A stretch of DNA of 64,000 nucleotides from a virus: positions 17,696 to 81,695 of the IMG/VR virus record IMGVR_UViG_3300046542_000086; one strand, written 5' to 3'. The stretch's first letter is position 1, and the number at the start of each line of letters is the position of its first letter. The notes beneath the pieces were generated by a model. The model saw nothing but the letters and a program-made list of their open reading frames with translations. It had not been told where the DNA came from and made no database searches. Shown in pieces: positions 1 to 64,000 of the stretch. The translations under genes and the position numbers were made by a program.

Positions 1-528
1 ATCCACTCGACCACCAGCATTGCTTTGACGACCGATGGGGAAGCTATCCTCAAAGACCGTCAACGTAGCTTCTCGACGTACAAGCGGTACATCCACAGTG
101 TGATCCCTGATAGACAAACGTTTATCCGTGACGAGGTGGTGTCAGTTATTACAGATGCCATGCACACTATGTCCCCGAAGTTATTTATCGACGTATTGGA
201 ACACTGTAGTGCTAACTACGGCAAAGCCCAACACGCTGAGATTGGGGAGTTGTGCGATGAGACGTTACTCCACGCCTTTGAGTTCTTGGCCACTAACCGT
301 GCGCTACTGCGCAACCAAGGCGACCTGAGTAAACTCCTAACGCGTCTGCGTTCGTTGTATATGGCCTCCCGGATGGTAGATCCTGTATTACTGAAAATGC
401 GTGACCTTGCTGACAGCATTGTAGCCAAGTCCTCAATCAGTAAGAACAAAGCCATGCAAGCCAGTCTCCGAACGGGTTTGGAGTTGTACATCGTCCTGCG
501 CACCTTTACCATGAACTACTACTCTTGA
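1..528 (+). CDS. C-terminal part of probable non-virion RNA polymerase promoter-specificity subunit (phiKZ gp68-like), truncated by the window edge
   Basis: Frame is open from base 1 (IHSTTSIALTTDGEAILKD...). The C-terminus YMASR...RTGLELYIVLRTFTMNYYS resembles gp68-family ends as recalled. Not verified by search. Confidence 0.6.
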   Translation: MHSTTSIALTTDGEAILKDRQRSFSTYKRYIHSVIPDRQTFIRDEVVSVITDAMHTMSPKLFIDVLEHCSANYGKAQHAEIGELCDETLLHAFEFLATNRALLRNQGDLSKLLTRLRSLYMASRMVDPVLLKMRDLADSIVAKSSISKNKAMQASLRTGLELYIVLRTFTMNYYS

Positions 529-535
529 GGCAACC

Positions 536-904
536 ATGAAAGAACTGCTCCGCGCACTGGGCACCCAATTCAATACTGAAAAGTCGAAGTGGGATCTGAT
601 CATCGAGCGTCCTCCGTTTGAGCCGGAGTTGCGTAAGATTATCAAAAGTACCCGACAGGTGATTAAGACCACCACGAAGATCAGAAGTTGGCAGTGCCTG
701 TGGTGGAATGGTTACGAGGAAGAAGTGGTGGTGGATTACCACGTTGTTCACTACCTGGTTCGCGGTGACGTCCTGTCGTACACCAAACGCTCTACCAATG
801 GGCAGGTTGATCCTGCTAAGTTGGAAGCGTTGTACCAAGAGTCGTTGTTCTACGTCAAAGGTGCTTTGGCTGAAGACGAGTTCTTCGCCGAGATCAATGA
901 GTAA
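536..904 (+). CDS. hypothetical protein
   Basis: 122-aa ORF with GAGG RBS, followed by a terminator hairpin. Confidence 0.75.
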   Translation: MKELLRALGTQFNTEKSKWDLIIERPPFEPELRKIIKSTRQVIKTTTKIRSWQCLWWNGYEEEVVVDYHVVHYLVRGDVLSYTKRSTNGQVDPAKLEALYQESLFYVKGALAEDEFFAEINE

Positions 905-906
905 GC

Positions 907-940
907 GCATAACGAGGGAGGCCTAGGCCTCCCTCTATGC
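907..940. terminator. bidirectional hairpin terminator between convergent genes
   Basis: GCATA-ac-GAGGGAGGC-ctag-GCCTCCCTC-TATGC. Confidence 0.8.
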
Positions 941-943
941 CGT

Positions 944-3154
944 CTATCGACGCATCAGTGCTTGCCAGTGACTGGTGTCACGTTTGGTCGAGTTACCGCC
1001 CCAGTTGATTCCCTTCTGGAAGAAATCACTTTGAGTCAGTCGCTGAGACTTCTGGTTACGAGCCATCCGTTCATCAGCCGCACGCTTGATCAAGGAGTCC
1101 ATGTTAGTGATCTCCTCGGAGTCTTCCTCAACCCGAGTACTCAAGAACCGCAAACGAGCCTCACACTTAGTCACAGTGAAAGTATCATTAGCATCCGTGA
1201 GCTGAGCGTACAAGTCGTCAATCTCCTTACGGAACAGCTTCTGCATCTGTCGCTCGTAGATCTCCTCCTGAGTCATCTGCTTACTATTGTCACTGACCCC
1301 AATCATTACCTGACTTCGGTCAATCCCATAGAACTCGAGGTTCTTCCCGATCGTGAGCAACCAGTTCGCCAACAGCCACGCAACTACCGTGTCATCGTGT
1401 CCAGAAGCTTCGTGGTCAATCCTACCCCGCTTCACTACCAACGCTCGGATCTCTCCTGACAGCACCTTATCCCTCACCAGATGTCCTGCCTTCTTCGCCG
1501 CGTTCTGCAACACAGTGGAGTAGAGGGTCATCCGTGATTCAGCTGAGGTGTTGAAACCAAAGTACTTCTTGGTCGTGTCGTAGAAGCTGGTGGTACGACT
1601 ACCCGCAGGCTTGGAGATCTCTTTGAACAGATCTGGCTTCTCGTTAGCTTCATCGACAATGCGGTTGAAGATACGACGGAATGGATCGATACCGTGTTTA
1701 GGCAGGATCATCAACAGGGCGTCAACGATCATCTGGCCAGTGGACTTCTTCTCAGGGATCAAGGTCATGTTAGGGTACTTAACCATGATCTCAGCCAGAG
1801 CGTTCGAGAAGCGGATCAAGTTGGTTTCGTTCACAGTGAACGCACCGACTACCGACAGGTCACGCGCAGAGATAATCACACCAGCAATGGCGTCTCGCCC
1901 TACGGCTTCTGAAGTATCGAGACCGAGGATAAACTGGTCGTTGCGTTTGGCCGCTTCCAGTTCCTTCTCGTCCAAGTACCAACGAATGCAGTACAGCTCT
2001 TTCGTGATCTCGGTGTGTTTGACATCTCGTACCGAATCGCGAATCTTTTCGTTGAGTGCTGGAGACAGTGGAGAACTCTGTGTACCAGAAGTCCACACGT
2101 TGAAGAAGTCACGGTCAGCTGCTTCACCAAACGAGGAAGCCTGTGCCATCGCTTCGTACAGCCATTCGTCAGTGTAACCCAATTGACGGTGACTGAAGGT
2201 AGCGTTGATCATCAACTTACGACCAGCGCAGTTGACTTTAACCATTTGACGTAGTGCTTCCAGATCCATGCAGTCGTAGAACAGTTCAGTCCAAGTCGCT
2301 GCACCGTGGATCATGTCGTACATGAACTTACCGTCACGGTCGTCTTTCTTACCGGCGGTTGTGGTAAAGATGTTTCCGTGTGGAGCCCCGTGTAGCTTAG
2401 CTTCAGCACGAGCGGTAGTAGCAGCAGCCAGTGCAGCAGGCAGTGTAGTACCGATGTGGTTAATGAAGGGACCTTCGTCGATGTGGGTAATCGGAGCAGT
2501 CAAACCCCGACCCAAGTTGTTTGCAGTGGACTCAGAGTTCTGAGCAACACCAGTGGTGTACTGGTTGTTGTGTTCCTTACAAGTAACTTCGAATTGGTTG
2601 TCCGAGTCTTCGCGGTGCTTAGGTACCAAGTACTGCGGCAACAGGTCACGCAGCTTCTTAATACGCTCCACGTTCTTCTTACGCAGACCGTCATCCTTCG
2701 TGATCATGTTGATGATGGAGTTACCAGCACCAATGAACAGAAGCCACAACATCACACAGTCAGTAGACACTGACTTACCTGTCTGTCGTGGTTGGATCAA
2801 CGCGATGTCGATACTGTTTAAGAAAGCCCAGGTGATCGCAATGTTGCCCCGGTTCGCTTTGTACGAAATAGGGTTAGGGCCGGACACTGGAGGAATGCGG
2901 ACGACTTCACGCAGGAAGTACCAGATGTTGTAGCGACACTCCAAACCGATCGCAATCTTGGTTGCATCAGACAGAATAGCGCTGTGTGGATCTACCCCTT
3001 TCAAGTCTTGGTTGATCAAGGCTAAGGGGAAAAACCGGTTCTTTATGCCCATTTCATCGTACAAGGAAACCAGTCGTAGAAAGGACTCGTTCTTTGTGTC
3101 GAAGTCTGGTCTGGCAGTACTAAACCGATTCCAATCTTGGTGAAATAGAATCAT
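944..3154 (-). CDS. terL: terminase large subunit (phiKZ gp25-like)
   Basis: Walker A PRQTGKS, Walker B THIDEG, nuclease motifs GLDTSEAVGRD and HDDTVVAW. Start moved to MILFHQDW (ATG at 3154) because the track's upstream extension crosses a terminator. Confidence 0.92.
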   Translation of the reverse strand: MILFHQDWNRFSTARPDFDTKNESFLRLVSLYDEMGIKNRFFPLALINQDLKGVDPHSAILSDATKIAIGLECRYNIWYFLREVVRIPPVSGPNPISYKANRGNIAITWAFLNSIDIALIQPRQTGKSVSTDCVMLWLLFIGAGNSIINMITKDDGLRKKNVERIKKLRDLLPQYLVPKHREDSDNQFEVTCKEHNNQYTTGVAQNSESTANNLGRGLTAPITHIDEGPFINHIGTTLPAALAAATTARAEAKLHGAPHGNIFTTTAGKKDDRDGKFMYDMIHGAATWTELFYDCMDLEALRQMVKVNCAGRKLMINATFSHRQLGYTDEWLYEAMAQASSFGEAADRDFFNVWTSGTQSSPLSPALNEKIRDSVRDVKHTEITKELYCIRWYLDEKELEAAKRNDQFILGLDTSEAVGRDAIAGVIISARDLSVVGAFTVNETNLIRFSNALAEIMVKYPNMTLIPEKKSTGQMIVDALLMILPKHGIDPFRRIFNRIVDEANEKPDLFKEISKPAGSRTTSFYDTTKKYFGFNTSAESRMTLYSTVLQNAAKKAGHLVRDKVLSGEIRALVVKRGRIDHEASGHDDTVVAWLLANWLLTIGKNLEFYGIDRSQVMIGVSDNSKQMTQEEIYERQMQKLFRKEIDDLYAQLTDANDTFTVTKCEARLRFLSTRVEEDSEEITNMDSLIKRAADERMARNQKSQRLTQSDFFQKGINWGGNSTKRDTSHWQALMRR

Positions 3155-3201
3155 AGGGGAACCCGTGGGTATAGGGAAGTATTCATAGGTATACCCCACA
3201 G

Positions 3202-3230
3202 GGCATAAACGGAGCCCGAAGGCCCCGTTC
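3202..3230 (-). terminator. intrinsic terminator after the baseplate/virion operon
   Basis: Minus strand AACGGGGCC-TTCG-GGCTCCGTT-TATGCCC. Confidence 0.75.
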
Positions 3231-3237
3231 ACTTAGA

Positions 3238-4926
3238 TCACGCCGAAGCGTCCTGTTGCAACACGATCATGCCACCGATGCCGAGCTGGAGATCAGCCTC
3301 AGGTAGACGACGGATGAAGCGAATGAACAACGGTTCACCACTTGCCGGTACCGCAGGAACCAACAGCTCAGTGTTCCAACGATCAATCGGGTAAGTGTAC
3401 TCCGTACCATTGATCATCAAGATGAAATGGTTTGGTTCTGGAGCACGGGTTTCCGATTGGGTGTTAACCAACGGCTCGGAGTTGTAGAACACCTTCTGGA
3501 GCCAAGTCGATTGCAATTCCAGTCCGCAGTCGATCTTGATCTTCCAGTTGTTGACGTTGACAAAGGTCGTGATCGCTCGCAGACCCTTACCGTACAACTC
3601 AGCTTGACCTGGACTGTACTCGATGTTCCAACCGTTGCTGGTGTCGTTCCCTGGAGCCAACAGACCGATACCAATCTCTTGCGAGTGGCGCCAGTTACCG
3701 TAGCTGGAGTCCAAGTCAGACATGTTGATACCGACTGTAACCCGCTGAAGCGGACCGTAAGCAATCGGATCGAACGGGTTGGAGTTCACACCGAAGGTCA
3801 CCATCGAAGTCACTTCGAAGAACTGCGAACGGTTCAAGTTGAACAAGAACCAGCGCAGGCGGTAACCCGATACAGCATCGACCCATTGCGGGAAGCAGAA
3901 CAGCTTGACCGAGAACGCACCATCGAGTCGTGTAGTGGTTGCCCAATACGGAACCGACATGTGTTTCTGCAAGCTGGCTGAAGCGCCGTAGACGTATTCC
4001 TCAGCCGACAGACGGTAAGACAGAACCAACTCAACCTTCTGACCTACGATCGTCGCAATGAAGTTCTGCAAGCCGTACAGGTTGAACTTAGTACCATCCA
4101 CTGGGAACTGTTTCTTCGAACCGTCACTGTAAGTCACCACACCTCGGGCGTTGAGGGCTTCGACTGGCATGTTGATCGCAAACTTCAACAGACTGTCATC
4201 GCCTTCCGAGATAAACGGAGACTCCAAGTGAATACTGGTGATGAACTTCTTCGACGCGTCCGTAGTACGGATAAACGCCGTGTTCATGATCAACAGTTTA
4301 GCCAACGAGGTCACGTTACCGACATCATCGTACATTACGACAGTGACGACTTCGTTATCCGGCAGCTGCTGGTTCGTGTAACCAACCATCGGGGTTTTCA
4401 CCGCGTAGTTGATTGCTGAAGGAACACCTGACTGTGGGTTGGTCGGCATCTGAACCAGTTCGAGTGGGATGTTCTCCCCGAGCAAAGTACCACCTTGGTC
4501 ATACATCGCCGAGATGACTTTGGACTCGTCACTGATGTCCGTACCCCAGAACACTTTGATCTGACTCACGCTAGTACCGTACACCCGCAAGCGAGAGTCG
4601 ATAGCCAGTACGTGAGGGATTACCGAAGTGTCCAGATACACACGGTAGGATTCTGACTGATAGCCAGGTCCCACGCCCAACAGCATGTCTTCCTCGGTCA
4701 CAGTCTCACCGGTAGCCGGTGGAACGTATTGAACCAGTTGGCTCAGACCAGTAGACAGGTTGACACTGGCGACGCGCCACAGACCAGTGATCCAGTCCCA
4801 GACTTCATCGTCGATGTTGGGGATGTATACACCAGTACCCGTGGGGCCGGTATAGATTTCACTTTTTAGCCACCGACGGTGTCCCCGGTTAGGATCGCCA
4901 ATCGGGACAATAGCCACATCACTCAT
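3238..4926 (-). CDS. virion structural/baseplate protein (phiKZ gp26-like)
   Basis: ~560-aa ORF; synteny terminase-gp26-gp27-gp28 | sheath-tube as in phiKZ-like phages; start may be 4926 or 4938. Confidence 0.7.
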   Translation of the reverse strand: MSDVAIVPIGDPNRGHRRWLKSEIYTGPTGTGVYIPNIDDEVWDWITGLWRVASVNLSTGLSQLVQYVPPATGETVTEEDMLLGVGPGYQSESYRVYLDTSVIPHVLAIDSRLRVYGTSVSQIKVFWGTDISDESKVISAMYDQGGTLLGENIPLELVQMPTNPQSGVPSAINYAVKTPMVGYTNQQLPDNEVVTVVMYDDVGNVTSLAKLLIMNTAFIRTTDASKKFITSIHLESPFISEGDDSLLKFAINMPVEALNARGVVTYSDGSKKQFPVDGTKFNLYGLQNFIATIVGQKVELVLSYRLSAEEYVYGASASLQKHMSVPYWATTTRLDGAFSVKLFCFPQWVDAVSGYRLRWFLFNLNRSQFFEVTSMVTFGVNSNPFDPIAYGPLQRVTVGINMSDLDSSYGNWRHSQEIGIGLLAPGNDTSNGWNIEYSPGQAELYGKGLRAITTFVNVNNWKIKIDCGLELQSTWLQKVFYNSEPLVNTQSETRAPEPNHFILMINGTEYTYPIDRWNTELLVPAVPASGEPLFIRFIRRLPEADLQLGIGGMIVLQQDASA

Positions 4927-4928
4927 GG

Positions 4929-7499
4929 TTATACCCATCCGTCTTTGATAGAGATAAAGTGACTGATGTCAACTTTAGACTCCAAGTAAAAGGCAATAGC
5001 CCGTTTTAAGAAGTTGTACTGGTAGATGTTCAACTCCACTACGCTGGACCGGTGGTGTGGATGGATACTGACGTACCGCGTGTCCACATCCTGCTTACAC
5101 GGATCGAAATCCAGCAGGTACTCGTAAGAGGCCAGCCAACGCTTGATGTCCATGTCACCGTAGTGGGTCATCATCTGGTCGTCCCAGATCACTCCACTGA
5201 TCAGGTCAAACATCACCTTGCACGCAAACGGGCTGAACACCTCGTAACGCTCAGTGATAACGTTTGGATCAGACACCTGTGGCTCAGGAAGCTTCAAGGT
5301 GAGGTAGTTGGAGATACTCGTGTCGATTGCCTGCGACTTAGCACGCAATGAGTAAGTGTTCTCGTCCACCAGATTACGCAACGGGACAACCACGTCATCA
5401 ATCAGGTACGGGCTTCCGTTTTGCACGACGTTAGTGAGGTACACACCACTGTGCTCTTCTGCAAACTTCAGCTTGTCACGAGTCAGCGTCTTTCCACGCA
5501 CGATGATCCGCATGACTTTGTCGTCACGAATATCGAAGCGTTTATTACGACTGAGCAAACCTAGGTTCACAAAACCAAACTCAGCAGGTGGCTCCATCGA
5601 CATGTCGTCGTCAGGGAAACCTGTTACCCGCACCACTACGTTCTGGGTGTCACCTGGGACCAAGAACTCGCGGTTCGTGATCGTGACGTACGGCCAGTTC
5701 AAGAAGTAGTCGAGACCTTCGATCAAGGCGTGTCGATTCAAGAACAGTTCGACCTTACCCATCCGCAGGTTCATCGGCTGGTTATAGTAGTTACCGTCGC
5801 TGCGCTTTTCAGTCGCTTTGATCGGGAAGTAGTACAACCCATCTGGAGCTGTGATGTTGACGCTGTAAGTCAGGAACTTGCGGTCATCACGTACAGCGGT
5901 ATACCACGACACTCGGTCGAGCATCCAGACCACTTTACCATCAACGAAGGTGTAGTCAACGTCTTCCACCGCCGTGACCCAGTTATACGACGGCGTACCA
6001 GCCACCATCGAACACTTGTAGTATCGATAGTTGTAGACCGGATCAATCGTCGTGGTCAGGGCGTTATAGACAGTGTCCAAGATCTCAGAACCTGTCCCCA
6101 CCAGAGCCTCAACCAAACGACAGTCGACGTTACGTGGGTTGTAGTAGACCCCGGAGGTGTGAGGATAGATCCCCAATAGCAAACCGTCAGCGTCAAACTC
6201 GTAGCACGTCGCCGCACTCTGCAAACCGTAAGGCATGGTCGCAAAGCGGTCACGGGTGAGTACTGTCACCTTCTGTGGCGTGTCAGCAACCAACTTACTG
6301 ATGGCGTTGTAGCCATAAGCGTTCTGTACCAACTCACGAGTAATCCCAGGACCTAAGTCCCGCATCACTTTAGGGTACATGGCTGCTTCGAGGTTGTCGG
6401 CTCGCCAAACGGCTACAGTCGATTCAATCCCGAGCATGGCTTTAGGGATGTCTGCCGCACTGAGTTTGTACAACTCTTTAATGCGGGAGTTCTCATTCAC
6501 CAGCGGACGTTTCCATCCTGACTCACGAATGCACAACCGAACCGTGATGTCTGAGGGATTGGACCAACCTTCTTTAGCCGCAATGAAACCTGCCACGTAA
6601 GGCACTACAATCGAGTAGTCCTTGTGCGTGACCATGCGCATCGAGTCTTCCTGATTGCGGTGATGGAACACCCCAGTAAAGCGACCGTTGGTCTCTTTCT
6701 TGATCAGGTAGATGTCAATGTCATCGCAGTAGTCGATCGTTTCCTGTTGGTCAGCGGTGTAGTGCAACAGGTACTTGAACTTATTGTCCAAGCTACTGGT
6801 GAACGTACTGAGCCCACTGATCGGCAAGTCTACTACCCGACGAATTGTCGAATCGTAAACGTACTCCAACACATCCCCCACCTTGTAGCGGTTAGGTTGG
6901 AAGTCGTCGACCAGATAGCCGTTGCAGTAAGCGTAGGTGTGACCCAACTTAGCTTTCCAAGCGAGGTACTCACGTTGGAAGGTTAGCAGGCGACCAGAGT
7001 CTCCATCGAACGTGTAGCCATTAACGACCACAGAGTTCGCCACGTTGTACGAACGTTCAGAAGCCAAGTAGGCGTTGGAGTAAACCCGGAAGAACACGGG
7101 CTCGTTGTACAGGCTATCAAACTGCTCGTTACGCTTAATGGCGATCACGAGGTTTCGATCACCCATCACTTGGAAATACGCCAAGTGGCGAGGAATCTGA
7201 ACACCGTCGTTGTTGTACAGATCCACCATCATCTTCGCCTCATTACAGACGACGGAGAACGGGGTCCAGGTCTTCCACGAGTCAACCAACCCGAGGAGCT
7301 TAGGATGAATCTGTCCAATCCAGTAAACGTTGAAGGTATCGGTGCGGTTTGGCAACACGATGGTTTGCCATTCTACATCGACCAAACGAGTAGTACCGTA
7401 CGGCCCAGTGATGTGTGCCAAACGGTAGATGTATTGATAGTCCTGATCGGGAGTGCACCAGACATTGTCTAGCGCGTGCTCAATCAAGAAATCAGACAT
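4929..7499 (-). CDS. virion structural/baseplate protein (phiKZ gp27-like)
   Basis: 856-aa ORF starting MSDFLIEHALDNVWCTPDQD; conserved position. Confidence 0.72.
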   Translation of the reverse strand: MSDFLIEHALDNVWCTPDQDYQYIYRLAHITGPYGTTRLVDVEWQTIVLPNRTDTFNVYWIGQIHPKLLGLVDSWKTWTPFSVVCNEAKMMVDLYNNDGVQIPRHLAYFQVMGDRNLVIAIKRNEQFDSLYNEPVFFRVYSNAYLASERSYNVANSVVVNGYTFDGDSGRLLTFQREYLAWKAKLGHTYAYCNGYLVDDFQPNRYKVGDVLEYVYDSTIRRVVDLPISGLSTFTSSLDNKFKYLLHYTADQQETIDYCDDIDIYLIKKETNGRFTGVFHHRNQEDSMRMVTHKDYSIVVPYVAGFIAAKEGWSNPSDITVRLCIRESGWKRPLVNENSRIKELYKLSAADIPKAMLGIESTVAVWRADNLEAAMYPKVMRDLGPGITRELVQNAYGYNAISKLVADTPQKVTVLTRDRFATMPYGLQSAATCYEFDADGLLLGIYPHTSGVYYNPRNVDCRLVEALVGTGSEILDTVYNALTTTIDPVYNYRYYKCSMVAGTPSYNWVTAVEDVDYTFVDGKVVWMLDRVSWYTAVRDDRKFLTYSVNITAPDGLYYFPIKATEKRSDGNYYNQPMNLRMGKVELFLNRHALIEGLDYFLNWPYVTITNREFLVPGDTQNVVVRVTGFPDDDMSMEPPAEFGFVNLGLLSRNKRFDIRDDKVMRIIVRGKTLTRDKLKFAEEHSGVYLTNVVQNGSPYLIDDVVVPLRNLVDENTYSLRAKSQAIDTSISNYLTLKLPEPQVSDPNVITERYEVFSPFACKVMFDLISGVIWDDQMMTHYGDMDIKRWLASYEYLLDFDPCKQDVDTRYVSIHPHHRSSVVELNIYQYNFLKRAIAFYLESKVDISHFISIKDGWV

Positions 7500-8403
7500 T
7501 CAAGGCCTCGATTAGACGTGAAACGTTCAGGAGGAAACTCTTGCCTGCGTTGTTACGATCGGACGCTTGAACGATCTTGGCAACACCCGAGTTACGGTAG
7601 CTGCGATCCAACAGAGACATGTACACCATCGCCAAAAACGTCGGGACGTGTTCCAGTGCCACAGCCATGGTTTCTTTCTGGTTCAGACCAAACCAACCAC
7701 CGCCAACAATAGCGAACAACAGTGGAACGTTGAGGTTCTCACCGCGCTTGTTGTTCAGCACTTCTTTAAGCACTGCAACGAAGTCTTCTGGACCGTCCAT
7801 GTGACGCAATGAAGCGGCGTGATCGAATACCACGTCGGCTGGAATGCGGGTAGCTCGAGCTACTTTCAACGCAATCTTTTGCAGTTCACGCTCGTCGAGT
7901 TCTTCGGCAGGACGGAACATACAAGCGTACCAAACGGCAGCAGTCATGGTGATCAGCATTTGTTCTTGCGGACTGAACATCAAACGCTTGGTGATGTTCT
8001 CACCGAGGTAACGGGCAAACACGGTCATGGGGAGATCACCCAAACCAGCCATGTCTTCTACACCGTAACGGTGGGCATAAACAGTCAGTGCAGCACGCAC
8101 CATGTTGAAGTTGTATTCACCCATGTTGCTGATGCTCAGCTCGTCACCCTTACGACCACGAGTGTAACCCCGTACGTCCAGAATCACCATCTCGCTGCCG
8201 TCACGCGACTTGAAGAACAGTGGGTGAGCAAAGCCGGGTACTTCTTTGTTCTCAGGACTCACGCCCCAGACGCAATTGATGTACTTACCATTCAGCTTCA
8301 GAGGTTGCAGCTCGCCTTCAATCTCAGCGAGGGACAGAGCCTTTTTAATGCCGTCCATTTGGTACCCAGCACAGGGTTTTGTTTCATACGGTGAGATCTT
8401 CAT
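7492..8403 (-). CDS. conserved virion-associated protein (phiKZ gp28-like)
   Basis: 303-aa ORF overlapping the next gene by 8 bp; divergent from the sheath gene. Confidence 0.65.
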   Translation of the reverse strand: MKISPYETKPCAGYQMDGIKKALSLAEIEGELQPLKLNGKYINCVWGVSPENKEVPGFAHPLFFKSRDGSEMVILDVRGYTRGRKGDELSISNMGEYNFNMVRAALTVYAHRYGVEDMAGLGDLPMTVFARYLGENITKRLMFSPQEQMLITMTAAVWYACMFRPAEELDERELQKIALKVARATRIPADVVFDHAASLRHMDGPEDFVAVLKEVLNNKRGENLNVPLLFAIVGGGWFGLNQKETMAVALEHVPTFLAMVYMSLLDRSYRNSGVAKIVQASDRNNAGKSFLLNVSRLIEALNV

Positions 8404-8500
8404 TCGCTCAGGTCCCCAGTGGAATGTAGGTGTAAAAGTTTACTAAACCGACATATATACATTTTAACTTAGAATAGTATGATGTATTCCATCGGTACGG

Positions 8501-8513
8501 TAACTATACCATT
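8501..8513 (-). promoter_or_regulatory. candidate late promoter motif AATGGTATAGTTA for the leftward structural operon
   Basis: Identical 13-mer at 59657-59669 and a 1-mismatch copy at 46864-46876; all three lie upstream of operon starts. Confidence 0.5.
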
Positions 8514-8613
8514 CAAGTCAATTCTCTCTCTAAAGGACCATGGCCTTGAAAGATGAGAGATTTGAGTGGGTTCCCAAAGCGGTAACTTAGATAGATCTAT
8601 CACAGGAGCTGTT

Positions 8614-10671
8614 ATGATCAATATCAGAAACGCTGCTCCTCGCGCAATCCTGAAGGGCTTCAAAGATGAGAGCGGTCGTGCTCCGGTTGTAGAACCGGAA
8701 CAGCTTCCTTCTCACTTGGCGCACTCGTTCATCTTCGCTGAACGTGGTACGCTTTTGCCCCAACTGGTTGTCGGGGACAGCCTGACTACTACTTACGGTG
8801 CCAAGTCATTCGACTACCGTTCGAAGTTTGCCAACCACCAAACCGTGCTGGTTAACACCATCAATGGCGAGGGCAACTCGCAGATGGTTCAACGTCTGGT
8901 TCCAGACGATGCCGCGACTGCAACGCTGGTTCTGTGGCTGGACGTGGTGGAAGATAACGTTCCCCAATTCGAGCGTAACACCGACCTGTCGTTTAAGCTG
9001 TCACAGCTGAACGAACGCATTCCTACCGCGACCGTGGTGCTCGGTCACCGTGTGCGCTGGGCTGTTGAAGTTCTCCCTGAGGGTAAAGCCCTGAGTGAGC
9101 TGGTTCCGAAAGTTGGTAGCCTGACTTCGGTTCTGAACAGCAGCCAATCCCAGATGTACCCAATCCACGCGTTCACCGTTGCCTCCCCAGGCTCGTACGG
9201 TAACCTGGTTGGCGTCCGTCTGTCAGCTCCGACTACCGTTTCGGCTTCACCAATCGACGATGCCACCGTAGATGCGGCGAAAGCCTATATGTACCGGTTC
9301 GCGATGGTTGAACGTCCAGACGAATTCTCCACCCCGAATGTGAAAGAAACAATTCAGGGTGAGCAGTCGGTTGACTTCACCTACAAGGCTGGCGTAATCA
9401 ACCGCAACGACAAGCTGGTATCTGTCGATGACGTGTTGCTGCAATCGTGGAACGCTTCGGCGATCAACGGTATCCCAGCGACCGTGGGCGTGATCAACGA
9501 TCACCACGTTTACCACGATCACATCGCTACTCTGCTGGCTCAGTTCCAAGCTGCTGAAGCCGAGTTCGATCTGATCTCTGACCTGGACGAAGACGTACAC
9601 CTCTTCAACTTCGTCGGCGGTACCTCGATCCAAAACGTACCGTACTACTCGTACGTCGTTGAAGGTCCTGCGTCCGGTGGGGTGCTCCTGTCCGAAACCT
9701 CCAGCCACTACGCCAAAGGTGGTGCTGACGGTACCCTGGACTTCGCTACTTTCGACGCACTCGTTGCTAACGCCACCGCCAACTACGGCGACCTGGCTGG
9801 CTTCGATTTCCTCGATACCGCGATCTACCCTCAGAGCTGCATCTACGATACCGGCTTCACGCTGGACACGAAGAAGAAGCTGCTGACCGTACTCGGTCGT
9901 CGTAAAGACATGTGGGTCGTGCTGTCGACTCAAGACGTGTCTGCCAAACAGAACACTCCGTCTGAAGAATCGAGCATCGCGGTTGCCCTGCGTACTGCTG
10001 CTCGTATGTACCCAGAATCGGAAGTTTACGGTACCCCGGTTTGCCGTGCTATCGTGATCGGCCACTCTGGCTACCTGATCAACTCCCAATGGACCAAACT
10101 GACCCCGCTGACCATCGAGTTCGCGGCCAAGTCGGCTCGTTACATGGGTGCTGGTAACGGTATCTGGAAATCGGCTTCGTCGTTCAGCATCTCCCCAGCT
10201 AACCAAGTCACCATGTTCCGTGACGTAAACGCCAGCTTCAAGAAAGCTGACGTCCGTTCACAAGACTGGGACACTGGTCTGGTGTGGGTACAGAACTACG
10301 ACCGCCGTAGCCTGTTCTTCCCGGCGTTCCAAACTGTGTACGATGACGACACCTCGATCCTGAACAGCTTCTTCAACATGGCTATCGCCGTGGAGCTGGA
10401 AAAGATCGCAGACCGCGCCTGGCGTGATCTGGTCGGTATCGACAGTCTGACCCCAGAGCAGTTCATCGCTCGTTCCAACCGCATCATCAGTCAAGCCGTA
10501 GCTGGTCGTTTCGACGGTCGTGTAACGATTGAGGTAGATACTTTCCTCACCGCAGCCGACACCCAGCGTGGTTACTCGTGGTCGTGTAACATCATCATGT
10601 ACGGTAACAACATGATGACCGTTGGTTCGTTCACCATCGTTGCCCGTCGTCGTGAGGATCTCGCACAATGA
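8614..10671 (+). CDS. tail sheath protein (phiKZ gp29-like)
   Basis: ~685 aa starting MINIRNAAPR after an AGGAG RBS; sheath-like motifs YDTGF and YPESEVYGTP; strong high-expression codon bias. Confidence 0.88.
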   Translation: MINIRNAAPRAILKGFKDESGRAPVVEPEQLPSHLAHSFIFAERGTLLPQLVVGDSLTTTYGAKSFDYRSKFANHQTVLVNTINGEGNSQMVQRLVPDDAATATLVLWLDVVEDNVPQFERNTDLSFKLSQLNERIPTATVVLGHRVRWAVEVLPEGKALSELVPKVGSLTSVLNSSQSQMYPIHAFTVASPGSYGNLVGVRLSAPTTVSASPIDDATVDAAKAYMYRFAMVERPDEFSTPNVKETIQGEQSVDFTYKAGVINRNDKLVSVDDVLLQSWNASAINGIPATVGVINDHHVYHDHIATLLAQFQAAEAEFDLISDLDEDVHLFNFVGGTSIQNVPYYSYVVEGPASGGVLLSETSSHYAKGGADGTLDFATFDALVANATANYGDLAGFDFLDTAIYPQSCIYDTGFTLDTKKKLLTVLGRRKDMWVVLSTQDVSAKQNTPSEESSIAVALRTAARMYPESEVYGTPVCRAIVIGHSGYLINSQWTKLTPLTIEFAAKSARYMGAGNGIWKSASSFSISPANQVTMFRDVNASFKKADVRSQDWDTGLVWVQNYDRRSLFFPAFQTVYDDDTSILNSFFNMAIAVELEKIADRAWRDLVGIDSLTPEQFIARSNRIISQAVAGRFDGRVTIEVDTFLTAADTQRGYSWSCNIIMYGNNMMTVGSFTIVARRREDLAQ

Positions 10672-11528
10672 GCCGATTAGCCGATACGATCCTTGATAAC
10701 AAGGCGTACAACCAGTACGGTCGTCAGGCCATGGTTGACATCCGTAAGGGTGGTCAGAATGGTGTAGCACCAGATTTCTCGACGTATGTCAGCAACGCTG
10801 CGTACGTTCGCCGGAACCTGATCGCGATCTTGATCGAGGCCCCTCGGGGCTTCCAAGATCTCGAGAACCCGGACTACTGGGTTTCGACCCTGAAGAACCT
10901 GGTTGAGCTGGCACCGAAGTCCATTGAAGGTCTCGTACAGACCCTCAGCGTTGAGCACATCGAAAACCCATTCGGTGGCGCTGGTGAGATGCAACAAGAC
11001 ATCTCCAACGTTACCCGTGCTCGTTCGAGCCCGTCGTTCACCTGGACCGAGAAATACGGTAAGTCGGTAGCGACATTCCTGAACGGTTGGGTACTCAACC
11101 TGATCATGGACCCAGAAACCAAGTACCCTCGTGTGGTCAACAACGCTGAAAAGCCGACTGACCTGCTGCCGGATTACACTGGCATGACGGTACTGTTCCT
11201 GGAGCCAGATCCAACTGGCACCAAGGTGATCACCGCATGGCTGTCTACCAACATGCGTCCAAACAGCAACGTAGCTGAAATCACGGGTAACCGTGACGTA
11301 ACTGCCGCGCTACAAGGTCAGGACTACAGCGTGGAGTTCACTGCTCTGACTCAGGTCGGTGAAGGCGTAAATACCTTCGCTCAAGAGCTGCTGGACAACA
11401 TGACTCTGACTGGTGCTAACCCTAACCTGCAAGAAGCGTTCGTTCGAGAAATCGACGCCGACGTTAAAGCCGGTGAATCGGGTTACGCCGAACAGATCAA
11501 CAAGATGGCCTCCTCGGCGATCTCGTAA
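10668..11528 (+). CDS. tail tube protein (phiKZ gp30-like)
   Basis: 286 aa, ATGA-coupled to the sheath gene; motifs YVRRNLIAILIEAPRGF and EPDPT. Confidence 0.85.
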   Translation: MSRLADTILDNKAYNQYGRQAMVDIRKGGQNGVAPDFSTYVSNAAYVRRNLIAILIEAPRGFQDLENPDYWVSTLKNLVELAPKSIEGLVQTLSVEHIENPFGGAGEMQQDISNVTRARSSPSFTWTEKYGKSVATFLNGWVLNLIMDPETKYPRVVNNAEKPTDLLPDYTGMTVLFLEPDPTGTKVITAWLSTNMRPNSNVAEITGNRDVTAALQGQDYSVEFTALTQVGEGVNTFAQELLDNMTLTGANPNLQEAFVREIDADVKAGESGYAEQINKMASSAIS

Positions 11529-11538
11529 GTCTGGTATT

Positions 11539-11572
11539 AAAGCGGGGGCCTTCGGGCTTCCGCTTTATGCCG
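11539..11572 (+). terminator. intrinsic terminator after sheath-tube operon
   Basis: AAAGCGGGGGCC-TTCG-GGCTTCCGCTTT-ATGCCG. Confidence 0.85.
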
Positions 11573-11612
11573 TATCTAATGAATAAACCTAACCCAATAA
11601 GGATTTGGCAAC

Positions 11613-12884
11613 ATGGCCCTTAATGAATACTTTGAAGAACCCCCAGTAGCCAAGAGCGCACTGGATAGCTACGATGCTCTGCGTGTGGTGGCCCGTGACC
11701 GTCAGGTTGATCCATTCGTACATGACGACAACCTCGATGCTTTGGCTGATGACGTGGACACTTTCGTGGCTAGCGTTGAGTCGATCATTGACTCAGGTCA
11801 GTGCAGTAAAGGTACAGCGGCCATGGTGTACGCCTCGCTGGAAAGCATCTCCACGCGCATGGGGATCGTTCTGGAACTGCCATCGCTGGAGTCGGATGAC
11901 CATAGTCCTGAAGACATCCACACGATCGCTATGGAAGCTTTCACTGACATCCTCGGTCGTATCATCCAGGGTTACGTGAACAAGTACAAGACGATGTTCG
12001 CTGGTCTGATCATCCTCTTCCGTGGCCGTGCTAAGTTGGCACAGCGTCACAAGCGCCGCATTGGTGAATACCGCCAAGAGTGGAAAGACAAGGGTGACGA
12101 AATCTTCCAGATCCGTCAAACCGGTAGCGCTCTGGGTCTGATGACTCAGCAAGTGTTCTATGCGAACAACCGCGTAGTAACCGACCCGTTTGCCCAACTG
12201 TCTCACGACATGGTGTTCTACCGCTGGTTCTTTGGTCCTTACTCGCGCAGTCTGGAACAAGCAGCCAACACGGTAGGTCAGACGTTCAAGTCTACCCGAA
12301 TCAATTCGGACAAAGACATTGAAACCTTGGCTGGCAAGATCGTCAAGCTCAAGCGTCCAGCACAACTGTTCGATCAGAAGTACCTGAACAAAGGTCCGAT
12401 CCTGATGAAGAACGTAGGCTTTACGGTAAAGACCAGTAAAGCTCCTCGTCCTGCTGGTCGTGGACCTGTCTTCGATCGTCTGGCTGAAATCTCCGGTAAA
12501 GAGCTGGTCTACCCAACTGCCAAAGTGTTGAAGCTAGCCTTCGACCCTAGCCAGATCTGGAAAGACGTCCACATCAAAACGGCTGACGTCGTGAAGTACC
12601 TGGACATGTGCGACGAGGCCTGTGACATCATCATCGACTACGTCGAGCGTATGAAGATCCACACTGCGCCGTACTGGAACATGGTTGACGACATGAAGCA
12701 GGCTGCTGATGCTGTTGACGGTCTGTCCAACACCAGCAAACGTGCCTTGAAGCAAGCGATTGGTTTCGGCGACTCGATCCGGTACCAGCACTTCTTCTTG
12801 GTCAAACAGATGTCGATGGTGCTTAACGATGTGTCTATCGGGTGCACGTACTTCATCTCGCGTTTGATTGCTCGTTCGAAATGA
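11613..12884 (+). CDS. probable internal head (ejection) protein with protease-cleaved propeptide
   Basis: Acidic N-terminal ~110 aa with several S/A-x-E sites (SVE, SLE, SLE, AME) matching the phiKZ gp175 cleavage consensus, then a basic mature domain. Confidence 0.65.
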   Translation: MALNEYFEEPPVAKSALDSYDALRVVARDRQVDPFVHDDNLDALADDVDTFVASVESIIDSGQCSKGTAAMVYASLESISTRMGIVLELPSLESDDHSPEDIHTIAMEAFTDILGRIIQGYVNKYKTMFAGLIILFRGRAKLAQRHKRRIGEYRQEWKDKGDEIFQIRQTGSALGLMTQQVFYANNRVVTDPFAQLSHDMVFYRWFFGPYSRSLEQAANTVGQTFKSTRINSDKDIETLAGKIVKLKRPAQLFDQKYLNKGPILMKNVGFTVKTSKAPRPAGRGPVFDRLAEISGKELVYPTAKVLKLAFDPSQIWKDVHIKTADVVKYLDMCDEACDIIIDYVERMKIHTAPYWNMVDDMKQAADAVDGLSNTSKRALKQAIGFGDSIRYQHFFLVKQMSMVLNDVSIGCTYFISRLIARSK

Positions 12885-12885
12885 C

Positions 12886-12934
12886 GGCATAAAGACCAAA
12901 AAAAAGGAGGGCCCGAAAGCCCTCCTTTTATGCC
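12886..12934. terminator. bidirectional terminator
   Basis: GGCATAAAG...AAAAGGAGGGC-ccgaaa-GCCCTCCTTTT-ATGCCG between convergent genes. Confidence 0.85.
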
Positions 12935-13314
12935 GCCTTACGTAGACGGTGTCCTAACACCAACTCGTGTACAAGGTAGAATAGCTCTAGTTCAACAAGA
13001 TACTCTTTGTCCAATGACCATGGTCTGATGTAGTTGTTCTTAAGGGAGTAATCGTAGAACTGTTGGTAGCACTGAGCCTTCTCAGGCCAGCGATCACTGA
13101 ATGCCAAACACCACTGGAAGTAGAACACCACCAACGGATTGTTCCCACAGACTTGATGCACCCTCATGGGTCGTAGTTCTTTATGGAACTCTGCCACTAA
13201 GGAGTTGAACTCCTTGTGTTCGGTATCTGTACGTCCCCGCAGATCAACCGAATCGTAAAGGATCACCCCATCCATTACAGCAACCAACATTGTTCTGTAG
13301 CGATCAACGTCCAT
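12928..13314 (-). CDS. hypothetical protein
   Basis: 128-aa ORF with G-rich RBS. Confidence 0.65.
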   Translation of the reverse strand: MDVDRYRTMLVAVMDGVILYDSVDLRGRTDTEHKEFNSLVAEFHKELRPMRVHQVCGNNPLVVFYFQWCLAFSDRWPEKAQCYQQFYDYSLKNNYIRPWSLDKEYLVELELFYLVHELVLGHRLRKAA

Positions 13315-13352
13315 GCCCCAACCCCTAACATAGCCTCAATTATACAGTAGGC

Positions 13353-13709
13353 TTAGATTTCACCCATGTACACGCAGTCAAGACCCTTCTCGACAGCGTA
13401 AGCTTGAATCTTCAGCACACACAAGTGACGATGACAGAATACCCCAGCTCGACACATACAGGCTATGGCTACCTTACCGTGTTCAAAGAGCGCAGCCCAT
13501 TCTTCGGGACTGGTCTCTTGGGACTGGTTCAGGATGTCGTTGTAGAGTTCTGCGTATTCGTCTTGCGACATGCTCCCGTACTTGTAGGAATGTACCATCC
13601 ACTTGGTAGGGGAGAAGGCTGTTTCTTTTTTGAAGGTGGTGTCCACAAAGTGAATACCCAGTGGTGCACAGCGTCGCCACTGACCCATTTGGATTGTATA
13701 CAGTTCCAT
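13353..13709 (-). CDS. DUF488-like protein
   Basis: N-terminal LYT motif, SPT motif, C-terminal ACMC...FCHRHL typical of DUF488-type proteins. Confidence 0.6.
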   Translation of the reverse strand: MELYTIQMGQWRRCAPLGIHFVDTTFKKETAFSPTKWMVHSYKYGSMSQDEYAELYNDILNQSQETSPEEWAALFEHGKVAIACMCRAGVFCHRHLCVLKIQAYAVEKGLDCVYMGEI

Positions 13710-13737
13710 TTCGACCTCAACAAAAAAATAAGACTCA

Positions 13738-13772
13738 GCATAAAAGCGGTAGGGTTGGCCCCTACCGCTTTC
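13738..13772 (-). terminator. intrinsic terminator
   Basis: Minus strand AAAGCGGTAGGGG-ccaa-CCCTACCGCTTTT-ATGC. Confidence 0.8.
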
Positions 13773-13784
13773 ACACTTTAGTAC

Positions 13785-14660
13785 TTAGGCCTTGGCCAGA
13801 GCTTCAGCAGCACGCTTGTTGATGCCGTCGCGGACTTTCTTCAGCGAACCCTTGTTCGCATGAGCGTTAACGCCGTACTTCATGTTGACGATGCCGTACT
13901 TGACGACGGTCGCGTTTGGATCACGCACTTCGCCTTCTTTCGGGATGCCGCCAGCTGGGTACTCTTTCGAGCGCTGGATGGTGCCGGCCAGGGAGTCACT
14001 GCCGCAGCCGAATTCGACGCTCAGTTGTTCCAGCTTGTCGTCAGCCTGGAACGCCGGGATCGCGATGTTTGCCAGAGCTTCAGCAGTACCGGCAACCAGG
14101 TCGCTGGTGTGGTCCTGGTAAACCTTGACGAGTTCCGGGGTCAGGGTTTCAGGCAGCAGCTTGGTGTACAGATCGCTGCTGACTTCGACGATGCCCGCTT
14201 CACCGATTTTCATTTCGGCTTGGATAGCTGCGGCCAGGTCCAGAACGTTCTTTTTGATGTCGCTCATTGCACGATTTCCTTGCGGTTGATTTGGTGTATC
14301 TGAATTTTGAGGGGTAACTACATACTCTTGTTCATCACAGTAATCTTTTACTGATAGATTATCGAGCGGTGTAGCGTTGACTAAGGCTCCAACAACGACT
14401 TTATCAATGATCGCTTTGATCTCGTCGGCGTCGAGTTCCCTAGGTTCAGGGTACGTAACCCTGATTACATCTGCCATCTCTGTGACGATCTCGAGTTGAT
14501 TGTCACTATCGATGTTGTCGAACCAGCCGTCAAAGCCTCCACGACAGCTTAGGTTAAACAGGATGTCCTTTGCTGCTTGGTTAGCTGGATCAGAGAGATC
14601 GAGTTTAGTGAAGGGATCTCCATCATCCTCGTCCTCATCCAGATCGTAATTAGACATCAC
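13785..14660 (-). CDS. hypothetical protein with a probable internal in-frame start at 14267 (160-aa highly expressed product)
   Basis: GGAG RBS before 14660/14657; AAGGA RBS before MSDIKKNV at 14267; codon bias becomes markedly stronger after 14267. Confidence 0.7.
   Translation of the reverse strand: MMSNYDLDEDEDDGDPFTKLDLSDPANQAAKDILFNLSCRGGFDGWFDNIDSDNQLEIVTEMADVIRVTYPEPRELDADEIKAIIDKVVVGALVNATPLDNLSVKDYCDEQEYVVTPQNSDTPNQPQGNRAMSDIKKNVLDLAAAIQAEMKIGEAGIVEVSSDLYTKLLPETLTPELVKVYQDHTSDLVAGTAEALANIAIPAFQADDKLEQLSVEFGCGSDSLAGTIQRSKEYPAGGIPKEGEVRDPNATVVKYGIVNMKYGVNAHANKGSLKKVRDGINKRAAEALAKA
14321..14348 (-). promoter_or_regulatory. candidate middle/late promoter inside the ORF (AAAGATTAC...TATG)
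   Basis: Matches the phiKZ middle consensus AAanntTAC about 24 nt upstream of a TATG start motif. Confidence 0.5.
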
Positions 14661-14695
14661 ACGACTCCATAGACAATGGATTCAGCTAGTTATTG

Positions 14696-14720
14696 CACTT
14701 AGGTAATATGTGTCTCAAAT
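14696..14720 (-). promoter_or_regulatory. early (virion RNAP) promoter
   Basis: ATTTGAGACACATATTACCTAAGTG aligns with copies at 15843 and 41758; phiKZ early consensus is TATATTAC. Confidence 0.6.
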
Positions 14721-15037
14721 CTATTTGGATCAAGTCTTTCGAATACGGTTACGCTAGCAGCCTCCAGTAGCTTAGGCTCAGGTCGTTCTACCTCAAAGGT
14801 GTAAGGTAGTTCAACCCGCTTCCAAGGAACTGTTAGCTGGCCGCTCTTGTGGACATTCAATAGCAAGCGTTCTCTAGCGAGGATCACCCGGTTGTCGCTG
14901 AGGGTAATCTTAAGATTGTGCTTGATCCGTTTGTACTTACCACCGAGGATGTTCGTAATCCCAACCACCACAGCATCGAGGTGGATGATCCGATCGAGGA
15001 CCTGTAGCTGATAAGGGTTCACAGTGACCCGACTCAT
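14699..15037 (-). CDS. hypothetical early protein
   Basis: 112 aa, TGATG-coupled to the upstream gene. Confidence 0.65.
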   Translation of the reverse strand: MSRVTVNPYQLQVLDRIIHLDAVVVGITNILGGKYKRIKHNLKITLSDNRVILARERLLLNVHKSGQLTVPWKRVELPYTFEVERPEPKLLEAASVTVFERLDPNRFETHIT

Positions 15038-15408
15038 CAGTCCTTCATCCCGTAGTACTTAGTCCGAGGAAAAGCACCGCACAATGCCGAGCGTGCCTGT
15101 GTAGCCCGCTTAACAATCATCACCTCTTTACCAATGTCCTCAGTGGACACAGGGTCGATCTTGTTGTCGCAGCGAACCAACGTGCCGAGAGTAGGGAAGA
15201 TGAAAGCAGTGCGCTTAGACTCAACCTCCTCCAGACGAATCCGTTCGATAGTGTAAGGGACCTCATCCGTCCACATACCTGCCGCATTCACCGTACCACT
15301 GAAACCCGGTGGATAGCCAAAGCCACGTTCTTTAACGCACACGTCGTACTCAACCAACATGTCACCAACCCGCAGGTTGTTCAGAACCATGCTTTCAAGC
15401 TCAACCAT
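15037..15408 (-). CDS. hypothetical early protein
   Basis: Start MVELESM after a GGAG RBS; part of an overlapping operon. Confidence 0.65.
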   Translation of the reverse strand: MVELESMVLNNLRVGDMLVEYDVCVKERGFGYPPGFSGTVNAAGMWTDEVPYTIERIRLEEVESKRTAFIFPTLGTLVRCDNKIDPVSTEDIGKEVMIVKRATQARSALCGAFPRTKYYGMKD

Positions 15409-15595
15409 TTTTAGCACTCCACATTAGTAGACCACCAAGACCACGCCGAATCGGCTTACAGACTACCACCAGTAACAGGAACACAATCTGAAGAGCAGTG
15501 ATCACCAGACTGAGTTTCAGGAAGATCAGACAGAACAGATCCACCGCTAGGAAACCCAGCAAGCAGATCAGTAGGAATTTCTTAATTGCTTTCAT
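15401..15595 (-). CDS. small membrane protein (2 predicted TM helices)
   Basis: MKAIKKFLLICLLGFLAVDLFCLIFLKLSLVITALQIVFLLLVVVC; ATGA overlap with the upstream gene. Confidence 0.65.
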   Translation of the reverse strand: MKAIKKFLLICLLGFLAVDLFCLIFLKLSLVITALQIVFLLLVVVCKPIRRGLGGLLMWSAKNG

Positions 15596-15792
15596 CGCCG
15601 TTGATACCACCGATAGGTTTTCAGCACAGCCAAGCCTAGGGTCAAGATGAACACAAAGAAGATCTGTGCGTAGAAGATGGCATCTTCAGTTGAGAAGAAC
15701 TGCATCAGCACCACGATGGTGAGGAGGTACGCAATGGAACAACCAATCAAGTACCAAGCCTTGGGGGTAATGCTTCGGATATATGCTTTCAC
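15592..15792 (-). CDS. small membrane protein (2 predicted TM helices)
   Basis: Two hydrophobic stretches; first gene after an early promoter; AAGG RBS, GTG start. Confidence 0.65.
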   Translation of the reverse strand: MKAYIRSITPKAWYLIGCSIAYLLTIVVLMQFFSTEDAIFYAQIFFVFILTLGLAVLKTYRWYQRR

Positions 15793-15842
15793 GGTAAGTC
15801 TACCTTTTGATTAAAAGACTATGCTACAACTTTGTAGTTCAT

Positions 15843-15867
15843 CACCTAAGTAATATAGGTTTGAAAT
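15843..15867 (-). promoter_or_regulatory. early (virion RNAP) promoter
   Basis: ATTTCAAACCTATATTACTTAGGTG with exact TATATTAC and an AT-rich upstream region. Confidence 0.75.
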
Positions 15868-15893
15868 TTATTTCAACAGAACTCGATTTAAAG

Positions 15894-15936
15894 GGCATAA
15901 AAGCCCCAAGGGCTACACACCCTTGGGGTCTTATGC
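15894..15936. terminator. hairpin terminator
   Basis: GGCATAAAA-GCCCCAAGGG-ctacac-ACCCTTGGGGTC-TTATGC. Confidence 0.75.
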
Positions 15937-15943
15937 GATCGTG

Positions 15944-16657
15944 TCACCAGCGAGCGCTGGGAGGCTCCTGATGGGACAGGAGGTCTGCTGTTTGGCCTTT
16001 GATCTTCTTCCACTCAGTCGAGGTCAGTTGGCGAAGGTTTGACACTTCCCCTTTGTTCCAACCCTCTACCATACGAGCGTATTCCAACGTCCAGAACCCC
16101 TCAGTCAGAATGATGTCATCCATCACTCGAACCACAGCACCCTTACTCACCTCGAAGAACATCTCGATAGCTTTCTGGTACTTGTCGTTGAGTTGCCTTA
16201 CGTAGATCGACCGGTAGAAATACTTACCGATGATCTCGGCTGGGTATTGCCACTTGTTGTCAGCGTAAGGAACCAACCACCGCTCATCAGTGTAGTCAGC
16301 ATCAAACAAGATCTTGACGGACGGTTTGACGTTCACCTCGTTGCGGAAACCGTAGATGTACCAACCATCACGCCACTTCTTGTTATAGCGACCCTCTTCC
16401 CAATCGATGCGATCCTGTTGATAACCCAAGATGCAACCGATGATTGTTGGCGCTGTACTGATTCGAGGAACAGAACGATCCTCGTGCTTGGCAGAACGTT
16501 GGGTCAACTGAGGGACAAACTTCTTAATCCCAGGGTTAACGGAGATGTGATACAGAAACTCCTGACCCGTCTCTTCTGGCGACACTACCTTGCAGTTCTT
16601 ACCCACACCGTTCTTGAAGGAATCAATGTAGGTCTGGCAGTCTTCGACGTCGCTCAT
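15944..16657 (-). CDS. hypothetical protein, possible ADP-ribosyltransferase-fold head protein
   Basis: Motif order LYHIS...FVP...PRISTAP...TDERWL suggests an ART-like fold; C-terminus PPSARW is identical to that of the prohead protease. Confidence 0.45.
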   Translation of the reverse strand: MSDVEDCQTYIDSFKNGVGKNCKVVSPEETGQEFLYHISVNPGIKKFVPQLTQRSAKHEDRSVPRISTAPTIIGCILGYQQDRIDWEEGRYNKKWRDGWYIYGFRNEVNVKPSVKILFDADYTDERWLVPYADNKWQYPAEIIGKYFYRSIYVRQLNDKYQKAIEMFFEVSKGAVVRVMDDIILTEGFWTLEYARMVEGWNKGEVSNLRQLTSTEWKKIKGQTADLLSHQEPPSARW

Positions 16658-16667
16658 TGTTCCTCCC

Positions 16668-17063
16668 CTAATCTTTCAAATACTGCACCAACACTTCCTC
16701 ATCGTCCTTGATAGACTTTGCGGTAGCGTAGAACCCAGCCTTTGTGAAGGCGTGGATACTCGGTTGGTTCGTTGGGTTGATATAAGAACGACCCCGACGA
16801 TGCTTGAAGAACTCTACAAGCCACTTACCCCCAAACCCTTTACCGCGTTCTTTCGCAGTAATGAAGATAGGGCCAGAGCGCCAGCGTCCGTCGCTTTCCT
16901 TTCGAGGGATCGCAAACCCAATCAACTCACGCCCTGAATAGATCGGGACAATGTCTTTAGGGTTCTTGTGTAACGCGATGTCCCCAAGGTAAGGATCGTG
17001 GGTCGACTCATTGAGCAACTCGATCATCCCTTTCGGAAGCTTGGAATAGTCAGGGTTACTCAT
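16668..17063 (-). CDS. GNAT-family acetyltransferase
   Basis: Motif A IFITAKERGKGFGGKWL and motif B NQPSIHAFTKAGF; start MSNPDY at 17063. Confidence 0.75.
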   Translation of the reverse strand: MSNPDYSKLPKGMIELLNESTHDPYLGDIALHKNPKDIVPIYSGRELIGFAIPRKESDGRWRSGPIFITAKERGKGFGGKWLVEFFKHRRGRSYINPTNQPSIHAFTKAGFYATAKSIKDDEEVLVQYLKD

Positions 17064-17067
17064 TAAA

Positions 17068-17829
17068 TCACCAACGGGCAGAAGGAGGGAGAACCAAACC
17101 AGCAGGGCCAGTTTTCTTCCAACCGAAGTCAACGAAGATCGTGCCGCTAGACACCCCGTTGTCTTCCATCGACACGCCTTCACCTACACCACCGTCCAGA
17201 CCTTCAACGTGCTCACGGGTGAACTCAGCTTCTTGGAAGGATTCCAACGACGGAGAGTGCCACTTGCGAGCAATGTCAATGCCAGGCTCGTTCACGTAGT
17301 CCCAGGTGACGATTGTGCGGATGTGCTTGACCAGACGTCCGCCTTCGATCTTGTCGTCCGTCAGCGAGCGTACAGAGAAGCACACGCTTTCGTTCGGGTT
17401 CTCCATCGATTCGCCCAGTGACTGACCTTTAGGACCAGACGGCTTGACGTGTCCGATGACAGCAACCACACGATTACCCGACTTGTCTTTGATCGTGTCC
17501 TTCTCGATGCGTACATCTTTGAAGTGGCAGCAGACGTTGTCTTCGTAGATCGTTGACACACGACGCAAGAAGCTGCGCATGTCTTGACCCGGTAGTTGTT
17601 TCGGGTGACCGTACTCGCCACGACAAGCACCGGTCTCGATACGACGCATCAGGTTCGAGGATTGCTCGAACAGTGACTGTGCCGACTTCAGCGGATAGAA
17701 AGCACCACCGCTGTTGTAGGTGTCTAGTCCACCCAGAACGAATTCGTAGTAGCCCGAACTGTCTGGGGTCATCTTGCCTACTTTGTTAGTGCCGAGCAAC
17801 GCGACACAACCATAACTCACACGTTCCAT
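17068..17829 (-). CDS. prohead (head maturation) protease (phiKZ gp175-like)
   Basis: GEYGHP (catalytic His), FSVRS (catalytic Ser), TWDYVNEPG, followed by SLE/SME autocleavage sites. Confidence 0.88.
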   Translation of the reverse strand: MERVSYGCVALLGTNKVGKMTPDSSGYYEFVLGGLDTYNSGGAFYPLKSAQSLFEQSSNLMRRIETGACRGEYGHPKQLPGQDMRSFLRRVSTIYEDNVCCHFKDVRIEKDTIKDKSGNRVVAVIGHVKPSGPKGQSLGESMENPNESVCFSVRSLTDDKIEGGRLVKHIRTIVTWDYVNEPGIDIARKWHSPSLESFQEAEFTREHVEGLDGGVGEGVSMEDNGVSSGTIFVDFGWKKTGPAGLVLPPSARW

Positions 17830-17839
17830 AATGGCACCA

Positions 17840-18565
17840 TTACCTTCTCAAGAGTCCTTCAATGGGCTCTACTGTATCGGAAGGATTCACCAAAGCCGAA
17901 GTGAGACCCTCTTCCCAATAAGCACCCACCAGTTTTGCTGTAGTGTTACTTGCACCGTACGTCACCGAACGCAGAGGGATATAAAACGCAGGGACAGTCC
18001 CCAAGTCTTTCTCCATCTTAACCGCATGGCGATAGAACATTGACCGATCCGCAGACAGACGACTGATCGCAGCGATGATCATCTCCACGATGGCGAAGTT
18101 AGCACCCACTGACACACCAGCATGTTTCGGTGCACTCTCGAAGATCCGCCCCAAGTCCTCGTAAGACATAAACCAAGGAACGTGTCCCTTAGCAATGATC
18201 TCTGAGTACACTCGGTAGATGAACGTGTCTCGCTTAACCAAGTTGGTGTCAGCAATAACCACGCTACCAGGCTCGAAAACAAACTCAAGGTAGTCTTCGT
18301 CTTCGATCTTGATGTAGTTCGTGCTTGTGGGTTCAATACGCATCATGGCGTTGACCAACGACACACCGTAGTAAGTGTCGTCGACCGTGATTGCAAAGAT
18401 ACCAGAGATGCTAGTCTCAGTACCTAAGAACGCCATCTGTTGTTCAGTAAAACGGGCAGGGACGTAGATCTTACATCCCTTGGTAGTTACCAGTGTCCCG
18501 TCTTCCATCTCCCGCAGATACGCATGAACCTTCGAAGGATCGCGTTTGAGCTTTCTCGGGTCCAT
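17840..18565 (-). CDS. conserved phiKZ-like protein (gp176-like)
   Basis: 241 aa; synteny between the protease and vRNAP genes. Confidence 0.65.
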   Translation of the reverse strand: MDPRKLKRDPSKVHAYLREMEDGTLVTTKGCKIYVPARFTEQQMAFLGTETSISGIFAITVDDTYYGVSLVNAMMRIEPTSTNYIKIEDEDYLEFVFEPGSVVIADTNLVKRDTFIYRVYSEIIAKGHVPWFMSYEDLGRIFESAPKHAGVSVGANFAIVEMIIAAISRLSADRSMFYRHAVKMEKDLGTVPAFYIPLRSVTYGASNTTAKLVGAYWEEGLTSALVNPSDTVEPIEGLLRR

Positions 18566-18576
18566 TAGTCAGTTCC

Positions 18577-20028
18577 TTAGGCGGCTGGGTTAACGCGGTC
18601 AGCAGTGATCAGAGTAGCAACCCAGTTCGGGATGTATTCGATCATTGCCAGCAAGCCAGCTTCACGAAGATCCAGAGTTGGGTTTTCTTTGGCCGCTGTG
18701 TCGAGCATGGTGAGGATTTCCAGCGCATCGGTGTGCGGGAACATCACGTTGCAGATCACTTTACGGCAAGTGGTGAACAGGCAGTCTTCGTACCAGTTGT
18801 TCGGCATGTCCTTCACGTAAGCGTGCAGGGACGTCACGTAGATGCTGCGCTCGGTAACCAACAGGTCATCTGGCAGAGCAGCGATCTGTTGTTCCACACC
18901 ACGTACCAGGCCGGTCAGGTAATGGTTAGCCTTTTGCAGACGCAGGTTGGTGTTCATCACACGTTCCTGACTTTCCCACACTTTGACGTACTGGTCTTTA
19001 CGCTCGAGCAGCATGTCGTAGTTGTAGTTACGATCGGTCAGGAAAGCCCCGAACAACACTTCAGGAGAACCACCGGCTTCGAGGAACGTGCCGTAGATGT
19101 CGCCGTTCACGCGGATAACAATCGGAGTCACACCGATGTCGTCTTCGCGGTACTGGGTCCAATCGTTGATCAGCACCTTACGCTTGGCAGCAGCTTCACG
19201 ACGCTCGAGGATACGTACCAACGCACGGCCCGATTGGGCGATGATGTCAGAGACGTACTCTTTATAGTCGTTGAGGCTGGCACGGATACCTTCCGGCACC
19301 ACTTCCAACAGCTTGAGAGCCATCAGGTGGATCAACAGAACCTGGTTCGGTTCAACGTACAGGTGGTTCAGGTGCGACAACAGCGACGGGTTGTAGTCGG
19401 CGTCCTGGGTCACGAACAACTTGTTGTACAGGCTGGTGATGTAGTTCTCTGGCAGGGTAGCCACGAACTCAGTCAGCTCAGTGTTGAAGCGGGTGATCCC
19501 GGTTTCGATCAGCGCAGTAGGACTGGCCATGTTTTCCGGCAGTGGAACAGCGATTGCCATCTTGATGTCTTTGACGGCAGTTTCGTTGTAACGCTCGATC
19601 ATCCCCTGGAGGTAATGGCTACCCCAGATGGAGTGGTAAGTGTCAGCACGCACCGAGATCGCAGTGTTCTTCAGAGTCATCGCCGAAGCGGTGTAGTCTT
19701 CGATGAACTGTACGGTGGTGTGGACGCATGGGTTAACTTGGTTACGGGCCAAGTCCAGACCCCAAGTCACGGTACGCTTGAGGACTTCCACAACTTCGTC
19801 CATGACGAGGTCGTGTTCACACACGCCTTGGGCGTTCTTGCTCACGCTACCAAACTGGATGCGCTCTTCAGCCGACATCTCCATGCTACCCACGTCGGGG
19901 TTAGGCAGGTAGCCAGCAGAGATCAAGGTGGCCAACGGCGTGCCAGTGATGGCTTTCAGTTGAACGCCTTTCTTTTCCAGCTTGTCCGCCAGAGCGATAG
20001 CTGCTGTTAAGGAATTGTAGTTAAGCAT
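18577..20028 (-). CDS. conserved phiKZ-like protein (gp177-like)
   Basis: 483 aa; synteny; strong codon bias. Confidence 0.65.
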   Translation of the reverse strand: MLNYNSLTAAIALADKLEKKGVQLKAITGTPLATLISAGYLPNPDVGSMEMSAEERIQFGSVSKNAQGVCEHDLVMDEVVEVLKRTVTWGLDLARNQVNPCVHTTVQFIEDYTASAMTLKNTAISVRADTYHSIWGSHYLQGMIERYNETAVKDIKMAIAVPLPENMASPTALIETGITRFNTELTEFVATLPENYITSLYNKLFVTQDADYNPSLLSHLNHLYVEPNQVLLIHLMALKLLEVVPEGIRASLNDYKEYVSDIIAQSGRALVRILERREAAAKRKVLINDWTQYREDDIGVTPIVIRVNGDIYGTFLEAGGSPEVLFGAFLTDRNYNYDMLLERKDQYVKVWESQERVMNTNLRLQKANHYLTGLVRGVEQQIAALPDDLLVTERSIYVTSLHAYVKDMPNNWYEDCLFTTCRKVICNVMFPHTDALEILTMLDTAAKENPTLDLREAGLLAMIEYIPNWVATLITADRVNPAA

Positions 20029-20030
20029 GG

Positions 20031-20225
20031 TTACACCACCCCTTGGTCTTTCGACAGACGACGTTGAATGGTCGCCGCGATGGCGCTCTTCATGGTAGCT
20101 GGAGGAATCTTTTTCCCGTTGACAGTGTTGGACACTGCTTCACCGGCTACTGCCAGAATCAGACAGGCTGACAGTTCAATGGCGTTACCCAAAACGGTCA
20201 GGTTTTGTTCAGTTACTTTGTTCAT
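20031..20225 (-). CDS. small hypothetical protein
   Basis: 64 aa filling the gap, co-oriented with the operon. Confidence 0.6.
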   Translation of the reverse strand: MNKVTEQNLTVLGNAIELSACLILAVAGEAVSNTVNGKKIPPATMKSAIAATIQRRLSKDQGVV

Positions 20226-20278
20226 AAGAAGAACCCGATTGAGAGTTAACGTAGATCAGGGGCCGAAGCCCCTAACCA

Positions 20279-23200
20279 CTAACCTTTTTTGTACGCCTCT
20301 ACTACCTTCTTGCTCAACACCTTCAACAACGTGGTGGTGGTCCCGATTAACTCAGGAGAGAGACAGATCCGGTTTGAGAAACTGGTGTACGAGAAGATGG
20401 CGTCCAAGTCTTCGCCGGATTCAGTCTGGTTACGACCTGACATTACCCGACCAAAGATCGTCTTCATCTGGTTAACGAAGACACCCTTGTCACCCACCCC
20501 AGCAGACACACGAGTCGTGATGTAAACGCGAATAGCCATAGAATCCATGTTCAAAGGATTCCCTGCCACTCGCAAAGCACCGTCGACGCTACCTGTTAGC
20601 ACTTTACGGTTGAGGTTCTTGGAGAGCTTAGCACGCTCCTTGTCACCCAGATCCGCAATCGCCCGCAGGCTTGGAGACATGTCTTCTTTGTCCCCATTGT
20701 AGAACACTTCGATCCGTTCAATCACACCGTTGTGCTTGGCTTTAGGGGTTTGAGCCCCGAGCAAACGCAGTGTATCAATGGTGTCTTCATCGAACAGTTC
20801 GGTGTTCGCCGTAACAGCGTCTTCGATAGTACATAAAATATCTTCACTATCGACCGTTTGCCCTGTTTTGACGAAGTTACGAACCGTCTGGTCAAACGTC
20901 AGAACGATGTCACGGATCTCGGTGACCGAGGTAGTCATCAACTTAGCAACACGCTCAGAGATGACCGAGGAGTCTTCCAGGGTGTCCGCACATTCCAGAA
21001 TGGCTGTCCGAACCATCACACCCGTTTTCATCGAAACCTGTTTAGGGTTCAGCGTAGACGGTTGGAAGTACAGAGTGTTGTAGGAAACAACGTCACCGGC
21101 TTTAACCTTCTGACCCAACTTCAGATCAGTGGCGATGTTGTGTGGGAACGTCTTACCCGCTACCGTACCGAAGCGACGACCTAACTCAACCGAACGAGTA
21201 GTCCCGTCCTTATAAGTAACAGTGATCGCATCATCTGACAACGCAGTGATAGTTCCGTCCAATTGCGCAGTGTAAGCGAACAAGTCGTTCACCCGGTGAG
21301 CAATGACTTCGTCGTAGCCAGTTTGTACTGGTTGGACTTGGTAGCCTTCCGAGAACATTGTCGAGTGATACTGAATGCCGATGAAGTTAACCCGTTTCGG
21401 GTCATCACGGTCAGCACAAGGCGACACCAACGCAGCGGTAGAGATCAGCTTAGTAGCACCGTCCTCACCTGAGCGATAACGACGAGAGATACCACGCAGC
21501 GACGTGAAGCTTGGGTCAGCTGTGAGGAACGTTGAGATAGCTACGTCACCAGAGTCCACGGTCGACTCAGAGATTACCCCCATGTCGTTTGGATGGAACA
21601 CCCGAGAACGTTTAACCATCGAACGACGGCTACGACCACCCACACCACCAAAGGTTACGGCTTCCTGAGTACGCAGACACTCGATCGGGTTGGACTCTTC
21701 CACCAGACCTTTCGAGGGGTCTTCTTGAATAGCCTGCCAGATAGCGTGTGGAGCCATCTCTAGTTTGTTACCTGAACTACCACGACGAGCATTGTGGATA
21801 CGGGTAGATCTCACTACCTCAGCATACACAGCACCGGCGATACGCTCGTAGCCTTTGATCCGCATGAACTCCATGTCAGTCTCAGCTGGAGCCCAGTCAG
21901 TGATCAACAGTTCCACAGCACGGGTCAACAAACCTTCCCATTGCGTTGGTTCCTTCATCTCAACCAGCAGGTCGTAAGTGACAGGGTCAACAAACATATC
22001 CCGCAGCAAGTCCAGTTCACGCAAGTAGCGTACACCGATCTTGTTGGTTTCCAGAACGTTGAGGTACACGTCCTTACGGTTGAAGTCTTGAACGCTGTAG
22101 TTCTTGATGGTCTTAGCGTAGGTGTTGAAACCTTCCATCAACAACGCAATGACTTTATCGTCACGGTGGAAGATCAAGTTCTCATCAGCAAAGCGAACAG
22201 CGTACTCACCGTCTGCCAACTTCAGTCGTTCACCGACTGGAGAGCGGCGGAACGAGGTAGGCTTCAGAGACTTAATGATGCGCTCCAAACCTAGGTAGTA
22301 GCTGAGCACCATACCCAACGGAATGGTCTTGTTGAACACACGCAGTTCAGCCATCTCCATTGGGGCTGTAGAGATGTCGAGTTCCAACAGCTCTTCGATC
22401 TTGCCGAGTGGTTCCAGACCTTTGGCTTTAACAGCGTACAGAGTGTCGTAGTGGTCCACTACAATCAGTTCCGTACCCTTACGACCAATCACTACTACGC
22501 CTTTGCCTTCCGCAGCTTGCACTGCTTTAGCACCGAACTCTTCTTCGCGCTTGGTGTACTCCAGCACAAAGTCAATCCCCACCGCTTTGAAACGACGGAA
22601 GTGTTGAGCCAGTGTTGAGTAAAGCTTAGGTACGCTCACCAGTTGGTCAAAGACGTTAGACGGTTTCATTTCCGTCACACGCTTGTCGCTGTCATCCAGT
22701 CCGATAGCACGGATTTTGTTGCACAGCCATTTCGGGTAATCGTTTACTGCTCGCTCAGATCGATCAACGAACACTTTACCGTAATAGCTAGTGAGAGCAA
22801 CACGGGACGGAGAGACCTTGCGAATCGGGACATCGCCACGTTGCTTGCGTAGGCTGTACCGTACGCCGTTTGCCAGATAAGAACCATCAGGGTCCACCTT
22901 AGGAATTTTGAATCGGATAGTCGATGACTGACCAGTTGCAGGTGTCAGTTTGATCGTGTGAATCTCGTAGTGGTTGAGAACGTCTTCTACGTCTTCTACG
23001 TCGTACGAGGTCACCGCCACACCAGCGTTCTGGATGGACATTACCGAGTTCACAACGTCTTTGGGCAGAATGTTTTCAATGTAACGTTTATCGAACTCCA
23101 GCAACGAGGACTGAAGCATCGACTTGTCAAACACGGTTGGTGAATCAGGAATCAACACCGGCTTGGTGATCTTGAGCGACTCAGGGTTGATAACCATGTG

Positions 23201-24547
23201 GTCAGCCAGAGTTCCTTTACCGTACGGGTTAGGGATCTCTTTATAGCTGTTGGCAAGTTTCATCAGACGACGATACTCAGCCCCCGAGACCATACCAGAG
23301 TCGGCCAGTTCATTAGCCTTCTCGATGATCCCTTGGTCCATGCCTTTGCGTTCACCACCGATGACGATCAGTTCAGCCGTAGCCGACTCTTCAGCAGCCG
23401 CTTCAGTGTTCTCCGCAATCTGAGTCAAACCAGCAAGGTCTTTCTCCAGATCCTCGTCCATCAAGCCATCAGCTTTAGCTTGATCCAAGTCTTCACGCAG
23501 GTGACGCTCAACCTCTTCAGCAAAGCTGGCATCAGAGATGGATTCTTCCTCTTCGGTCAATACAACCGGAGCGGTGTCTTCCAAACGCTTCTTGACGGTC
23601 TTGGTCCCTTTGTCGTTTTCCACGGCATCAGGATGCAGGTCGTCTTCGTCCAGTTCCTCGTTATCAGCTTCATCCTCGATCTCAACGATCGTGTGGGCTT
23701 CTTGCAAGGACATCATGGCTTTGAGGAAACGTTTCTGCAAGACGAAAGGATCAACCCCTTCAGTCTTCTTGCCGTTGACAATCTTGGCACGCCACGAGTC
23801 CAACAGACCCAAGTTGATGGTGAACCATTTGTCTTGGCTTTGGAAGATCAGGTTGACTTTGTCGAGGTTAGCTTCCTTGACGTGAGCCATCGGCGTCTCA
23901 GCACGGTGTTCACCCAACCACTGGTACATGTCCAGCAAGTTGAAAGCTTCCCAACCCTTGAGCTTACCCAACGAGTTACGGTCGATGTTCTTTTCAGCCA
24001 ACATCAACGCTGGGAGTGCTGGGATCACCTGAGGCAACAGCATCCGTACAAACTGCTGACGCTCAGGTTGTTTGTCGATCAGCTGGTCAATGTGTTTCCA
24101 CATCGTGTGGCGAATGTTCACCCAACGATAGTAGTTGGCAAAGAAGCTCGACGTGTAGCGCTTGGTGAACAGTAGTGGAGCAAAGTTCTCCAGTACCAAC
24201 GTCCGAGGGTTAGCGAACGCCGATTGAGGGTTAGTCAACAGACGCATCTTGCTACGGTTCTTACGCTGGTAGTCCCGCAGTGGTTTACCAATCAGGAACT
24301 GGGCTACCTTCGGGTTACCAACGTCGCTCTGCATGTCAAAGATGTGCTCAACGAACACGATCTTCTCAGCAGTCTTGATCAGCGGGTCTTCAACGGACGG
24401 ACCGAAGTTGACCATGTCTTCAGGGAAGTAGTTGACCACCGCCCCTTGGGGGAGTGTTAACTTACCGATCCCAAACGTAACAGGTACCGTGAAATTCGGT
24501 AAGCGACGCACACCAAACCGACGGTACCAAATAGGGTACAGAATCAT
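20279..24547 (-). CDS. virion RNA polymerase beta-like subunit, N-terminal part (phiKZ gp178-like)
   Basis: 1422 aa with RpoB-like motifs ESTVDSGDVA, DRDDPKRVNF, EDSSVIS, GVGDKGVF. Confidence 0.9.
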   Translation of the reverse strand: MILYPIWYRRFGVRRLPNFTVPVTFGIGKLTLPQGAVVNYFPEDMVNFGPSVEDPLIKTAEKIVFVEHIFDMQSDVGNPKVAQFLIGKPLRDYQRKNRSKMRLLTNPQSAFANPRTLVLENFAPLLFTKRYTSSFFANYYRWVNIRHTMWKHIDQLIDKQPERQQFVRMLLPQVIPALPALMLAEKNIDRNSLGKLKGWEAFNLLDMYQWLGEHRAETPMAHVKEANLDKVNLIFQSQDKWFTINLGLLDSWRAKIVNGKKTEGVDPFVLQKRFLKAMMSLQEAHTIVEIEDEADNEELDEDDLHPDAVENDKGTKTVKKRLEDTAPVVLTEEEESISDASFAEEVERHLREDLDQAKADGLMDEDLEKDLAGLTQIAENTEAAAEESATAELIVIGGERKGMDQGIIEKANELADSGMVSGAEYRRLMKLANSYKEIPNPYGKGTLADHMVINPESLKITKPVLIPDSPTVFDKSMLQSSLLEFDKRYIENILPKDVVNSVMSIQNAGVAVTSYDVEDVEDVLNHYEIHTIKLTPATGQSSTIRFKIPKVDPDGSYLANGVRYSLRKQRGDVPIRKVSPSRVALTSYYGKVFVDRSERAVNDYPKWLCNKIRAIGLDDSDKRVTEMKPSNVFDQLVSVPKLYSTLAQHFRRFKAVGIDFVLEYTKREEEFGAKAVQAAEGKGVVVIGRKGTELIVVDHYDTLYAVKAKGLEPLGKIEELLELDISTAPMEMAELRVFNKTIPLGMVLSYYLGLERIIKSLKPTSFRRSPVGERLKLADGEYAVRFADENLIFHRDDKVIALLMEGFNTYAKTIKNYSVQDFNRKDVYLNVLETNKIGVRYLRELDLLRDMFVDPVTYDLLVEMKEPTQWEGLLTRAVELLITDWAPAETDMEFMRIKGYERIAGAVYAEVVRSTRIHNARRGSSGNKLEMAPHAIWQAIQEDPSKGLVEESNPIECLRTQEAVTFGGVGGRSRRSMVKRSRVFHPNDMGVISESTVDSGDVAISTFLTADPSFTSLRGISRRYRSGEDGATKLISTAALVSPCADRDDPKRVNFIGIQYHSTMFSEGYQVQPVQTGYDEVIAHRVNDLFAYTAQLDGTITALSDDAITVTYKDGTTRSVELGRRFGTVAGKTFPHNIATDLKLGQKVKAGDVVSYNTLYFQPSTLNPKQVSMKTGVMVRTAILECADTLEDSSVISERVAKLMTTSVTEIRDIVLTFDQTVRNFVKTGQTVDSEDILCTIEDAVTANTELFDEDTIDTLRLLGAQTPKAKHNGVIERIEVFYNGDKEDMSPSLRAIADLGDKERAKLSKNLNRKVLTGSVDGALRVAGNPLNMDSMAIRVYITTRVSAGVGDKGVFVNQMKTIFGRVMSGRNQTESGEDLDAIFSYTSFSNRICLSPELIGTTTTLLKVLSKKVVEAYKKG

Positions 24548-24550
24548 GGG

Positions 24551-26179
24551 TTAATCTCCGGTCATATTTCTCAAAACAAGTTGTACGGTGGTGACGTTAC
24601 TGGAAGCACGGAAGCCACCACGAGGATCAAGGAACGCCTCACGACTGTCCAAGAGACGGTCGATCTCAGCAATCGCTTCAGAGGTATAGACCAGAGTCGA
24701 CGACGCCGTGTCACCGTCATAGTCCGCACCCAAGCCTGCGATACGAGACGGGTGGATTACTTGACTGTCTACGAAAGCATTCGGAACACGAGTCGGGAAC
24801 TCCAATGCGAGTGGTCCCTCAACTGGTGTCCAAGTAGCATCCAGTTCAGTACGCACTTCACCACGGATACTGGTCTTGCAATACACAGTGGATGGGTAGG
24901 TCGAACCAATACCGGTTACGGGGTAACGCGTCACGATACTCTTCAGGGTGTTCCACTTGTGGTAACCCGAGAGGTAAAGGAGTTCCACCAGAGTCAGTGG
25001 CTCGACGTATTGACGATCGTAACCTTCGGGGAGTTCATTGATGTCGCCAAAGATACGGAACGTCATGTCCGGACCTTTATAGATCAGCCCGAGGTAACGT
25101 CCTTCCACCAAGATTGGCTTGTGACGGTTCTCAACGATCCGATACGACTCAATGACTTTCTCCAAACCTTCCACAGTGATCCAACGGTCACGAGTGTCCG
25201 AAGGCAAGTCAACCATTTCCGACTTGAGGGTTTTGACATCTACCAGTCTCGCAGTAGTAGCCGAACCACCCACGGAGAACACTTCACCCAACCAACCGGT
25301 ACGCAACAGGTTAATGGTCAGAGGCAGGGCACCTTTAATCACTTGGAACAACCCAAGGATTGTATCGGTGTAGTCAGGAGCCTGAACGCCATCCAAGTCA
25401 GCTGTGGAAGTATCCATCGCCGAGATTACGTTTCGAGTACCGTTAAAGATACGACGAGAACCGAACTTCTCTTGGATGAAACCTTTCTTGCCGGTTATCA
25501 TTCCGAGGATGGTGTCGTAGACGTCGTTGAAGCCTTGCTGGAGAGACTTGCGACTGTTGTCGTACAACGACGAGGTCTCTGCTCCATCAGCCCCTACGAT
25601 GACCTTAGAGGCCCCGAGGATGCGACGGTACACGTCGTTGATTTCGTCCTCAGTACCACGACCACTGGCATCAATAACAAAGTCACGCAGACCAGCTGGC
25701 ATGACCAAGATTTGTTTGGTGGTGGAGATAGGGAGATACTTATCAATCATCTTCACCCGTTCAGTCCGCACAGGAGACTTCGACGGTTTGAACTTGATCT
25801 TCTTCCAGTGTTTGAGAAAGAAAGCGTAGCCGGTTTCACCCGTCATTTCGTTAGCAGGAACGAAGTCGTTTTCTTCATTACTCCACTGGGCATAAGCAGT
25901 GCCGCCCATGATGTCACGATACAGAGAACGCAACTGCACCAAAGCGCGGTAAATAGTAGGATGAAGGACATTCAAATGCATGTCGATATAAGAGAACTTC
26001 TGGTCTCGAATTTCGTCACCTACACGCCCGAATGTCAGCACACTGAAGAGCCCATCCTCATGAAAGTTACCGGTCACTGGATCGTACACATCCGGCGATT
26101 TTACTGGACGTAACGTCTTGAGTTTCTCTGGAGTAAGATTCAAGATGGAAACGTTAAAAGGAATCTGACTATTTTTCAT
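24551..26179 (-). CDS. virion RNA polymerase beta'-like catalytic subunit (phiKZ gp180-like)
   Basis: GLFS...FG, GKKGFIQ...RRIFNGTRNVI, TRYP, catalytic GADYDGD. Confidence 0.92.
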   Translation of the reverse strand: MKNSQIPFNVSILNLTPEKLKTLRPVKSPDVYDPVTGNFHEDGLFSVLTFGRVGDEIRDQKFSYIDMHLNVLHPTIYRALVQLRSLYRDIMGGTAYAQWSNEENDFVPANEMTGETGYAFFLKHWKKIKFKPSKSPVRTERVKMIDKYLPISTTKQILVMPAGLRDFVIDASGRGTEDEINDVYRRILGASKVIVGADGAETSSLYDNSRKSLQQGFNDVYDTILGMITGKKGFIQEKFGSRRIFNGTRNVISAMDTSTADLDGVQAPDYTDTILGLFQVIKGALPLTINLLRTGWLGEVFSVGGSATTARLVDVKTLKSEMVDLPSDTRDRWITVEGLEKVIESYRIVENRHKPILVEGRYLGLIYKGPDMTFRIFGDINELPEGYDRQYVEPLTLVELLYLSGYHKWNTLKSIVTRYPVTGIGSTYPSTVYCKTSIRGEVRTELDATWTPVEGPLALEFPTRVPNAFVDSQVIHPSRIAGLGADYDGDTASSTLVYTSEAIAEIDRLLDSREAFLDPRGGFRASSNVTTVQLVLRNMTGD

Positions 26180-26240
26180 TGGTAACTCTCAGGAATTTAT
26201 ATGAATACCAATACTTCACCCAAGAGCCGGGAGCGTAACC

Positions 26241-29200
26241 ATGGCTAAGGATAAGAACGAATTTGGGGATGATGACGATCTGAAGTGGGATGACTTAGAC
26301 TTTGGGGATGACTTTCCCGACTTCGATGCGCCTCCGCCAGCAGACGATCGTAAACCAGTGGTTAAGGTAGCGACCTCTTTCTTGAAGGGTGCTGCCGAAG
26401 AACTCACTGACCCCACCAGAGTCCGTAAAATGGCCCTGGATGCGTTACCTGAAGGCTATGGCAAAGCAGCTAATCTCGCCGATACCATAGCGTCAACGGG
26501 ACGCGAACTATACCATACGACCGCCGAGGAATTGAAGCCCGTAATTAAAGACGCAAAGCGCGTTGCTAGACGGGTTCTACCGCTGACCAAAAGTCTGTTG
26601 CCAGAGAAACTCCAGAAGAAACTGGAGGACATGACTTCTGACAACGAGTACAAAGGTCCAAGCGTTGAACAGACTCGGGACTCACAGATCAACTCTGAAG
26701 TTGCGGACATCTTCAAACTCCAAATGGAGAATGACGCCCGTGACAAAGCAGAGGACGAAGTAGCTGACCAAACCAAACGCAAACAGGACACGGCTCGGTT
26801 TAAGACTGAGTTGCAAACCCTGAATGCGATCTTGGGTGGCGTGAACCGTCAAGTGGCTTACCAAGACCAGATTGCCTCGAAGTACCAGCGTAAACATCTG
26901 GAGCTTCAGTTCCTTCAATACTTCACCCTGCGTGACACTTACGAGTTGCACAAGGCTTCTGCTAAAGAGACCAAGTCCCAACTCGACAACGTGATCAAGA
27001 ACACTGGCTTGCCTGAGTTTGCGAAATCAAACGTAACTGAGCATGCGGGTCACTTGTTCCGTGAACGGTTGCTCAACGCAGCGTCGTCGAAGGTGAACCA
27101 GTTCGCTAAAGGGTACATCGATAAGTACAAAGACAACATCATCAAGAAAGGCAAGGAACAGATCGGTGCCTTTAAAGATGGCGCTATGCAAGGTCTGACC
27201 GGCGTCGACATGTTGCTAGACTCGCGTGAGCAGATGGCTGACATGGGTGAAGGCGGAGACGCTTACACTGGTGGCGGGAAGATGCTCGGCGGGATGGCTG
27301 GTGGTTGGTTAGGGAGTAAAGTCTCTAAGCTGGCTAAGCCTCTGTTGGAACGTAATCCAGGGATTGCTAAATGGGGCAACAAACTGGAATACGGTGTCGA
27401 TAACTTTGCCTCGTTGTCTTCTGATTGGGCGAAGAGTGACAAGGGCGAGAACACCGGGATGGATTGGTGGAACAAAGCTCTACGGGGCTTTAAAGACCTT
27501 TCCCCGACTGAGGTGGTTGACTCCAGTCTCGGCGACTCTGACCTGACTCGTTCACAAGACGCCGTACCGTTCAACCATCTGGCACGCAAAACCCTCACGG
27601 ACATTATCCCTGGCTACCTGTCGCGGATTCACCATGAGTTGGCTATCATCCGTACAGGAGATCCTTCGCTTAAACGCCTAGGCTACGACCTGAAGGATGG
27701 TGGGTTTGCTTCGATGGATAAAGTCACCAAGTCGATGGGTTCGGTGCTGTTCGATCAGACCAAGAACTTCGATAAGGTTAAAGGCACTACCAACAACCTG
27801 ATTGATGGGTTGGAAAAGCAACACGGGCAAAAGTTCTCTGACACCCAACGCAAAGCTCTCTATGACAAGTTCATTGGCGAAGCAGCTTCGGGGCAGGGTC
27901 GTTTTGACGTCAAGAAGTTCGCAGACGTTGACCAATGGAAGGACCTCAGTGATGAGGACGCTCTGAAGCTCTCCTACATGTTCAGTGATGACGTGGGTGA
28001 AGAGCAACAGAATAAATACTCGAAAGAGTTCTTGAAGATCCGTGAAGGCGTCAACAACCCGACCGACGCTATTAAAGGTCTGATTGATTCTGGTCAACTC
28101 GAGAGTATGCGAGCACTGGGGCTAGTTACGGGTGAGGGTGACGGTCGCAAGGTATCACAAGAGCGTATCGTAGACATCCTACGTAATGGAGGTTTCGGTG
28201 AGCCAACTGATGAAGGAACTCCTCCTCCTAACGGTTCTCCTCCTAGTCCTGACAGCCGTCCAGGCGGTGGAGGCCCTCTTGGCGGTCTTCGTAATGCCAA
28301 CGACGCTCCTAAAGGCGCTGGCCAGAAAGATGGGGGGATAGACACACCTAAGAATCCTAATGAGTTCATGGAGGTCATTGGGGAATACCAAATGCTGTTG
28401 CTGGAAGACATCCGTAAGGGGATTGCTAACCCAGCCGCACTCTCTCAATACGCCGAGGCTGCACGCAATGCTCCGGGCGCTACTGAAGAGACGTGTGAGT
28501 GTGTGGACAAGATGGTGGAGGCGTATAAAGCTGGTAACGATGAGCTGGTGCAACACTTAGCTAACGTGTACGAGCTGCTGGCTTCTGGGCAACTGCAAAC
28601 CATGTCGATGAGTATGCCGTTTGACCCTGAGCGTTTCAACACGGTAGGCGGTCACCTAGGTCGTGGGTTGAGCAAACTCAAAGGGGCTGGTAAGTGGGGC
28701 TTGGGCAAAGTTACTGGTTTCTATGGCTCGATGCTGTCCATGCAAAAGAACCTCCTCAAAGGTGGGGTGAAAGGTGCGTGGTCTGCTGCTAAGGGTGCAG
28801 GCAATCTGCTTCTGGGTAGAGCCAAAGACCAACTGAACGAATGGGGTGACGTCTACATTAAAGGACAGGGTCGACCTATCCTGACGTGGGCTCAACTCAA
28901 GGCTGGTGAATACTTAAACGAAGACGGTACGCCGATTACTTCGTGGAAGGACGTCAAAGGTCCAGTGAAGAACAAAGCGGGTCAGTACGTTCTGACAGCT
29001 GAGCAGTTTGCAAAAGGCTTGGTCGACGAACACGCTCGTCCGATGTTCACCAAGATCAAAGACTTCGGGATGAAATGGGCTGGCCGTTTGAGCAGCTTCG
29101 TGACGTCTCCGTTCCGTGGAATGAAAGACGCTATCAAAGGCACTTTCAACACAGTCAAGGACTTTGTAGAACGTCCACGCGACATGTACCTGCCGGGCAA

Positions 29201-32200
29201 TCCGATTCCGGTACTGTTGGCGAGTGTGATGCAAGCTGGTGGTTATAAGAACTCTGACGGTTCTGAGATCCGTAAGATCACCGACATCAAAGGTACCGTG
29301 TACGATCTGGAAGGGAACGTAGTAGTCTCTCTCGAATCGTTGCGGGCTGGTCTGGTCGACGTTGCGGGCAAGAAGTTCAAGTCATTGGGTCAGGCTGTAC
29401 TGGGGGGTGCTGGGAAGCTGATCGGGGGAGCTGTTGGCCTCGGGATCAAAGCGTTCAAAGGCGTCTCCAACCACATGAGTAAAATGCTCGGTGGATTGAA
29501 GTCTGGTGCTGGCAATCTGTTTAACAAAGGTCGAGGAATGCTGAAGGGACTTAAGGTCCCTGGTCTGGGTGGCGATACAGAAATGATGGAAGTGATTGGT
29601 GAATACCAAATCCTTCTGCTCGAAGAGATTCGAGACGCTATCCGTGCACAATCGGCTAAAAAGGTTAAAGGCGACTTTGACGGTGACGGACTACGCAATG
29701 GTTCTGGGGAAGCCCTCAGTGCTAGCCGTAAGAAAACTCGTGACGAACGTGAGGCTAAACAGAAGGCTGCTGACGAAGAACGCAAGAAAGGTAAAGGCGA
29801 GAAGAAAGGCGGCTTGATGGGGTTGTTGACCATGATCGGTGGCGCTGTGATGGGGATGGCTAAAGGCTTCATGGACCTACCTAAAACCCTGATCACTGCG
29901 ATGCGTGCAATGTCTGCGGCGAAAGCTTTGGGTAGTGCGGCTGACCTAGCTGGTGGTGCTGGTCGTGGTGGTAAGTTGGCTCGTGGGGCGAAAGCTCTAG
30001 GTCGTGGTCTGTTGGGTGCTGGCTCGATGTTGGGGACAGCAGCAATGGGTGTCGGTCGTCTGGCCTTCGGTGGCGTGAGTGGTTTGGCTCGTGGTGCTTG
30101 GGCGGTGGGTTCAGCAGCAGTCGGTGTGCTGGGTGCTCCAGTCGTCTTGGGTATCGCTGCGGCTGCGGCTGTTGGGTATCTGGGTTACAAAGCTTGGAAG
30201 TCTTACAAGAAGACTGGCAACAGTGACCTGTTGAAGTACCGAGTAGCACAGTACGGTCTCGACTACGAGGATGACGAGCAGACTAAGAAAGTCTTCGAGT
30301 TGGAAAGCTTGATTGGTCCGAACGTTAAGTTCAATGGGCGTGGTCCAGAGATCAACTGGCAGAACGTTGACGTTAAACGTGTCCGTGAGATCTTTGGTCT
30401 GAAGGACGATGATCCTGAGGGTCTCAAACGTTTCGGTACTTGGTTCGAGACTCGCTTTGGTCCAGTGTTCGTCAGTCACCTTAAAATGCTTCAGAAGTAT
30501 TCGACGTCTACCAAGATCGAAGAAGCTGATGAAGTGGTGAAGATCGAAGACAAACTGAAGTTCCTCGAAGGTGTCCAAGTTGATGACGCTGACACCACTT
30601 ACGGTGAGTTGACCAGTCCGTTTGGTGACGAAGCTTTGTCTATGGGTCCGTCTCAGGTGAAAGCGGTCTACGATACAGTAGTAGCGCACATCAAAGAGCA
30701 GCTACCTAAAGGCAAGGACAAAACCGGTAAAGAACCAGCGGTTGGCATTGCTGGGGCTGCTGCGGCAGCGACTTTGGCTGGTGGTCCTCTGGCTGGCCTC
30801 GCTACGGCGAACGCTAAGGCAGAAGTTGAGCAGACCCTAGCCTCTAAGGTTGGTGGTTGGTTGTCCAACGCGGTCTCGTCTATCCCCGGTGCGGGTATGG
30901 TGGGCTCAGCTTTCAACTGGCTCAAGGACAAGGTGCTCGGGAAAGACTTCAAAGTCCCTGACATCATGAACCGTGAGATTGATCCACTGACCTCTATTCG
31001 CTACCGCTTGTACGGTTTAGCGGAGATGAACTACTCTCGTGTGTCGCCGATCTCTCGCTTGGAAGAGCGGGTGTTGAAGGACATCTCGTACAGTGGTTCG
31101 AAACAGGCAGAGTTTAACGGGGATGCTGAAGACATCTGGAATGAGGTAGCTGGTGGCTTTACGTCCAGTCCTAATTCTGAAGCAGTCAAGACCCGTTGGA
31201 TGAAGTGGTTCGGTGAGCGTTTCCTCCCAGTGATGATTGCGTTCTTAACCGGTGTGCAGAAGTTTGTCTCGAACGGTAACCCGTTTGAAGCACACGATCG
31301 CCTCAAAGCGTCTCAGAGTCTTGAGATTGCTCGGTTCATGAACAGCTCCCAGTCCAACTACGACAAACAGTCGAATGAGAATTCTTCGGTTTGGGGTGTG
31401 ACTGCTTCGCCGTTTGATGACTACGAGGTCAACACTGACGCTACGGTACTCAAACCGTTCATGGCTGCTCTGGAAGAGTCTGCTAACAAAGAGACCCTCA
31501 ACGAGAAAGTCAAAACGGAACGAGCGGGGAAAGTACAAGCCCTGTTGAATAAAGTCACCGGTAGTTCGGGTAAGGCTAATCCAAGTCCGCTGTGGGAAGA
31601 CGAAGGCGTAGCTGATCGCAGCAGTGTGCCTAAGCCGTTGCTGAAAGCCATGTACGGCGTAATGCCAATGGCTGGTGGTGAGGCGGGTTACACGAAAGGC
31701 GGTCTCGGGACGTTGGATGTGGGTGCAGGGGCTGGCGGTAACATTGCTGGTCTACCTGAAGTCACAGGTCCTGACGGAGAATACTCCACCTACAAAGACA
31801 TGATCATCGCTGTGTCGAAGATGGTGGGTGTTGACCCTGGTCTGATGGCTACCATGGCATCGATCGAGTCAGGCTTCCGTGGTCGAGTGAAAGCTGCTAC
31901 GTCCTCTGCGACTGGTTTGTATCAGTTCATCAGTGGTACGTGGAAGACCATGTTGGCGAAGTACGGTTCCAAGTATGGGTTGTCTCCGGATACCCCGTCC
32001 TCTGATCCTCGTGCTAACGCCTTGATGGGTGCGGAGTACATCCGTGAGAACTCGGCAATCCTCAAAGCCAAAACTGGACGGACTCCAACTGACACCGATA
32101 TTTACTTGGCGCACTTCTTGGGCCCAGGTGGTGCGGCTAAGTTGCTCAGTGCTGACCCTAGTGCAAACGCGGCAACGCTGATGCCTTCGGCTGCTGGTGC

Positions 32201-32963
32201 GAACAAGTCGATCTTCTTCGCAGATGGTCGTCCTCGTACGGTAGCACAAGTCTACGCTGAGATTGACCGTCGGGTTCGTGTACACCGGGCTAAGTATGCT
32301 GGTGACGCACGTGCGGCTGGTGGGTTCTCTGCTAACGTAGACGTTCCTACTTCGGCTCCGTCAATTCCGGGTGTAACAGCTCCGACTGCTGCTCCATCAG
32401 CTAGTGGGACTCCTGCTCCTAAAGCTCCTGCAAGTGGCGGTCCAATTGGGATCATGGCTCCAGCGGCTCCGACTGCTGCTCCTGAAGTCCCAGCGACTAA
32501 ACAGTCTCCATTGGTTCAATCGGTTGCTGCTGCGGCACCAGCTGCAATGCCAACGGGTCCTGTCGCCCCAGTAACTAACAGCGTTCCTCCAAGCACTGGT
32601 GTAACTAGTGAGCCTGCACTGGGTGGTAACGTAGCTGAAGCCGCTGTGATCCGTAAGGCACAGGCTGAGAGACAAGCACAAGCTGCCTCGTTGCAAGACC
32701 AGGAATCAAGTGCTGCGTTGAATCAGAACTTCAGTGGTGTGGCTGAGGTCATGCGCAAACAACTGGAGATTCAGCTGAAGATGGCTCAGTCGTTGGATAA
32801 CATCGACCAAGGTATTCAGACGCTGGTCAAGAGTGGTTCTGTAGCAGCCGCAGGTCAACCTGCTCGTAATGAACCTGTTGCGAGTAGATCCAACACCGCA
32901 GTTAAACCGACAGACGTGCCTGCACGTTTGACGCCCATTAGCATGAAGCGGTTGAAGGCGTAA
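26241..32963 (+). CDS. tail tape-measure-like protein with lytic transglycosylase domain (phiKZ gp181-like)
   Basis: 2240 aa, helical and Gly/Ala-rich; C-proximal SLT domain IESGF...ATGLYQFISGTW...YLAHFLGPGGA. Confidence 0.88.
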   Translation: MAKDKNEFGDDDDLKWDDLDFGDDFPDFDAPPPADDRKPVVKVATSFLKGAAEELTDPTRVRKMALDALPEGYGKAANLADTIASTGRELYHTTAEELKPVIKDAKRVARRVLPLTKSLLPEKLQKKLEDMTSDNEYKGPSVEQTRDSQINSEVADIFKLQMENDARDKAEDEVADQTKRKQDTARFKTELQTLNAILGGVNRQVAYQDQIASKYQRKHLELQFLQYFTLRDTYELHKASAKETKSQLDNVIKNTGLPEFAKSNVTEHAGHLFRERLLNAASSKVNQFAKGYIDKYKDNIIKKGKEQIGAFKDGAMQGLTGVDMLLDSREQMADMGEGGDAYTGGGKMLGGMAGGWLGSKVSKLAKPLLERNPGIAKWGNKLEYGVDNFASLSSDWAKSDKGENTGMDWWNKALRGFKDLSPTEVVDSSLGDSDLTRSQDAVPFNHLARKTLTDIIPGYLSRIHHELAIIRTGDPSLKRLGYDLKDGGFASMDKVTKSMGSVLFDQTKNFDKVKGTTNNLIDGLEKQHGQKFSDTQRKALYDKFIGEAASGQGRFDVKKFADVDQWKDLSDEDALKLSYMFSDDVGEEQQNKYSKEFLKIREGVNNPTDAIKGLIDSGQLESMRALGLVTGEGDGRKVSQERIVDILRNGGFGEPTDEGTPPPNGSPPSPDSRPGGGGPLGGLRNANDAPKGAGQKDGGIDTPKNPNEFMEVIGEYQMLLLEDIRKGIANPAALSQYAEAARNAPGATEETCECVDKMVEAYKAGNDELVQHLANVYELLASGQLQTMSMSMPFDPERFNTVGGHLGRGLSKLKGAGKWGLGKVTGFYGSMLSMQKNLLKGGVKGAWSAAKGAGNLLLGRAKDQLNEWGDVYIKGQGRPILTWAQLKAGEYLNEDGTPITSWKDVKGPVKNKAGQYVLTAEQFAKGLVDEHARPMFTKIKDFGMKWAGRLSSFVTSPFRGMKDAIKGTFNTVKDFVERPRDMYLPGNPIPVLLASVMQAGGYKNSDGSEIRKITDIKGTVYDLEGNVVVSLESLRAGLVDVAGKKFKSLGQAVLGGAGKLIGGAVGLGIKAFKGVSNHMSKMLGGLKSGAGNLFNKGRGMLKGLKVPGLGGDTEMMEVIGEYQILLLEEIRDAIRAQSAKKVKGDFDGDGLRNGSGEALSASRKKTRDEREAKQKAADEERKKGKGEKKGGLMGLLTMIGGAVMGMAKGFMDLPKTLITAMRAMSAAKALGSAADLAGGAGRGGKLARGAKALGRGLLGAGSMLGTAAMGVGRLAFGGVSGLARGAWAVGSAAVGVLGAPVVLGIAAAAAVGYLGYKAWKSYKKTGNSDLLKYRVAQYGLDYEDDEQTKKVFELESLIGPNVKFNGRGPEINWQNVDVKRVREIFGLKDDDPEGLKRFGTWFETRFGPVFVSHLKMLQKYSTSTKIEEADEVVKIEDKLKFLEGVQVDDADTTYGELTSPFGDEALSMGPSQVKAVYDTVVAHIKEQLPKGKDKTGKEPAVGIAGAAAAATLAGGPLAGLATANAKAEVEQTLASKVGGWLSNAVSSIPGAGMVGSAFNWLKDKVLGKDFKVPDIMNREIDPLTSIRYRLYGLAEMNYSRVSPISRLEERVLKDISYSGSKQAEFNGDAEDIWNEVAGGFTSSPNSEAVKTRWMKWFGERFLPVMIAFLTGVQKFVSNGNPFEAHDRLKASQSLEIARFMNSSQSNYDKQSNENSSVWGVTASPFDDYEVNTDATVLKPFMAALEESANKETLNEKVKTERAGKVQALLNKVTGSSGKANPSPLWEDEGVADRSSVPKPLLKAMYGVMPMAGGEAGYTKGGLGTLDVGAGAGGNIAGLPEVTGPDGEYSTYKDMIIAVSKMVGVDPGLMATMASIESGFRGRVKAATSSATGLYQFISGTWKTMLAKYGSKYGLSPDTPSSDPRANALMGAEYIRENSAILKAKTGRTPTDTDIYLAHFLGPGGAAKLLSADPSANAATLMPSAAGANKSIFFADGRPRTVAQVYAEIDRRVRVHRAKYAGDARAAGGFSANVDVPTSAPSIPGVTAPTAAPSASGTPAPKAPASGGPIGIMAPAAPTAAPEVPATKQSPLVQSVAAAAPAAMPTGPVAPVTNSVPPSTGVTSEPALGGNVAEAAVIRKAQAERQAQAASLQDQESSAALNQNFSGVAEVMRKQLEIQLKMAQSLDNIDQGIQTLVKSGSVAAAGQPARNEPVASRSNTAVKPTDVPARLTPISMKRLKA

Positions 32964-33012
32964 CTAGAGTGGGGGCAACCCCACTCTCCCTTTACTTAAA
33001 CGAGATCAGGTC

Positions 33013-34968
33013 ATGGCTGAATTAAAGGACACAGACTGGATCAGACAATCGTTTATGTTGCCACGCAAGTCTATTGCGAATGCTGACTCCATTCGTCGTA
33101 CCCTAACAGATGCTCGGTTCAAGTTCACCGACACCACGCTAGGCGGCAACTTCGCGATTAACCCTCCTCCTCAGTTTACTCGTTATGCTGACTTGGTGGT
33201 ACCTAGCTTGTACAGTAAGTCCACGGGGATGGGTCGTTACTACAGTGAGGCCATCGATGACAACGCACAACTGATCCACATGCGTTTCGGTGTACCAGAG
33301 TTCAACTCCCTCACGAACTTCTTCTTCAACTTCTATAACCCTCAAGCGGCTTCCCTAGCGCGGACCGGTAGGGCTAACGAGATCTCGTTTGCTCTGGGTA
33401 AGTTGTTGGGGACGATCATTACCTTGCCTGCTCAGTTGTTTATCACAGCAGGTTCGGCACTGAACTTCTTCTTGGGTCGTCCTACCTCGAAGTACTACTA
33501 CCTCAAACCAGCGATGCCTTTGTATTGGAACGCTGTGAACACCATTGCCAACGGCATTGCCGTGAACATGGGTATCACCCCTCGTACCTTTCAGGACGAT
33601 GAAAAGAAATCCATTCCGGGTTCACTGGAGAACACTGCCGAACAAGCCAAGCTCTATCACAAACTCAATCCGGGGTTGTGGCATGAGTCTGGTCAGATCG
33701 ACGTGTACTCACTGGCAACCAAAGCGCAACGCTTGGCCAACAGTCAACGTGACAAGATGGCGGAGATCCTCGAGTCCCGTGAGAGTCCTACGGCGATTCG
33801 CAATGCGATCCTAAGCTTCCGGGAAAACCCTCAGCTTAACGACAACCGCATCTATAAGGACTTCGAGTCTTACCTGTCTGCCTACCAAGGTCTCAACGAA
33901 CGCAAGTCTGATACTGATGACGGTGCTGCGGAGATGACTGGAGACAAACGGGAGTACAAGAAGAACTTCCTTGAGTTTGTGGAAGCCGAGCACAACGACG
34001 GTGCACAGTGGGTTACGTTTAACGTAGAACACACAGGGTCTGCCTCTGAGAGTTTCAACAGCTCGGTGGGTGAGTCTGACATCTCGTCCAAGTTGAATGG
34101 GTTGTCGGCTGCTGGTCGTTCGGCACGTTTCTCTACAGCTGATGGTCAGTCCGGTATCAACTTCATTGACGATGCGATGAAGATGGTGGGGAGCTTTGTA
34201 GACGGTGCGTTGGATTCTATTAAGCTCTCGGGCTTGATGGCGTTCTCTGGTATGGCCATTGCTGACATTCCCAAGATGTGGCAATCGTCTTCGGCTAACC
34301 TACCACGCATGGATTACACGATCAAACTACGCACGCCGTACGGGAACAAGTTCTCCCGGTTCACGGATATGTACGTTCAGTTGTCGATGTTGTTGGCAGC
34401 CGCTCTACCGATCTCCACTGGTAAGCAATCGTACACCAGTCCGTTTCTGTGTGAGGTCTATTCCAAAGGGCGGGCACAAACCCGTCTGGGTATGATCGAG
34501 TCTATGACGATCACTCGGGGTACTGGTAACCTTGGGTGGACACAGGACAGTGAAGCACTGGGTATTGACGTGACGTTCTCGATTGTGGACATGTCTACGA
34601 TCATGCACATGCCAATCAACGCAGGCTTCCAGTTGAACGACGCTATCGTTGGCGGTCTCGGTGTAGCAACCGCAATCGCTGGTGGTGGTAGCGGTAAAGC
34701 TATTGCTGCGGGTGTGTCACTGGTGGCGGGAACAGACTTTGCCAAAGGGGTGTTTGCTGAAGACACCATGTTCTCGGACTACTTAGCAGTCTTAAGTAGT
34801 ATGTCACTCGTCGAACAAACGTACACGTATCAGAAACTGCGCTTGAACCTTGCGAAACAAATGGGTTCGATGGATACGTGGTTCTCGCAGTCGCACTTCG
34901 CCAACTGGTTCATGAACACCAAACCAGCACGCCTGATCTCTGGGTTTGCTACGGGTACAGGTATCTGA
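33013..34968 (+). CDS. tail/baseplate hub-associated virion protein (phiKZ gp182-like)
   Basis: 651 aa directly after the gp181-like gene; motifs GGNFAINPPPQFTRYAD and LRTPYGN. Confidence 0.7.
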   Translation: MAELKDTDWIRQSFMLPRKSIANADSIRRTLTDARFKFTDTTLGGNFAINPPPQFTRYADLVVPSLYSKSTGMGRYYSEAIDDNAQLIHMRFGVPEFNSLTNFFFNFYNPQAASLARTGRANEISFALGKLLGTIITLPAQLFITAGSALNFFLGRPTSKYYYLKPAMPLYWNAVNTIANGIAVNMGITPRTFQDDEKKSIPGSLENTAEQAKLYHKLNPGLWHESGQIDVYSLATKAQRLANSQRDKMAEILESRESPTAIRNAILSFRENPQLNDNRIYKDFESYLSAYQGLNERKSDTDDGAAEMTGDKREYKKNFLEFVEAEHNDGAQWVTFNVEHTGSASESFNSSVGESDISSKLNGLSAAGRSARFSTADGQSGINFIDDAMKMVGSFVDGALDSIKLSGLMAFSGMAIADIPKMWQSSSANLPRMDYTIKLRTPYGNKFSRFTDMYVQLSMLLAAALPISTGKQSYTSPFLCEVYSKGRAQTRLGMIESMTITRGTGNLGWTQDSEALGIDVTFSIVDMSTIMHMPINAGFQLNDAIVGGLGVATAIAGGGSGKAIAAGVSLVAGTDFAKGVFAEDTMFSDYLAVLSSMSLVEQTYTYQKLRLNLAKQMGSMDTWFSQSHFANWFMNTKPARLISGFATGTGI

Positions 34969-35011
34969 CGGCATAGAGGCTCCCTTCGGGGAGCCTCGTT
35001 ATGCGCTTACA
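34966..35011. terminator. bidirectional terminator, near-identical to 54123-54168
   Basis: TGACGGCATA-GAGGCTCCC-TTCG-GGGAGCCTC-GTTATGCGCTTACA. Confidence 0.85.
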
Positions 35012-36011
35012 AATTGACACCGGGGTAGTACTGACGAATCAACGAAGTCAAAGCAGCCGCCTTGTGCGTTGGTGCAATCATCACTGGCAACTTGTATTCT
35101 TCCATTTGACCCAGTAACGTCAAAGCACTGGCGGAAGCGTACGTGAACATTTCCAAGTTGTCGATGCTCACACCGTTACGAGTGTACTTCGCCCAATTGG
35201 GGTCAATGTGATTCAAGACCGCTAGCAGCTCCGTGGTGCGTTCTGGATACTGAGCCGGTGTGGTTTTATCAGCGAACTTGTAAAACATCAGGATGCGCTT
35301 ACAGGCGTCCGGAGCAGTGTTCAACACACCACCTGCGGTTAACGTCTCACCCATAATCTTCAACGCTTCGATATTACTCGACAGGATGGCTACTGTGTAG
35401 GACTTACCGTAAGAATACAACGTTACGGAATTATCGCTAACCGAAGCCACAGCTTCCTGAATCAAGTCAGTAGCACCCGACTTAATTGCGTAGTCGATGA
35501 TCGTGCTAGCCATCGATGCTTCAGCTGCCAAATCGAACACACTGAAGATGTCAGACTTACCAGTTAACTGCCGCGCTAGACCAGCCAGTCCGTTGATGTC
35601 ATCCAAGTTACCTGACATGTACGCCTTCACGCCAGTCTTGGTTGCCCCCATGATTGACGCCACGGTACCCTTAGACACCCCGAACTTATCGAAGGTATCG
35701 AACAGAGTGTTCTGCATGTTCCCCGTCAAGCCTTTCATCAGACCTGTGGAGCCCATGCTCTTACCGATCCGAGTCAGTACGTCCAGCTTAGACAGTCGTC
35801 CATTCTGAGCCGCCGTAACGTCCCGCATGATGTTTTTGAGCATCGCTGGGTTTTTACGGATGGTCTGTGCAGCGTCAGCACTGAAGTTCTTCAGTACGTC
35901 CGGTAACGAGTTAAGCGTCTGGTTAGCTTTCTGTTTATACGTATCGACCGTTAGGAGTGCGTCCACCGGCCCAGACTTAAACAGAGAGGTTGCAATCTTA
36001 CCTGTAGTCAC
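35007..36011 (-). CDS. probable virion structural protein
   Basis: 334 aa, GTG start after GGAGAG; conserved-looking N-terminus SLFKSGPVDALLTVDTY. Confidence 0.6.
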   Translation of the reverse strand: MTTGKIATSLFKSGPVDALLTVDTYKQKANQTLNSLPDVLKNFSADAAQTIRKNPAMLKNIMRDVTAAQNGRLSKLDVLTRIGKSMGSTGLMKGLTGNMQNTLFDTFDKFGVSKGTVASIMGATKTGVKAYMSGNLDDINGLAGLARQLTGKSDIFSVFDLAAEASMASTIIDYAIKSGATDLIQEAVASVSDNSVTLYSYGKSYTVAILSSNIEALKIMGETLTAGGVLNTAPDACKRILMFYKFADKTTPAQYPERTTELLAVLNHIDPNWAKYTRNGVSIDNLEMFTYASASALTLLGQMEEYKLPVMIAPTHKAAALTSLIRQYYPGVNL

Positions 36012-36031
36012 GGTTCTCTCCCAAACGAGAC

Positions 36032-36062
36032 AAAAAAAAGAAGGGGCGTGAACCCCTTCTTA
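36032..36062 (-). terminator. intrinsic terminator
   Basis: Minus strand AAGAAGGGG-ttcacg-CCCCTTCTTTTTTTT. Confidence 0.8.
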
Positions 36063-36074
36063 ATTCTTTAGAGC

Positions 36075-36383
36075 TTAGAAATGCTGGGTGCCGACTGGGC
36101 GCTCCAGTTTACACAGCTTCAGGAAACCAGCGGCTTCCAGTTTCTGCATGAACACAGCAGGAGGGTACAGTAGCTTACCGATCTGGATGAAGTCGCCATC
36201 TTGCACGTCTTCAGCCTGATGGAACTCAAAGCCGTCCATGGAAGGCGGTACCAAACGAACCATGTGGTCGTGATACGCCTTGCCAGTGACTTTGCGCCAG
36301 TAGGTCATGTCGGTCGGATTCAGCTTCGGAAGCGGAGTCTCTTCACCAACAATACGGCACTTCAGAACAGTTTCCAAACTCAT
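36075..36383 (-). CDS. hypothetical protein
   Basis: 102-aa ORF in an operon. Confidence 0.65.
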   Translation of the reverse strand: MSLETVLKCRIVGEETPLPKLNPTDMTYWRKVTGKAYHDHMVRLVPPSMDGFEFHQAEDVQDGDFIQIGKLLYPPAVFMQKLEAAGFLKLCKLERPVGTQHF

Positions 36384-36385
36384 CT

Positions 36386-36904
36386 TTATTTCTTCCCAAT
36401 CAATCCAGTATGTCCGGCTTTCAAGAAGACACGAATGTCTTCCAAGTCGGTCACCAACGTTCCTGTTTCCTTGGCGTTGACCACTTTACATTTATCCAAG
36501 GAGTCAGGGTCTCCATAGTAATAGTAATGGGTAAACGGTAGCTCGCTCTCGATGAAGAGCTCGAACAGTTCTTGGTTCTGTGTAATCTTGGCTACTAAGC
36601 CAATACGGAACATCCAGTCGAACTGGTAGTCTAGTACGATGTTGTTAGGAATCTTGCAGTAGGCCACGCCCAACTCTTTTGCTTTATAGCCCCACAGCTT
36701 ACGGAACTCCTGTACCTTGCGTCCTGTCTTCAGGAAGTAATGGAGTCCCTCGGTGGATTCAAACTGCCCTAGCAACGGGTGCCAGAACGGTTCATGGGCG
36801 AAGTTAGTTAGCTTCAGTCCCAATGGTGACTTCGCTTTTGTGTAGACGTTGATGTGGTCTACATTGTCCGTCGACGGATGCCAAGATTTAAGTACTTCTG
36901 TCAC
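36386..36904 (-). CDS. conserved jumbo-phage protein, possibly NADAR-related
   Basis: LTNF...FESTEG...AKITQN..L.ELF pattern reminiscent of NADAR/YbiA. Confidence 0.5.
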   Translation of the reverse strand: MTEVLKSWHPSTDNVDHINVYTKAKSPLGLKLTNFAHEPFWHPLLGQFESTEGLHYFLKTGRKVQEFRKLWGYKAKELGVAYCKIPNNIVLDYQFDWMFRIGLVAKITQNQELFELFIESELPFTHYYYYGDPDSLDKCKVVNAKETGTLVTDLEDIRVFLKAGHTGLIGKK

Positions 36905-36955
36905 GATAACTACTCTTCGGGCATAAAGCCGCCTCGCTAAAGGCGGCTGTTGGGA

Positions 36956-37429
36956 TCAAACACCACTATTGGGGTCAATGTCTCTGATCGCCTTCACGAG
37001 GTTCTCAACACTGACGCCTGTGTGTTTAACGGGAATGGTGGATTCATCAGACTCTTGCGCAGTCTCAGTTCCCACATGAATGATCGCAGAATACTCGGTC
37101 TTAAGACCCGTACGCCATTCGAACTCCAGAGTCAATCTCACACGCATGGGATTGAGGAATCGAATAGCCTTCTCAAAGACACCCCAAGTCATCGAGGGCT
37201 TCAAGAGTTCCTTAGACAGGTTGCCCCTTGCGGAGGACATGTCGCGGGAGTTTTGCGGGATACGGTTACGTGGATCTTTCAGGTACCGTAGCATGTTACG
37301 GTTCCACGTACTCATATTGAAGTTCTGGTCACTCAAGATCTGTCGAAACAACTTGCTCAACGTACCGTTGGCTTCTTCAGACCTTTTGGTTTTGGAGCTG
37401 AGTACCTGATTGAGTTCCTTGTTTTGCAT
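36956..37429 (-). CDS. conserved phiKZ-like hypothetical protein
   Basis: 157 aa, GGAGG RBS; motifs LSKLFRQIL, RGNLSKEL, MTWGVFEKAIRFL. Confidence 0.7.
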   Translation of the reverse strand: MQNKELNQVLSSKTKRSEEANGTLSKLFRQILSDQNFNMSTWNRNMLRYLKDPRNRIPQNSRDMSSARGNLSKELLKPSMTWGVFEKAIRFLNPMRVRLTLEFEWRTGLKTEYSAIIHVGTETAQESDESTIPVKHTGVSVENLVKAIRDIDPNSGV

Positions 37430-37868
37430 ACGATTGGACCTCCAGGAAAGCTTTAACTACCGCTTCCACATCACCCATCAGGTGTGTGAATTGTCGGGTG
37501 TAGTACTCAACACCACTTTTGGAATCTGCACTTTCATGCAACAACGCTTTCTGGATATATTCCAGTTGTAGAATGAGGGCATTATAAACCTCCACAGGTT
37601 CTAGTTGATGACCCTTATCAGTAGACAAGTAGTCGTCCAGTTTTACAACACGCACGTTACCGGGTAGGTTACGGCTTTTCTGGATACGTTCAGACACAAG
37701 GTCTTTGTCATGTACGATGCGTGAACACTCGTTCAGCAGCAGTAACAAGGAATGTACCGTAGGGTTGATTACGCGAACATTGATGGAAAGTCCCAGCAAT
37801 GGTGTGTATTGCTTAAGTTGCGCGACATCAACCAACCGTGCCAAATCCATGCAGTAAAGTACGTCCAT
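37377..37868 (-). CDS. hypothetical protein (start uncertain, between 37868 and ~37965)
   Basis: The track ORF extends to 38225 but that part overlaps the opposite-strand gene; an AT-rich promoter-like tract at ~37980-38003 bounds the real start. Confidence 0.55.
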   Translation of the reverse strand: MDVLYCMDLARLVDVAQLKQYTPLLGLSINVRVINPTVHSLLLLLNECSRIVHDKDLVSERIQKSRNLPGNVRVVKLDDYLSTDKGHQLEPVEVYNALILQLEYIQKALLHESADSKSGVEYYTRQFTHLMGDVEAVVKAFLEVQSYAKQGTQSGTQLQNQKV

Positions 37869-38019
37869 CAGGACAGTGCCTTCTACTGTGTGTTTACGGA
37901 TCACCGATTCGATTTGGTTCTGCAACGTGGGCTTCTTTACTACTCCACTAAGCAGTTTTCTCAAACTAGCTTCAATGGAATAATATACACTTGTAATTTT
38001 TTTGAGCGAGGAGCTGAAC

Positions 38020-38442
38020 ATGTCTGAGGACCTTTTAACGGACGACAACATTCTACGGTTTACCCAGAAGCAACGGAAGTCACTCGAAGCTGAGCTGATG
38101 AAAAACGGCTGGCCTAAGGATACGGATACCCAAGAACAGTTGATGACTCTGTGGAATGACATGGATCGCCAAGCTCTGGGTAACAAGCGAATCGGTGCGG
38201 CAGAGAAGCTGGCTGACTCCGACAAATACGTAGCAAGTGTGATCGCTGACGTAGTGAAGAAGTTCGGCTCGAAAATTCCTTACGAGAACGGAAGCCGTGG
38301 GGACACTGGTCTGTTGATCGAACAGTACACGGAAGGCGAGAAGCACAAGTTGCCTAAAGCTGAGCCAGTGCCGGGGGAAATGGGCATCGGTACAGCCAAC
38401 ATGAACTTCACGGACTTCGTTAAGGCGTTCGAGGAGGAATAA
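38020..38442 (+). CDS. hypothetical protein
   Basis: GAGGAG RBS before MSEDLL. Confidence 0.75.
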   Translation: MSEDLLTDDNILRFTQKQRKSLEAELMKNGWPKDTDTQEQLMTLWNDMDRQALGNKRIGAAEKLADSDKYVASVIADVVKKFGSKIPYENGSRGDTGLLIEQYTEGEKHKLPKAEPVPGEMGIGTANMNFTDFVKAFEEE

Positions 38443-38482
38443 GCAACATAATATCGCACTACCCCGTAATTTTAAATACGGT

Positions 38483-38516
38483 CATAAAGGGAGGCCTGGG
38501 GCCTCCTTCTATGCCG
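38483..38516. terminator. bidirectional terminator
   Basis: CATAAAGGGAGGC-ctggg-GCCTCCTTC-TATGCCG. Confidence 0.75.
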
Positions 38517-39221
38517 TTAGCGAACGGGGCTGAACTGAGCGATGTCTAGCAGCTGGAGGTTAACGTACAGTTTACTGGTGAACTCAAGCATCTCGAAGGG
38601 AGACACTATACCAATCCCAGGCAGGGTGATGTCCTCCTCAGTAAAGTCGCCCACTGCCGATCTAGCCGGAGCAAAGACCGTGATGCTGGGGATAACCTTA
38701 TTGTGGAAGCGAGCTTCCTGTAGACCCATCCATTCGTCAAAGTCGTACAGGATGTAAGCTGAGTAGTCTGCATCCAACAACGCTGGAGTGATTTCGTCAG
38801 GAGCCATCCAGACGTGGTCTAACTTAACCTCGTTGTTAGTGAACACCGCAAGGCTGGTCAGGTACATCTCGATCTGGTCATCATCCAAGTGGTATGGATA
38901 GAAGTTGATCGTAAGCTTGACGTCGTGTACCAGCGGAGAGTTGATACGCTGGTCACAGAGGTTCGCAAACATGCTCGTCAATGACAGACACAGGTTTGTA
39001 CACAACGAGCCCCGTAGGGTGTCTACATCGCGTTTGGCGTACTGAGCTTGATAAGCCTCGTTAGTCACCATCCCACCAGTGTACTTAGCAAAGTCATCAG
39101 ACAGACGTTGCCAGTAGTACTCGTTCACCATCTTTGCAGCTGCCTCAGGATTGACCCGTGCCAGAGACGGCAACCGGGTATCAACCAAGGCATCAATCTG
39201 ACACAGGACATGTTGATCCAT
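38517..39221 (-). CDS. conserved phiKZ-like hypothetical protein
   Basis: 234 aa, TAATG-coupled; N-terminal IDALVDTR motif. Confidence 0.7.
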   Translation of the reverse strand: MDQHVLCQIDALVDTRLPSLARVNPEAAAKMVNEYYWQRLSDDFAKYTGGMVTNEAYQAQYAKRDVDTLRGSLCTNLCLSLTSMFANLCDQRINSPLVHDVKLTINFYPYHLDDDQIEMYLTSLAVFTNNEVKLDHVWMAPDEITPALLDADYSAYILYDFDEWMGLQEARFHNKVIPSITVFAPARSAVGDFTEEDITLPGIGIVSPFEMLEFTSKLYVNLQLLDIAQFSPVR

Positions 39222-39700
39222 TACGCAGCCTCTTCCGGACGCAGACCACCCAACACACGATCGAGTTCGAGGAAGTCAATCAGCAACACAAGAACCAACC
39301 ACGGATAGGCACTCATGTACTTGGTCAGGTTAGGCTCAGACACCATCCGTTCCAACATGTCCTCACCGATGGTTTTATCTTCCTCTACGTCCAGACTGGA
39401 TTCGTAGTGAACAGTGAACGCATCGGCCAACTTAGCCACCAGTTCATCCCAACCCTCTTTACCGAGGATGAATCGCATCTGCTGACTACCACCGTGAACG
39501 AAGTCCACCAGCACTTCTTTCTCACGGATCATTTCCCACAGTTCTTGAACCTGAGTCTCCGTGGCGAGTTGGTTCAGACGGATGTCGTTCTGGAGGAAGA
39601 ACAGAAACTCCACTACATCAATCTTGCCTGGCTCATCCAACATCGCTTCGAAGCGACGACGCAGAGCGTACGTGATGTCATTGATGACGTCTTTCATCAT
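39221..39700 (-). CDS. hypothetical protein
   Basis: 159 aa, coupled to the RNAP subunit gene. Confidence 0.7.
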   Translation of the reverse strand: MMKDVINDITYALRRRFEAMLDEPGKIDVVEFLFFLQNDIRLNQLATETQVQELWEMIREKEVLVDFVHGGSQQMRFILGKEGWDELVAKLADAFTVHYESSLDVEEDKTIGEDMLERMVSEPNLTKYMSAYPWLVLVLLIDFLELDRVLGGLRPEEAA

Positions 39701-40368
39701 TTATCCAAAGTGTTGTCGAGGTGGATAGTTTTGAGGAGGGTGGATAGAGTCGTTACAGACTTGACCTTAGTGCCGAACTGAGACAAGTACTCGATACTCA
39801 CCCCACCCGTTTCAATGATCGAACGGTTCATGGCGTTGAAAGCCTGAGCGTCGCCCCCACGGAACTTGATCAGCTCAGTGATCGTAGCGTCCAACCCTTG
39901 AGCGAACAACACCTGTAGTTCAGGGAAGGAGATCTTCGAACCTTTGGAAGGGCCAGTAGACTGACCAGACAGTTCGTCGATGTGCTTGTTGTTCTCTGGG
40001 ATGGTCGCTTTACTTTGCAGCAACTGAACCTGACGACGCAGTGGTACGTCAATGACCAGATACTTCACCGGAGTCTTGTAGACTTCCCCAGTGGTCGGAT
40101 CAGTCAGGATCAGGTATTGGAAGAAGTCGTGTCCCAGTTCCTTAGCGATCGCAAGGTTACGGTCTAGACTCAACTTCTGTTTCGACAGGTTCGGTGTCTT
40201 GATGGTCAGGATCTCAGTCCCGTCCTCTAGATTCTTCATGAACTGGTCGAATTCTTTGTCCGTCATCTCAGACAGACGCATCGTGTAGAACGCAGTATTC
40301 GGGCTACCGGGTAGGATCTTTTCGATGTACTTCAAGATCATAGCGGTAGCAGCTTTACGGTTGCTCAT
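39697..40368 (-). CDS. virion RNA polymerase beta-like subunit, C-terminal part (phiKZ gp149-like)
   Basis: RRQVQLL, IDELSGQSTG, SKISFPELQVL, ELIKFRGGD correspond to the RpoB C-terminal region. Confidence 0.85.
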   Translation of the reverse strand: MSNRKAATAMILKYIEKILPGSPNTAFYTMRLSEMTDKEFDQFMKNLEDGTEILTIKTPNLSKQKLSLDRNLAIAKELGHDFFQYLILTDPTTGEVYKTPVKYLVIDVPLRRQVQLLQSKATIPENNKHIDELSGQSTGPSKGSKISFPELQVLFAQGLDATITELIKFRGGDAQAFNAMNRSIIETGGVSIEYLSQFGTKVKSVTTLSTLLKTIHLDNTLDK

Positions 40369-40397
40369 GGTCGTGTCCTAATTAGTTCCCTATAGGA

Positions 40398-40916
40398 TCA
40401 CTCATTAAGAATGAACTTAAGGTAAGACAAACCATGTGACCACGCCAAAGTGGCAAAGTGAGATTGTTGTGTAAAGTTCTGGGTAGCCATGCGACGTGAG
40501 GTGAATTCCACAGCATGGGTACATTGCTTCAGGAGATGGTCAATTGATTCCTGGGCTTCTGCATTGTCCTTAGATAACCGCACGCCATGGTGGGGTAGGC
40601 GCTGTTTGGTTACGCAGTAGGTCATCGCGTTGACGAACTCTGTACTCCCGGAGATGTGTAACACAGCACCGACACGCGGTAGTTCTGGGTCCCATCCGAG
40701 GTCCTTGAGTAACGTCAGTACGGTATTCTCAATCGATACCATGTCCCCTACGAAGTCTGAGCAGTACACCAACAAGTGTACGACGTCGTAAAGACCACGG
40801 GTTTCAAGCTTCACATTAACCGAAGGCAGTGCATCGTTACGTTCACTTCTCCCCGTGGTAGCCATAATGGCTTGGGCGAAGACGTCGATGCCTCCGGTGG
40901 GGAGTTGAATGTTCAT
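40398..40916 (-). CDS. hypothetical protein
   Basis: ~172 aa; start set after the upstream stop. Confidence 0.6.
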   Translation of the reverse strand: MNIQLPTGGIDVFAQAIMATTGRSERNDALPSVNVKLETRGLYDVVHLLVYCSDFVGDMVSIENTVLTLLKDLGWDPELPRVGAVLHISGSTEFVNAMTYCVTKQRLPHHGVRLSKDNAEAQESIDHLLKQCTHAVEFTSRRMATQNFTQQSHFATLAWSHGLSYLKFILNE

Positions 40917-40920
40917 GGGG

Positions 40921-41199
40921 TCACTTCCAGCTAGGTAGTCCGTAAGCCGCAATGGTCGGAGCTACGTGTTTATTGAACAGACGCAACCAGTCTTTCTCGG
41001 TAACGTCATCCATCAAGCATTCACGTTCGTTCACCGTGGAGCACGGCAACATGCCCAACTGTACCCGCAGGTAGTTGTTGGTCGTAATCACTGGATTGGG
41101 AACATCTGCGGAAGGGCTGAAGTGTGCTTGCATTTTAGCGGCAGCATCAGCACTGTGTTTACTCAAGCACTGTAATACGTTGTCGTAAAAGGTATTCAT
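40921..41199 (-). CDS. hypothetical protein
   Basis: 92 aa, AGGTG RBS. Confidence 0.7.
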   Translation of the reverse strand: MNTFYDNVLQCLSKHSADAAAKMQAHFSPSADVPNPVITTNNYLRVQLGMLPCSTVNERECLMDDVTEKDWLRLFNKHVAPTIAAYGLPSWK

Positions 41200-41316
41200 T
41201 GGATCACCTGTCGTTTAAGAAGGCGGACATTCCACCTATATAGTTACTTTGCTGCATTAAGAATTACTAGGCACAAAAAAATAGCCCCTAGGTAAGCAGG
41301 CTATTTTCTCTAGAGT

Positions 41317-41703
41317 TCAACCGCCAATCCGATTCTGGATAGCTTTGATCTCTTTGCCCAGCGCCAAGACTTGGCTGCCGATTTTCTCAGCGATGTTACC
41401 AATGCGATTAGCTTGATGCTGACGAAGATGTTCAATCTTAATACAGTGCTGAATGTCTTCGGCGACTTGGGTAGTGGCGTCGAGCCAGAACACCATCATC
41501 AACCAATTACCACTGCAAAGCGCAGCCATACTGTAGACCAACAACGTGGACATGTTTTCATCAGTATAAGGCATCTCACGACATTTGATTATCCGGTCAT
41601 TGAGTGCACGCAGTCGAAGCAGCTTCTTATGAAGCTTACCAAGTTCACCCATCTTGACATTGATCAAGATACGTCCTGCATTGTATTGTGCGTCAGTTAC
41701 CAT
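41317..41703 (-). CDS. hypothetical early protein
   Basis: GGAG RBS before MVTDAQ; sits alone between an early promoter and a terminator (41275-41307); more AT-rich than neighbours. Confidence 0.65.
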   Translation of the reverse strand: MVTDAQYNAGRILINVKMGELGKLHKKLLRLRALNDRIIKCREMPYTDENMSTLLVYSMAALCSGNWLMMVFWLDATTQVAEDIQHCIKIEHLRQHQANRIGNIAEKIGSQVLALGKEIKAIQNRIGG

Positions 41704-41757
41704 TATCAGTTCTCCAGAGAACACTAGATTGTTGTAAACAAGATATTGCTATCCTAT

Positions 41758-41782
41758 CCCCTAGGTAATATATACCTGAGAT
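41758..41782 (-). promoter_or_regulatory. early (virion RNAP) promoter
   Basis: ATCTCAGGTATATATTACCTAGGGG with exact TATATTAC. Confidence 0.75.
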
Positions 41783-41800
41783 ATTTTTAGTTTTACTGGC

Positions 41801-41829
41801 GGCATAAAAGCCTCCCCGAAGGGAGGCTC
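41801..41829 (-). terminator. intrinsic terminator
   Basis: Minus strand AGCCTCCC-TTCG-GGGAGGCT-TTTATGCCG. Confidence 0.85.
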
Positions 41830-41835
41830 CCACGT

Positions 41836-42006
41836 TTACCGATCAGGTCTCTTGAGACCGAGCTTTAACAACCCACTGATACTGAGCTTTAACTCAGACA
41901 TCCTGATTATGGTTTGCTCCCAGAACGCTATCCGATCATCAGTCACCAGATCTAAGCACTTCTCTTTGAGTACACGACAACCGATGGTAGCCCGACGCCG
42001 CTTCAT
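41836..42006 (-). CDS. 56-aa basic small protein (not in the ORF track)
   Basis: MKRRRATIGCRVLKEKCLDLVTDDRIAFWEQTIIRMSELKLSISGLLKLGLKRPDR; ATG overlaps the uvsX stop (TAATG) and the ORF ends just before the terminator. Confidence 0.5.
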   Translation of the reverse strand: MKRRRATIGCRVLKEKCLDLVTDDRIAFWEQTIIRMSELKLSISGLLKLGLKRPDR

Positions 42007-43412
42007 TACGCAGCCGCCTTGTTGACCACGCCCTTGTACCAGTAAGGAACGTACTCACCCTTGGCCATACGGAGCAAGTCGAAGGTGGACATGAACTGTT
42101 TAGGGTTCTTGTTCTCTTCGAAGTCCCAGTAACCACGAGTGTCCAGCAACTCGTCCCAGTTGTAACCCATCGCCTTGATCTTCTCGTAGAGCTCTTTAGG
42201 CTCCATCAGGTAGCCACGAGTTTGAACAAAGCCGAGGTTTTCCATCTGGCAAAGCTCAGAGGTGATTTCCATCGCCCGCTGGAGACGCTCAGAGTCACGG
42301 ATCTTGCCACGCACAGTCGTACGCTGCATGGTGATCTCTGGACACAGTTCCATGTAGTACGCACGGTCGTGACCGCCAATACCGTACTTGAAGAACTTGC
42401 AGTAGTTGAACTCAGTCATCCCTACCAGCAAACCTTCACGCTGAGAGTAGATCACTTCGAACGGCATCCCGGTAGGACCCGCCTTAGCCCGCAGGTTCTG
42501 TAGAACCAGCAAGTTCAGGTCAGTGTCGCCTTCAAGGTTGTCATCCGGCCCTGCTGGGAACTCAGGAGCTTTGGTGGCCTTGTTCTGGAGTACCGTAACG
42601 CTGTTGCAGTACCACAGGTTGTTCGTGAGGAACGTAAACTTCTCAGGAACGTTCTTGAAGACGTTCTTCCCTTTGAGGAAGGCCAGCTTCTTCGGATCAG
42701 GTGCGTACTGATCGAGCTGGTGCTTGTCGCCCACGTGTGCCGTTGCAATCAGGTAGTTGTTAGCACCTGCTGTCAAGTTCGGCAACTGCATCAACATCTG
42801 CGTCTTAGCCGCAGCAGAACGCAAGGCGTCAGTGTTAGCACCGGAGTCACCGATCTCGTTCTTGTCGTAGATGCCTTCGACCGAGTCAGTGATGAACATG
42901 CTGAGGGAATCGATCTCGAACAAGTGCGGCATGATGCACTTGATGAACTCACCCTTGTTGTCGATGAAAGGCATGGTCCGTTGCATGGACTTCGCCTCTT
43001 TCTTCTTGAGGTTGGACATGTCACGGAACTTGTCGAACCATTTGTTACCGGAGACCATCGTCGAGTCAGTGAGGACGATCTTCTTCAGTTCAGCCAGATC
43101 CTGACCCATCAGCTCAGGGAACTGCATGGCCAACTGGTACAGACGTTCGAGCGTCATAGACGTTTCGGTGTCGTAGAAGTTAGCCTTAGCCAGATAGCGG
43201 GCAATGATCCGAAGAATCATGAAGTGGGCAATCAGCGACTTACCCATATTACCGCGACCAGCAATACCAGTGAACGGCGACAAACCACCGTTCATGATCA
43301 TCTCCCCATGCTTACCTTTGTAGTAGCGTCCAGTGGGAAGGTCAAACAGGCAGCCCAAGTTAAAGAAAGGGCGAAGGCGTGGTGCCTGTTCAAAGAAATC
43401 GTCTAATTCCAT
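42006..43412 (-). CDS. uvsX: UvsX/RecA-like recombinase (phiKZ gp152-like)
   Basis: Walker A AGRGNMGKS, YDTE, Walker B FEIDSLS, RAKAGPTG. Confidence 0.85.
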   Translation of the reverse strand: MELDDFFEQAPRLRPFFNLGCLFDLPTGRYYKGKHGEMIMNGGLSPFTGIAGRGNMGKSLIAHFMILRIIARYLAKANFYDTETSMTLERLYQLAMQFPELMGQDLAELKKIVLTDSTMVSGNKWFDKFRDMSNLKKKEAKSMQRTMPFIDNKGEFIKCIMPHLFEIDSLSMFITDSVEGIYDKNEIGDSGANTDALRSAAAKTQMLMQLPNLTAGANNYLIATAHVGDKHQLDQYAPDPKKLAFLKGKNVFKNVPEKFTFLTNNLWYCNSVTVLQNKATKAPEFPAGPDDNLEGDTDLNLLVLQNLRAKAGPTGMPFEVIYSQREGLLVGMTEFNYCKFFKYGIGGHDRAYYMELCPEITMQRTTVRGKIRDSERLQRAMEITSELCQMENLGFVQTRGYLMEPKELYEKIKAMGYNWDELLDTRGYWDFEENKNPKQFMSTFDLLRMAKGEYVPYWYKGVVNKAAA

Positions 43413-43526
43413 GTTTTACTCGCTACTGTGGCTGGAATAAATGTTTTAAACTCATTTGATACGTCCCGTGAGTTTAATTTTATGTGTCTTTGCTCAACCG
43501 AGCTATTCCCCACTCAAGGTGACTCA

Positions 43527-44339
43527 ATGAACATCTCTTTAGAACACCAGGCCAGTGTCCTGTCGATGGAAGCGTTTAACCTGCGCGCTTCTCTGACAGC
43601 ACTGACCAAAGTCTTTCCTCAATACGCTCGTGGCATCGGCGACACCATCCTTTCGTATCTGGCCAACGACCAACCACAGATCCCTCTGGTGCAGGTACCA
43701 AAGAAGACCGGTCTGGGTAAAGGCGTTGACTACTCGTCTCACCGTAAAACTGCCATCATTGGCCCTGCTGGTCTGAAGACCAACTACCTCGAGTACCTAC
43801 ACGCTGTAGAAGCCTCTGTAAGCCTCGCTAAGGAAGTCTACGCTTCACAGCTGGTACCTTTCAACCAATGGGTCGGCAGCCTCTTGGGCAGCCCTGAGGA
43901 GCTTACCAGCATCGCTGTTAAGCAAGACGTGTTGAAGTACGACGACTCGGACATCGAGAAGTGCAAGCGTCTTCTGGAGAAGTGCATTAACCGCGCTAGC
44001 TCGCAGACCAAACACGAATACGGCAAGCTGGTTAAGCAGAATGCTGAGTGGGATGCGATCTTGGAAAAGACCAACCATCTCGTGGTCGGCTACCAAACCG
44101 TGAACCGGACTGCGGTCCTCGATGAAGTGGATGTCCTTAACGAACAACTACTGAAGCTGGCTCAGCGTATCCAAGACGAACCAGAAGTCTATAAGGCTTC
44201 AGGTGTAACGATCTCGGAACTGGCCAAGCGTTGCCTCGTAGTTGCCCGTTTCGTAGAGTTCTACTCGATCACCGGTTACCTGATGACCGAACTGTCGAAC
44301 TCGGTACAAGCATCCGTAGATGCACTGAAGCGCCTGTAA
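43527..44339 (+). CDS. probable head protein with short propeptide (phiKZ gp153-like)
   Basis: Starts MNISLEHQASVLSMEAF (SLE and SME protease sites); position next to uvsX. Confidence 0.65.
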   Translation: MNISLEHQASVLSMEAFNLRASLTALTKVFPQYARGIGDTILSYLANDQPQIPLVQVPKKTGLGKGVDYSSHRKTAIIGPAGLKTNYLEYLHAVEASVSLAKEVYASQLVPFNQWVGSLLGSPEELTSIAVKQDVLKYDDSDIEKCKRLLEKCINRASSQTKHEYGKLVKQNAEWDAILEKTNHLVVGYQTVNRTAVLDEVDVLNEQLLKLAQRIQDEPEVYKASGVTISELAKRCLVVARFVEFYSITGYLMTELSNSVQASVDALKRL

Positions 44340-44342
44340 GCG

Positions 44343-44391
44343 TCATAAAGACTGACTACCCGGCTGAGGCTAGGTAGTCAGTCAGCTATGC
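44343..44391. terminator. bidirectional terminator
   Basis: CATAAA-GACTGACTACC-loop-GGTAGTCAGTC-agc-TATGC. Confidence 0.75.
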
Positions 44392-44399
44392 TGGCTTGT

Positions 44400-44807
44400 T
44401 TAAGCCACACCCAATCTTGCCGTTTGAATGACAGTCCGGGCATCTTCCACCATTTTGGCAGTATCGCCGTATTGCATCCATGACGGCATCGCTTTAACTA
44501 CTTGGTCTGCACCAGCCCCAAGCGAGCCACAGGCAATAGCTTGATCCAAGTCACAATTCTTCCATATCCGTTTGGAGAAAAGAACCGGAATTTCCAGGGC
44601 CTCCGTACAAGAAGCCAAGCTCATCTTCTTGTTCAGCAGTTCCAGATCTTTCAGTTCTGTGTGGGAGAGCTGCTTAAGTCCGGCAAACAGACTGACAACA
44701 AACATCAGGCGTTTACCGTACCGTGGCAACCCCACCCGCAAGAGTCGAGTCATTAGTCTGTGGTTAAGACGACTGACCCGCTCCGTGATGGCGGTAATTG
44801 GGTTCAT
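44400..44807 (-). CDS. hypothetical protein
   Basis: 135-aa ORF downstream of RNase H. Confidence 0.65.
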   Translation of the reverse strand: MNPITAITERVSRLNHRLMTRLLRVGLPRYGKRLMFVVSLFAGLKQLSHTELKDLELLNKKMSLASCTEALEIPVLFSKRIWKNCDLDQAIACGSLGAGADQVVKAMPSWMQYGDTAKMVEDARTVIQTARLGVA

Positions 44808-44821
44808 AGGGCGTTCTCAGG

Positions 44822-46354
44822 TCAACTGGTCAAAAGACAGATGTTGGAATAAATACCAGCCCAAATACCAATGTCGTCGTCCGTTTGAACAATGGTAGCG
44901 TAACGGAAGGCCGTGTCGCTCTCTCGCCATGTGATCAAATGAACTTTGGGATTCAAGGCCGCCAACGCCGACAACGTGTTTCGGTTAGCGATGTCAATTC
45001 CGATCGTAACCGGAAGTTTAAACACGCCAGACTTCGCACCCGTGTCATACGCCGCTTCGATCTCTAGACGCTTCACCGTACTGTTGATCGCAGGGAGCAA
45101 CTTCGTCACAGGCTTCTTCTTGGCGGTATTTACCTCATAGAGTAGACCTGTAATGTCGTTAACAATCACGCCCTTGCCAGTAGGGTCGCTGATGTAGTCA
45201 ATCAACATACTTTCCATCACACCCATTTGCTGCATAACCCGGAAGGCAATGCGGGGTGGACGCAGTTCTTTGGTCAGGAGCAGTTCACTCGCTGTGAACA
45301 GATCCATCTTGCCATAGTTACAGTTCTGAAGGAACTGATCACCATAGCGTTCCAAGTCCGTGTAGGTCTTCGATGAAGTAATGTTACTCAACCGACCGAT
45401 AATCATGCTGTTGAAACCGCCGGTGTCCAAAGAGTCTTGGTGCGCCGTCAGCATCTCCAGTACAGGATTACGCTCTTTCAAGAACAGTACCGAGAAGCTT
45501 GCCGAGCTAACTGGTTTACCCAGGAAGTCGTCTTCAGCACCATGTTCGCCAAGGTAATACACCACACGACCATCTGGACTCTTCTGAGTGCCGCCCACAT
45601 TGGTATTGAAGTACCAGTACGGGTGAGAGATCATCCGGTTGTAATCAGCCTTGACACTCCAGTAGCCTTTCGCTTCAACCAGTTCGATCGAACGCAAGGC
45701 CTTACCTTTCTTACCAGCGATGACTGCCGAAGTAGCCAGCAAGTCTACCGTATCGTTACCGGTGTCGCCACTGTGACCACGAACCCAACGGGTGTGAATC
45801 AAAGTACCACGGTCTGCGAGGATTTGTTTAGCCACCAGAACCTGTTTCCACAGCTCAGCGTTAGCCACTGGGGTCAGGTCCGGTCGTACCCAGTTGTTGG
45901 ACTGCCACTTAGGCGACCAGTTGAGCAAACCGTTCAAGGCGTACTTACTGTCGATGATCAACATCACCGAAACAACCTGTTGTTCGATGGCAACCTGTAA
46001 GGCTTCCAGCAAACCAGTTACTTCGGCAATGTTGTTAGTGGCTTCAGGGATCAACGAACCGTAACCATTGATGTACTTCAACGGCGTCACAGTCGAGATC
46101 ATCGGGTTATCGAAATACTCAACCTCAGCATCACGATCAGCCGACTTGTAGTTAAAGAAGGACGAACCCGGCGCGGCATCAACCGCATCGATGTAGCCGA
46201 AGTTAGTGACTAAGCACGGGGCTCCGGTACCTTGCTTCGACTTCTCTGTCGTATAGATGTATCCATGGACACCCCAACCACCAATACCGCGAGACGGCTT
46301 ACAGCCACCGTCTGTATAGATCACGGCGTGGAGTTTTGCTTCCTCATTGCTCAT
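44822..46354 (-). CDS. rnhA: ribonuclease HI with C-terminal extension (phiKZ gp155-like)
   Basis: YTDGGC, TNNIAE, IDSKY, NAELW, WVRGHSGDTGNDTVDLLA. Confidence 0.9.
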   Translation of the reverse strand: MSNEEAKLHAVIYTDGGCKPSRGIGGWGVHGYIYTTEKSKQGTGAPCLVTNFGYIDAVDAAPGSSFFNYKSADRDAEVEYFDNPMISTVTPLKYINGYGSLIPEATNNIAEVTGLLEALQVAIEQQVVSVMLIIDSKYALNGLLNWSPKWQSNNWVRPDLTPVANAELWKQVLVAKQILADRGTLIHTRWVRGHSGDTGNDTVDLLATSAVIAGKKGKALRSIELVEAKGYWSVKADYNRMISHPYWYFNTNVGGTQKSPDGRVVYYLGEHGAEDDFLGKPVSSASFSVLFLKERNPVLEMLTAHQDSLDTGGFNSMIIGRLSNITSSKTYTDLERYGDQFLQNCNYGKMDLFTASELLLTKELRPPRIAFRVMQQMGVMESMLIDYISDPTGKGVIVNDITGLLYEVNTAKKKPVTKLLPAINSTVKRLEIEAAYDTGAKSGVFKLPVTIGIDIANRNTLSALAALNPKVHLITWRESDTAFRYATIVQTDDDIGIWAGIYSNICLLTS

Positions 46355-46408
46355 CGGTTCTACCTAAAAGTTAGTTCTTCTCAAGAGATTCGTGGCGACC
46401 GTAATTAC

Positions 46409-46834
46409 TTACTTGCGCTTGAGATTACGGTCTCGTTCGTATTCCAGACTGTGTTGCAAGTCTGTGACTCGTTGCTCCAACCAGAGCTTCTCAGCTTTGA
46501 TCGTAGCCTCAGAGACCTCTTGATCGTGGTTAGTGTCACGGATGGTTTCATACTTGCCGACCAGTATAGCATGTTCGGCAATCAAGCTTTGGTACTTGGT
46601 AGTGGTCTCCCGACTCTCCCTCAAGACCCGTTCGTACAACCGAGCATACTCGTGGGAACTTCTAGCGTTACCCACAGTCAACAACAGGAGCACCAACGAA
46701 GAGCAGAGCAGGATGACGATGCTTTTGTTGGTGACGACAGCGGCCTGAAAGTCTTTGTTCTTGAAGAACACTTCCTTTACAAAAGGCCATAGTTTCAAAA
46801 GAAACTTGAACAAAAGGATAGCGTTGCCGATCAT
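46409..46834 (-). CDS. membrane-anchored coiled-coil protein
   Basis: Hydrophobic segment IVILLCSSLVLLLLTV followed by a heptad-rich C-terminus. Confidence 0.6.
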   Translation of the reverse strand: MIGNAILLFKFLLKLWPFVKEVFFKNKDFQAAVVTNKSIVILLCSSLVLLLLTVGNARSSHEYARLYERVLRESRETTTKYQSLIAEHAILVGKYETIRDTNHDQEVSEATIKAEKLWLEQRVTDLQHSLEYERDRNLKRK

Positions 46835-46914
46835 GATGAGTATTGCTCCGACGAATGCTCAAGAATGGTATAGGTAATTTATTACTGAACCCTACCCACC
46901 CTCGAGGTCCTTAC

Positions 46915-48234
46915 ATGTATAATCTTAAAGGGTTTATGGTCTTCGCGCCATTGGCTAACAATTCAGTTGATGTCATTGCACCTCTTGGGGAACTCTCCAC
47001 CCATTGTGCAACTTTCTCCAAAGAGAAAGGTCAATACATCAACCCTCTGTACGCGGACTCTAAACTAATTAGTTTCCTCAGTCAACAAGTTGCTGTTGAC
47101 GGCACCAAAACTTTGGTTAGTGTTCCAGTAGTTCACCAGAACGCTGCACTGACTTTGAGCCAGTGGATCTATACCAAAGCCCTCGCTCAAGAGATCTCGT
47201 TTGACCGTGACGCATTCCAGTCCGCCCTACAGACCAGCTTCGGTCAATCGCACCTCGACTTAGCCTTCGGCGAAATCGTAAGCGATGGTGTTCGTCAAAT
47301 GCCTGAGTGGGTCAGTTACAAACTGAACGACCCGGCAGAAAACACAGTACGACTGTGGCTTGCTGATGACTCTTTTCGTCGTCAGTACGACGAGTACGAA
47401 ATTGGCTTCGTAGCCCCGATCGCCGTAATCGACGACTTCTTCAAAGACCCCCTGGTGGTGAAGCAACTGACTGATGCGTGGACGTTGACCACCGCACTGG
47501 AAAAGGCTGACGCGTTGAAAAACCGTAAACCTGAAACCGTGCTGCTCAACAAGCTCTACACCTACCACGCTCAGAACGGTTCCAACATCACCATTAATAC
47601 CAACTGGACCGTAGTGATCTGGGGCCCAACTGGTAATAACCCAGACATCATTAAGCAAGAACTGGCCAAGTGGATTCTGGCGAACTCACAACATACCGAA
47701 GAAGAATGGATGGATCTTTTCCCAGACATCTTCACTTCGACTGAGTTCATCATCACGCCGTTCTGGGAACACATGGCGATTGAACAAACCTCAATCACCA
47801 CCGGTGTGTATTCACCGTCGATCCCACTGACCGACGTCACCGAAATCTCCACGGCAACGATCAAGGGTAAGAACTACACTCCTGATCACATCGCGGCTAA
47901 CCTCGTGGTTTCCAGCGTCCTGTACGGTTCGTTGGCTCTGACGATCTGCGGTGGTCCGTACAACCGTGGTGGCGTGAAGAAGTTCACTGAGCAATGGCCT
48001 GACTACATCAACGTGTCGACCAACTCACCAGACTTCAACCGGATGAAACTGGAAACCCAGAACTTCATCAACCTGCTGTACGAAATGCTGATCATTGCTG
48101 AGTCTGCTACTCTGGTCTCGGACATTCCAGTCGGCATGGCTCGGGTGACTCGTAACGGTATCGTCTACATCGGTGCTTCAATGAACGACGTCCTGTATCT
48201 GGTTGTAACCAAGTACTCGATGCTCGACATCTAA
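46915..48234 (+). CDS. virion structural protein (phiKZ gp157-like)
   Basis: Start MYNLKGF after GAGG; motif APLGELST; synteny. Confidence 0.65.
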   Translation: MYNLKGFMVFAPLANNSVDVIAPLGELSTHCATFSKEKGQYINPLYADSKLISFLSQQVAVDGTKTLVSVPVVHQNAALTLSQWIYTKALAQEISFDRDAFQSALQTSFGQSHLDLAFGEIVSDGVRQMPEWVSYKLNDPAENTVRLWLADDSFRRQYDEYEIGFVAPIAVIDDFFKDPLVVKQLTDAWTLTTALEKADALKNRKPETVLLNKLYTYHAQNGSNITINTNWTVVIWGPTGNNPDIIKQELAKWILANSQHTEEEWMDLFPDIFTSTEFIITPFWEHMAIEQTSITTGVYSPSIPLTDVTEISTATIKGKNYTPDHIAANLVVSSVLYGSLALTICGGPYNRGGVKKFTEQWPDYINVSTNSPDFNRMKLETQNFINLLYEMLIIAESATLVSDIPVGMARVTRNGIVYIGASMNDVLYLVVTKYSMLDI

Positions 48235-48246
48235 CAGAGGTGAGTT

Positions 48247-48858
48247 ATGGCCGGTATTACTCCTCCACTGTTGACTAAAGGGCGCTACACGTTAGTTGCT
48301 CCGTTCGTTGCGTTACCGACCGTCCTTTATACGTGCAATGCTATCCGTACATTCGACGAGTGTCTGGTTAGTGGTGTGGATGTCCTCAACGGGGTGTACA
48401 TCGCTGCGGGACTGACGAAGGTTGAATACGACCGGGACTACAAGGCTGGCAAGAAGATTGTCACCTTGATGTCTGATACTGAGACTCCGATCTATGTACC
48501 GGATTCTTACATCGAGTCGTTCCCCAACTTTGATGCTGCGCCTTACAGCCACATCGTGTGTTCATTGGACTTCGGTGCACTACCTGACTTCCTCAGCTTG
48601 TCTAACCTACAACTGGAGATAGCCGCACTGGCTTCTGACGTCGTGGGTAAAGAACCTGTAGTGAAGATCCATCGGGCTCCCTCGACTGGACTGGTTACGC
48701 CAGAGCAACATGAGATTGCTGAAGTAGCACGTCAAGCTGCGATCTCTCGACGCACCACGTACCGGGCTGAGAACATTCAACTGCGGACACGTATCACCAC
48801 GCTGGAAGAACAGAACCAAATCCTGGTAGACCTGTTAAAGGCTAACGGCATTTTGTGA
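48247..48858 (+). CDS. conserved hypothetical (virion-associated) protein
   Basis: 203 aa, GAGGTG RBS, C-terminal coiled coil. Confidence 0.65.
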   Translation: MAGITPPLLTKGRYTLVAPFVALPTVLYTCNAIRTFDECLVSGVDVLNGVYIAAGLTKVEYDRDYKAGKKIVTLMSDTETPIYVPDSYIESFPNFDAAPYSHIVCSLDFGALPDFLSLSNLQLEIAALASDVVGKEPVVKIHRAPSTGLVTPEQHEIAEVARQAAISRRTTYRAENIQLRTRITTLEEQNQILVDLLKANGIL

Positions 48859-48859
48859 C

Positions 48860-48896
48860 GGCATAGGGAGGAGCCGTGAGGCTCCTCCTTTTATGC
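48860..48896. terminator. bidirectional terminator
   Basis: GGCATA-GGGAGGAGCC-gtga-GGCTCCTCCT-TTTATGCG. Confidence 0.85.
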
Positions 48897-49397
48897 GGTG
48901 AAACGGAAGAACGTGATGTACCGAGCATCGGCGTAATCTTGTACGAACAACAACTCGGTCAACCAATTCACGTAAGCGTCCGTCCAAACTAGACGGAGTT
49001 CACGAGACAAGAACCGTTCAATCTCACGTTGCCGTGCTTGCCGACGATTGTTCTGGATTGGGAACATCTGCTGGATATAGTGGATGGCCAAGGTAGTCTG
49101 TAGGTCAAACCCACGGCTTTCTTGGTCAGTACACGCCACGTAAGCAAACTCGTTGGCTCGCTCTAACTGCTCTGCGATCAGTCCAGGTTTACTGAAGAGG
49201 AGTGTGACCCCCTCCTCAGTGAAACAGTTGACCAGTACATTCACGGTGTCTTCAAACGTAATCACGTTCTCACCATCGAAGCTTCGAGTGAAGACGATGT
49301 TCTGGTGTTCCTTAAGCAGACCGTCTCGTAAACGAGCGAAAGCTTTGGTCGGCTTAAACAAACCAGTTTGTGACAACTTAGCGTGAACGAATGTCAT
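48891..49397 (-). CDS. hypothetical protein
   Basis: ATGA-coupled start MTFVHA. Confidence 0.65.
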   Translation of the reverse strand: MTFVHAKLSQTGLFKPTKAFARLRDGLLKEHQNIVFTRSFDGENVITFEDTVNVLVNCFTEEGVTLLFSKPGLIAEQLERANEFAYVACTDQESRGFDLQTTLAIHYIQQMFPIQNNRRQARQREIERFLSRELRLVWTDAYVNWLTELLFVQDYADARYITFFRFTA

Positions 49398-49762
49398 TGC
49401 ACCTGATACTCCCAACGGAGATCCTGATCAGGGTAACGGGAGAACCACCCCAGCTTGTTGGCGTTCAGGTCAGAACCTGAGAAACCGAAAGCCGCAGTAG
49501 CACTACCCATCACCCCACGGAAGAGGCAGACTGCGTAGCGATCCCACGCTGGTTCCATACACGGAGTCACCTGAATGTCCATAGCGACTGGAGAGAAGCA
49601 GTAGTTATACGCTTCCAAAACCTCACACTCACCAACGGCACACGGAATGCCATCACGTTTTGGGATGTAGAAGATCGGAACCCCGGAGATCAGATCATGC
49701 TGCTCCAACAGGAAATCTTCAACCTTTTCTACTACACCCAGCGAATCGAGATCACTCATCAT
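49394..49762 (-). CDS. hypothetical protein
   Basis: 122-aa ORF in an operon. Confidence 0.65.
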   Translation of the reverse strand: MMSDLDSLGVVEKVEDFLLEQHDLISGVPIFYIPKRDGIPCAVGECEVLEAYNYCFSPVAMDIQVTPCMEPAWDRYAVCLFRGVMGSATAAFGFSGSDLNANKLGWFSRYPDQDLRWEYQVQ

Positions 49763-49774
49763 TAAGCCGCCTTA

Positions 49775-50440
49775 TTACACATCGTTAGAACCAGGTTCTT
49801 CTTCTTCCTCTTCTTCAGAGGACTCATCTTCGGACTCTCCAGCATCGTCCCCGGTGCCGGCATCGTCATCGGAAGAATCGTCTTCAGACTCTTCCTCTTC
49901 TGTGTTGTCACCCGAATCGTCGGAGTCAGTATCGTCGCCTTGGTCACCGGCATCGTCACCACTGGTGTCGTCCGAACCATCGCCGCTACCTTCTGGGGCA
50001 GTACCATCGCCATCGCTAGCACCAGTGCCATCAGCACCCAGGTCGCCTTGGTCATTGTCACCACCTTGACCTTCACCTTCTTCGCCTTCCGGCATTCCAG
50101 TGTCGGCCTCGTTCACGCCCTCAGGACGTGGATTCTGATCGTCTTCCGACAGAGTCAGGGTACCGGCCTGCATGGCTTTCTCCATATCCTCTACGATCAC
50201 ACGTTTAGCTTCGCCAACAGCCACTGGATCACCGATACCGGCCAACGGAATACCACGGTCGCGCAGCAGTTCCACGCAGGCCAGGATTTGGTTGAGTTCC
50301 TTGATGGCCCCGAGGGTCAGTGGTTCCCCAGTTTCGGAGTCAGTCGCTTTGATACCGGCGAAGTTCAGTTTGGAGAAGGCTTTGCCCAACTCACATGCTT
50401 CCTCGGTGGCTTTAGCAACCAGAGTTTCAATAAGGTTCAT
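49775..50440 (-). CDS. MazG-like helical domain fused to a long Asp/Glu/Gly/Ser-rich tail
   Basis: EEACELGKAFSK...ELNQILACVELL resembles MazG-type EExxE / ExxD helices (Q replaces the last acid); ~120-aa acidic tail. Confidence 0.55.
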   Translation of the reverse strand: MNLIETLVAKATEEACELGKAFSKLNFAGIKATDSETGEPLTLGAIKELNQILACVELLRDRGIPLAGIGDPVAVGEAKRVIVEDMEKAMQAGTLTLSEDDQNPRPEGVNEADTGMPEGEEGEGQGGDNDQGDLGADGTGASDGDGTAPEGSGDGSDDTSGDDAGDQGDDTDSDDSGDNTEEEESEDDSSDDDAGTGDDAGESEDESSEEEEEEEPGSNDV

Positions 50441-50471
50441 GCAGATTACCTTTACAGTGGGTTTAAAAGAG

Positions 50472-50570
50472 TACCGCACCGCCCAGAGTCTTCGGGTGGT
50501 GTCTGAGCGGTGGTTGACGCTCCTTTCACCTTATACGTGAAGGTGGAGTTATCAAACCATTAGTGCGGTA
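50472..50570. ncRNA. candidate structured RNA or cis-regulatory element
   Basis: Intergenic; terminal inverted repeat TACCGCAC/GTGCGGTA encloses two further stems. Confidence 0.35.
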
Positions 50571-50571
50571 A

Positions 50572-53028
50572 TCATGTCATTGTGACGTGTTGGTTGTGTT
50601 TTACCGGGACAGCGATGTTACTCGCATCGATCACCATTACTTCCGCTTGGGTGAACGCACCATGAGAAGAAGCATAGTGAGAGATCATGAATACCTGAGA
50701 AAACCCTTTGGATTCCACGAGGTCTTTAATGAAGTTCATCACGTTCAAACGGTGAGTCTCATCAAAGGTTGCCCCGAGTTCATCCAAGTGCAACGGGTAG
50801 TTCGTCAGACGCAAGTAGAACATCACCACCAACACGAAAGAGAAGTTGATCATCTCCTTCTGACCCTTGGAAGTGCGATACACGTCATCAGGACCGTGGG
50901 GATCACCATCAATCCGTACAGGGAAGCGATAGTTCAGTTCACCCGAGTCCAGCCCACACGCTTGGATTTCCATCTGGTACGTCCAGACGTTTTCAATGAT
51001 CGCATTCATGTGACCAGTGAACGCCGCAATGAACCCAGACATCTGTTCAGCAATGAAGCCGTCTTTCGGTGAGAGGATGTCAGCAATCAGCTTGTTAGCT
51101 TTCTGCTTGAGTTCCACCTCGTCACGAAACTTCTCCATATCACCCAGCAGGTTCTGGATCGTTTGCTTCTCAGACAGCTTGCTATTAAGGAACGCTAGAC
51201 GAGACTGAGTAGTGCGGGTCAGCTCAGCAATAGAGTCATCGCGCATCTCCACCACGTAGTCTTCAAAGGCCGCTACAGACTTGTCGTAGCCTTGACGCAG
51301 TTGGGTGTCCATCTGTATCAACTGTTCAGCCTTCTGCTTCATGACGACCAGCTCAGCACGACTCGCTTCCAGTTCAATCATCTGCTCAGTCAGAGCGGAG
51401 ATCTTTTGGTTGCTCTGTTCGATACGAATCGACAGTTGTTCCGAGCCGTTGGTCTTGCGCATGGCATCAACAGTCAGGTTCAGTTTATCCATGCGTTGTT
51501 CCGCATCGACCACTTCCAACCACACCTTAGCGTCTTTGGAGAAACTACCGAACTCAGCCAACCACGCTTTAGGATCGTTGTTGATTGCGTCTTCGTCCAA
51601 CATCGCATTCCAGTACAGCGACAGGGATGGGTTGTTGGAAACCAGTGCACGGTAACGCATGAAGTAACCAGAGAACTCCCCAGCAGCTTCAAGGTAGTCT
51701 TCACATTGCTTCAAGGTAGCCGTAGCGTCAGCCAACTTAGCTTGGAACTCGACGACAGCATTCTCTGCGGCAATACGACGACCTTCCGACATACCCGGTA
51801 ACCACGAGAAGGAACACTGTGGACATTCAGTCTTACAGGCTCCTGCGATGTGCTCCAGAGTCGCTTCCTCTTTAGCCACACGGTTAGCAAACCCTTCGAC
51901 TTGTTTCTTCAAGTCCAGTCGAGCATCACGAGCTTCTTGTACCGTCTGCTTATTAAAGCGTTTGGTCGAGTTATCTGGAATACCACGCAGTACGTCTCCC
52001 AGCTCCTCCTGTACGCTCTCAATCGAGTTGAGGATAGCCCGTGGGTCAGTGTCCCCGAAGTCCGTATAACGGATCAGGTGCGTCCGTAGCTCCTCAGCCT
52101 TAGCCTTTAGAGTGACCAGCTCCTGCTCTGCTTGTTCCAGAGACTCCACACCCCCACCTTCTACGGTGCGTTGTAGTTGTTGAAGGTCATCCAGTGCCTC
52201 AGTGGTCCACTCCCGTGAGTGTTTCACTAAGTCTAACTCTTTGTCGATCGCAGTGATACGGTCGGAGAGTTCTTCCATCGAACTGAACTTGCCTTTAATG
52301 GGATTACCCATCGCCAGCATACGGTCAGCCATCTGACATTCCCAATCGATCATCCGTTTAACACGGGACTCACCACCGGACAGGTTACGGTTAGAACGAC
52401 TGAGGAACAACAACTCCAGTTCTTTCTGGAGACGTTCAGCCTCTTCAGCCCACTCGCCTGTCTCACCCAAAGCCTTGAGCTTCTTCTGCTCATTGACCAT
52501 ACGTTCAGACAGTTCTTTAAACGTACCTTGAGAGTCACGGGCAGAGCTACTGTATTTCTTGAACTGGTTGGTAGCGTAAGTGAAGTCAGTGTCACTGAGC
52601 ATAGTCAGCCACTTACGACGATCAGCTGTGGACATGTCAGTGAACAGGATTTGTCCAGTCACCAGTTCGTGGAGTTGGTCAGTCATGCGGAATTCTTGCC
52701 AGCACAGTTCTCGCTGGACAGAGATAGTTCCCCCAGGGTTTAGTTCAACCCCGTCCTTCAACATGGAATGCTTAGAGCCAGACTTAAAGCTCGAGGTGCA
52801 GATGTATTCGTGACCTTCGTGTTCCCACTTAGTCATCTCCTGTCCACCCTTGATGTAATCCTTGGGGTCTGCTGGCATTGGACTCGCAGCATTGATTACG
52901 GAGGACTTGCCACTACCGTTAGTGCCTAAGATGATTTGGTACAGGTTGGTTGGCTTGTAGTGTAGTTTATTGATGTTATTAAGCATCAGTCTACGACTGC
53001 CTTCCATTAACAGCTCTAGCATTCGCAT
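50572..53028 (-). CDS. sbcC: SbcC/Rad50-like SMC ATPase (phiKZ gp165-like)
   Basis: Walker A GTNGSGKSS, coiled coils with CPQC zinc hook, signature SKGQK, Walker B LHLDE, H-loop ISH. Confidence 0.9.
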   Translation of the reverse strand: MRMLELLMEGSRRLMLNNINKLHYKPTNLYQIILGTNGSGKSSVINAASPMPADPKDYIKGGQEMTKWEHEGHEYICTSSFKSGSKHSMLKDGVELNPGGTISVQRELCWQEFRMTDQLHELVTGQILFTDMSTADRRKWLTMLSDTDFTYATNQFKKYSSSARDSQGTFKELSERMVNEQKKLKALGETGEWAEEAERLQKELELLFLSRSNRNLSGGESRVKRMIDWECQMADRMLAMGNPIKGKFSSMEELSDRITAIDKELDLVKHSREWTTEALDDLQQLQRTVEGGGVESLEQAEQELVTLKAKAEELRTHLIRYTDFGDTDPRAILNSIESVQEELGDVLRGIPDNSTKRFNKQTVQEARDARLDLKKQVEGFANRVAKEEATLEHIAGACKTECPQCSFSWLPGMSEGRRIAAENAVVEFQAKLADATATLKQCEDYLEAAGEFSGYFMRYRALVSNNPSLSLYWNAMLDEDAINNDPKAWLAEFGSFSKDAKVWLEVVDAEQRMDKLNLTVDAMRKTNGSEQLSIRIEQSNQKISALTEQMIELEASRAELVVMKQKAEQLIQMDTQLRQGYDKSVAAFEDYVVEMRDDSIAELTRTTQSRLAFLNSKLSEKQTIQNLLGDMEKFRDEVELKQKANKLIADILSPKDGFIAEQMSGFIAAFTGHMNAIIENVWTYQMEIQACGLDSGELNYRFPVRIDGDPHGPDDVYRTSKGQKEMINFSFVLVVMFYLRLTNYPLHLDELGATFDETHRLNVMNFIKDLVESKGFSQVFMISHYASSHGAFTQAEVMVIDASNIAVPVKHNQHVTMT

Positions 53029-53121
53029 TATAAAAAGCTTCCCCAATTTTACTAACATAATGTACAGAGCGTGGGTAATAATTAACTTATGGTTTGAAAC
53101 CCCATCACAAAGGAGCCTCCA

Positions 53122-53868
53122 GTGGACGCGACCGTATTCAGAATCGTCTCTATTGGGATCGTGGCAGAAAACAAAGCCATGTTCGCCAAAGAGGTCGATG
53201 TCACCCCCATTGAAAGCATGAGCATGTTGGATGGGGAAATAAAATCTAATCCTACGGCTGTCGAATCAGAAGGCACAGACGCCCGTGGACAGAGCTTTGC
53301 GACTCGGGCTACCGTAGACTCCACTGTGACGGCAACGTGGCTCCCATGGGGCTCTAATCGCGTTACACCGCCTGATGTACGTCGTGGTGAGCGAGTGTAT
53401 CTGTGGCAAGCTGCTGATGCTGACAAATATTACTGGACTTCCAGTGGTCTAGACGATCGCCTGCGTAAACTGGAGACGGCTATCTTTGCCTTCAGTGCTT
53501 CCAGTAATGAGACAGACTCTGGGATTGATGTCGACAAGTGCTATTTCATCGAGATCTCTACTCACCAGAAGCTCATCACTTTAAAGACGTCCTCAGCTAA
53601 TGGTGAACCGTACGAGTACACTTTCCAGTTCAACACTGGTGAAGGTGCGGTGACCCTAGCAGATGATGTGGGTAATTACTTCGAGCTAGACAGTGAAGCC
53701 CAAAAGCTCACACTGAAGAACCAAGCTCAGTCGCATGTAATTCTCGACAAGACTCGGATCAATATCAAAGCACTCGACGAAGTGGCTATTGATGTAGGGG
53801 CATCCCAAGTGTCTATCACTCCGGGTGGGACCATCTGGAAGACGCCGAAGTTCGAAGGGGGTAGTTGA
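53122..53868 (+). CDS. baseplate central spike (Gp5/VgrG-like, phiKZ gp164-like)
   Basis: OB-fold-like N-terminus (ATWLP..SNRVTPPDVRRGERV) with a beta-repeat C-terminus; followed by PAAR. Confidence 0.75.
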   Translation: MDATVFRIVSIGIVAENKAMFAKEVDVTPIESMSMLDGEIKSNPTAVESEGTDARGQSFATRATVDSTVTATWLPWGSNRVTPPDVRRGERVYLWQAADADKYYWTSSGLDDRLRKLETAIFAFSASSNETDSGIDVDKCYFIEISTHQKLITLKTSSANGEPYEYTFQFNTGEGAVTLADDVGNYFELDSEAQKLTLKNQAQSHVILDKTRINIKALDEVAIDVGASQVSITPGGTIWKTPKFEGGS

Positions 53869-54125
53869 TGCCTGGAATCACTTTAGTCGGTGTACACAAA
53901 GCCGGTGGAGAGATCTTAGGTCCAGGAGAACCCACCTTTACTATTAATGGAGCACCTGTCTCACTGCTCAACGACACCGTGGTCCCTCATGATGGACACG
54001 TTAACGTCAAGTTAGTGGAAGGTTCAGCTTGGATGACGTGGAATGGCGTCCCAGTCGTCCACCAAGGACACTTAGCCAGTTGCGGACACACGGCTGAGGG
54101 TTTGGCCAATTGGATCATTGAGTGA
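53868..54125 (+). CDS. PAAR-like spike tip protein
   Basis: TINGAPVSLLND, PH..H, NGVPVVHQGH..SCGH; TGATG-coupled to the spike gene. Confidence 0.85.
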   Translation: MPGITLVGVHKAGGEILGPGEPTFTINGAPVSLLNDTVVPHDGHVNVKLVEGSAWMTWNGVPVVHQGHLASCGHTAEGLANWIIE

Positions 54126-54168
54126 CAGCATAGAGGCTCCCTTCGGGGAGCCTCGTTATGCGCTTACA
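54123..54168. terminator. bidirectional terminator, duplicate of 34966-35011
   Basis: 45/46 identical bases. Confidence 0.85.
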
Positions 54169-55408
54169 TGTCAGAACCGATCTTCAGGAAGTAGGCTTTG
54201 GAGAAACGGAACGGATTGATCGTCGAACGAGTCGGGTCAATCGAGTTACCCTGTCCCCAGTCCGTGGTCTCGAAGTTGTACTCAGGACGATTGTTATTCG
54301 CCCCAGCCAACACATACGTGTCAGCTTCAGTGATGGTCCAGTAGTCGAAGATCCGACCTTTACCAAAGATCACTGGCCACACCGGACGTGTCCGAGTGAA
54401 GTAACGATCAGGAGTTTGTGAAACCCCCAACTGTTCACGGTCTACATAGATGTCGGAGTTGTTGATCACCACCAAGAAACTCTGTGGCAAAGCCAACATC
54501 TTGCGGATCACGATGTCGCTGGTGAACTGATCCAGACCAATCTGATCGTAACCACCGTTCTTGTAGGTCAGGTGTTCTTCGATAGTCGAGAGATCAATCA
54601 GTCCCTTGGCTTCAAAGTACCAATCCACGAACACTTGGTTGCGCAGGTCCAGACTGAAGGTTGAGTCCCCCAGACGTTTGAACGCACGCTCCAGTGGCAA
54701 CAGGTAGCCCATGAAGCTGAGCATCACAGTCTTGTCAGCCAACGGTTCATCTGAGGAGATAATCGTGTTGACGTACAACTGAGGATCGATGCCACCAGGA
54801 CTGATCATGTTGTCAGTGATAGGAATCGCTCGAACCCCACCCACAGCTTTGAAGTTCAGGATACCAACGTGGTTGTCGTTAGAGATCCGTCCAGTCAGCC
54901 CACCATTGTAAACACGGATACCGTCAGAGTCGTAGTCCGAGTAATGGAGCAATCCGTTAACGTCCACCAGACAGTTCTCATGGAAGTCCTGATAGGTGAG
55001 TCCCGCCTTAGTCAGGAGGAGGTCTGCTGCATCAGACAACAGGTAGTCGTTACCATGAGCAATGGTGCGGTGTGTCGGAGCCATCGAGTAACCGGCTTGT
55101 ACAGCGTCACGGTACTCCACGAACTTTGGTTTGATCTCTGGGATCGTAGTTGAGGTAGGGAGAGACTCGTTCCCCAAACCTACCAACCACTGTGTCACTG
55201 TAGTGCCCGGCTTCACCAAAGTGAGGCGACTGCGTACAGTGTTTAGGTCCAGTGAGACCTGTCCAACGACGACTGGGTTAGTGAGGATCAGGTAAATCCG
55301 CGAGTAATCCGTCCAGAGCCTGAAGACATCCATCGCTGAAAGATCTACTTCCGACCAACTACCAGTACGACCACGCGTTCTGGCTAACGATTTTACGAGT
55401 GAGTACAT
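54164..55408 (-). CDS. virion structural (baseplate/tail) protein
   Basis: ~414 aa from MYSLVKS; motif NCLVDVNGLLH; divergent from the fibre genes. Confidence 0.6.
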   Translation of the reverse strand: MYSLVKSLARTRGRTGSWSEVDLSAMDVFRLWTDYSRIYLILTNPVVVGQVSLDLNTVRSRLTLVKPGTTVTQWLVGLGNESLPTSTTIPEIKPKFVEYRDAVQAGYSMAPTHRTIAHGNDYLLSDAADLLLTKAGLTYQDFHENCLVDVNGLLHYSDYDSDGIRVYNGGLTGRISNDNHVGILNFKAVGGVRAIPITDNMISPGGIDPQLYVNTIISSDEPLADKTVMLSFMGYLLPLERAFKRLGDSTFSLDLRNQVFVDWYFEAKGLIDLSTIEEHLTYKNGGYDQIGLDQFTSDIVIRKMLALPQSFLVVINNSDIYVDREQLGVSQTPDRYFTRTRPVWPVIFGKGRIFDYWTITEADTYVLAGANNNRPEYNFETTDWGQGNSIDPTRSTINPFRFSKAYFLKIGSDM

Positions 55409-55511
55409 GGCTAAATTCTCTTGAAGGGCGGAACACGAGCCGGGTAATAGTATGGTGCGTATTCTTTTACAGGCAACTATAACATTCGCTGTTTTCACAG
55501 GAGTCATCGGT

Positions 55512-57995
55512 ATGGCGACAACCTATACTTACCCATTTGACCCTACTGGTGCTGCGACAACTAACGCCGTTGCTAACGAGCGACACGTGTTGTCCCCACC
55601 AGCATGGAAGGACTTTTACTTCATAGTCCCTAAGTTTGCCCCTTACTTCCGGGACTCGTTGCGGGTGATCCATCGCCCGTCAGGTAAGCTCCTCGTCGAA
55701 GGTAAGGATTACCATTGCACTCACTACTTCCACGCAGCTTCTCACGGCGTGGCACGGCGAGTGTACGGTTCAATCACGATGCTCGACAAGACGCTGATCG
55801 GTGTCCTCGAGATCAACTACCAAACCCTCGGCGGTGACTGGGTACTGGATGCGTCGGCTGACTTGACTCGTCTGACCAACACGCTGACCAACCCTCGGAT
55901 TACTACGTGGGAAGAAGTGGTTGATGTTCCATACCAGTTCCCTCCTATTGATCACCAGTGGGACCTCGAAGACCTCAAGGGCGTTGAAGCCATCCTTCCG
56001 ATTCTGGAATCGATGACTGAAGCAATCCGCGACTCGGCTGGTTCTTCGTTTGCATTGCACATCGCTGACAAAGCGAACCCTCACTCGGTAACGAAAGACC
56101 AAGTGGGACTTGACCAAGTTCAGAACTTACCCATTGCGAATATTTCAGAGGCCAACGCTGGTACTCTCAATACTCGTTACATGACGCCTGTTCGCACCAA
56201 GAACTTCGTTGACGCCTACGTCGTACCGTTGCTCGAAACCCACAAAGCGGACTTGAACAACCCTCACGGGACGACCAAGACGCAAGTGGGTCTGGGCTTG
56301 GTTGAGAACTTCAGCATCGCTTCACAAGCAGAAGCTGAGACGGGTAGTGCGACTAACCGTTACATGACTCCGTTGGCGGTTAAGCAAGCCATTAACATGT
56401 TGGCGAACACCGGCCTGTCTACGCACTTGGCAGACATCAACAACCCACACCAAACCACCAAAGCTCAAGTGGGCCTCGGTAGTGTGGAGAACTTGCCGGT
56501 AGCGACGACTGCTGAGGCTGAGGCCGCTGCACGTAACGACCGCTACATGACTCCACTGGCAACCGCTAAGCAGATCCAGGTCTTGGTCAAAGACTCGATG
56601 GACTTGCACTTGAACGCGGTGAACAACCCCCACTTGACCACCAAGGCTCAGGTAGGGTTGGGTAACGTTCAGAACTACCTGACCGCCACTCAAGCAGAAG
56701 CCGAAGCTGGCTTGATCACCACTGCGTACATGACGCCGTTGATGACTCGTAAAGCGATCGAAGCGATTGCTACTGGTTCCATCGGTTCTCACTTGGCTGA
56801 CAGTAACAACCCCCACGCTACGACTAAAGCGCAGGTAGGTCTCAGTAACGTAGAGAACTACACCATCGCTAACACCACAGAAGCTCAGGTGGGGGATTCC
56901 AATACCCGCTATATGACCCCTCTGTTGGTAAAGGCGGCGATTGATGCACAAGTGGGTACTGGGGTGTCTGGTCACGTTAGTGCTGTGAACAACCCGCACC
57001 AAGTGACTGCTGTTCAAGTCGGTACGTACGCTTCGGGTACTCTGGACACCATGTTCGCTGCTAAGCTGGGTACTCTGGCTATGGCTGCTGATTCGGCTGG
57101 TCTGGAAGGACACACCTACGAGGACGTGTTGGTAGCTGCGAAGAGTCAAGGGACTTTGAACTCGGATAAACTGGGTAACCAAACTCTCGCTCAAGTACTG
57201 GCTTCCGCTAAGGCTCAGACCGCTGATAACTCCACGCTACTCGGCGGCAAGACGGCAACTCAGATCGGTGACGAACTGGTAGCGGCTCTGGCTTACACCA
57301 AGCAACTACGTGTGCCTGACTACGCCATCGCTAACGATGCCACTAACAAGTGGATTCCACTGTGTAAAGCGTCCCCAGTGGTCAACATCGACACCGATGA
57401 CCTATGCATCATGTTCAACGGTCTGAACGAGGTCAGTGGTCGGACCATCACCGGCATCATTGACCTGAACACTACCGCTCTGACGTCGTCTGTTACGATC
57501 CTGTCGGGACACGTCACGGACTTGGAGATCTTGTACACGAACGTCGGCGGTGTATTCCGACTGTGGTACAAAACCAATGCCAACGAACTGTCGACCACGA
57601 CCTTGACGCTGATCTCTGGTAAGTCCTTCACTGAGATTGATCCAGCAGCGGTGGTGTCTGCTACAGCTCCGGCTGGTGCAGTGCTGATCCCAATGGTTGC
57701 CGTTGCTCCTAAACGGATCGCCTCAGAGTTCGTCACGCTGGCTGCTGCTGCTAACAAAGAGTACGACCTGCAAACGTTGCTGGGTGCCAGTCACGCAGCT
57801 TACGACAAAGACGGTGCTCTGGTTCAGGTGCGTGTGAAAGACGTACAGGCAGGTTCGCCTACGCTTAACATGTACATCACTCCTCCTGCTGGCGTTGTCA
57901 CCGCTCTGCGGGCTAACCGGTATGTTCGGGTGTTGAACTCTACTGCTGCTTCGGTAGATCTCCAAATCCGTGTAGACGTACCCCGTCTTCCATAA
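55512..57995 (+). CDS. tail fibre protein with NPH/YMTP repeats
   Basis: AGGAG RBS; N-terminal YPFDPTG...FAPYF attachment domain; 5 full and 1 partial ~61-aa repeats; distinct C-terminal domain. Confidence 0.8.
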   Translation: MATTYTYPFDPTGAATTNAVANERHVLSPPAWKDFYFIVPKFAPYFRDSLRVIHRPSGKLLVEGKDYHCTHYFHAASHGVARRVYGSITMLDKTLIGVLEINYQTLGGDWVLDASADLTRLTNTLTNPRITTWEEVVDVPYQFPPIDHQWDLEDLKGVEAILPILESMTEAIRDSAGSSFALHIADKANPHSVTKDQVGLDQVQNLPIANISEANAGTLNTRYMTPVRTKNFVDAYVVPLLETHKADLNNPHGTTKTQVGLGLVENFSIASQAEAETGSATNRYMTPLAVKQAINMLANTGLSTHLADINNPHQTTKAQVGLGSVENLPVATTAEAEAAARNDRYMTPLATAKQIQVLVKDSMDLHLNAVNNPHLTTKAQVGLGNVQNYLTATQAEAEAGLITTAYMTPLMTRKAIEAIATGSIGSHLADSNNPHATTKAQVGLSNVENYTIANTTEAQVGDSNTRYMTPLLVKAAIDAQVGTGVSGHVSAVNNPHQVTAVQVGTYASGTLDTMFAAKLGTLAMAADSAGLEGHTYEDVLVAAKSQGTLNSDKLGNQTLAQVLASAKAQTADNSTLLGGKTATQIGDELVAALAYTKQLRVPDYAIANDATNKWIPLCKASPVVNIDTDDLCIMFNGLNEVSGRTITGIIDLNTTALTSSVTILSGHVTDLEILYTNVGGVFRLWYKTNANELSTTTLTLISGKSFTEIDPAAVVSATAPAGAVLIPMVAVAPKRIASEFVTLAAAANKEYDLQTLLGASHAAYDKDGALVQVRVKDVQAGSPTLNMYITPPAGVVTALRANRYVRVLNSTAASVDLQIRVDVPRLP
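56058..57023 (+). repeat. tandem ~183-bp coding repeats (H-x5-NPH-x2-TKAQVGLG-x-V-x-N...EA-x-AG...YMTP)
   Basis: Read directly from the translation. Confidence 0.9.
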
Positions 57996-58008
57996 GGAAT
58001 AGGTAATC

Positions 58009-59634
58009 ATGGGCACAATCATTCTTAAGTACCCAGAAGACCCTACTGGGGTAAACCCGAACAACCTGGTCATCAACGAACCTCACGACTTGGGTCCTGC
58101 TCGTAACCGAGCATTCGTTCCCAACTACGGCTCTTACTTCACAGAGTCGATGATTGTTACTGAGGCGGTGACCGGTCGGGTGCTCACCAAGGGTGTTCAC
58201 TACATCGCTGCACAACTGCAACAAGACGCCACGCTGGCGATGGACAAAGAGATTTGTGCCGTCGTCGTGGTGATCGATGAAAACGTGCGGGACTCGTTGC
58301 TGTTCACTTACCAAGTTGTTGGTGGTGTGTTCAGTACTTCGGCTGCTGCACTGGCGACGTTGATTGAAGCGTTGGACATTGACGAACGTGAAGTAGAGTG
58401 GGGTGGCTTGATCGGCATCCCTACCGCGTTCCCACCAGCGCCTCACCTCCACGACATCGGCGACGTCTACGGTTTCGAGTATCTGGTTGAAGCCCTCGAT
58501 GCTCTGCGTAACGCTATCTTGATTGGTGATGAATCAGCGCACGATGAACTGCGTCAGTACATCAACTACCAAGACGGTTTGGCGATTGCATCGATTGCTG
58601 ACCTGCGTGCTGACTTTGAAGGACACGAGAACAGCCGTAATAACCCACACGCTGTGAACAAGACACAAGTTGGCTTGGGTAGTGTGCAGGACTACGGCAT
58701 CGCGACCACTCAGGAAGCACAAGCGGGCATCGTCAACAACAAGTACATGACTCCGTTGCGTACTTACGAGGCGATCATCCAGTTGACCACTGGTCCGTTG
58801 AACGCTCACTTGACGAACATGTCGAACCCACACCAAACCACTAAGGCTCAGGTAGGGTTGGGGGTAGTCGAGAACTATCAACCATCGACACAAGCTGAAG
58901 CGGAAGCAGGGACACGACCAGATCGGTACATGACCCCGCTGACGACTAAGCAGGCGATCACGCTGCAAGCGATCACTCCGCTCAACAACCACATCAACAA
59001 CGTGAACAACCCACACGCCACTACTAAAGCCCAAGTTGGTTTGGGTAGCGTATTGGATTACGGGATTGCGTTGCAGAACGAAGCAGAAGCCGGTACCTCG
59101 AACCTGAAGTACATGACTCCTCTGCGAACTGCGAACGCGATTGCGGTGTTGGCTGTAGCTCCGTTGAACACACACATCGCTAACGTCAACAACCCGCATG
59201 CTACTACCAAGGCGCAAGTGGGTCTGGGGAACGTACAAGACTTACCATTGGCTACTTCGGCTGAAGCTATCGCAGGTGCGTCGAATGCCCGCTATATGAC
59301 TCCTGTCACTACGGCGAACGCAATCAACTCACAGATCATTGTAGCTTTCAACGCCCACACCGGTAACCTGTCGAACCCCCACGCTACGACTAAAGCGCAG
59401 GTTGGCTTGAGTGCCATTCCTAACGCTATCACTCGTTCTCGTGCGTTGAACAGCGATGCTTCGTTGTTGACTGCTGGTGGTATGTACGACCACACCATCT
59501 CTCTCGACCACGATGCTCGCTACGCTCCAAAGAACATGGCGGGTGTTGACTGTTCGGTACATTGGAACGGGGCTGGTGTGTTTGTTTGGGGCGGTGGTGC
59601 TTGGCGTCAAGTCTGGCCTGCTCAGTGGTCCTAA
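58009..59634 (+). CDS. second tail fibre protein with NPH/YMTP repeats
   Basis: Paralogous N-terminus (YPEDPTG); 4 full and 1 partial repeats; short Trp-rich C-terminus. Confidence 0.8.
   Translation: MGTIILKYPEDPTGVNPNNLVINEPHDLGPARNRAFVPNYGSYFTESMIVTEAVTGRVLTKGVHYIAAQLQQDATLAMDKEICAVVVVIDENVRDSLLFTYQVVGGVFSTSAAALATLIEALDIDEREVEWGGLIGIPTAFPPAPHLHDIGDVYGFEYLVEALDALRNAILIGDESAHDELRQYINYQDGLAIASIADLRADFEGHENSRNNPHAVNKTQVGLGSVQDYGIATTQEAQAGIVNNKYMTPLRTYEAIIQLTTGPLNAHLTNMSNPHQTTKAQVGLGVVENYQPSTQAEAEAGTRPDRYMTPLTTKQAITLQAITPLNNHINNVNNPHATTKAQVGLGSVLDYGIALQNEAEAGTSNLKYMTPLRTANAIAVLAVAPLNTHIANVNNPHATTKAQVGLGNVQDLPLATSAEAIAGASNARYMTPVTTANAINSQIIVAFNAHTGNLSNPHATTKAQVGLSAIPNAITRSRALNSDASLLTAGGMYDHTISLDHDARYAPKNMAGVDCSVHWNGAGVFVWGGGAWRQVWPAQWS
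58624..59424 (+). repeat. tandem ~183-bp coding repeats, same family as 56058-57023
   Basis: Read directly from the translation. Confidence 0.9.
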
Positions 59635-59656
59635 GTAGAAAAATATACCCGAGGGC

Positions 59657-59669
59657 AATGGTATAGTTA
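59657..59669 (+). promoter_or_regulatory. candidate late promoter motif AATGGTATAGTTA upstream of the cupin/radical SAM operon
   Basis: Same 13-mer as 8501-8513 (minus strand). Confidence 0.5.
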
Positions 59670-59692
59670 ATTACCAGCCCTTGGGGGTCGAG

Positions 59693-60202
59693 ATGTTGAA
59701 ACTAATAAACGACTTCACTTTTGATGGCATCACCGAAGCCAGTCTCAAACTGGACGACGTGTTAGCCAGCCCTTTCTTCTACGAGCAAGGGTTAGTGAAG
59801 TACGTGCTACTCGGCCAGTCTCACGATGCCTACAACCCGTGGGACTATATACAGAACTCTGCGAGCGTCTTTAAGATTGAAGGCTTTGAAAGATTCAGCT
59901 TAAAGATGTTCGACGAGTGCCGTTATTTGGCAGAACATTACAAACACCATGGTGCGATAACTTGCCATGTGTTTAAGTCCCCTAAGGGGGCAAAGAGTTT
60001 CCCTGAACACACTGATCCTGACGACGTGGTCCTGTACATGGTCAGTGGACAGAAAGAGTTCGTACATGACGGTGGCGTCTTGACCCTACATGAGGGAGAG
60101 ATCCTTTTGATCCCCGCTGGCACCAGACACCGTGCCGTCAACACTGAAGCTTCGGTTATGCTGAGCTTTGGGTTGGAGCGCTTCTTAGTTGAGAAACTGT
60201 AA
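59693..60202 (+). CDS. JmjC/cupin-family Fe(II)/2-oxoglutarate oxygenase
   Basis: SFPEHTDPDDV (HxD), SGQKEF, GEILLIPAGTRHRA (distal His), LSFG. Confidence 0.82.
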   Translation: MLKLINDFTFDGITEASLKLDDVLASPFFYEQGLVKYVLLGQSHDAYNPWDYIQNSASVFKIEGFERFSLKMFDECRYLAEHYKHHGAITCHVFKSPKGAKSFPEHTDPDDVVLYMVSGQKEFVHDGGVLTLHEGEILLIPAGTRHRAVNTEASVMLSFGLERFLVEKL

Positions 60203-61236
60203 TGGGTAAGACGATCTACGTTAAGACTACCGGTGCGTGTAACCTTGCTTGCAAACACTGCTTCACCAACGGCAAAGACGGCGATAAAACTCAGTTCGAT
60301 CCCGTGCAAGTAGGGGATTGGATTGAGGACTATATGTCCCGTCATCCAGCAGGCACAGACTACCACCTAGAGTTCCATGGTGGCGAACCGTTTCTTGTGC
60401 CGTTAGAAAAGCTAGAGGTTTTGGCCTCTCGGTTCCACGAGCGTGAAGGCGTAGGGATGTGTGCGAACTCTAACCTGACCTTCAAGATTACCCCAGAGCA
60501 CGTGGCGTTCATCCAGAAGTACTTCTACGGCCACATTGGTACGAGTTGGGATCACTGGATCAGGTGGAGCAACCAGAAACAGTTTGACCTCTGGTGTAGC
60601 AACCTTGCGTTACTCCGTGGGGAAGGGATCTCGATCTACCTCAAGGTGTCGGTGAGTCGTGAACTACTGAAGATGGCTCCGGATTGGTTCTTGGACCAGA
60701 TCGAGTTCTTCGGAGTGAAGGAAGTTTCACTGGAGCGCTTAACGTTGGATGGTAGTGCCAATGAAAACTTGGACATCTTCCCTGACAACGAAGCCCAAGA
60801 CAACTGGTACCTTGCCCTCTACCAACGTTATAAAGAACGTAAAGGTACGGTAAAGATCCGCACCCTCGACATCATCGAGCAGAAGCTCAAGTACGGCATC
60901 GTTAAGGTAGACACCAACTGTCGCAACTGTGAGCAGAACCTCGTCACCATCAACTCTAACGGTGCTCTCGGGGGTTGTCCTAACGTTGCCACTACTCGAC
61001 AGCACTCCCGGTTGGAACAAGGTGCTGAGGCCTTCATTAAGTCTGATGGTCGGGTTGAAGAAATCGCCCAAGAGTTGACGTGGAACGAGAACTGCATTAC
61101 CTGCGACGTGTCTGACTTGTGTGGGGGCGACTGTCACCGTCTACCGTGGCAAGGGAATCGTTGTGGGGGACTGAAGAATACTTTGAGACACTTATCCGGT
61201 CGTTCACAACAGACCAACTTAATTTTGAAGGTGTGA
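60202..61236 (+). CDS. radical SAM enzyme with SPASM-type auxiliary Fe-S domain
   Basis: CNLACKHC, FHGGEP; C-terminal CRNC...GCPN...CITC-x5-C-x3-C...C. Confidence 0.92.
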   Translation: MGKTIYVKTTGACNLACKHCFTNGKDGDKTQFDPVQVGDWIEDYMSRHPAGTDYHLEFHGGEPFLVPLEKLEVLASRFHEREGVGMCANSNLTFKITPEHVAFIQKYFYGHIGTSWDHWIRWSNQKQFDLWCSNLALLRGEGISIYLKVSVSRELLKMAPDWFLDQIEFFGVKEVSLERLTLDGSANENLDIFPDNEAQDNWYLALYQRYKERKGTVKIRTLDIIEQKLKYGIVKVDTNCRNCEQNLVTINSNGALGGCPNVATTRQHSRLEQGAEAFIKSDGRVEEIAQELTWNENCITCDVSDLCGGDCHRLPWQGNRCGGLKNTLRHLSGRSQQTNLILKV

Positions 61237-61237
61237 C

Positions 61238-61789
61238 ATGGCAAACGTAACTAAAGCTAGTGTACTCGAGCGGGCTAACGCTTGGCTCGCGGGTAACGGT
61301 AACGCAGGTATCTCGTGGGGTACGAACAACTACCCTGCCGGTGCTCTCGCTGGTTGGTTCGGTGGTACTACTGGCGGTGTGGCTGCGATGGCTGCCAACT
61401 CGTTCAGTGACGGTAATGCCAATGCTGCCTCGTTGGCTGCTGCCCTGCGAGCCTTCACCAACACCTTTGCCGCAATCCGCTTGACCCGCATTGTGATCTA
61501 CTATGCCAACAACACGGGTGAAGACTACGTCAACGCATTCAACACTGTGCAGTATGACGGTACAGCGATTGCTCACACGGCGTACTCGGTGGGTAACATC
61601 GGTGCTGGGGTCTCTCTCCCGGGCATGGTTGCTAACCAGAACCTGAACTACGCCAACCTCGAGGCGTCCTGTTCGAACCTGTGGTCCAGTTACTACAACA
61701 ACTGCCGTACTAACGCTCTGACATTGGTTAACACCGTATGTCACAGCAGCTGCCACGACAACTGCCACTGTGCACGCGGTCGTCGTTAA
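61238..61789 (+). CDS. Asn/Ala/Gly-rich protein with C-terminal Cys-His repeat; putative substrate or virion adhesin
   Basis: Ends VCHSSCHDNCHCARGRR; structural-gene-like codon bias; lies 1 nt after the rSAM stop. Confidence 0.7.
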   Translation: MANVTKASVLERANAWLAGNGNAGISWGTNNYPAGALAGWFGGTTGGVAAMAANSFSDGNANAASLAAALRAFTNTFAAIRLTRIVIYYANNTGEDYVNAFNTVQYDGTAIAHTAYSVGNIGAGVSLPGMVANQNLNYANLEASCSNLWSSYYNNCRTNALTLVNTVCHSSCHDNCHCARGRR

Positions 61790-61800
61790 AGGAGTTTCCC

Positions 61801-62532
61801 GTGGAAAAGATTCACTGTACTGCCCCGATTGGTTTGGCTGAACTGAAACGTAAGTTCACTGAAGACGTCGAGTTTGTGATCGACTACGACAACTCGCGCT
61901 TCAAAGGTAAGACGCTGATCACTTACCTCAGTAACTTGGACATCCAAGTCCGTCTGGACCTGAAAGACCCAGAAGCGATTCAGGTACTCCTCGCTGACTA
62001 CTTGAACATGTCGGCTATGGTCAAGATCGCTGACCTCGAAGAACTGGCGATGAACGTATTGCTAGCCTTCTGTCAAAAGCCTTACGTGTTGCCGTTTGAT
62101 TCGGCACCGTTCATTCAGGCTAACCGCGACATCCTGGACGTCTGGACTCGTCGACTGCAATCTCTGCCGTTGTACGCAATCCACACGATGGGGGAAAAGT
62201 ATCACGACTACGTTTTCAGTTTCCCTGAAGACCGTGATGACTCGGTAGTGGGTCTGAACTTCGTGAACCTGATCAAGCTCCCGATGTTTGCTGTGCTGAT
62301 CGCTGGTGTAGAAGAAACCGCCTACACTTGGAATAAAACCTTCTTTACCGACTACGTGTTTGGCGGTAACAACCTGTTCAACTACTTCGCCGTGAAAGAG
62401 AACCCGCTGTTCATTGGTGTACTGGCGTTGCAAGACCAGGCCTCCTTTGACTCAGTGGTACCTCAGTTGATCGCAGCTGAAGCTGACGCAGAACGTCAGT
62501 TCAAGGAGCTTACACATGTACCATCTGTTTAA
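61801..62532 (+). CDS. hypothetical protein of the radical SAM operon
   Basis: AAGGAG RBS before GTG 61801 (MEKIHCTAPI). Confidence 0.75.
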   Translation: MEKIHCTAPIGLAELKRKFTEDVEFVIDYDNSRFKGKTLITYLSNLDIQVRLDLKDPEAIQVLLADYLNMSAMVKIADLEELAMNVLLAFCQKPYVLPFDSAPFIQANRDILDVWTRRLQSLPLYAIHTMGEKYHDYVFSFPEDRDDSVVGLNFVNLIKLPMFAVLIAGVEETAYTWNKTFFTDYVFGGNNLFNYFAVKENPLFIGVLALQDQASFDSVVPQLIAAEADAERQFKELTHVPSV

Positions 62533-63571
62533 CTCGGTGTACGTCGACACTGAACGCCGGGTTAACCGGGCGGTCAGCAACATCACTATCTCGAAACACA
62601 TCGGCTTTGAGTATCACCCAGGGCCGAATGAACAAGCGGGTGAGCAGATTGGCTTTGCTCAGTCGTTGGATGACGTAGAACCTCGCGTCCTGTTGGCTTG
62701 GCTGACACTGGCGATGCAGCAGGAAGAAAAAGTATTCATCTACTGCGATGGCGAAACGTATGTACGACTGTATTCCTTGCTCGTGCGTACCGTCTTCCCG
62801 AACCTTGACCTGCTGACCTACAAGTGGATCATGCTCTGCAAGAAGGCTACGTTGCACACCTCACTCACCAACTGGAAACAGGCTGGCTGTGAAGTACTGG
62901 CTGGCGTAGAGCTGAACACTGCAACCATCACTGCGTCGTTCGAGAACCCAGATCCACTGACGTCGATGTTCAAAGAACTGCTGTCTACTGACCGTGACGT
63001 TCTGTCGTTGGAATGGCAACTGGTTCGTCTGATGGCTGAAGGTACGGTAGGTTGCATCCCTGCTCGTCTGAAGAACATCCTGCGTCGTATCGCTTTGGCG
63101 AACACTCACGATGCGCTGGACGTTTGGGGTCGTGTGATTACCGATCCTCAGCACTGGGAATTCGCTGGTGCTGACCTCGACACGCTGTTGGATGCTCCTT
63201 CGGTGTTTGAAGGTTGTATGTTGTTCCAGTACACCAACAACCGGATGTTCCTCAAACCCGGTACGTTGGAGAAGACTCCGAAAGACAACTGGTTGATCGG
63301 TCTGCTGCGTGAACTTGATCCACTGCTCGAACGTGTCGGCGAACCTGCGACGGCCAAACGGACTCGTCTGATTCTTGAGATGTTGGAATCGGAAGACGAT
63401 CTGAATGACCCAGCTGTGCTGCTGGAACGCGTCAAGCAGATGTTCCTCGGACCAGATCGTTTGGCTCTGCCTAACCGGGACTCGAGCAAGTACGACGAGA
63501 ACCTGATCCGCTACCTGTTGGGTCGTTCGGACATTGACCTAGCTTATTACCTAGAAGGGGCTACATGGTGA
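62516..63571 (+). CDS. hypothetical protein of the radical SAM operon
   Basis: AAGGAG RBS; overlaps both neighbours. Confidence 0.75.
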   Translation: MYHLFNSVYVDTERRVNRAVSNITISKHIGFEYHPGPNEQAGEQIGFAQSLDDVEPRVLLAWLTLAMQQEEKVFIYCDGETYVRLYSLLVRTVFPNLDLLTYKWIMLCKKATLHTSLTNWKQAGCEVLAGVELNTATITASFENPDPLTSMFKELLSTDRDVLSLEWQLVRLMAEGTVGCIPARLKNILRRIALANTHDALDVWGRVITDPQHWEFAGADLDTLLDAPSVFEGCMLFQYTNNRMFLKPGTLEKTPKDNWLIGLLRELDPLLERVGEPATAKRTRLILEMLESEDDLNDPAVLLERVKQMFLGPDRLALPNRDSSKYDENLIRYLLGRSDIDLAYYLEGATW

Positions 63572-64000
63572 ATCTGATACCGTTGGTTGACATACTCCAA
63601 GAGAAGAAAGGCGATACCAAAGAAGCACACCTGATTCTCTTTGAGAAGTGTAACCTTCGGTGTTCGTTCTGCCATCAGGATCATGACTCTGAAGTTGGCT
63701 TGGATGCTGGGGACATAATGCGCAAGGGCTTGAAGCTGATTGCTGAGAGTGACCTTGAAGCTCCCATCGTGATCAACATCACTGGTGGGGAGTTGTTCTC
63801 AGATAACATCGAGGACTGGGTGTTCGGCTACTACTTGTCGTTAGGACAGTTGTTGCTGAAGAACTTCAAGCGGGCTAAGTTGGTCTGGGGTACAAACCTG
63901 ATCTACAGTGATCTCTGGCGAGTAATGCGGTTGATCAGCATGTTGCGGGCTGGGGCTACCAAAGACCAGACCGTGTGCTTGGCAACGTCGTACGATCCAG
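63565..64000 (+). CDS. second radical SAM enzyme, N-terminal part (runs off the window; not in the ORF track)
   Basis: Manual translation: MVNLIPLVDILQEKKGDTKEAHLILFEKCNLRCSFCHQDH...INITGGELF...WGTNL...ATSYDP. Confidence 0.88.
   Translation, partial: MVNLIPLVDILQEKKGDTKEAHLILFEKCNLRCSFCHQDHDSEVGLDAGDIMRKGLKLIAESDLEAPIVINITGGELFSDNIEDWVFGYYLSLGQLLLKNFKRAKLVWGTNLIYSDLWRVMRLISMLRAGATKDQTVCLATSYDP

What the first reader, a model, noticed from the sequence alone, without database searches (positions are those of the whole stretch)
59657..64000. Phage-encoded RiPP-like modification operon (JmjC oxygenase, two radical SAM enzymes, Cys/His-tailed protein) next to the tail fibres
Seen: six co-oriented genes with overlapping or nearly abutting stops and starts. 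They encode an HxD...H JmjC/cupin, a CxxxCxxC radical SAM with an 8-Cys SPASM-type tail, a 183-aa protein ending CHSSCHDNCHCARGRR, two unknowns, and a second CxxxCxxC/GGE radical SAM missed by the ORF track. Established: rSAM-SPASM enzymes commonly crosslink peptides (Cys thioethers in sacti- and ranthipeptides; aromatic-x-x cyclophanes in triceptides, including His-x-Ser/Ala types), and ribosomal-oxygenase-type JmjC enzymes hydroxylate His or Arg in proteins. Inference: this is a dedicated post-translational maturation pathway whose substrate is the 183-aa protein, probably a virion or fibre-tip component rather than a secreted peptide. I know of no characterised phage pathway of this kind, although radical SAM genes are annotated in some jumbo phages.
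Basis: partly seen in the sequence, partly recalled or inferred. Interest (0 to 1): 0.92.

Follow-up and report, generated by a model that had tools for sequence, protein, structure and literature searches.

The report
Radical-SAM matured Cys-His-tailed phage fibre protein
A small jumbo-phage protein ending in an invariant Cys-His repeat tail is always encoded with about six radical-SAM enzymes and several iron oxygenases beside the tail-fibre genes, predatory Bdellovibrio-type bacteria carry the same gene set, and it is most likely an undescribed pathway that chemically modifies a particle-surface protein.

Summary
Window 59693-64000 holds six co-oriented, abutting genes: a JmjC-type cupin (HxD...H plus Lys), a radical-SAM/SPASM enzyme, a 183-aa protein ending CHSSCHDNCHCARGRR, two proteins of unknown family, and the start of a second radical-SAM gene cut by the contig end.

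The block is half of a larger module. Thirty of 31 related jumbo-phage contigs carry one copy each of the tailed protein, both unknowns and six radical-SAM families, followed by 2OG oxygenases. Phages pPa_SNUABM_DT01, RSL2 and Atu_ph07 have it too.

The tail (C-H-x-x)n-R-G-R-R is conserved at the amino-acid level in all of them. A DNA pattern for the tail found the same gene set in chromosomes of Bdellovibrionota, often beside fibre genes.

Published proteomics detect the Atu_ph07 homologue (gp170) in particles but none of the enzymes. One phage homologue carries a fibre-type S74 chaperone after its Cys-His array.

My reading is enzymatic maturation of a fibre-associated virion protein. The chemistry is unshown, and I found no paper describing the system. 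The closest analogues are the HXS system and anSME.

An earlier agent of this scan reached the same reading on other DNA.

The parts
55512..57995 (+). Tail-fibre protein 1 (context). It has tandem ~60-aa NNPH..TTKAQVGLG repeats. The ORF opens at 55452; the likely start is the ATG at 55512.
   Evidence: PHROG 2163/13857 tail or virion protein, E 1e-136 or better. 45% identical to DT01 gp69.
58009..59634 (+). Tail-fibre protein 2 (context), a paralogue of fibre 1.
   Evidence: PHROG 2163, E 4.7e-154. 44% identical to DT01 gp68.
59693..60202 (+). Small JmjC-type cupin, a probable Fe(II)/2OG oxygenase.
   Evidence: Cupin_2 46.5 bits and JmjC_2 32.1 bits. Invariant H-x-D...H plus Lys in 35 homologues. 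RBS and ATG seen.
60202..61236 (+). Radical-SAM/SPASM enzyme, family r1. No N-terminal recognition domain; anSME-like architecture.
   Evidence: CxxxCxxC at 13-20 plus 8 conserved C-terminal Cys. Radical_SAM and SPASM domain cut-offs are reached. The family profile matches anSME 4K36-4K39 over its full length, E 4e-13.
61238..61789 (+). p183: a folded alpha/beta domain (residues 1-168) plus a flexible tail. It is the proposed substrate and a virion component.
   Evidence: AF2 mean pLDDT 86.7, tail 50-53. No PDB fold match. Structural and sequence homologue of Atu_ph07 gp170, which is found in particles.
61739..61786 (+). Tail CHSSCHDNCHCARGRR, i.e. (C-H-x-x)3 followed by RGRR at the C-terminus.
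   Evidence: A Cys-His array is present in all 33 phage loci that were found through rSAM1 rather than through the tail. Both Cys codons, both His codons and all six Arg codons are used among 72 distinct tails. The array is expanded to more than 10 units in L009 and L024.
61801..62532 (+). p264 (243 aa from GTG 61801): a system-specific protein of unknown fold, possibly a scaffold or recognition partner.
   Evidence: AGGAG-N6-GTG start. AF2 pLDDT 93.5 with no PDB match. PHROG 20767. 597 clusters in 1.84 billion representative proteins. Always found next to the tailed protein.
62516..63571 (+). p351: a second system-specific protein of unknown family.
   Evidence: No Pfam, NCBIfam or PDB match, alone or as a profile. 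Unrelated to the radical-SAM families by hhalign. Co-occurs with the tailed protein in phages and bacteria.
63565..64000 (+). N-terminal 145 aa of radical-SAM/SPASM enzyme family r2, cut by the contig end.
   Evidence: CNLRCSFC motif. 56% identical to DT01 gp62. Full-length relatives have 7 conserved C-terminal Cys.

Best explanation
The six genes are the first half of a conserved module of about 13 genes that matures a fibre-associated virion protein.

The substrate is p183. Its N-terminal 168 residues form a folded domain that acts as the handle. Its flexible C-terminal tail, (Cys-His-x-x)n-Arg-Gly-Arg-Arg, is the site of chemistry.

In the infected cytoplasm, four SPASM/twitch radical-SAM enzymes (r1-r4) act on the tail. 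In most phages two further divergent ones (r5, r6) act too, together with a JmjC-type cupin and 2OG oxygenases. Likely reactions are Cys-derived crosslinks or Cys oxidation, and/or ring crosslinks or hydroxylation of His or Arg.

The enzymes have no recognition domain of their own. The two system-specific proteins p264 and p351 are therefore proposed to hold or present the substrate.

The modified protein is then built into the particle at or near the fibres, where the tail is exposed. Predatory Bdellovibrionota use the same module beside their own fibre genes.

Shown: gene content, co-occurrence, tail conservation, enzyme class, and particle association of one homologue. Inferred: that p183 is the substrate, the roles of p264 and p351, every chemical step, and the function at the cell surface.
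For: 1. Strict co-occurrence. 30 of 31 full-length IMG/VR loci have exactly one each of p183, p264, p351 and r1-r6. The order is the same in DT01, RSL2 and Atu_ph07.

2. A search for the tail alone in 185,579 species genomes returned 47 stretches; about 38 (all but eight low-complexity hits) are true tails (72 distinct tail DNA sequences in all loci plus the window). Nearly all sit next to r1-r6, p264, p351 and cupin homologues. Several lie on 1.3-2.8 Mb Bdellovibrionota contigs flanked by housekeeping genes.

3. The Cys and His positions and the RxRR end are kept while the rest of the protein drifts to about 25% identity. Codons vary synonymously. Array length varies from 2 to more than 10 units, as expected for an iteratively processed site.

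4. All six radical-SAM families carry auxiliary-cluster Cys motifs. r1-r4 best match peptide or protein maturases and anSME.

5. Atu_ph07 gp170 (31.89 kDa, the p183 homologue) was detected in particles with 8 peptides and 35% coverage. The neighbouring enzymes were not detected (PMC6102473 Table S5; masses recomputed).

6. The L032 homologue is domain + (CHxS)4 + linker + Peptidase_S74 intramolecular chaperone, at 44.8 bits against a cut-off of 22. To my knowledge this domain occurs in trimeric fibres and spikes.

7. S74 fibre genes lie within 8 kb of the cluster in at least 6 Bdellovibrionota loci.

8. There is a precedent for a protein-sized radical-SAM substrate with His-x-Ser repeats: HxsA (PMC13128918).
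Against: - No mass-spectrometric or biochemical evidence for any modification exists.
- The Atu_ph07 preparation was PEG-purified and also contained RecA-like, SSB, RNR and terminase proteins, so particle association is not proof of a structural role.
- gp170 peaked in the top gel band, but the loading buffer listed contains no reductant. Disulfides could explain that.
- A Cys3His3 tail is also a plausible metal or Fe-S site with no modification at all.
- No leader peptidase and no RRE/PqqD-like domain was found.
- p264 and p351 have no recognisable fold or catalytic residues, so their proposed role is a guess.
- The window itself holds only two of the six radical-SAM genes.
Confidence: 0.55

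Rival explanations
1. The Cys-His tail is a metal or iron-sulfur binding site of a trimeric fibre or tip protein and is not itself modified. The radical-SAM enzymes and oxygenases act on something else, such as the fibres or another virion protein, or merely co-reside.
For: The tail is Cys3His3 with small polar spacers. Array length is variable, as in metal-binding tails. The S74 fusion implies a trimer in which three tails meet. From my own knowledge, not checked here: fibre and tip proteins with His-bound iron (T4 gp37), Fe-S (lambda gpL) or Zn (PAAR) are known. AF2 leaves the tail unstructured as a monomer.
Against: This does not explain why the tailed gene is always embedded among 2-6 SPASM/twitch enzymes, directly after r1 with a 1-nt gap. 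It also does not explain why a search for the tail alone recovers the enzymes. No other conserved candidate substrate is present in the module.
Confidence: 0.2
2. p183 is a carrier. Its tail is modified and then cut off to give a small peptide-derived product, either a cofactor as in PQQ or mycofactocin, or a toxin or metallophore. That product, not the protein, is the active agent.
For: The chemistry site is C-terminal, as in MftA and PqqA. Many tailoring enzymes are present. Mycofactocin and PqqE models appear among the weak hits. The basic RGRR end could be a processing or export mark.
Against: No peptidase, transporter or immunity gene is conserved in the module. The folded 168-residue domain is conserved and the whole protein is detected in particles. 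In L032 the array is followed by a fibre chaperone, not a release site for a small peptide.
Confidence: 0.1
3. p183 is a dedicated Fe-S or metal carrier or helper that supplies clusters to the many cluster-hungry radical-SAM enzymes. Their real substrate is elsewhere.
For: Six enzymes with 2-3 clusters each need many clusters. Marine phages with many radical-SAM genes also carry Fe-S assembly genes (PMC5332604). The tail is rich in Cys and His.
Against: Detection in particles without the enzymes. The S74 fibre-chaperone fusion. No similarity to IscU, NfuA or ATC scaffolds.
Confidence: 0.07
4. The enzymes make a modified nucleotide or DNA base, or another small metabolite. The link to the fibre genes is accidental.
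For: Weak N-terminal matches to viperin, MoaA and QueE models. RSL2 has a dihydrofolate reductase gene inside the array.
Against: Those matches cover only the shared radical-SAM core and lie far below the family cut-offs. Full-length matches are to SPASM maturases and anSME. No nucleotide-metabolism gene is conserved in the module. The module is tied to the tailed protein in phages and bacteria alike.
Confidence: 0.03

Closest known systems
HXS antiphage system (HxsA matured by radical-SAM HxsB/HxsC with HxsD; Li et al. 2026, PMC13128918)
   Same: The substrate is protein-sized: a folded domain plus short tandem His-containing repeats. It is matured by more than one radical-SAM enzyme together with a small non-enzymatic partner. 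The modified motif S-H-R-S-S has the same i, i+1, i+4 pattern as C-H-x-x-C here. The product acts at the cell envelope.
   Different: None of the proteins here reaches the Hxs models: HxsC scores 18-23 bits against a cut-off of 268, and HxsA, HxsB and HxsD give no hit. Here every unit has a Cys and the tail ends in RGRR. There are 4-6 radical-SAM enzymes plus oxygenases instead of two enzymes. The carrier is a phage or predator rather than a defending host. There is no signal peptide or peptidoglycan-binding domain.
Anaerobic sulfatase-maturing enzyme (anSME) acting on sulfatases
   Same: It is the closest solved structure to family r1, matching over its full length at E 4e-13. It has the same architecture: no recognition domain, and a SPASM domain with two auxiliary clusters. 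It acts on a whole protein. The last tail unit, C-H-x-x-R, has Arg at +4, as in the sulfatase motif C-x-P-x-R.
   Different: The score is far below the family cut-off: 42 bits in the window and 71 bits in a bacterial homologue, against 349. Position +2 is Gly, Ser, Cys or Thr, not Pro or Ala. No sulfatase domain is present. Formylglycine formation here is only a conjecture.
QhpD/QhpC, ranthipeptide (PapB), sactipeptide (CteB) and triceptide (YhhB, FxsB, AmcB) maturases
   Same: These are SPASM radical-SAM enzymes that crosslink Cys or aromatic residues in short repeated motifs. They are the best NCBIfam neighbours of r1. The H-x-[S/N/A] triplets fit the three-residue cyclophane pattern.
   Different: All scores are an order of magnitude below the cut-offs (for example PapB 46 against 340, YhhB 39 against 445). 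There is no short leader peptide, no RRE and no export or protease genes. The substrate is a virion protein.
Metal sites in phage fibre and tip proteins (T4 gp37 His-Fe, lambda gpL Fe-S, PAAR Zn). From my own knowledge, not checked here.
   Same: Cys/His-rich motifs at the distal end of trimeric tail proteins. The S74 chaperone fusion places the array at a mature C-terminal tip.
   Different: To my knowledge those sites need no dedicated enzymes. Here the motif is inseparable from a large enzyme set.

Membership tests
Radical SAM superfamily (PF04055) | CxxxCxxC cluster motif and the Pfam gathering score | tested here: met
   rSAM1 scores 29.7 bits against 29.5, with C13/C17/C20 invariant. The rSAM2 fragment has CNLRCSFC but scores only 18.8 bits because it is cut.
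SPASM domain (TIGR04085) | C-terminal 7-8 Cys motif for two auxiliary 4Fe-4S clusters; domain cut-off 27 bits | tested here: met
   27.5 bits. Eight conserved Cys in r1, seven in r2, eight in r3.
Anaerobic sulfatase maturase (TIGR03942) | Equivalog score of at least 349 bits | tested here: not met
   42.4 bits for the window protein and 71 bits for a Bdellovibrionota homologue. Only the architecture is shared.
Anaerobic sulfatase maturase (TIGR03942) | Substrate motif C/S-x-P/A-x-R | tested here: inconclusive
   The last unit is C-H-[G/S/C/T]-[S/A/N]-R. Arg at +4 is always present, but Pro or Ala at +2 is not.
HXS system (HxsA/B/C/D; TIGR03976-03979) | HxsC and HxsB equivalog scores; an HxsA His-Xaa-Ser repeat protein; HxsD | tested here: not met
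   HxsC scores 19.5, 18.4, 23.3 and 19.3 bits against a cut-off of 267.9. HxsA, HxsB and HxsD give no hit at E 0.1 or better.
Ranthipeptide, triceptide and sactipeptide maturases (PapB, YhhB, FxsB, AmcB, AlbA) | Family cut-off scores; a short precursor with a leader; usually an RRE domain | tested here: not met
   PapB 46.2 against 340, YhhB 39.4 against 445, FxsB 34.2 against 370, AmcB 36.5 against 425. The cluster motif starts at residue 13, which leaves no room for an RRE.
JmjC / cupin Fe(II)-2OG oxygenases | Double-stranded beta-helix with an HxD/E...H triad and a 2OG-binding basic residue | tested here: met
   Cupin_2 46.5 bits and JmjC_2 32.1 bits, both above cut-off. H106, D108, H146 and K121 are invariant. 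2OG use itself was not tested.
Trimeric fibre/spike proteins with a Peptidase_S74 intramolecular chaperone | C-terminal S74 domain starting at S-D-x-R-x-K | tested here: not met
   The window protein ends in RGRR and has no S74 domain. The homologue in L032 has one (44.8 bits against 22, starting at SDERLK). The link is therefore by homology only.
RiPP (ribosomally made, modified and released peptide) | Leader/core precursor, proteolytic release of the core, export | tested here: inconclusive
   No peptidase or transporter was recognised in the module. The full-size homologue is seen in particles. Two proteins remain of unknown function.
Known antiphage defence systems (PADLOC) | A match to a defence-system model | tested here: not met
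   Only weak N-terminal radical-SAM core matches to pVip. Nothing for p183, p264, p351 or the cupin.

The most novel reading that the evidence does not exclude
Jumbo phages and predatory Bdellovibrionota share an ancient 'attack-organ' maturation system. About ten iron enzymes would convert the Cys-His tail of a fibre-tip protein into a covalently crosslinked, possibly metal-binding or chemically reactive (for example aldehyde- or thioether-bearing) structure. That structure would be needed to bind or breach the Gram-negative envelope. This would be the first enzymatically built chemical warhead on a virus particle.
Probability: 0.25. Interest if true: 0.95.

Novelty: new variant of a known kind. 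Interest (0 to 1): 0.85.

Why it matters
Post-translational chemistry on phage particles is almost unexplored.

If the reading is true, a whole clade of 220-280 kb phages spends about 12 kb on radical and oxygenase enzymes to finish one small particle protein. The clade includes phages of Pseudomonas, Ralstonia, Burkholderia, Agrobacterium and Sinorhizobium. Predatory bacteria that also attack Gram-negative cells from outside keep the same kit beside their fibres.

This would open several things:
- new radical-SAM chemistry on Cys-His motifs, with six enzyme families that have no specific family model above cut-off in Pfam or NCBIfam;
- two proteins of new fold;
- a new determinant of adsorption or host range for phages already proposed for biocontrol;
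- an evolutionary link between phage tails and predator adhesins.

It is directly testable because cultured phages carry the module.

Tried and rejected
- Nucleotide-level search of phage records found nothing.
- Fold searches gave no convincing match for p183 (Foldseek PDB, and VIA-align with best Z 4.1) or for p264 (best Z 4.5, over 55 residues only).
- Profile searches of p264, p351 and r5/r6 against PDB sequences gave nothing usable.
- Scanning every p351 homologue against Pfam gave only scattered single hits.
- hhalign shows p183, p264 and p351 are not degenerate radical-SAM proteins.
- The ESM Atlas gave no lead for p351 and could not read p264.
- PADLOC gave only core radical-SAM matches to pVip.
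- Long forms of p264 (391-604 aa) were checked for a fusion to the tailed protein. They carry only acidic, Pro-rich N-terminal extensions.
- The RP12/RP31 supplementary tables do not show which ORFs were detected in particles.
- No RNA holder was listed among public runs. The only full holder is a rhizosphere metagenome that may be the source of this DNA.
- A c-type haem motif (overlapping CxxxCH) was considered and rejected. The overlaps share cysteines, and assembly is cytoplasmic with no signal peptide.
- The 'band 1' migration of gp170 was considered as evidence for covalent crosslinks and rejected. The loading buffer listed has no reductant.

Full report
**What is in the window**

The window is the last 64 kb of an 81.7-kb virus contig. 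After two paralogous tail-fibre genes (55512-57995 and 58009-59634; PHROG tail and virion families) come six + strand genes with overlapping or abutting ends.

- Cupin, 169 aa, 59693-60202.
- rSAM1, 60202-61236.
- p183, 61238-61789.
- p264, whose real start is probably GTG 61801 behind AGGAG.
- p351, 62516-63571.
- rSAM2, 63565 onward, cut by the contig end.

The cupin passes Cupin_2 and JmjC_2. It keeps H-x-D...H and a Lys in all 35 homologues.

rSAM1 has CxxxCxxC and eight conserved C-terminal Cys. It reaches the Radical_SAM and SPASM cut-offs.

p183 ends CHSSCHDNCHCARGRR. No other CH..CH motif exists in the window.

p183, p264 and p351 have no Pfam or NCBIfam family.

**The block is half of a larger, very conserved module**

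Protein searches found the same order in several places.

- Pseudomonas phage pPa_SNUABM_DT01, gp67 to gp56.
- Ralstonia and Burkholderia RSL2-like phages.
- Agrobacterium phage Atu_ph07 and Sinorhizobium phage Phosso.
- 31 IMG/VR contigs, mostly 220-277 kb.

The full order is: spike, a minus-strand gene, fibre 1, fibre 2, cupin, r1, p183, p264, p351, r2, r3, r4, r5, r6, then three or four 2OG-Fe(II) oxygenases (PF13640, PF13759).

A census with family HMMs gave exactly one copy each of p183, p264, p351 and r1-r6 in 30 of 31 full-length IMG/VR loci.

All six radical-SAM families keep CxxxCxxC plus auxiliary-cluster cysteines.

- r1 and r3 have eight; r2 has seven; r4 has five.
- r5 and r6 have four. 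They are paralogues of each other and only distantly related to r2.

r1-r4 best match SPASM peptide or protein maturases, all far below family cut-offs. The r1 profile matches anSME structures over their full length, E 4e-13.

**The tail is the conserved feature of p183**

The 33 phage loci were recruited through rSAM1, so they are independent of the tail. Every p183 homologue among them carries a Cys-His array.

- 31 end (C-H-x-x)2-3 or more, followed by R-[G/S]-R-R and a stop.
- L009 and L024 have expanded arrays of more than ten CHSS/CHSN units.
- L032 and L033 have four units and no RGRR.

Elsewhere the proteins fall to about 25% identity.

Among 72 distinct tail DNA sequences, both Cys codons, both His codons and all six Arg codons are used. 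The free positions are small and polar, giving the consensus C-H-[ST]-S-C-H-[SG]-[SN]-C-H-[GS]-[SA]-R-G-R-R.

AlphaFold gives a confident alpha/beta domain for residues 1-168 and a low-confidence tail. That domain has no match among solved structures. It does match the DT01 and Atu_ph07 homologues in the viral model library.

**The same system is in predatory bacteria**

A degenerate DNA pattern for (CHxx)3-RxRR-stop was scanned over one genome of each of 185,579 species. It gave 47 loci, and about 38 are true tails on proteins of 130-315 aa.

- Most are Bdellovibrionota: Bdellovibrio, Pseudobdellovibrio, Bacteriovoracaceae and Halobacteriovoraceae.
- Several lie on contigs of 1.3-2.8 Mb.
- In nearly all, the neighbours are homologues of r1-r6, p264, p351, the cupin and a small protein that follows r6 in phages.
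- In one genome the flanks are housekeeping genes (serine dehydratase, a lytic transglycosylase) and a 413-aa protein with a Peptidase_S74 fibre chaperone.
- S74 fibre genes lie within 8 kb in at least six such loci.

The p264 profile found the system in 17 of 401 sampled genomes of that phylum, once each. It found 597 clusters among 1.84 billion representative proteins.

In a p264 tree, the DT01-like phages and some marine contigs form one side and the Bdellovibrionota the other. RSL2 and Atu_ph07 sit on long branches among the Bdellovibrionota. I draw no direction of transfer from this.

Some 'bacterial' hits are probably phage DNA in bins or assemblies (see the passing notes).

**Evidence that p183 is a particle or fibre protein**

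- The Atu_ph07 paper lists gp170 among proteins found in particles by ESI-MS/MS: 31.89 kDa, 8 unique peptides, 35% coverage. It does not list gp165, 168, 169, 171 or 172 (PMC6102473 Table S5).
- I recomputed the masses of the annotated proteins. gp170, gp176 and gp177 match exactly, so the numbering is the same.
- gp170 is the p183 homologue by position, tail, tblastn and fold.
- The L032 homologue continues after its four CH units with GDSPGTGDGTD and a Peptidase_S74 domain starting at SDERLK.

To my knowledge, not checked here, the S74 domain is an auto-cleaving chaperone of trimeric fibres and spikes. That would leave the Cys-His array at the mature C-terminal tip.

Caveats:
- The Atu_ph07 preparation also contained clearly non-structural proteins.
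- The loading buffer listed had no reductant. I therefore do not use the peak of gp170 in the top gel band as evidence for crosslinks.

**Most likely mechanism**

p183 is made in the cytoplasm. No signal peptide is seen in phage or bacterial forms.

Its tail is then processed by the radical-SAM enzymes and oxygenases. These enzymes lack an N-terminal recognition domain, because the cluster motif starts at residue 11-30. The two system-specific proteins p264 and p351 are therefore the best candidates for substrate presentation. p264 has a confident new fold with no conserved His, Cys or acidic residues.

Comparative hints:
- The clade without RGRR (L032, L033) keeps only r1 and r3. So r1 and r3 probably act on the CH units, and r2 and r4 go with the RxRR end. 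This rests on one clade only.
- r5 and r6 are dispensable in Atu_ph07 and some bacteria.

Candidate chemistries, all inferred:
- Cys thioethers, as made by QhpD, PapB and CteB.
- Cys to formylglycine at the last unit. Its C-x-x-x-R spacing recalls the anSME motif.
- His-x-[S/N/A] ring crosslinks, as in triceptides or HxsA.
- Hydroxylation of His or Arg by the JmjC-type cupin.

**Comparison with what is known**

Papers on these phages only list the genes as 'accessory'. A marine virome paper noted up to 12 radical-SAM genes in a T4-like genome without assigning a function. I found no paper that describes the system.

The closest characterised analogue is the HXS antiphage system. There a protein effector with His-x-Ser repeats is matured by two radical-SAM enzymes and a small partner, with a +8 Da change on S-H-R-S-S (PMC13128918). 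Membership fails on every Hxs model.

I used it as a lead and checked it myself.

**Verdict**

This is a real, strongly conserved and undescribed system. The chemistry and the function at the cell surface are open.

Noticed in passing
window 55512-59634: Both fibre proteins carry five or six tandem ~60-aa repeats with the motif NNPH-x-TTKAQVGLG-x-V-x-N ... EAEAG ... RYMTP. They hit more than 25 PHROG tail and fibre families but no Pfam family.
   Followed up: partly
L009 11034-11717; L024 11036-11740; L065: In some phages the Cys-His array is expanded to more than ten CHSS/CHSN units with NVPV or NVV spacers. This points to slippage-type length variation of the tail.
   Followed up: partly
L065 (Dysosmobacter segnis BX15, 4.3-kb contig); P0014 (Streptomyces sp. 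CHB9.2, 241.7-kb contig): Isolate assemblies contain contigs nearly identical to, or the size of, jumbo phages that carry this module. They are probably phage DNA or contamination rather than host genes.
   Followed up: no
L045, L046, L083, L070, L075, L078: Contigs binned as Marinovum, Rickettsiales, 'Methanobacteriota', Bacilli and Flavobacteriaceae carry the module. In the p264 tree, L045, L046 and L083 group with phages, so these bins probably contain mis-binned large marine phages. A TARA T4-like genome with 12 radical-SAM genes is mentioned in PMC5332604.
   Followed up: partly
L054, L064, L081 (Rhodobacteraceae bin): Two tandem short (125-140 aa) Cys-His-tailed genes directly follow a gene for a protein of about 2,000 aa with no Pfam family, and precede an r5/r6-like enzyme.
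   Followed up: no
L002 14042-14578 (RSL2 ORF073): A dihydrofolate reductase gene sits inside the radical-SAM array of RSL2.
   Followed up: no
L044 4286-6124; L089 1869-8933: In Bdellovibrionota the module can neighbour a B12-binding radical-SAM protein (613 aa). It can also neighbour a 2,355-aa protein with Big_2 and RCC1 repeats, which looks like an adhesin.
   Followed up: no
P0125, P0132, P0138, P0139, P0142, P0151: Long forms of the p264 family (390-600 aa) carry acidic, Pro-rich N-terminal extensions of unknown function.
   Followed up: partly
BFVD hits A0A8S5USJ8, A0A8S5USJ7, A0A8S5USV2 (Myoviridae sp. ctijX18): Three 504-660 aa phage proteins contain a p183-like domain by fold (Foldseek probability 0.99-1.0). 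This suggests the domain also occurs inside larger, possibly fibre, proteins.
   Followed up: no

Follow-up and report, generated by a model that had tools for sequence, protein, structure and literature searches.

A conserved Cys-His-Ser tail on a phage fibre-module protein, a candidate substrate of the neighbouring radical SAM enzymes

A gene module downstream of tail-fibre genes

The window analysed here is a 64,000-nucleotide stretch of viral DNA (IMG/VR record IMGVR_UViG_3300046542_000086, positions 17,696 to 81,695), whose end coincides with the end of the 81,695-base record. Its last genes comprise two tail-fibre-like genes and a module that runs in the order cupin/JmjC, a first radical SAM gene of SPASM type (rSAM1), the target of this study, two partners without known function, and further radical SAM genes:

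55452..57995, + strand: tail-fibre-like protein 1 (847-aa ORF; the true start is likely an internal ATG near 55512)
58009..59634, + strand: tail-fibre-like protein 2 (541 aa; phrog_2163, 4.7e-154, and tail protein families)
59681..60202, + strand: cupin/JmjC-type oxygenase (173 aa; Pfam Cupin_2 3.1e-12, JmjC_2 9.4e-08)
60202..61236, + strand: radical SAM/SPASM enzyme rSAM1 (344 aa; CNLACKHC motif; phrog_1802, 1.1e-48)
61238..61789, + strand: target protein (183 aa; conserved N-terminal domain and C-terminal tail)
61739..61786, + strand: core tail of the target, C168-R183, three C-H-x-S/N units then R-G-R-R at the C-terminus, holding the family's only invariant columns
61801..62532, + strand: hyp264, conserved partner without known function (phrog_20767, 2.8e-42)
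62516..63571, + strand: hyp351, second conserved partner without known function (351 aa)
63565..64000, + strand: second radical SAM enzyme rSAM2 (CNLRCSFC motif; Pfam Radical_SAM 1.9e-3), cut by the contig end

The first fibre-like protein matches virion structural proteins (phrog_2163, 6.4e-143) and tail proteins (phrog_13857, 1e-136), contains repeated NNPHxTTKAQVGLG units and is syntenic with PA10_00069 of phage pPa_SNUABM_DT01. The JmjC_2 score of the cupin is 32.1 bits (cut-off 22). The true start of hyp264 is probably the GTG at 61801, 6 nt downstream of an AGGAG at 61790-61794, giving a protein of 243 aa, the length of most homologues, and in most loci hyp264 lies immediately 3' of the target gene. 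No Pfam or PDB relatives of hyp264 were found (the PDB profile search returned 0 matches); 25 members scanned against Pfam at E<=1 shared no recurring family, and a comparison of the homologue P0067 with the ESM Atlas gave scores below 0.9 throughout. For hyp351 there were likewise no family or PDB relatives (best E in the PDB profile search 0.17). Neither partner was recognised as a protease or as carrying a RiPP-recognition element. A full-length rSAM2 homologue of 337 aa is present in another locus (L021). Sigma-70 and terminator scans of 54000-64000 did not rise above the level of shuffled sequence (2 promoter-like sites, where 6.3 were expected), which is what one anticipates for a phage that encodes an RNA polymerase of its own.

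The target ORF is real, and its ATG lies 1 nt past the TGA of rSAM1; homologues have the same length, which rules out a frameshift or a chance ORF. Its composition is as originally described: the first part is rich in Asn, Ala and Gly (47% of the first 140 aa) and has 0 Cys in residues 1-144, so that all six Cys (145, 156, 168, 172, 176 and 178) fall in the last 39 aa (145-183), and three of the four His (113, 169, 173 and 177) fall in the last 15. The string C-HSS-C-HDN-C-HC-A-RGRR, with its period of four, is likewise present. The protein has no Pfam, NCBIfam (E<=0.01), PDB or ESM Atlas relative (best E in the PDB profile search 1.3), and its sole PHROG match is a weak one to a family of unknown function (phrog_35144, 1.1e-4). 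A likeness in codon usage to sheath and fibre genes had also been proposed, and it survives as a weak trend on small counts: GGT accounts for 0.83 of the target's Gly codons (n=18); the sheath gene uses it at 0.64 and the fibre genes at 0.56-0.60, whereas the cupin is at 0.15, rSAM1 at 0.38 and rSAM2 at 0.20. In this respect the target weakly resembles the structural genes and differs from the enzymes that flank it.

Conservation in the family is highest in the C-terminal tail

When 67 homologues, which are 24-75% identical to the target, are aligned (mean column identity 26%), just five columns are invariant: C168, H169, C172, H173 and C176. Four more positions, H177, R180, R182 and R183, reach 90% conservation or higher. 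The end CHxxCHxxCHxx(G)RxRR-stop was found in 79 of 82 homologous ORFs, and the canonical end in 134 of the best 150 profile matches, which were recruited through the N-terminal domain. When tail and N-terminal variability are compared, the tail is therefore the family's most conserved part, and the scenario that would have told against the original prediction, a tail that drifts among homologues, is not what the family displays.

The logo of 215 distinct tails reads [VI]-C-H-[SAT]-S-C-H-x-[SN]-C-H-x-[SA]-R-G-R-R. The conserved unit is C-H-x-[S/N], with position 3 free (in repeat 2: S 0.55, T 0.13, G 0.09, D 0.08) and position 4 mostly S (0.89) in the first unit, S (0.69) or N (0.27) in the second, and S (0.75) or A (0.20) in the third. 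This agrees with the idea of His-x-Ser or aromatic-x-x units. Several of the details on which the original proposal drew are particular to this sequence: the WSS triplet, C145 and C156 are not conserved among homologues, the D and N of HDN vary, and the fourth tail Cys (C178, in HCA) is a minority state, Cys occurring at a frequency of 0.13 at that position. The argument for thioethers from Cys near Asp or Asn is not supported, as it too draws on residues that are not conserved. Most members contain just three Cys, and 144 of 250 family proteins have none outside the last 16 aa. Among 150 representatives, 2 carry Tyr at a position where the tail normally has His, and one member (L023) has Asn where the third His is expected, so an aromatic cross-link at that unit does not fit. 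An alternating T-x-T-x strand runs into the tail.

Three Cys and three His at a period of four are also what a metal site would show, a counterpoint to the substrate reading developed below, and a metal site would account for the invariance of the tail equally well.

Distribution, variant forms and linkage to radical SAM genes

Beyond 53 close homologues of the target, a family profile recovered 808 representatives at E<=1e-3 (50% identity clustering). Carriers include cultured jumbo phages that infect Pseudomonas, Ralstonia, Burkholderia, Agrobacterium and Sinorhizobium, in which the family lies in the host-recognition part of the genome. Many uncultured phage contigs and the chromosomes of predatory Bdellovibrionota carry it as well. 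In tblastn with the target protein against phages, pPa_SNUABM_DT01 was the sole match; a megablast search with 59600-64000 matched no phage, and tblastn with a distant member from L050 found nothing. The homologues in RSL2 and Atu_ph07 were located through rSAM1. Genome papers on the carriers give just the gene labels 'radical SAM', 'cupin' and '2OG', and a literature search, with subscription journals and supplements outside its scope, turned up no published account of this tail and no function ascribed to the cassette.

The same tail occurs on unrelated or very diverged N-terminal domains, in forms that range from 125 to 480 aa. It is found on diverged domains in RSL2 ORF068 and Atu_ph07 gp170 (297 aa), on a Gly-rich form of 483 aa (P0058), on tandem pairs of proteins of about 127 aa among the viral loci, and on proteins of about 200 aa in Bdellovibrionota. 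Target genes are duplicated in tandem in L092, L100, L102, L112, L129 and many viral loci. The array is expanded to 12 C-H units in L020 and similarly in L113, which has 15 Cys and is cut at a contig end. Hint-type self-cleaving domains directly follow the array in P0056 and P0057. Tandem duplicates and array expansions are features typical of modified precursors. The "leader" of the original prediction is doubtful: of the general features of RiPP systems, a conserved core and linkage to putative maturases are seen, but the N-terminal part is a conserved domain, in forms of 125-480 aa, with near-invariant residues of its own, and none of the module's genes was recognised as coding for a protease or an exporter.

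Linkage to radical SAM genes holds however the loci are recruited. All 77 viral loci found through the N-terminal domain contain rSAM1, and hyp264 is present in 76, rSAM2 in 74, the cupin in 71 and hyp351 in 45. When the tail DNA pattern alone was used for recruitment, 132 of 140 viral and 42 of 45 genomic tail ORFs had a radical SAM-like gene no further than 5 kb away. Most of the exceptions sit at or near an end of the stretch analysed, with one flank missing. Another, L116 (Actinokineospora), is a chance match that we dismissed as a low-complexity CHCH/RHRH stretch. The tail-pattern search and the inspection of neighbouring genes thus find homologues almost never without radical SAM neighbours; their routine occurrence alone, which would have weakened the original claim, was not observed. 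The chromosomal copies in Bdellovibrionota retain the whole kit, and hyp351 is also recognised in two of their loci (L132 and L134). Modules hold up to six or seven radical SAM genes in addition to the cupin and 2OG oxygenases. Such a number seems excessive for a tail of 16 residues, which is a counterpoint to our preferred reading, and some of these enzymes may act on the fibres.

The position of the module relative to fibre genes recurs across carriers. It comes after the fibre genes in the window, pPa_SNUABM_DT01 and RSL2, and in distant phages it comes after tail-fibre-like or giant genes, and in L187 after collagen-repeat genes. In RSL2 the homologue ORF068 is annotated merely 'hypothetical protein', and its neighbour ORF065, the counterpart of the second fibre-like protein of the window, is annotated 'virion structural protein'. 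Virion proteins of Atu_ph07 detected by mass spectrometry cluster in CDS 170-215, with the target homologue gp170 at the edge of the block. This placement speaks against the third scenario that would have undercut the original claim, an unmodified protein absent from virions, but is suggestive only. In Bdellovibrionota the module lies near proteins with endosialidase-chaperone domains in L132, L134 and 6 of 47 short loci. Radical SAM cassettes of pelagimyophages have been placed in the host recognition cluster (PMC7029224).

Module enzymes and characterised maturation systems

Membership of rSAM1 among radical SAM/SPASM proteins is indicated by its CNLACKHC motif and by its scores against PF04055 (29.7 bits, cut-off 29.5) and TIGR04085 (27.5, cut-off 27). 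Its best, though weak, matches to named families are peptide maturases (PapB, DynA, YhhB, AmcB and FxsB), with PapB (NF047865, 3.5e-12) and anSME (TIGR03942, 4.5e-11) at the top, and its scores lie far below the cut-offs of all six. Against PDB sequences rSAM1, and likewise rSAM2, gave generic N-terminal matches (lysine 2,3-aminomutase, 2.3e-4; viperin, 6.7e-4). Since the module's enzymes reach the cut-off of no such curated family, their chemistry cannot be read from them. On the same ground of scores far under the cut-offs, we rejected membership in the HXS, triceptide, ranthipeptide and anSME systems, and the comparisons that follow are ones of likeness.

The HXS antiphage system offers a bacterial precedent for a protein-sized radical SAM substrate with His-x-Ser repeats: HxsA is matured by the radical SAM enzymes HxsB and HxsC with HxsD, gains 8 Da on SHRSS, and by the residue numbers quoted is at least 214 aa long (Li et al., Nat Commun 2026, PMC13128918). 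HxsA is the closest characterised analogue of the target. Both systems have a protein-sized substrate or candidate with several His-x-Ser units rich in basic residues, which in the target are three H-x-[S/N/A] units in 183 aa, and both have two radical SAM enzymes with small partners of no known fold; in HXS the modification maps to S-H-R-S-S. They differ in that the target has a Cys before every His, an array that is exactly C-terminal and ends in RGRR, up to six or seven radical SAM enzymes together with a cupin and 2OG oxygenases, and carriers that are phages and predatory bacteria, with the module beside fibre genes. The family models did not join them: there was no match of HxsA (TIGR03979) to the target in NCBIfam at E<=0.01; HxsC (TIGR03977) scored 19.5 bits with the partial rSAM2 and 18.4 with the full-length homologue from L021 against a cut-off of 267.9; HxsB (TIGR03978) was absent from the 25 best of 38 weak rSAM1 matches; and neither hyp264 nor hyp351, in the window or L021 copies, had any NCBIfam match, HxsD (TIGR03976) included. 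HXS is further marked by a peptidoglycan-binding domain and by export to the periplasm; Pfam detected no domain in the target, and so no peptidoglycan-binding one.

Triceptide maturases of the radical SAM/SPASM type (3-CyFEs) make three-residue cyclophanes on aromatic-X-X motifs, including HTK and HAA, and some radical SAM enzymes link His C2 to C-beta within such a ring (Phan & Morinaka 2024, PMC11499958). The tail resembles their substrates in having three aromatic-x-x units (H-x-S/N) beside a SPASM radical SAM enzyme, with the tail His occasionally replaced by Tyr, and differs in being borne by a protein of 125-480 aa and in the invariant Cys before each His, which has no counterpart there. 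The scores of rSAM1 against cyclophane-forming families were 39.4 (YhhB), 36.5 (AmcB) and 34.2 bits (FxsB), with cut-offs of 445, 425 and 370. The likeness to ranthipeptide and sactipeptide systems lies in a Cys-rich candidate substrate with Cys at a period of four and, as with anSME, in the top matches of rSAM1; these reach 46.2 bits for PapB (cut-off 340) and 42.4 for anSME (cut-off 349.45), and the Asp/Glu acceptor of PapB-type substrates is not conserved in the tail, where D has a frequency of 0.08 at its only position and Glu is absent. Sulfatases, the substrates of anSME, carry the motif C/S-x-P/A-x-R. The third tail unit, C-H-x-[S/A]-R, has Cys and Arg at the same i, i+4 spacing but no Pro or Ala at +2.

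Proposed role and alternative explanations

We favour, at somewhat better than even confidence and from sequence data, the reading in which the target, a late fibre-module protein, serves as a protein-sized substrate and the surrounding enzymes modify its H-x-S/Cys tail. The invariance of the tail and its radical SAM and oxygenase surroundings make it probably a chemically finished, fibre-associated protein. What we infer here is the tail's role as substrate, from linkage and conservation, together with the residues that change and the role in the fibre. Of the earlier claim of a candidate substrate, tail conservation and radical SAM linkage are borne out, and the status of substrate itself is drawn from gene linkage only.

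Under this reading the target would be co-produced with rSAM1, the stop and start codons being 1 nt apart, and its N-terminal domain, with a helix and the T-x-T-x strand before the tail, would present the tail to the SPASM-type rSAM1, perhaps assisted by hyp264 and hyp351. rSAM1 and the further radical SAM enzymes would abstract hydrogen atoms in the C-H-x-S units and thereby cross-link them or alter them in another way. Foremost among the candidates is a triceptide-type link from the His ring to C-beta in each H-x-S triplet, and thioethers formed from the tail Cys are the alternative chemistry. The JmjC-type cupin would probably hydroxylate the basic RGRR end. The finished protein would remain whole and act together with the tail fibres, whether as their tip, as an adaptor or in their assembly, and the same kit may serve fibre-like surface proteins of predatory Bdellovibrionota.

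The main rival, a live one though in our view unlikely, casts the tail as a metal-binding tip that carries no modification. Each chain of a trimer would contribute one Cys and one His from every C-H unit; these would bind Zn or Fe along the axis and stiffen a needle-like end with RGRR at its very tip, and the radical SAM enzymes and oxygenases would act on fibre or collagen-like proteins or other substrates. His-bound Fe or Zn occurs at phage fibre tips and at the apexes of spikes, as in T4 gp37 with its His-x-His iron sites, P2 gpV and PAAR, in which the ligands are mostly His alone. The target resembles these in its short, repeated ligand motifs at the far end and in its fibrous, presumably trimeric neighbours, collagen-repeat proteins included; its invariant residues are precisely the metal ligands Cys and His, an alternating T-x-T-x strand precedes them, and the enzymes are many for so short a tail. 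Pfam and PDB profile searches gave no sequence relation to these tips, and we know of none of them that needs dedicated radical SAM enzymes. An unmodified metal tip leaves unexplained the near-constant radical SAM company of the tail protein, the conserved Ser or Asn at position 4 and the His-to-Tyr replacements, the tandem, precursor-like copies on unrelated N-terminal domains, and the retention of the whole kit in chromosomal Bdellovibrionota.

It is quite improbable, in our estimate, that the target is a precursor or scaffold for a small released product, with the N-terminal domain as a very large leader, the enzymes making a metal binder or an antibacterial in the form of a cross-linked Cys/His peptide or something like a cofactor, and a protease, from the host or unrecognised, freeing it. 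Radical SAM/SPASM enzymes do make cofactors from C-terminal peptide residues, as in PQQ and mycofactocin, and a conserved core behind a variable 'leader', tandem precursor genes, core-array expansion and the Hint domains of P0056 and P0057 would suit such a product; a Hint domain directly after the array shows that processing can leave the array at the C-terminus. Release is harder to reconcile with a module lacking any recognised protease or exporter gene, an N-terminal domain with near-invariant residues, structural-gene-like codon usage, and a gene located in fibre modules, in Atu_ph07 at the edge of the virion block. Still less probable is an accessory, rather than substrate, role as a small Fe-S, iron-donor or electron-transfer protein serving the module's radical SAM enzymes and oxygenases. 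Three conserved Cys and three His beside enzymes that need Fe-S clusters and reductant, and strict co-inheritance with them, speak for it, but most members have three Cys only, to our knowledge a basic C-terminal RGRR is not a feature of Fe-S or electron carriers, and 12-unit arrays, Hint fusions, N-terminal domains as diverse as 125-480 aa and structural-type codon usage would go unexplained. We give a similarly slight chance to the idea that the target is the counterpart, in phages and predators, of the HXS effector, a matured, basic HxS-repeat protein acting on DNA entry, by excluding competing phages or countering host HxsA, instead of on adsorption. The shared logic of a radical SAM-matured, protein-sized effector with basic HxS repeats, and of two radical SAM enzymes plus small partners, is set against HXS family models that do not match at cut-off, a target in which no domain, hence no peptidoglycan-binding domain, was detected, a gene that always lies in fibre and host-recognition modules and not among early or defence genes, and its presence in predators too, beside fibre-like genes.

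A bolder form of our preferred substrate reading, which we put forward as tentative and rather less probable than not, is that a kit common to unrelated phage lineages and Bdellovibrionota builds a cross-linked, probably metal- or redox-active Cys-His-Ser tip with a hydroxylated Arg end that acts in recognising or breaching the prey envelope. Such a tip would be the first radical SAM-made post-translational modification of a virion protein, and a piece of attack machinery that viruses and predatory bacteria share. Short peptides (RiPPs) are the known objects of radical SAM maturation, joined in 2026 by the bacterial defence protein HxsA; we found no description of it for a protein of a phage structural module. 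If the tail is modified, it would represent new enzyme chemistry on the C-H-x-S unit, an added layer in fibre building or host recognition, and a directly testable link between the attack tools of phages and those of predators. With cultured phages at hand and a target of just 16 residues, the question lies within reach of ordinary co-expression and mass spectrometry.

Co-variation of the cupin and the RGRR end

Among dereplicated loci, the cupin lies directly upstream of rSAM1 in 60 of 62 that bear RGRR and in 0 of 2 that lack it. It is missing from that position in L074 and L082, whose tails end in CHGSI, and in L254, the locus with a Hint fusion; the 10 ORFs tested in L074 yielded no cupin or 2OG family. 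On what are at most two related lineages, the cupin and the RGRR end thus vary together, and that variants without RGRR are also without the cupin is a new observation.

A Cys-His tail encoded among radical SAM genes

The ORF at 61238..61789 (+) encodes a 183-residue protein, here termed the tail protein, whose ATG lies one base after the TGA of an upstream radical SAM gene (rSAM1). Its Cys residues are found at positions 145, 156, 168, 172, 176 and 178 and its His residues at 113, 169, 173 and 177. Residues 1-140 are 47% Asn, Ala and Gly, and the final 16 residues (C168-R183, the tail) read C-H-S-S-C-H-D-N-C-H-C-A-R-G-R-R. The Cys/His placement, N/A/G richness and tail string described in the original prediction are all present in this ORF, confirming the observation, and the pattern is far from random.

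The window comprises the final 64 kb of an 81,695-base IMG/VR record (estimated completeness 30%), so that the gene block is truncated at position 64000. Terminase, tail sheath, RNA polymerase beta subunit, UvsX, SbcC and virion structural proteins are also encoded. The sole cultured phage matched by tblastn with the tail protein was pPa_SNUABM_DT01 (DT01), a 265-kb Pseudomonas jumbo phage, which its genome paper compares with phiKZ and credits with RNA polymerase subunits of both the virion and the non-virion type (PMC8541153). The cassette genes of the window are closely packed and all on the plus strand:

Fibre-like and cassette genes in the window
55452-57995, +, fibre-like protein 1; PHROG tail and virion families (1e-136 to 1e-154, range for both fibre-like proteins)
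58009-59634, +, fibre-like protein 2; PHROG tail and virion families (same range)
59681-60202, +, cupin; also passes Pfam JmjC_2
60202-61236, +, rSAM1, radical SAM/SPASM enzyme; CxxxCxxC motif, SPASM domain at cut-off
61238-61789, +, tail protein, between rSAM1 and hyp264
probable start GTG 61801, +, hyp264, conserved, function unassigned; AGGAG at 61790-61794
62516-63571, +, hyp351, second conserved protein, function unassigned, between hyp264 and rSAM2
from 63565, cut by contig end, +, rSAM2, second radical SAM enzyme, following hyp351

With its listed ATG at 61738, the hyp264 ORF would share 52 nt with the tail-protein gene. Its true start is probably the GTG, 6 nt behind the AGGAG, giving 243 aa, the length of most hyp264 homologues. 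DT01 has the same gene order, followed by four more annotated radical SAM genes (six in total) and two 2OG-type oxygenases, and L021, the closest uncultured relative fetched, continues past rSAM2 in the same manner. An annotated 59-aa CDS between the second and third radical SAM genes of DT01 (PA10_00061, L001:12488-12667) is a candidate for another small substrate or partner.

In each of the two fibre-like proteins a ~60-aa unit with NNPHxTTKAQVGLGxVxN at its centre occurs 5-6 times, and the two match identical PHROGs, which suggests a duplicated gene pair. As listed, the first of these ORFs (from 55452) overlaps a divergent minus-strand ORF of 447 aa (to 55507; region 55408-55512). The PHROG match of the 447-aa protein begins at residue 33 and fibre-like protein 1 has an internal Met at ~55512, so ~100 nt of intergenic sequence probably separates the true starts of these two divergent genes.

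Conservation of the tail

A word-based search found 53 homologues of the tail protein, and V-C-H-x-S-C-H-x-x-C-H-x-x-R-G-R-R, the tail, is near-invariant across an alignment of 34 rows. A wider alignment of 67 rows (24-75% identity to the tail protein, columns averaging 26% identity) retains only C168, H169, C172, H173 and C176 as invariant columns, with H177, R180, R182 and R183 conserved at 90% or more. Searching 1.84 billion representatives with a profile yielded 808 matches at E<=1e-3, of which 483 pass 1e-10 and 131 pass 1e-30. Among the best 150 of the 808, recovered via the region preceding the tail (the N-domain), 134 have the canonical tail end, eight keep the C-H array with another ending (CHGSI/L or a Gly-rich extension), and eight are degenerate: three have two C-H units only (P0173, P0195, P0237), two have Tyr replacing a tail His, and in the rest the array is interrupted or absent.

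Across 215 distinct tails, selected with a pattern that itself dictates C, H and R, the third position of each unit is variable and small or polar, and the fourth is S 0.89, S 0.69 / N 0.27 and S 0.75 / A 0.20 in units 1-3, respectively. The Gly of R-G-R-R has a frequency of 0.89, and an alternating T-x-T-x-T-x-T-[VI] stretch precedes the first tail Cys. No Cys lies outside the final 16 residues in 144 of 250 proteins. As read from these sequences, the conserved unit is C-H-x-S/N; Cys 145/156/178, the WSS triplet and the Asp, details to which the original prediction also gave weight, fall outside it.

Linkage to radical SAM genes

Via the N-domain, 188 relatives were found in viral contigs and 80 loci were kept, 77 of them with a canonical tail ORF. 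Searching these 77 by phmmer with the window's proteins detected rSAM1 in every locus, hyp264 in 76, rSAM2 in 74, the cupin in 71 and hyp351 in 45. Gene order is nearly always as in the window, and truncated loci account for most missing genes. An N-domain-independent set was obtained by scanning viral contigs and prokaryote genomes for the degenerate DNA pattern of the tail. The pattern occurs in at least 119 stretches of viral contigs, some of which overlap the N-domain set, and among the viral matches listed a radical SAM-like gene lies within 5 kb of 132/140 tail ORFs (117 loci). With one genome per prokaryote species, 47 stretches were found, seven without an ORF ending in the motif; the remaining 40 hold 45 such ORFs, 42 of which have a radical SAM-like gene within 5 kb. 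Two of the other three are at contig edges, and the third (L116) was rejected from the family as a low-complexity chance match. Homologues without radical SAM neighbours, the finding that would have told against the original prediction, are thus not routine, given rSAM1 in all 77 loci and the tail-pattern counts.

One tail on many bodies

The cultured jumbo phages RSL2 and Atu_ph07 each encode a homologue after an rSAM1 homologue (ORF068, 187 aa, ending VCHSSCHTSCHGSRGRR; gp170, 297 aa, ending FCHSSCHASCHNSRSRR), the N-parts of which are too diverged for tblastn detection. Many uncultured viral contigs carry a second body type, in tandem pairs of ~127 aa with a different N-domain and the same tail, directly behind giant genes (1500-2100 aa) or collagen-repeat genes. 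This body reads QLRTFDKT ... RFEY ... RRTVD and lies ahead of 4-7 radical SAM genes (L135, L159, L168, L177, L187, L199, L201, L206 and others). In P0058 (483 aa) the tail is carried on a Gly-rich body. The array is enlarged to 12 C-H units in L020:10001-10684, with a similar expansion (15 Cys) in L113:3907-4266, where the contig ends within the ORF; in both, blocks are separated by short NV(P)V linkers.

RGRR is replaced in P0056 and P0057 by Hint-type domains, which come immediately after four C-H units. Such variants have two or three Hint/intein-like domains each (P0056, P0057; L254:10001-11239). Each 'HN' end is followed by K or R and not by Cys/Ser/Thr; the domains resemble self-cleaving ones rather than splicing inteins.

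Candidate functions and known systems

By analogy, families of modified precursors show this pattern of tandem gene copies, an expanded array and one core shared by many bodies. We consider it somewhat more probable than the converse that the tail protein is a protein-sized substrate of a radical-SAM and oxygenase kit of the fibre module, which would stay whole and work with the fibres, the chemistry being a candidate only. The main rival, that the tail is an unmodified metal-binding tip and the enzymes act elsewhere, appears unlikely; these same three features are hard to explain by a simple structural metal site. They are also hard to explain under the lesser proposal of an enzyme accessory; that the protein yields a released product is a further lesser reading.

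The nearest characterised system is the bacterial antiphage system HXS, in which the effector protein HxsA, carrying five HxS repeats, is matured by the radical SAM enzymes HxsB and HxsC with HxsD, gaining +8 Da on an SHRSS unit (PMC13128918). The likeness lies in the shared logic of a protein with HxS units that radical SAM enzymes mature or, here, would mature; a DNA-entry role like that of HXS is likewise a lesser reading. The tail protein differs in its C-H pairing, strictly C-terminal placement, RGRR end, oxygenases and fibre context. Membership of HXS was rejected: the HxsC model, with a cut-off of 268 bits, reaches 18-20, the tail protein does not match the HxsA model, and the window's unassigned proteins (hyp264, hyp351) do not match HxsD. 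Returning to the substrate reading, triceptide radical SAM enzymes are described as linking the C-beta of the third residue to an aromatic ring, which may be that of His (PMC11499958); by analogy, a triceptide-type linkage is a concrete candidate reaction for H-x-S. Membership of the triceptide families was rejected, as the family tests fail. No description of this tail or cassette was found in the literature searched, and in the available text of phage genome papers (PMC8541153 among them) cassette genes appear as list entries only.

The enzymes and the RGRR end

The best named matches of rSAM1 are all maturases of peptides or proteins, namely PapB (46 bits), anSME (42), DynA (40), YhhB (39), AmcB (37) and FxsB (34), all far below family cut-offs of 340-450, and the other L021 radical SAM proteins are equally remote from named families or have no family match. 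With scores this low, the enzymes indicate modification of peptides or proteins broadly and single out no specific chemistry.

The JmjC_2 family includes hydroxylases of Arg and His residues in proteins. In dereplicated viral loci that extend far enough upstream of rSAM1, the cupin immediately precedes rSAM1 in 60 of 62 RGRR-bearing loci and lies nearby in one further; the two loci with a CHGSI tail end (L074 and L082, a single lineage) lack it upstream of rSAM1. Ten other L074 ORFs tested gave no cupin or 2OG family match; two are radical SAM proteins, one B12-dependent. Because cupin and RGRR vary together across loci, these data suggest that the cupin may act on the RGRR end, a comparison resting on at most two related lineages. 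The L074 (8923-16000) / L082 lineage carries a B12-binding radical SAM enzyme of 634 aa, and such an enzyme also adjoins the cassette in a Bdellovibrionota locus (L134, 7153-8880). In the Hint-fused variant, the gene upstream of rSAM1 (L254:8289-8954) reads by eye as ThyX-like, not cupin; its RHR...S...S.R motif is, we presume, that of flavin-dependent thymidylate synthase.

Association with fibres and surface proteins

In distant viral loci, genes before the cassette match tail-fibre PHROGs and the giant phrog_358 / DUF4815 protein. Pelagimyophages are described with radical SAM cassettes in a 'host recognition cluster' behind VrlC and tail fibres (PMC7029224). With respect to virion presence, RSL2 ORF068 is annotated only as 'hypothetical protein' while ORF065 is a 'virion structural protein', which counts against it. 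In Atu_ph07, mass spectrometry identified 131 virion proteins, most from CDS 31-76, 170-215 and 284-329 (PMC6102473). The RefSeq gp170 is the tail protein, within the second of these ranges, and gp169 downwards, the hyp264-like and radical SAM genes, lie outside, so gene position suggests that the tail protein is in the particles and the enzymes are not.

Bdellovibrionota account for 27 of the 47 genomic stretches with the tail pattern, some on contigs of 1.3, 2.4 and 2.8 Mb. We fetched 20 kb around each of three chromosomal copies (L132, L133, L134). L132 and L134 hold the tail protein, hyp264, hyp351, rSAM2, rSAM1, cupin and further radical SAM genes in shuffled order, together with 2OG-oxygenase and B12-dependent radical SAM neighbours; L133 holds hyp264, rSAM1 and rSAM2-like genes, and its tail ORF overlaps the hyp264 ORF. 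The cassette in L132 (stretch G002:C1:297600-317599) has housekeeping genes on either side, for serine dehydratase and an Mrp-type ATPase, so it is chromosomal and no obvious prophage. The endosialidase-chaperone domain (Peptidase_S74) is a hallmark of fibres and spikes. A 412-aa protein with this domain adjoins the L132 cassette, with homologues near the cassette in L134 and in 6 of 47 short loci; in L133 a 2354-aa RCC1/Big_2 surface-type protein stands beside the cassette instead.
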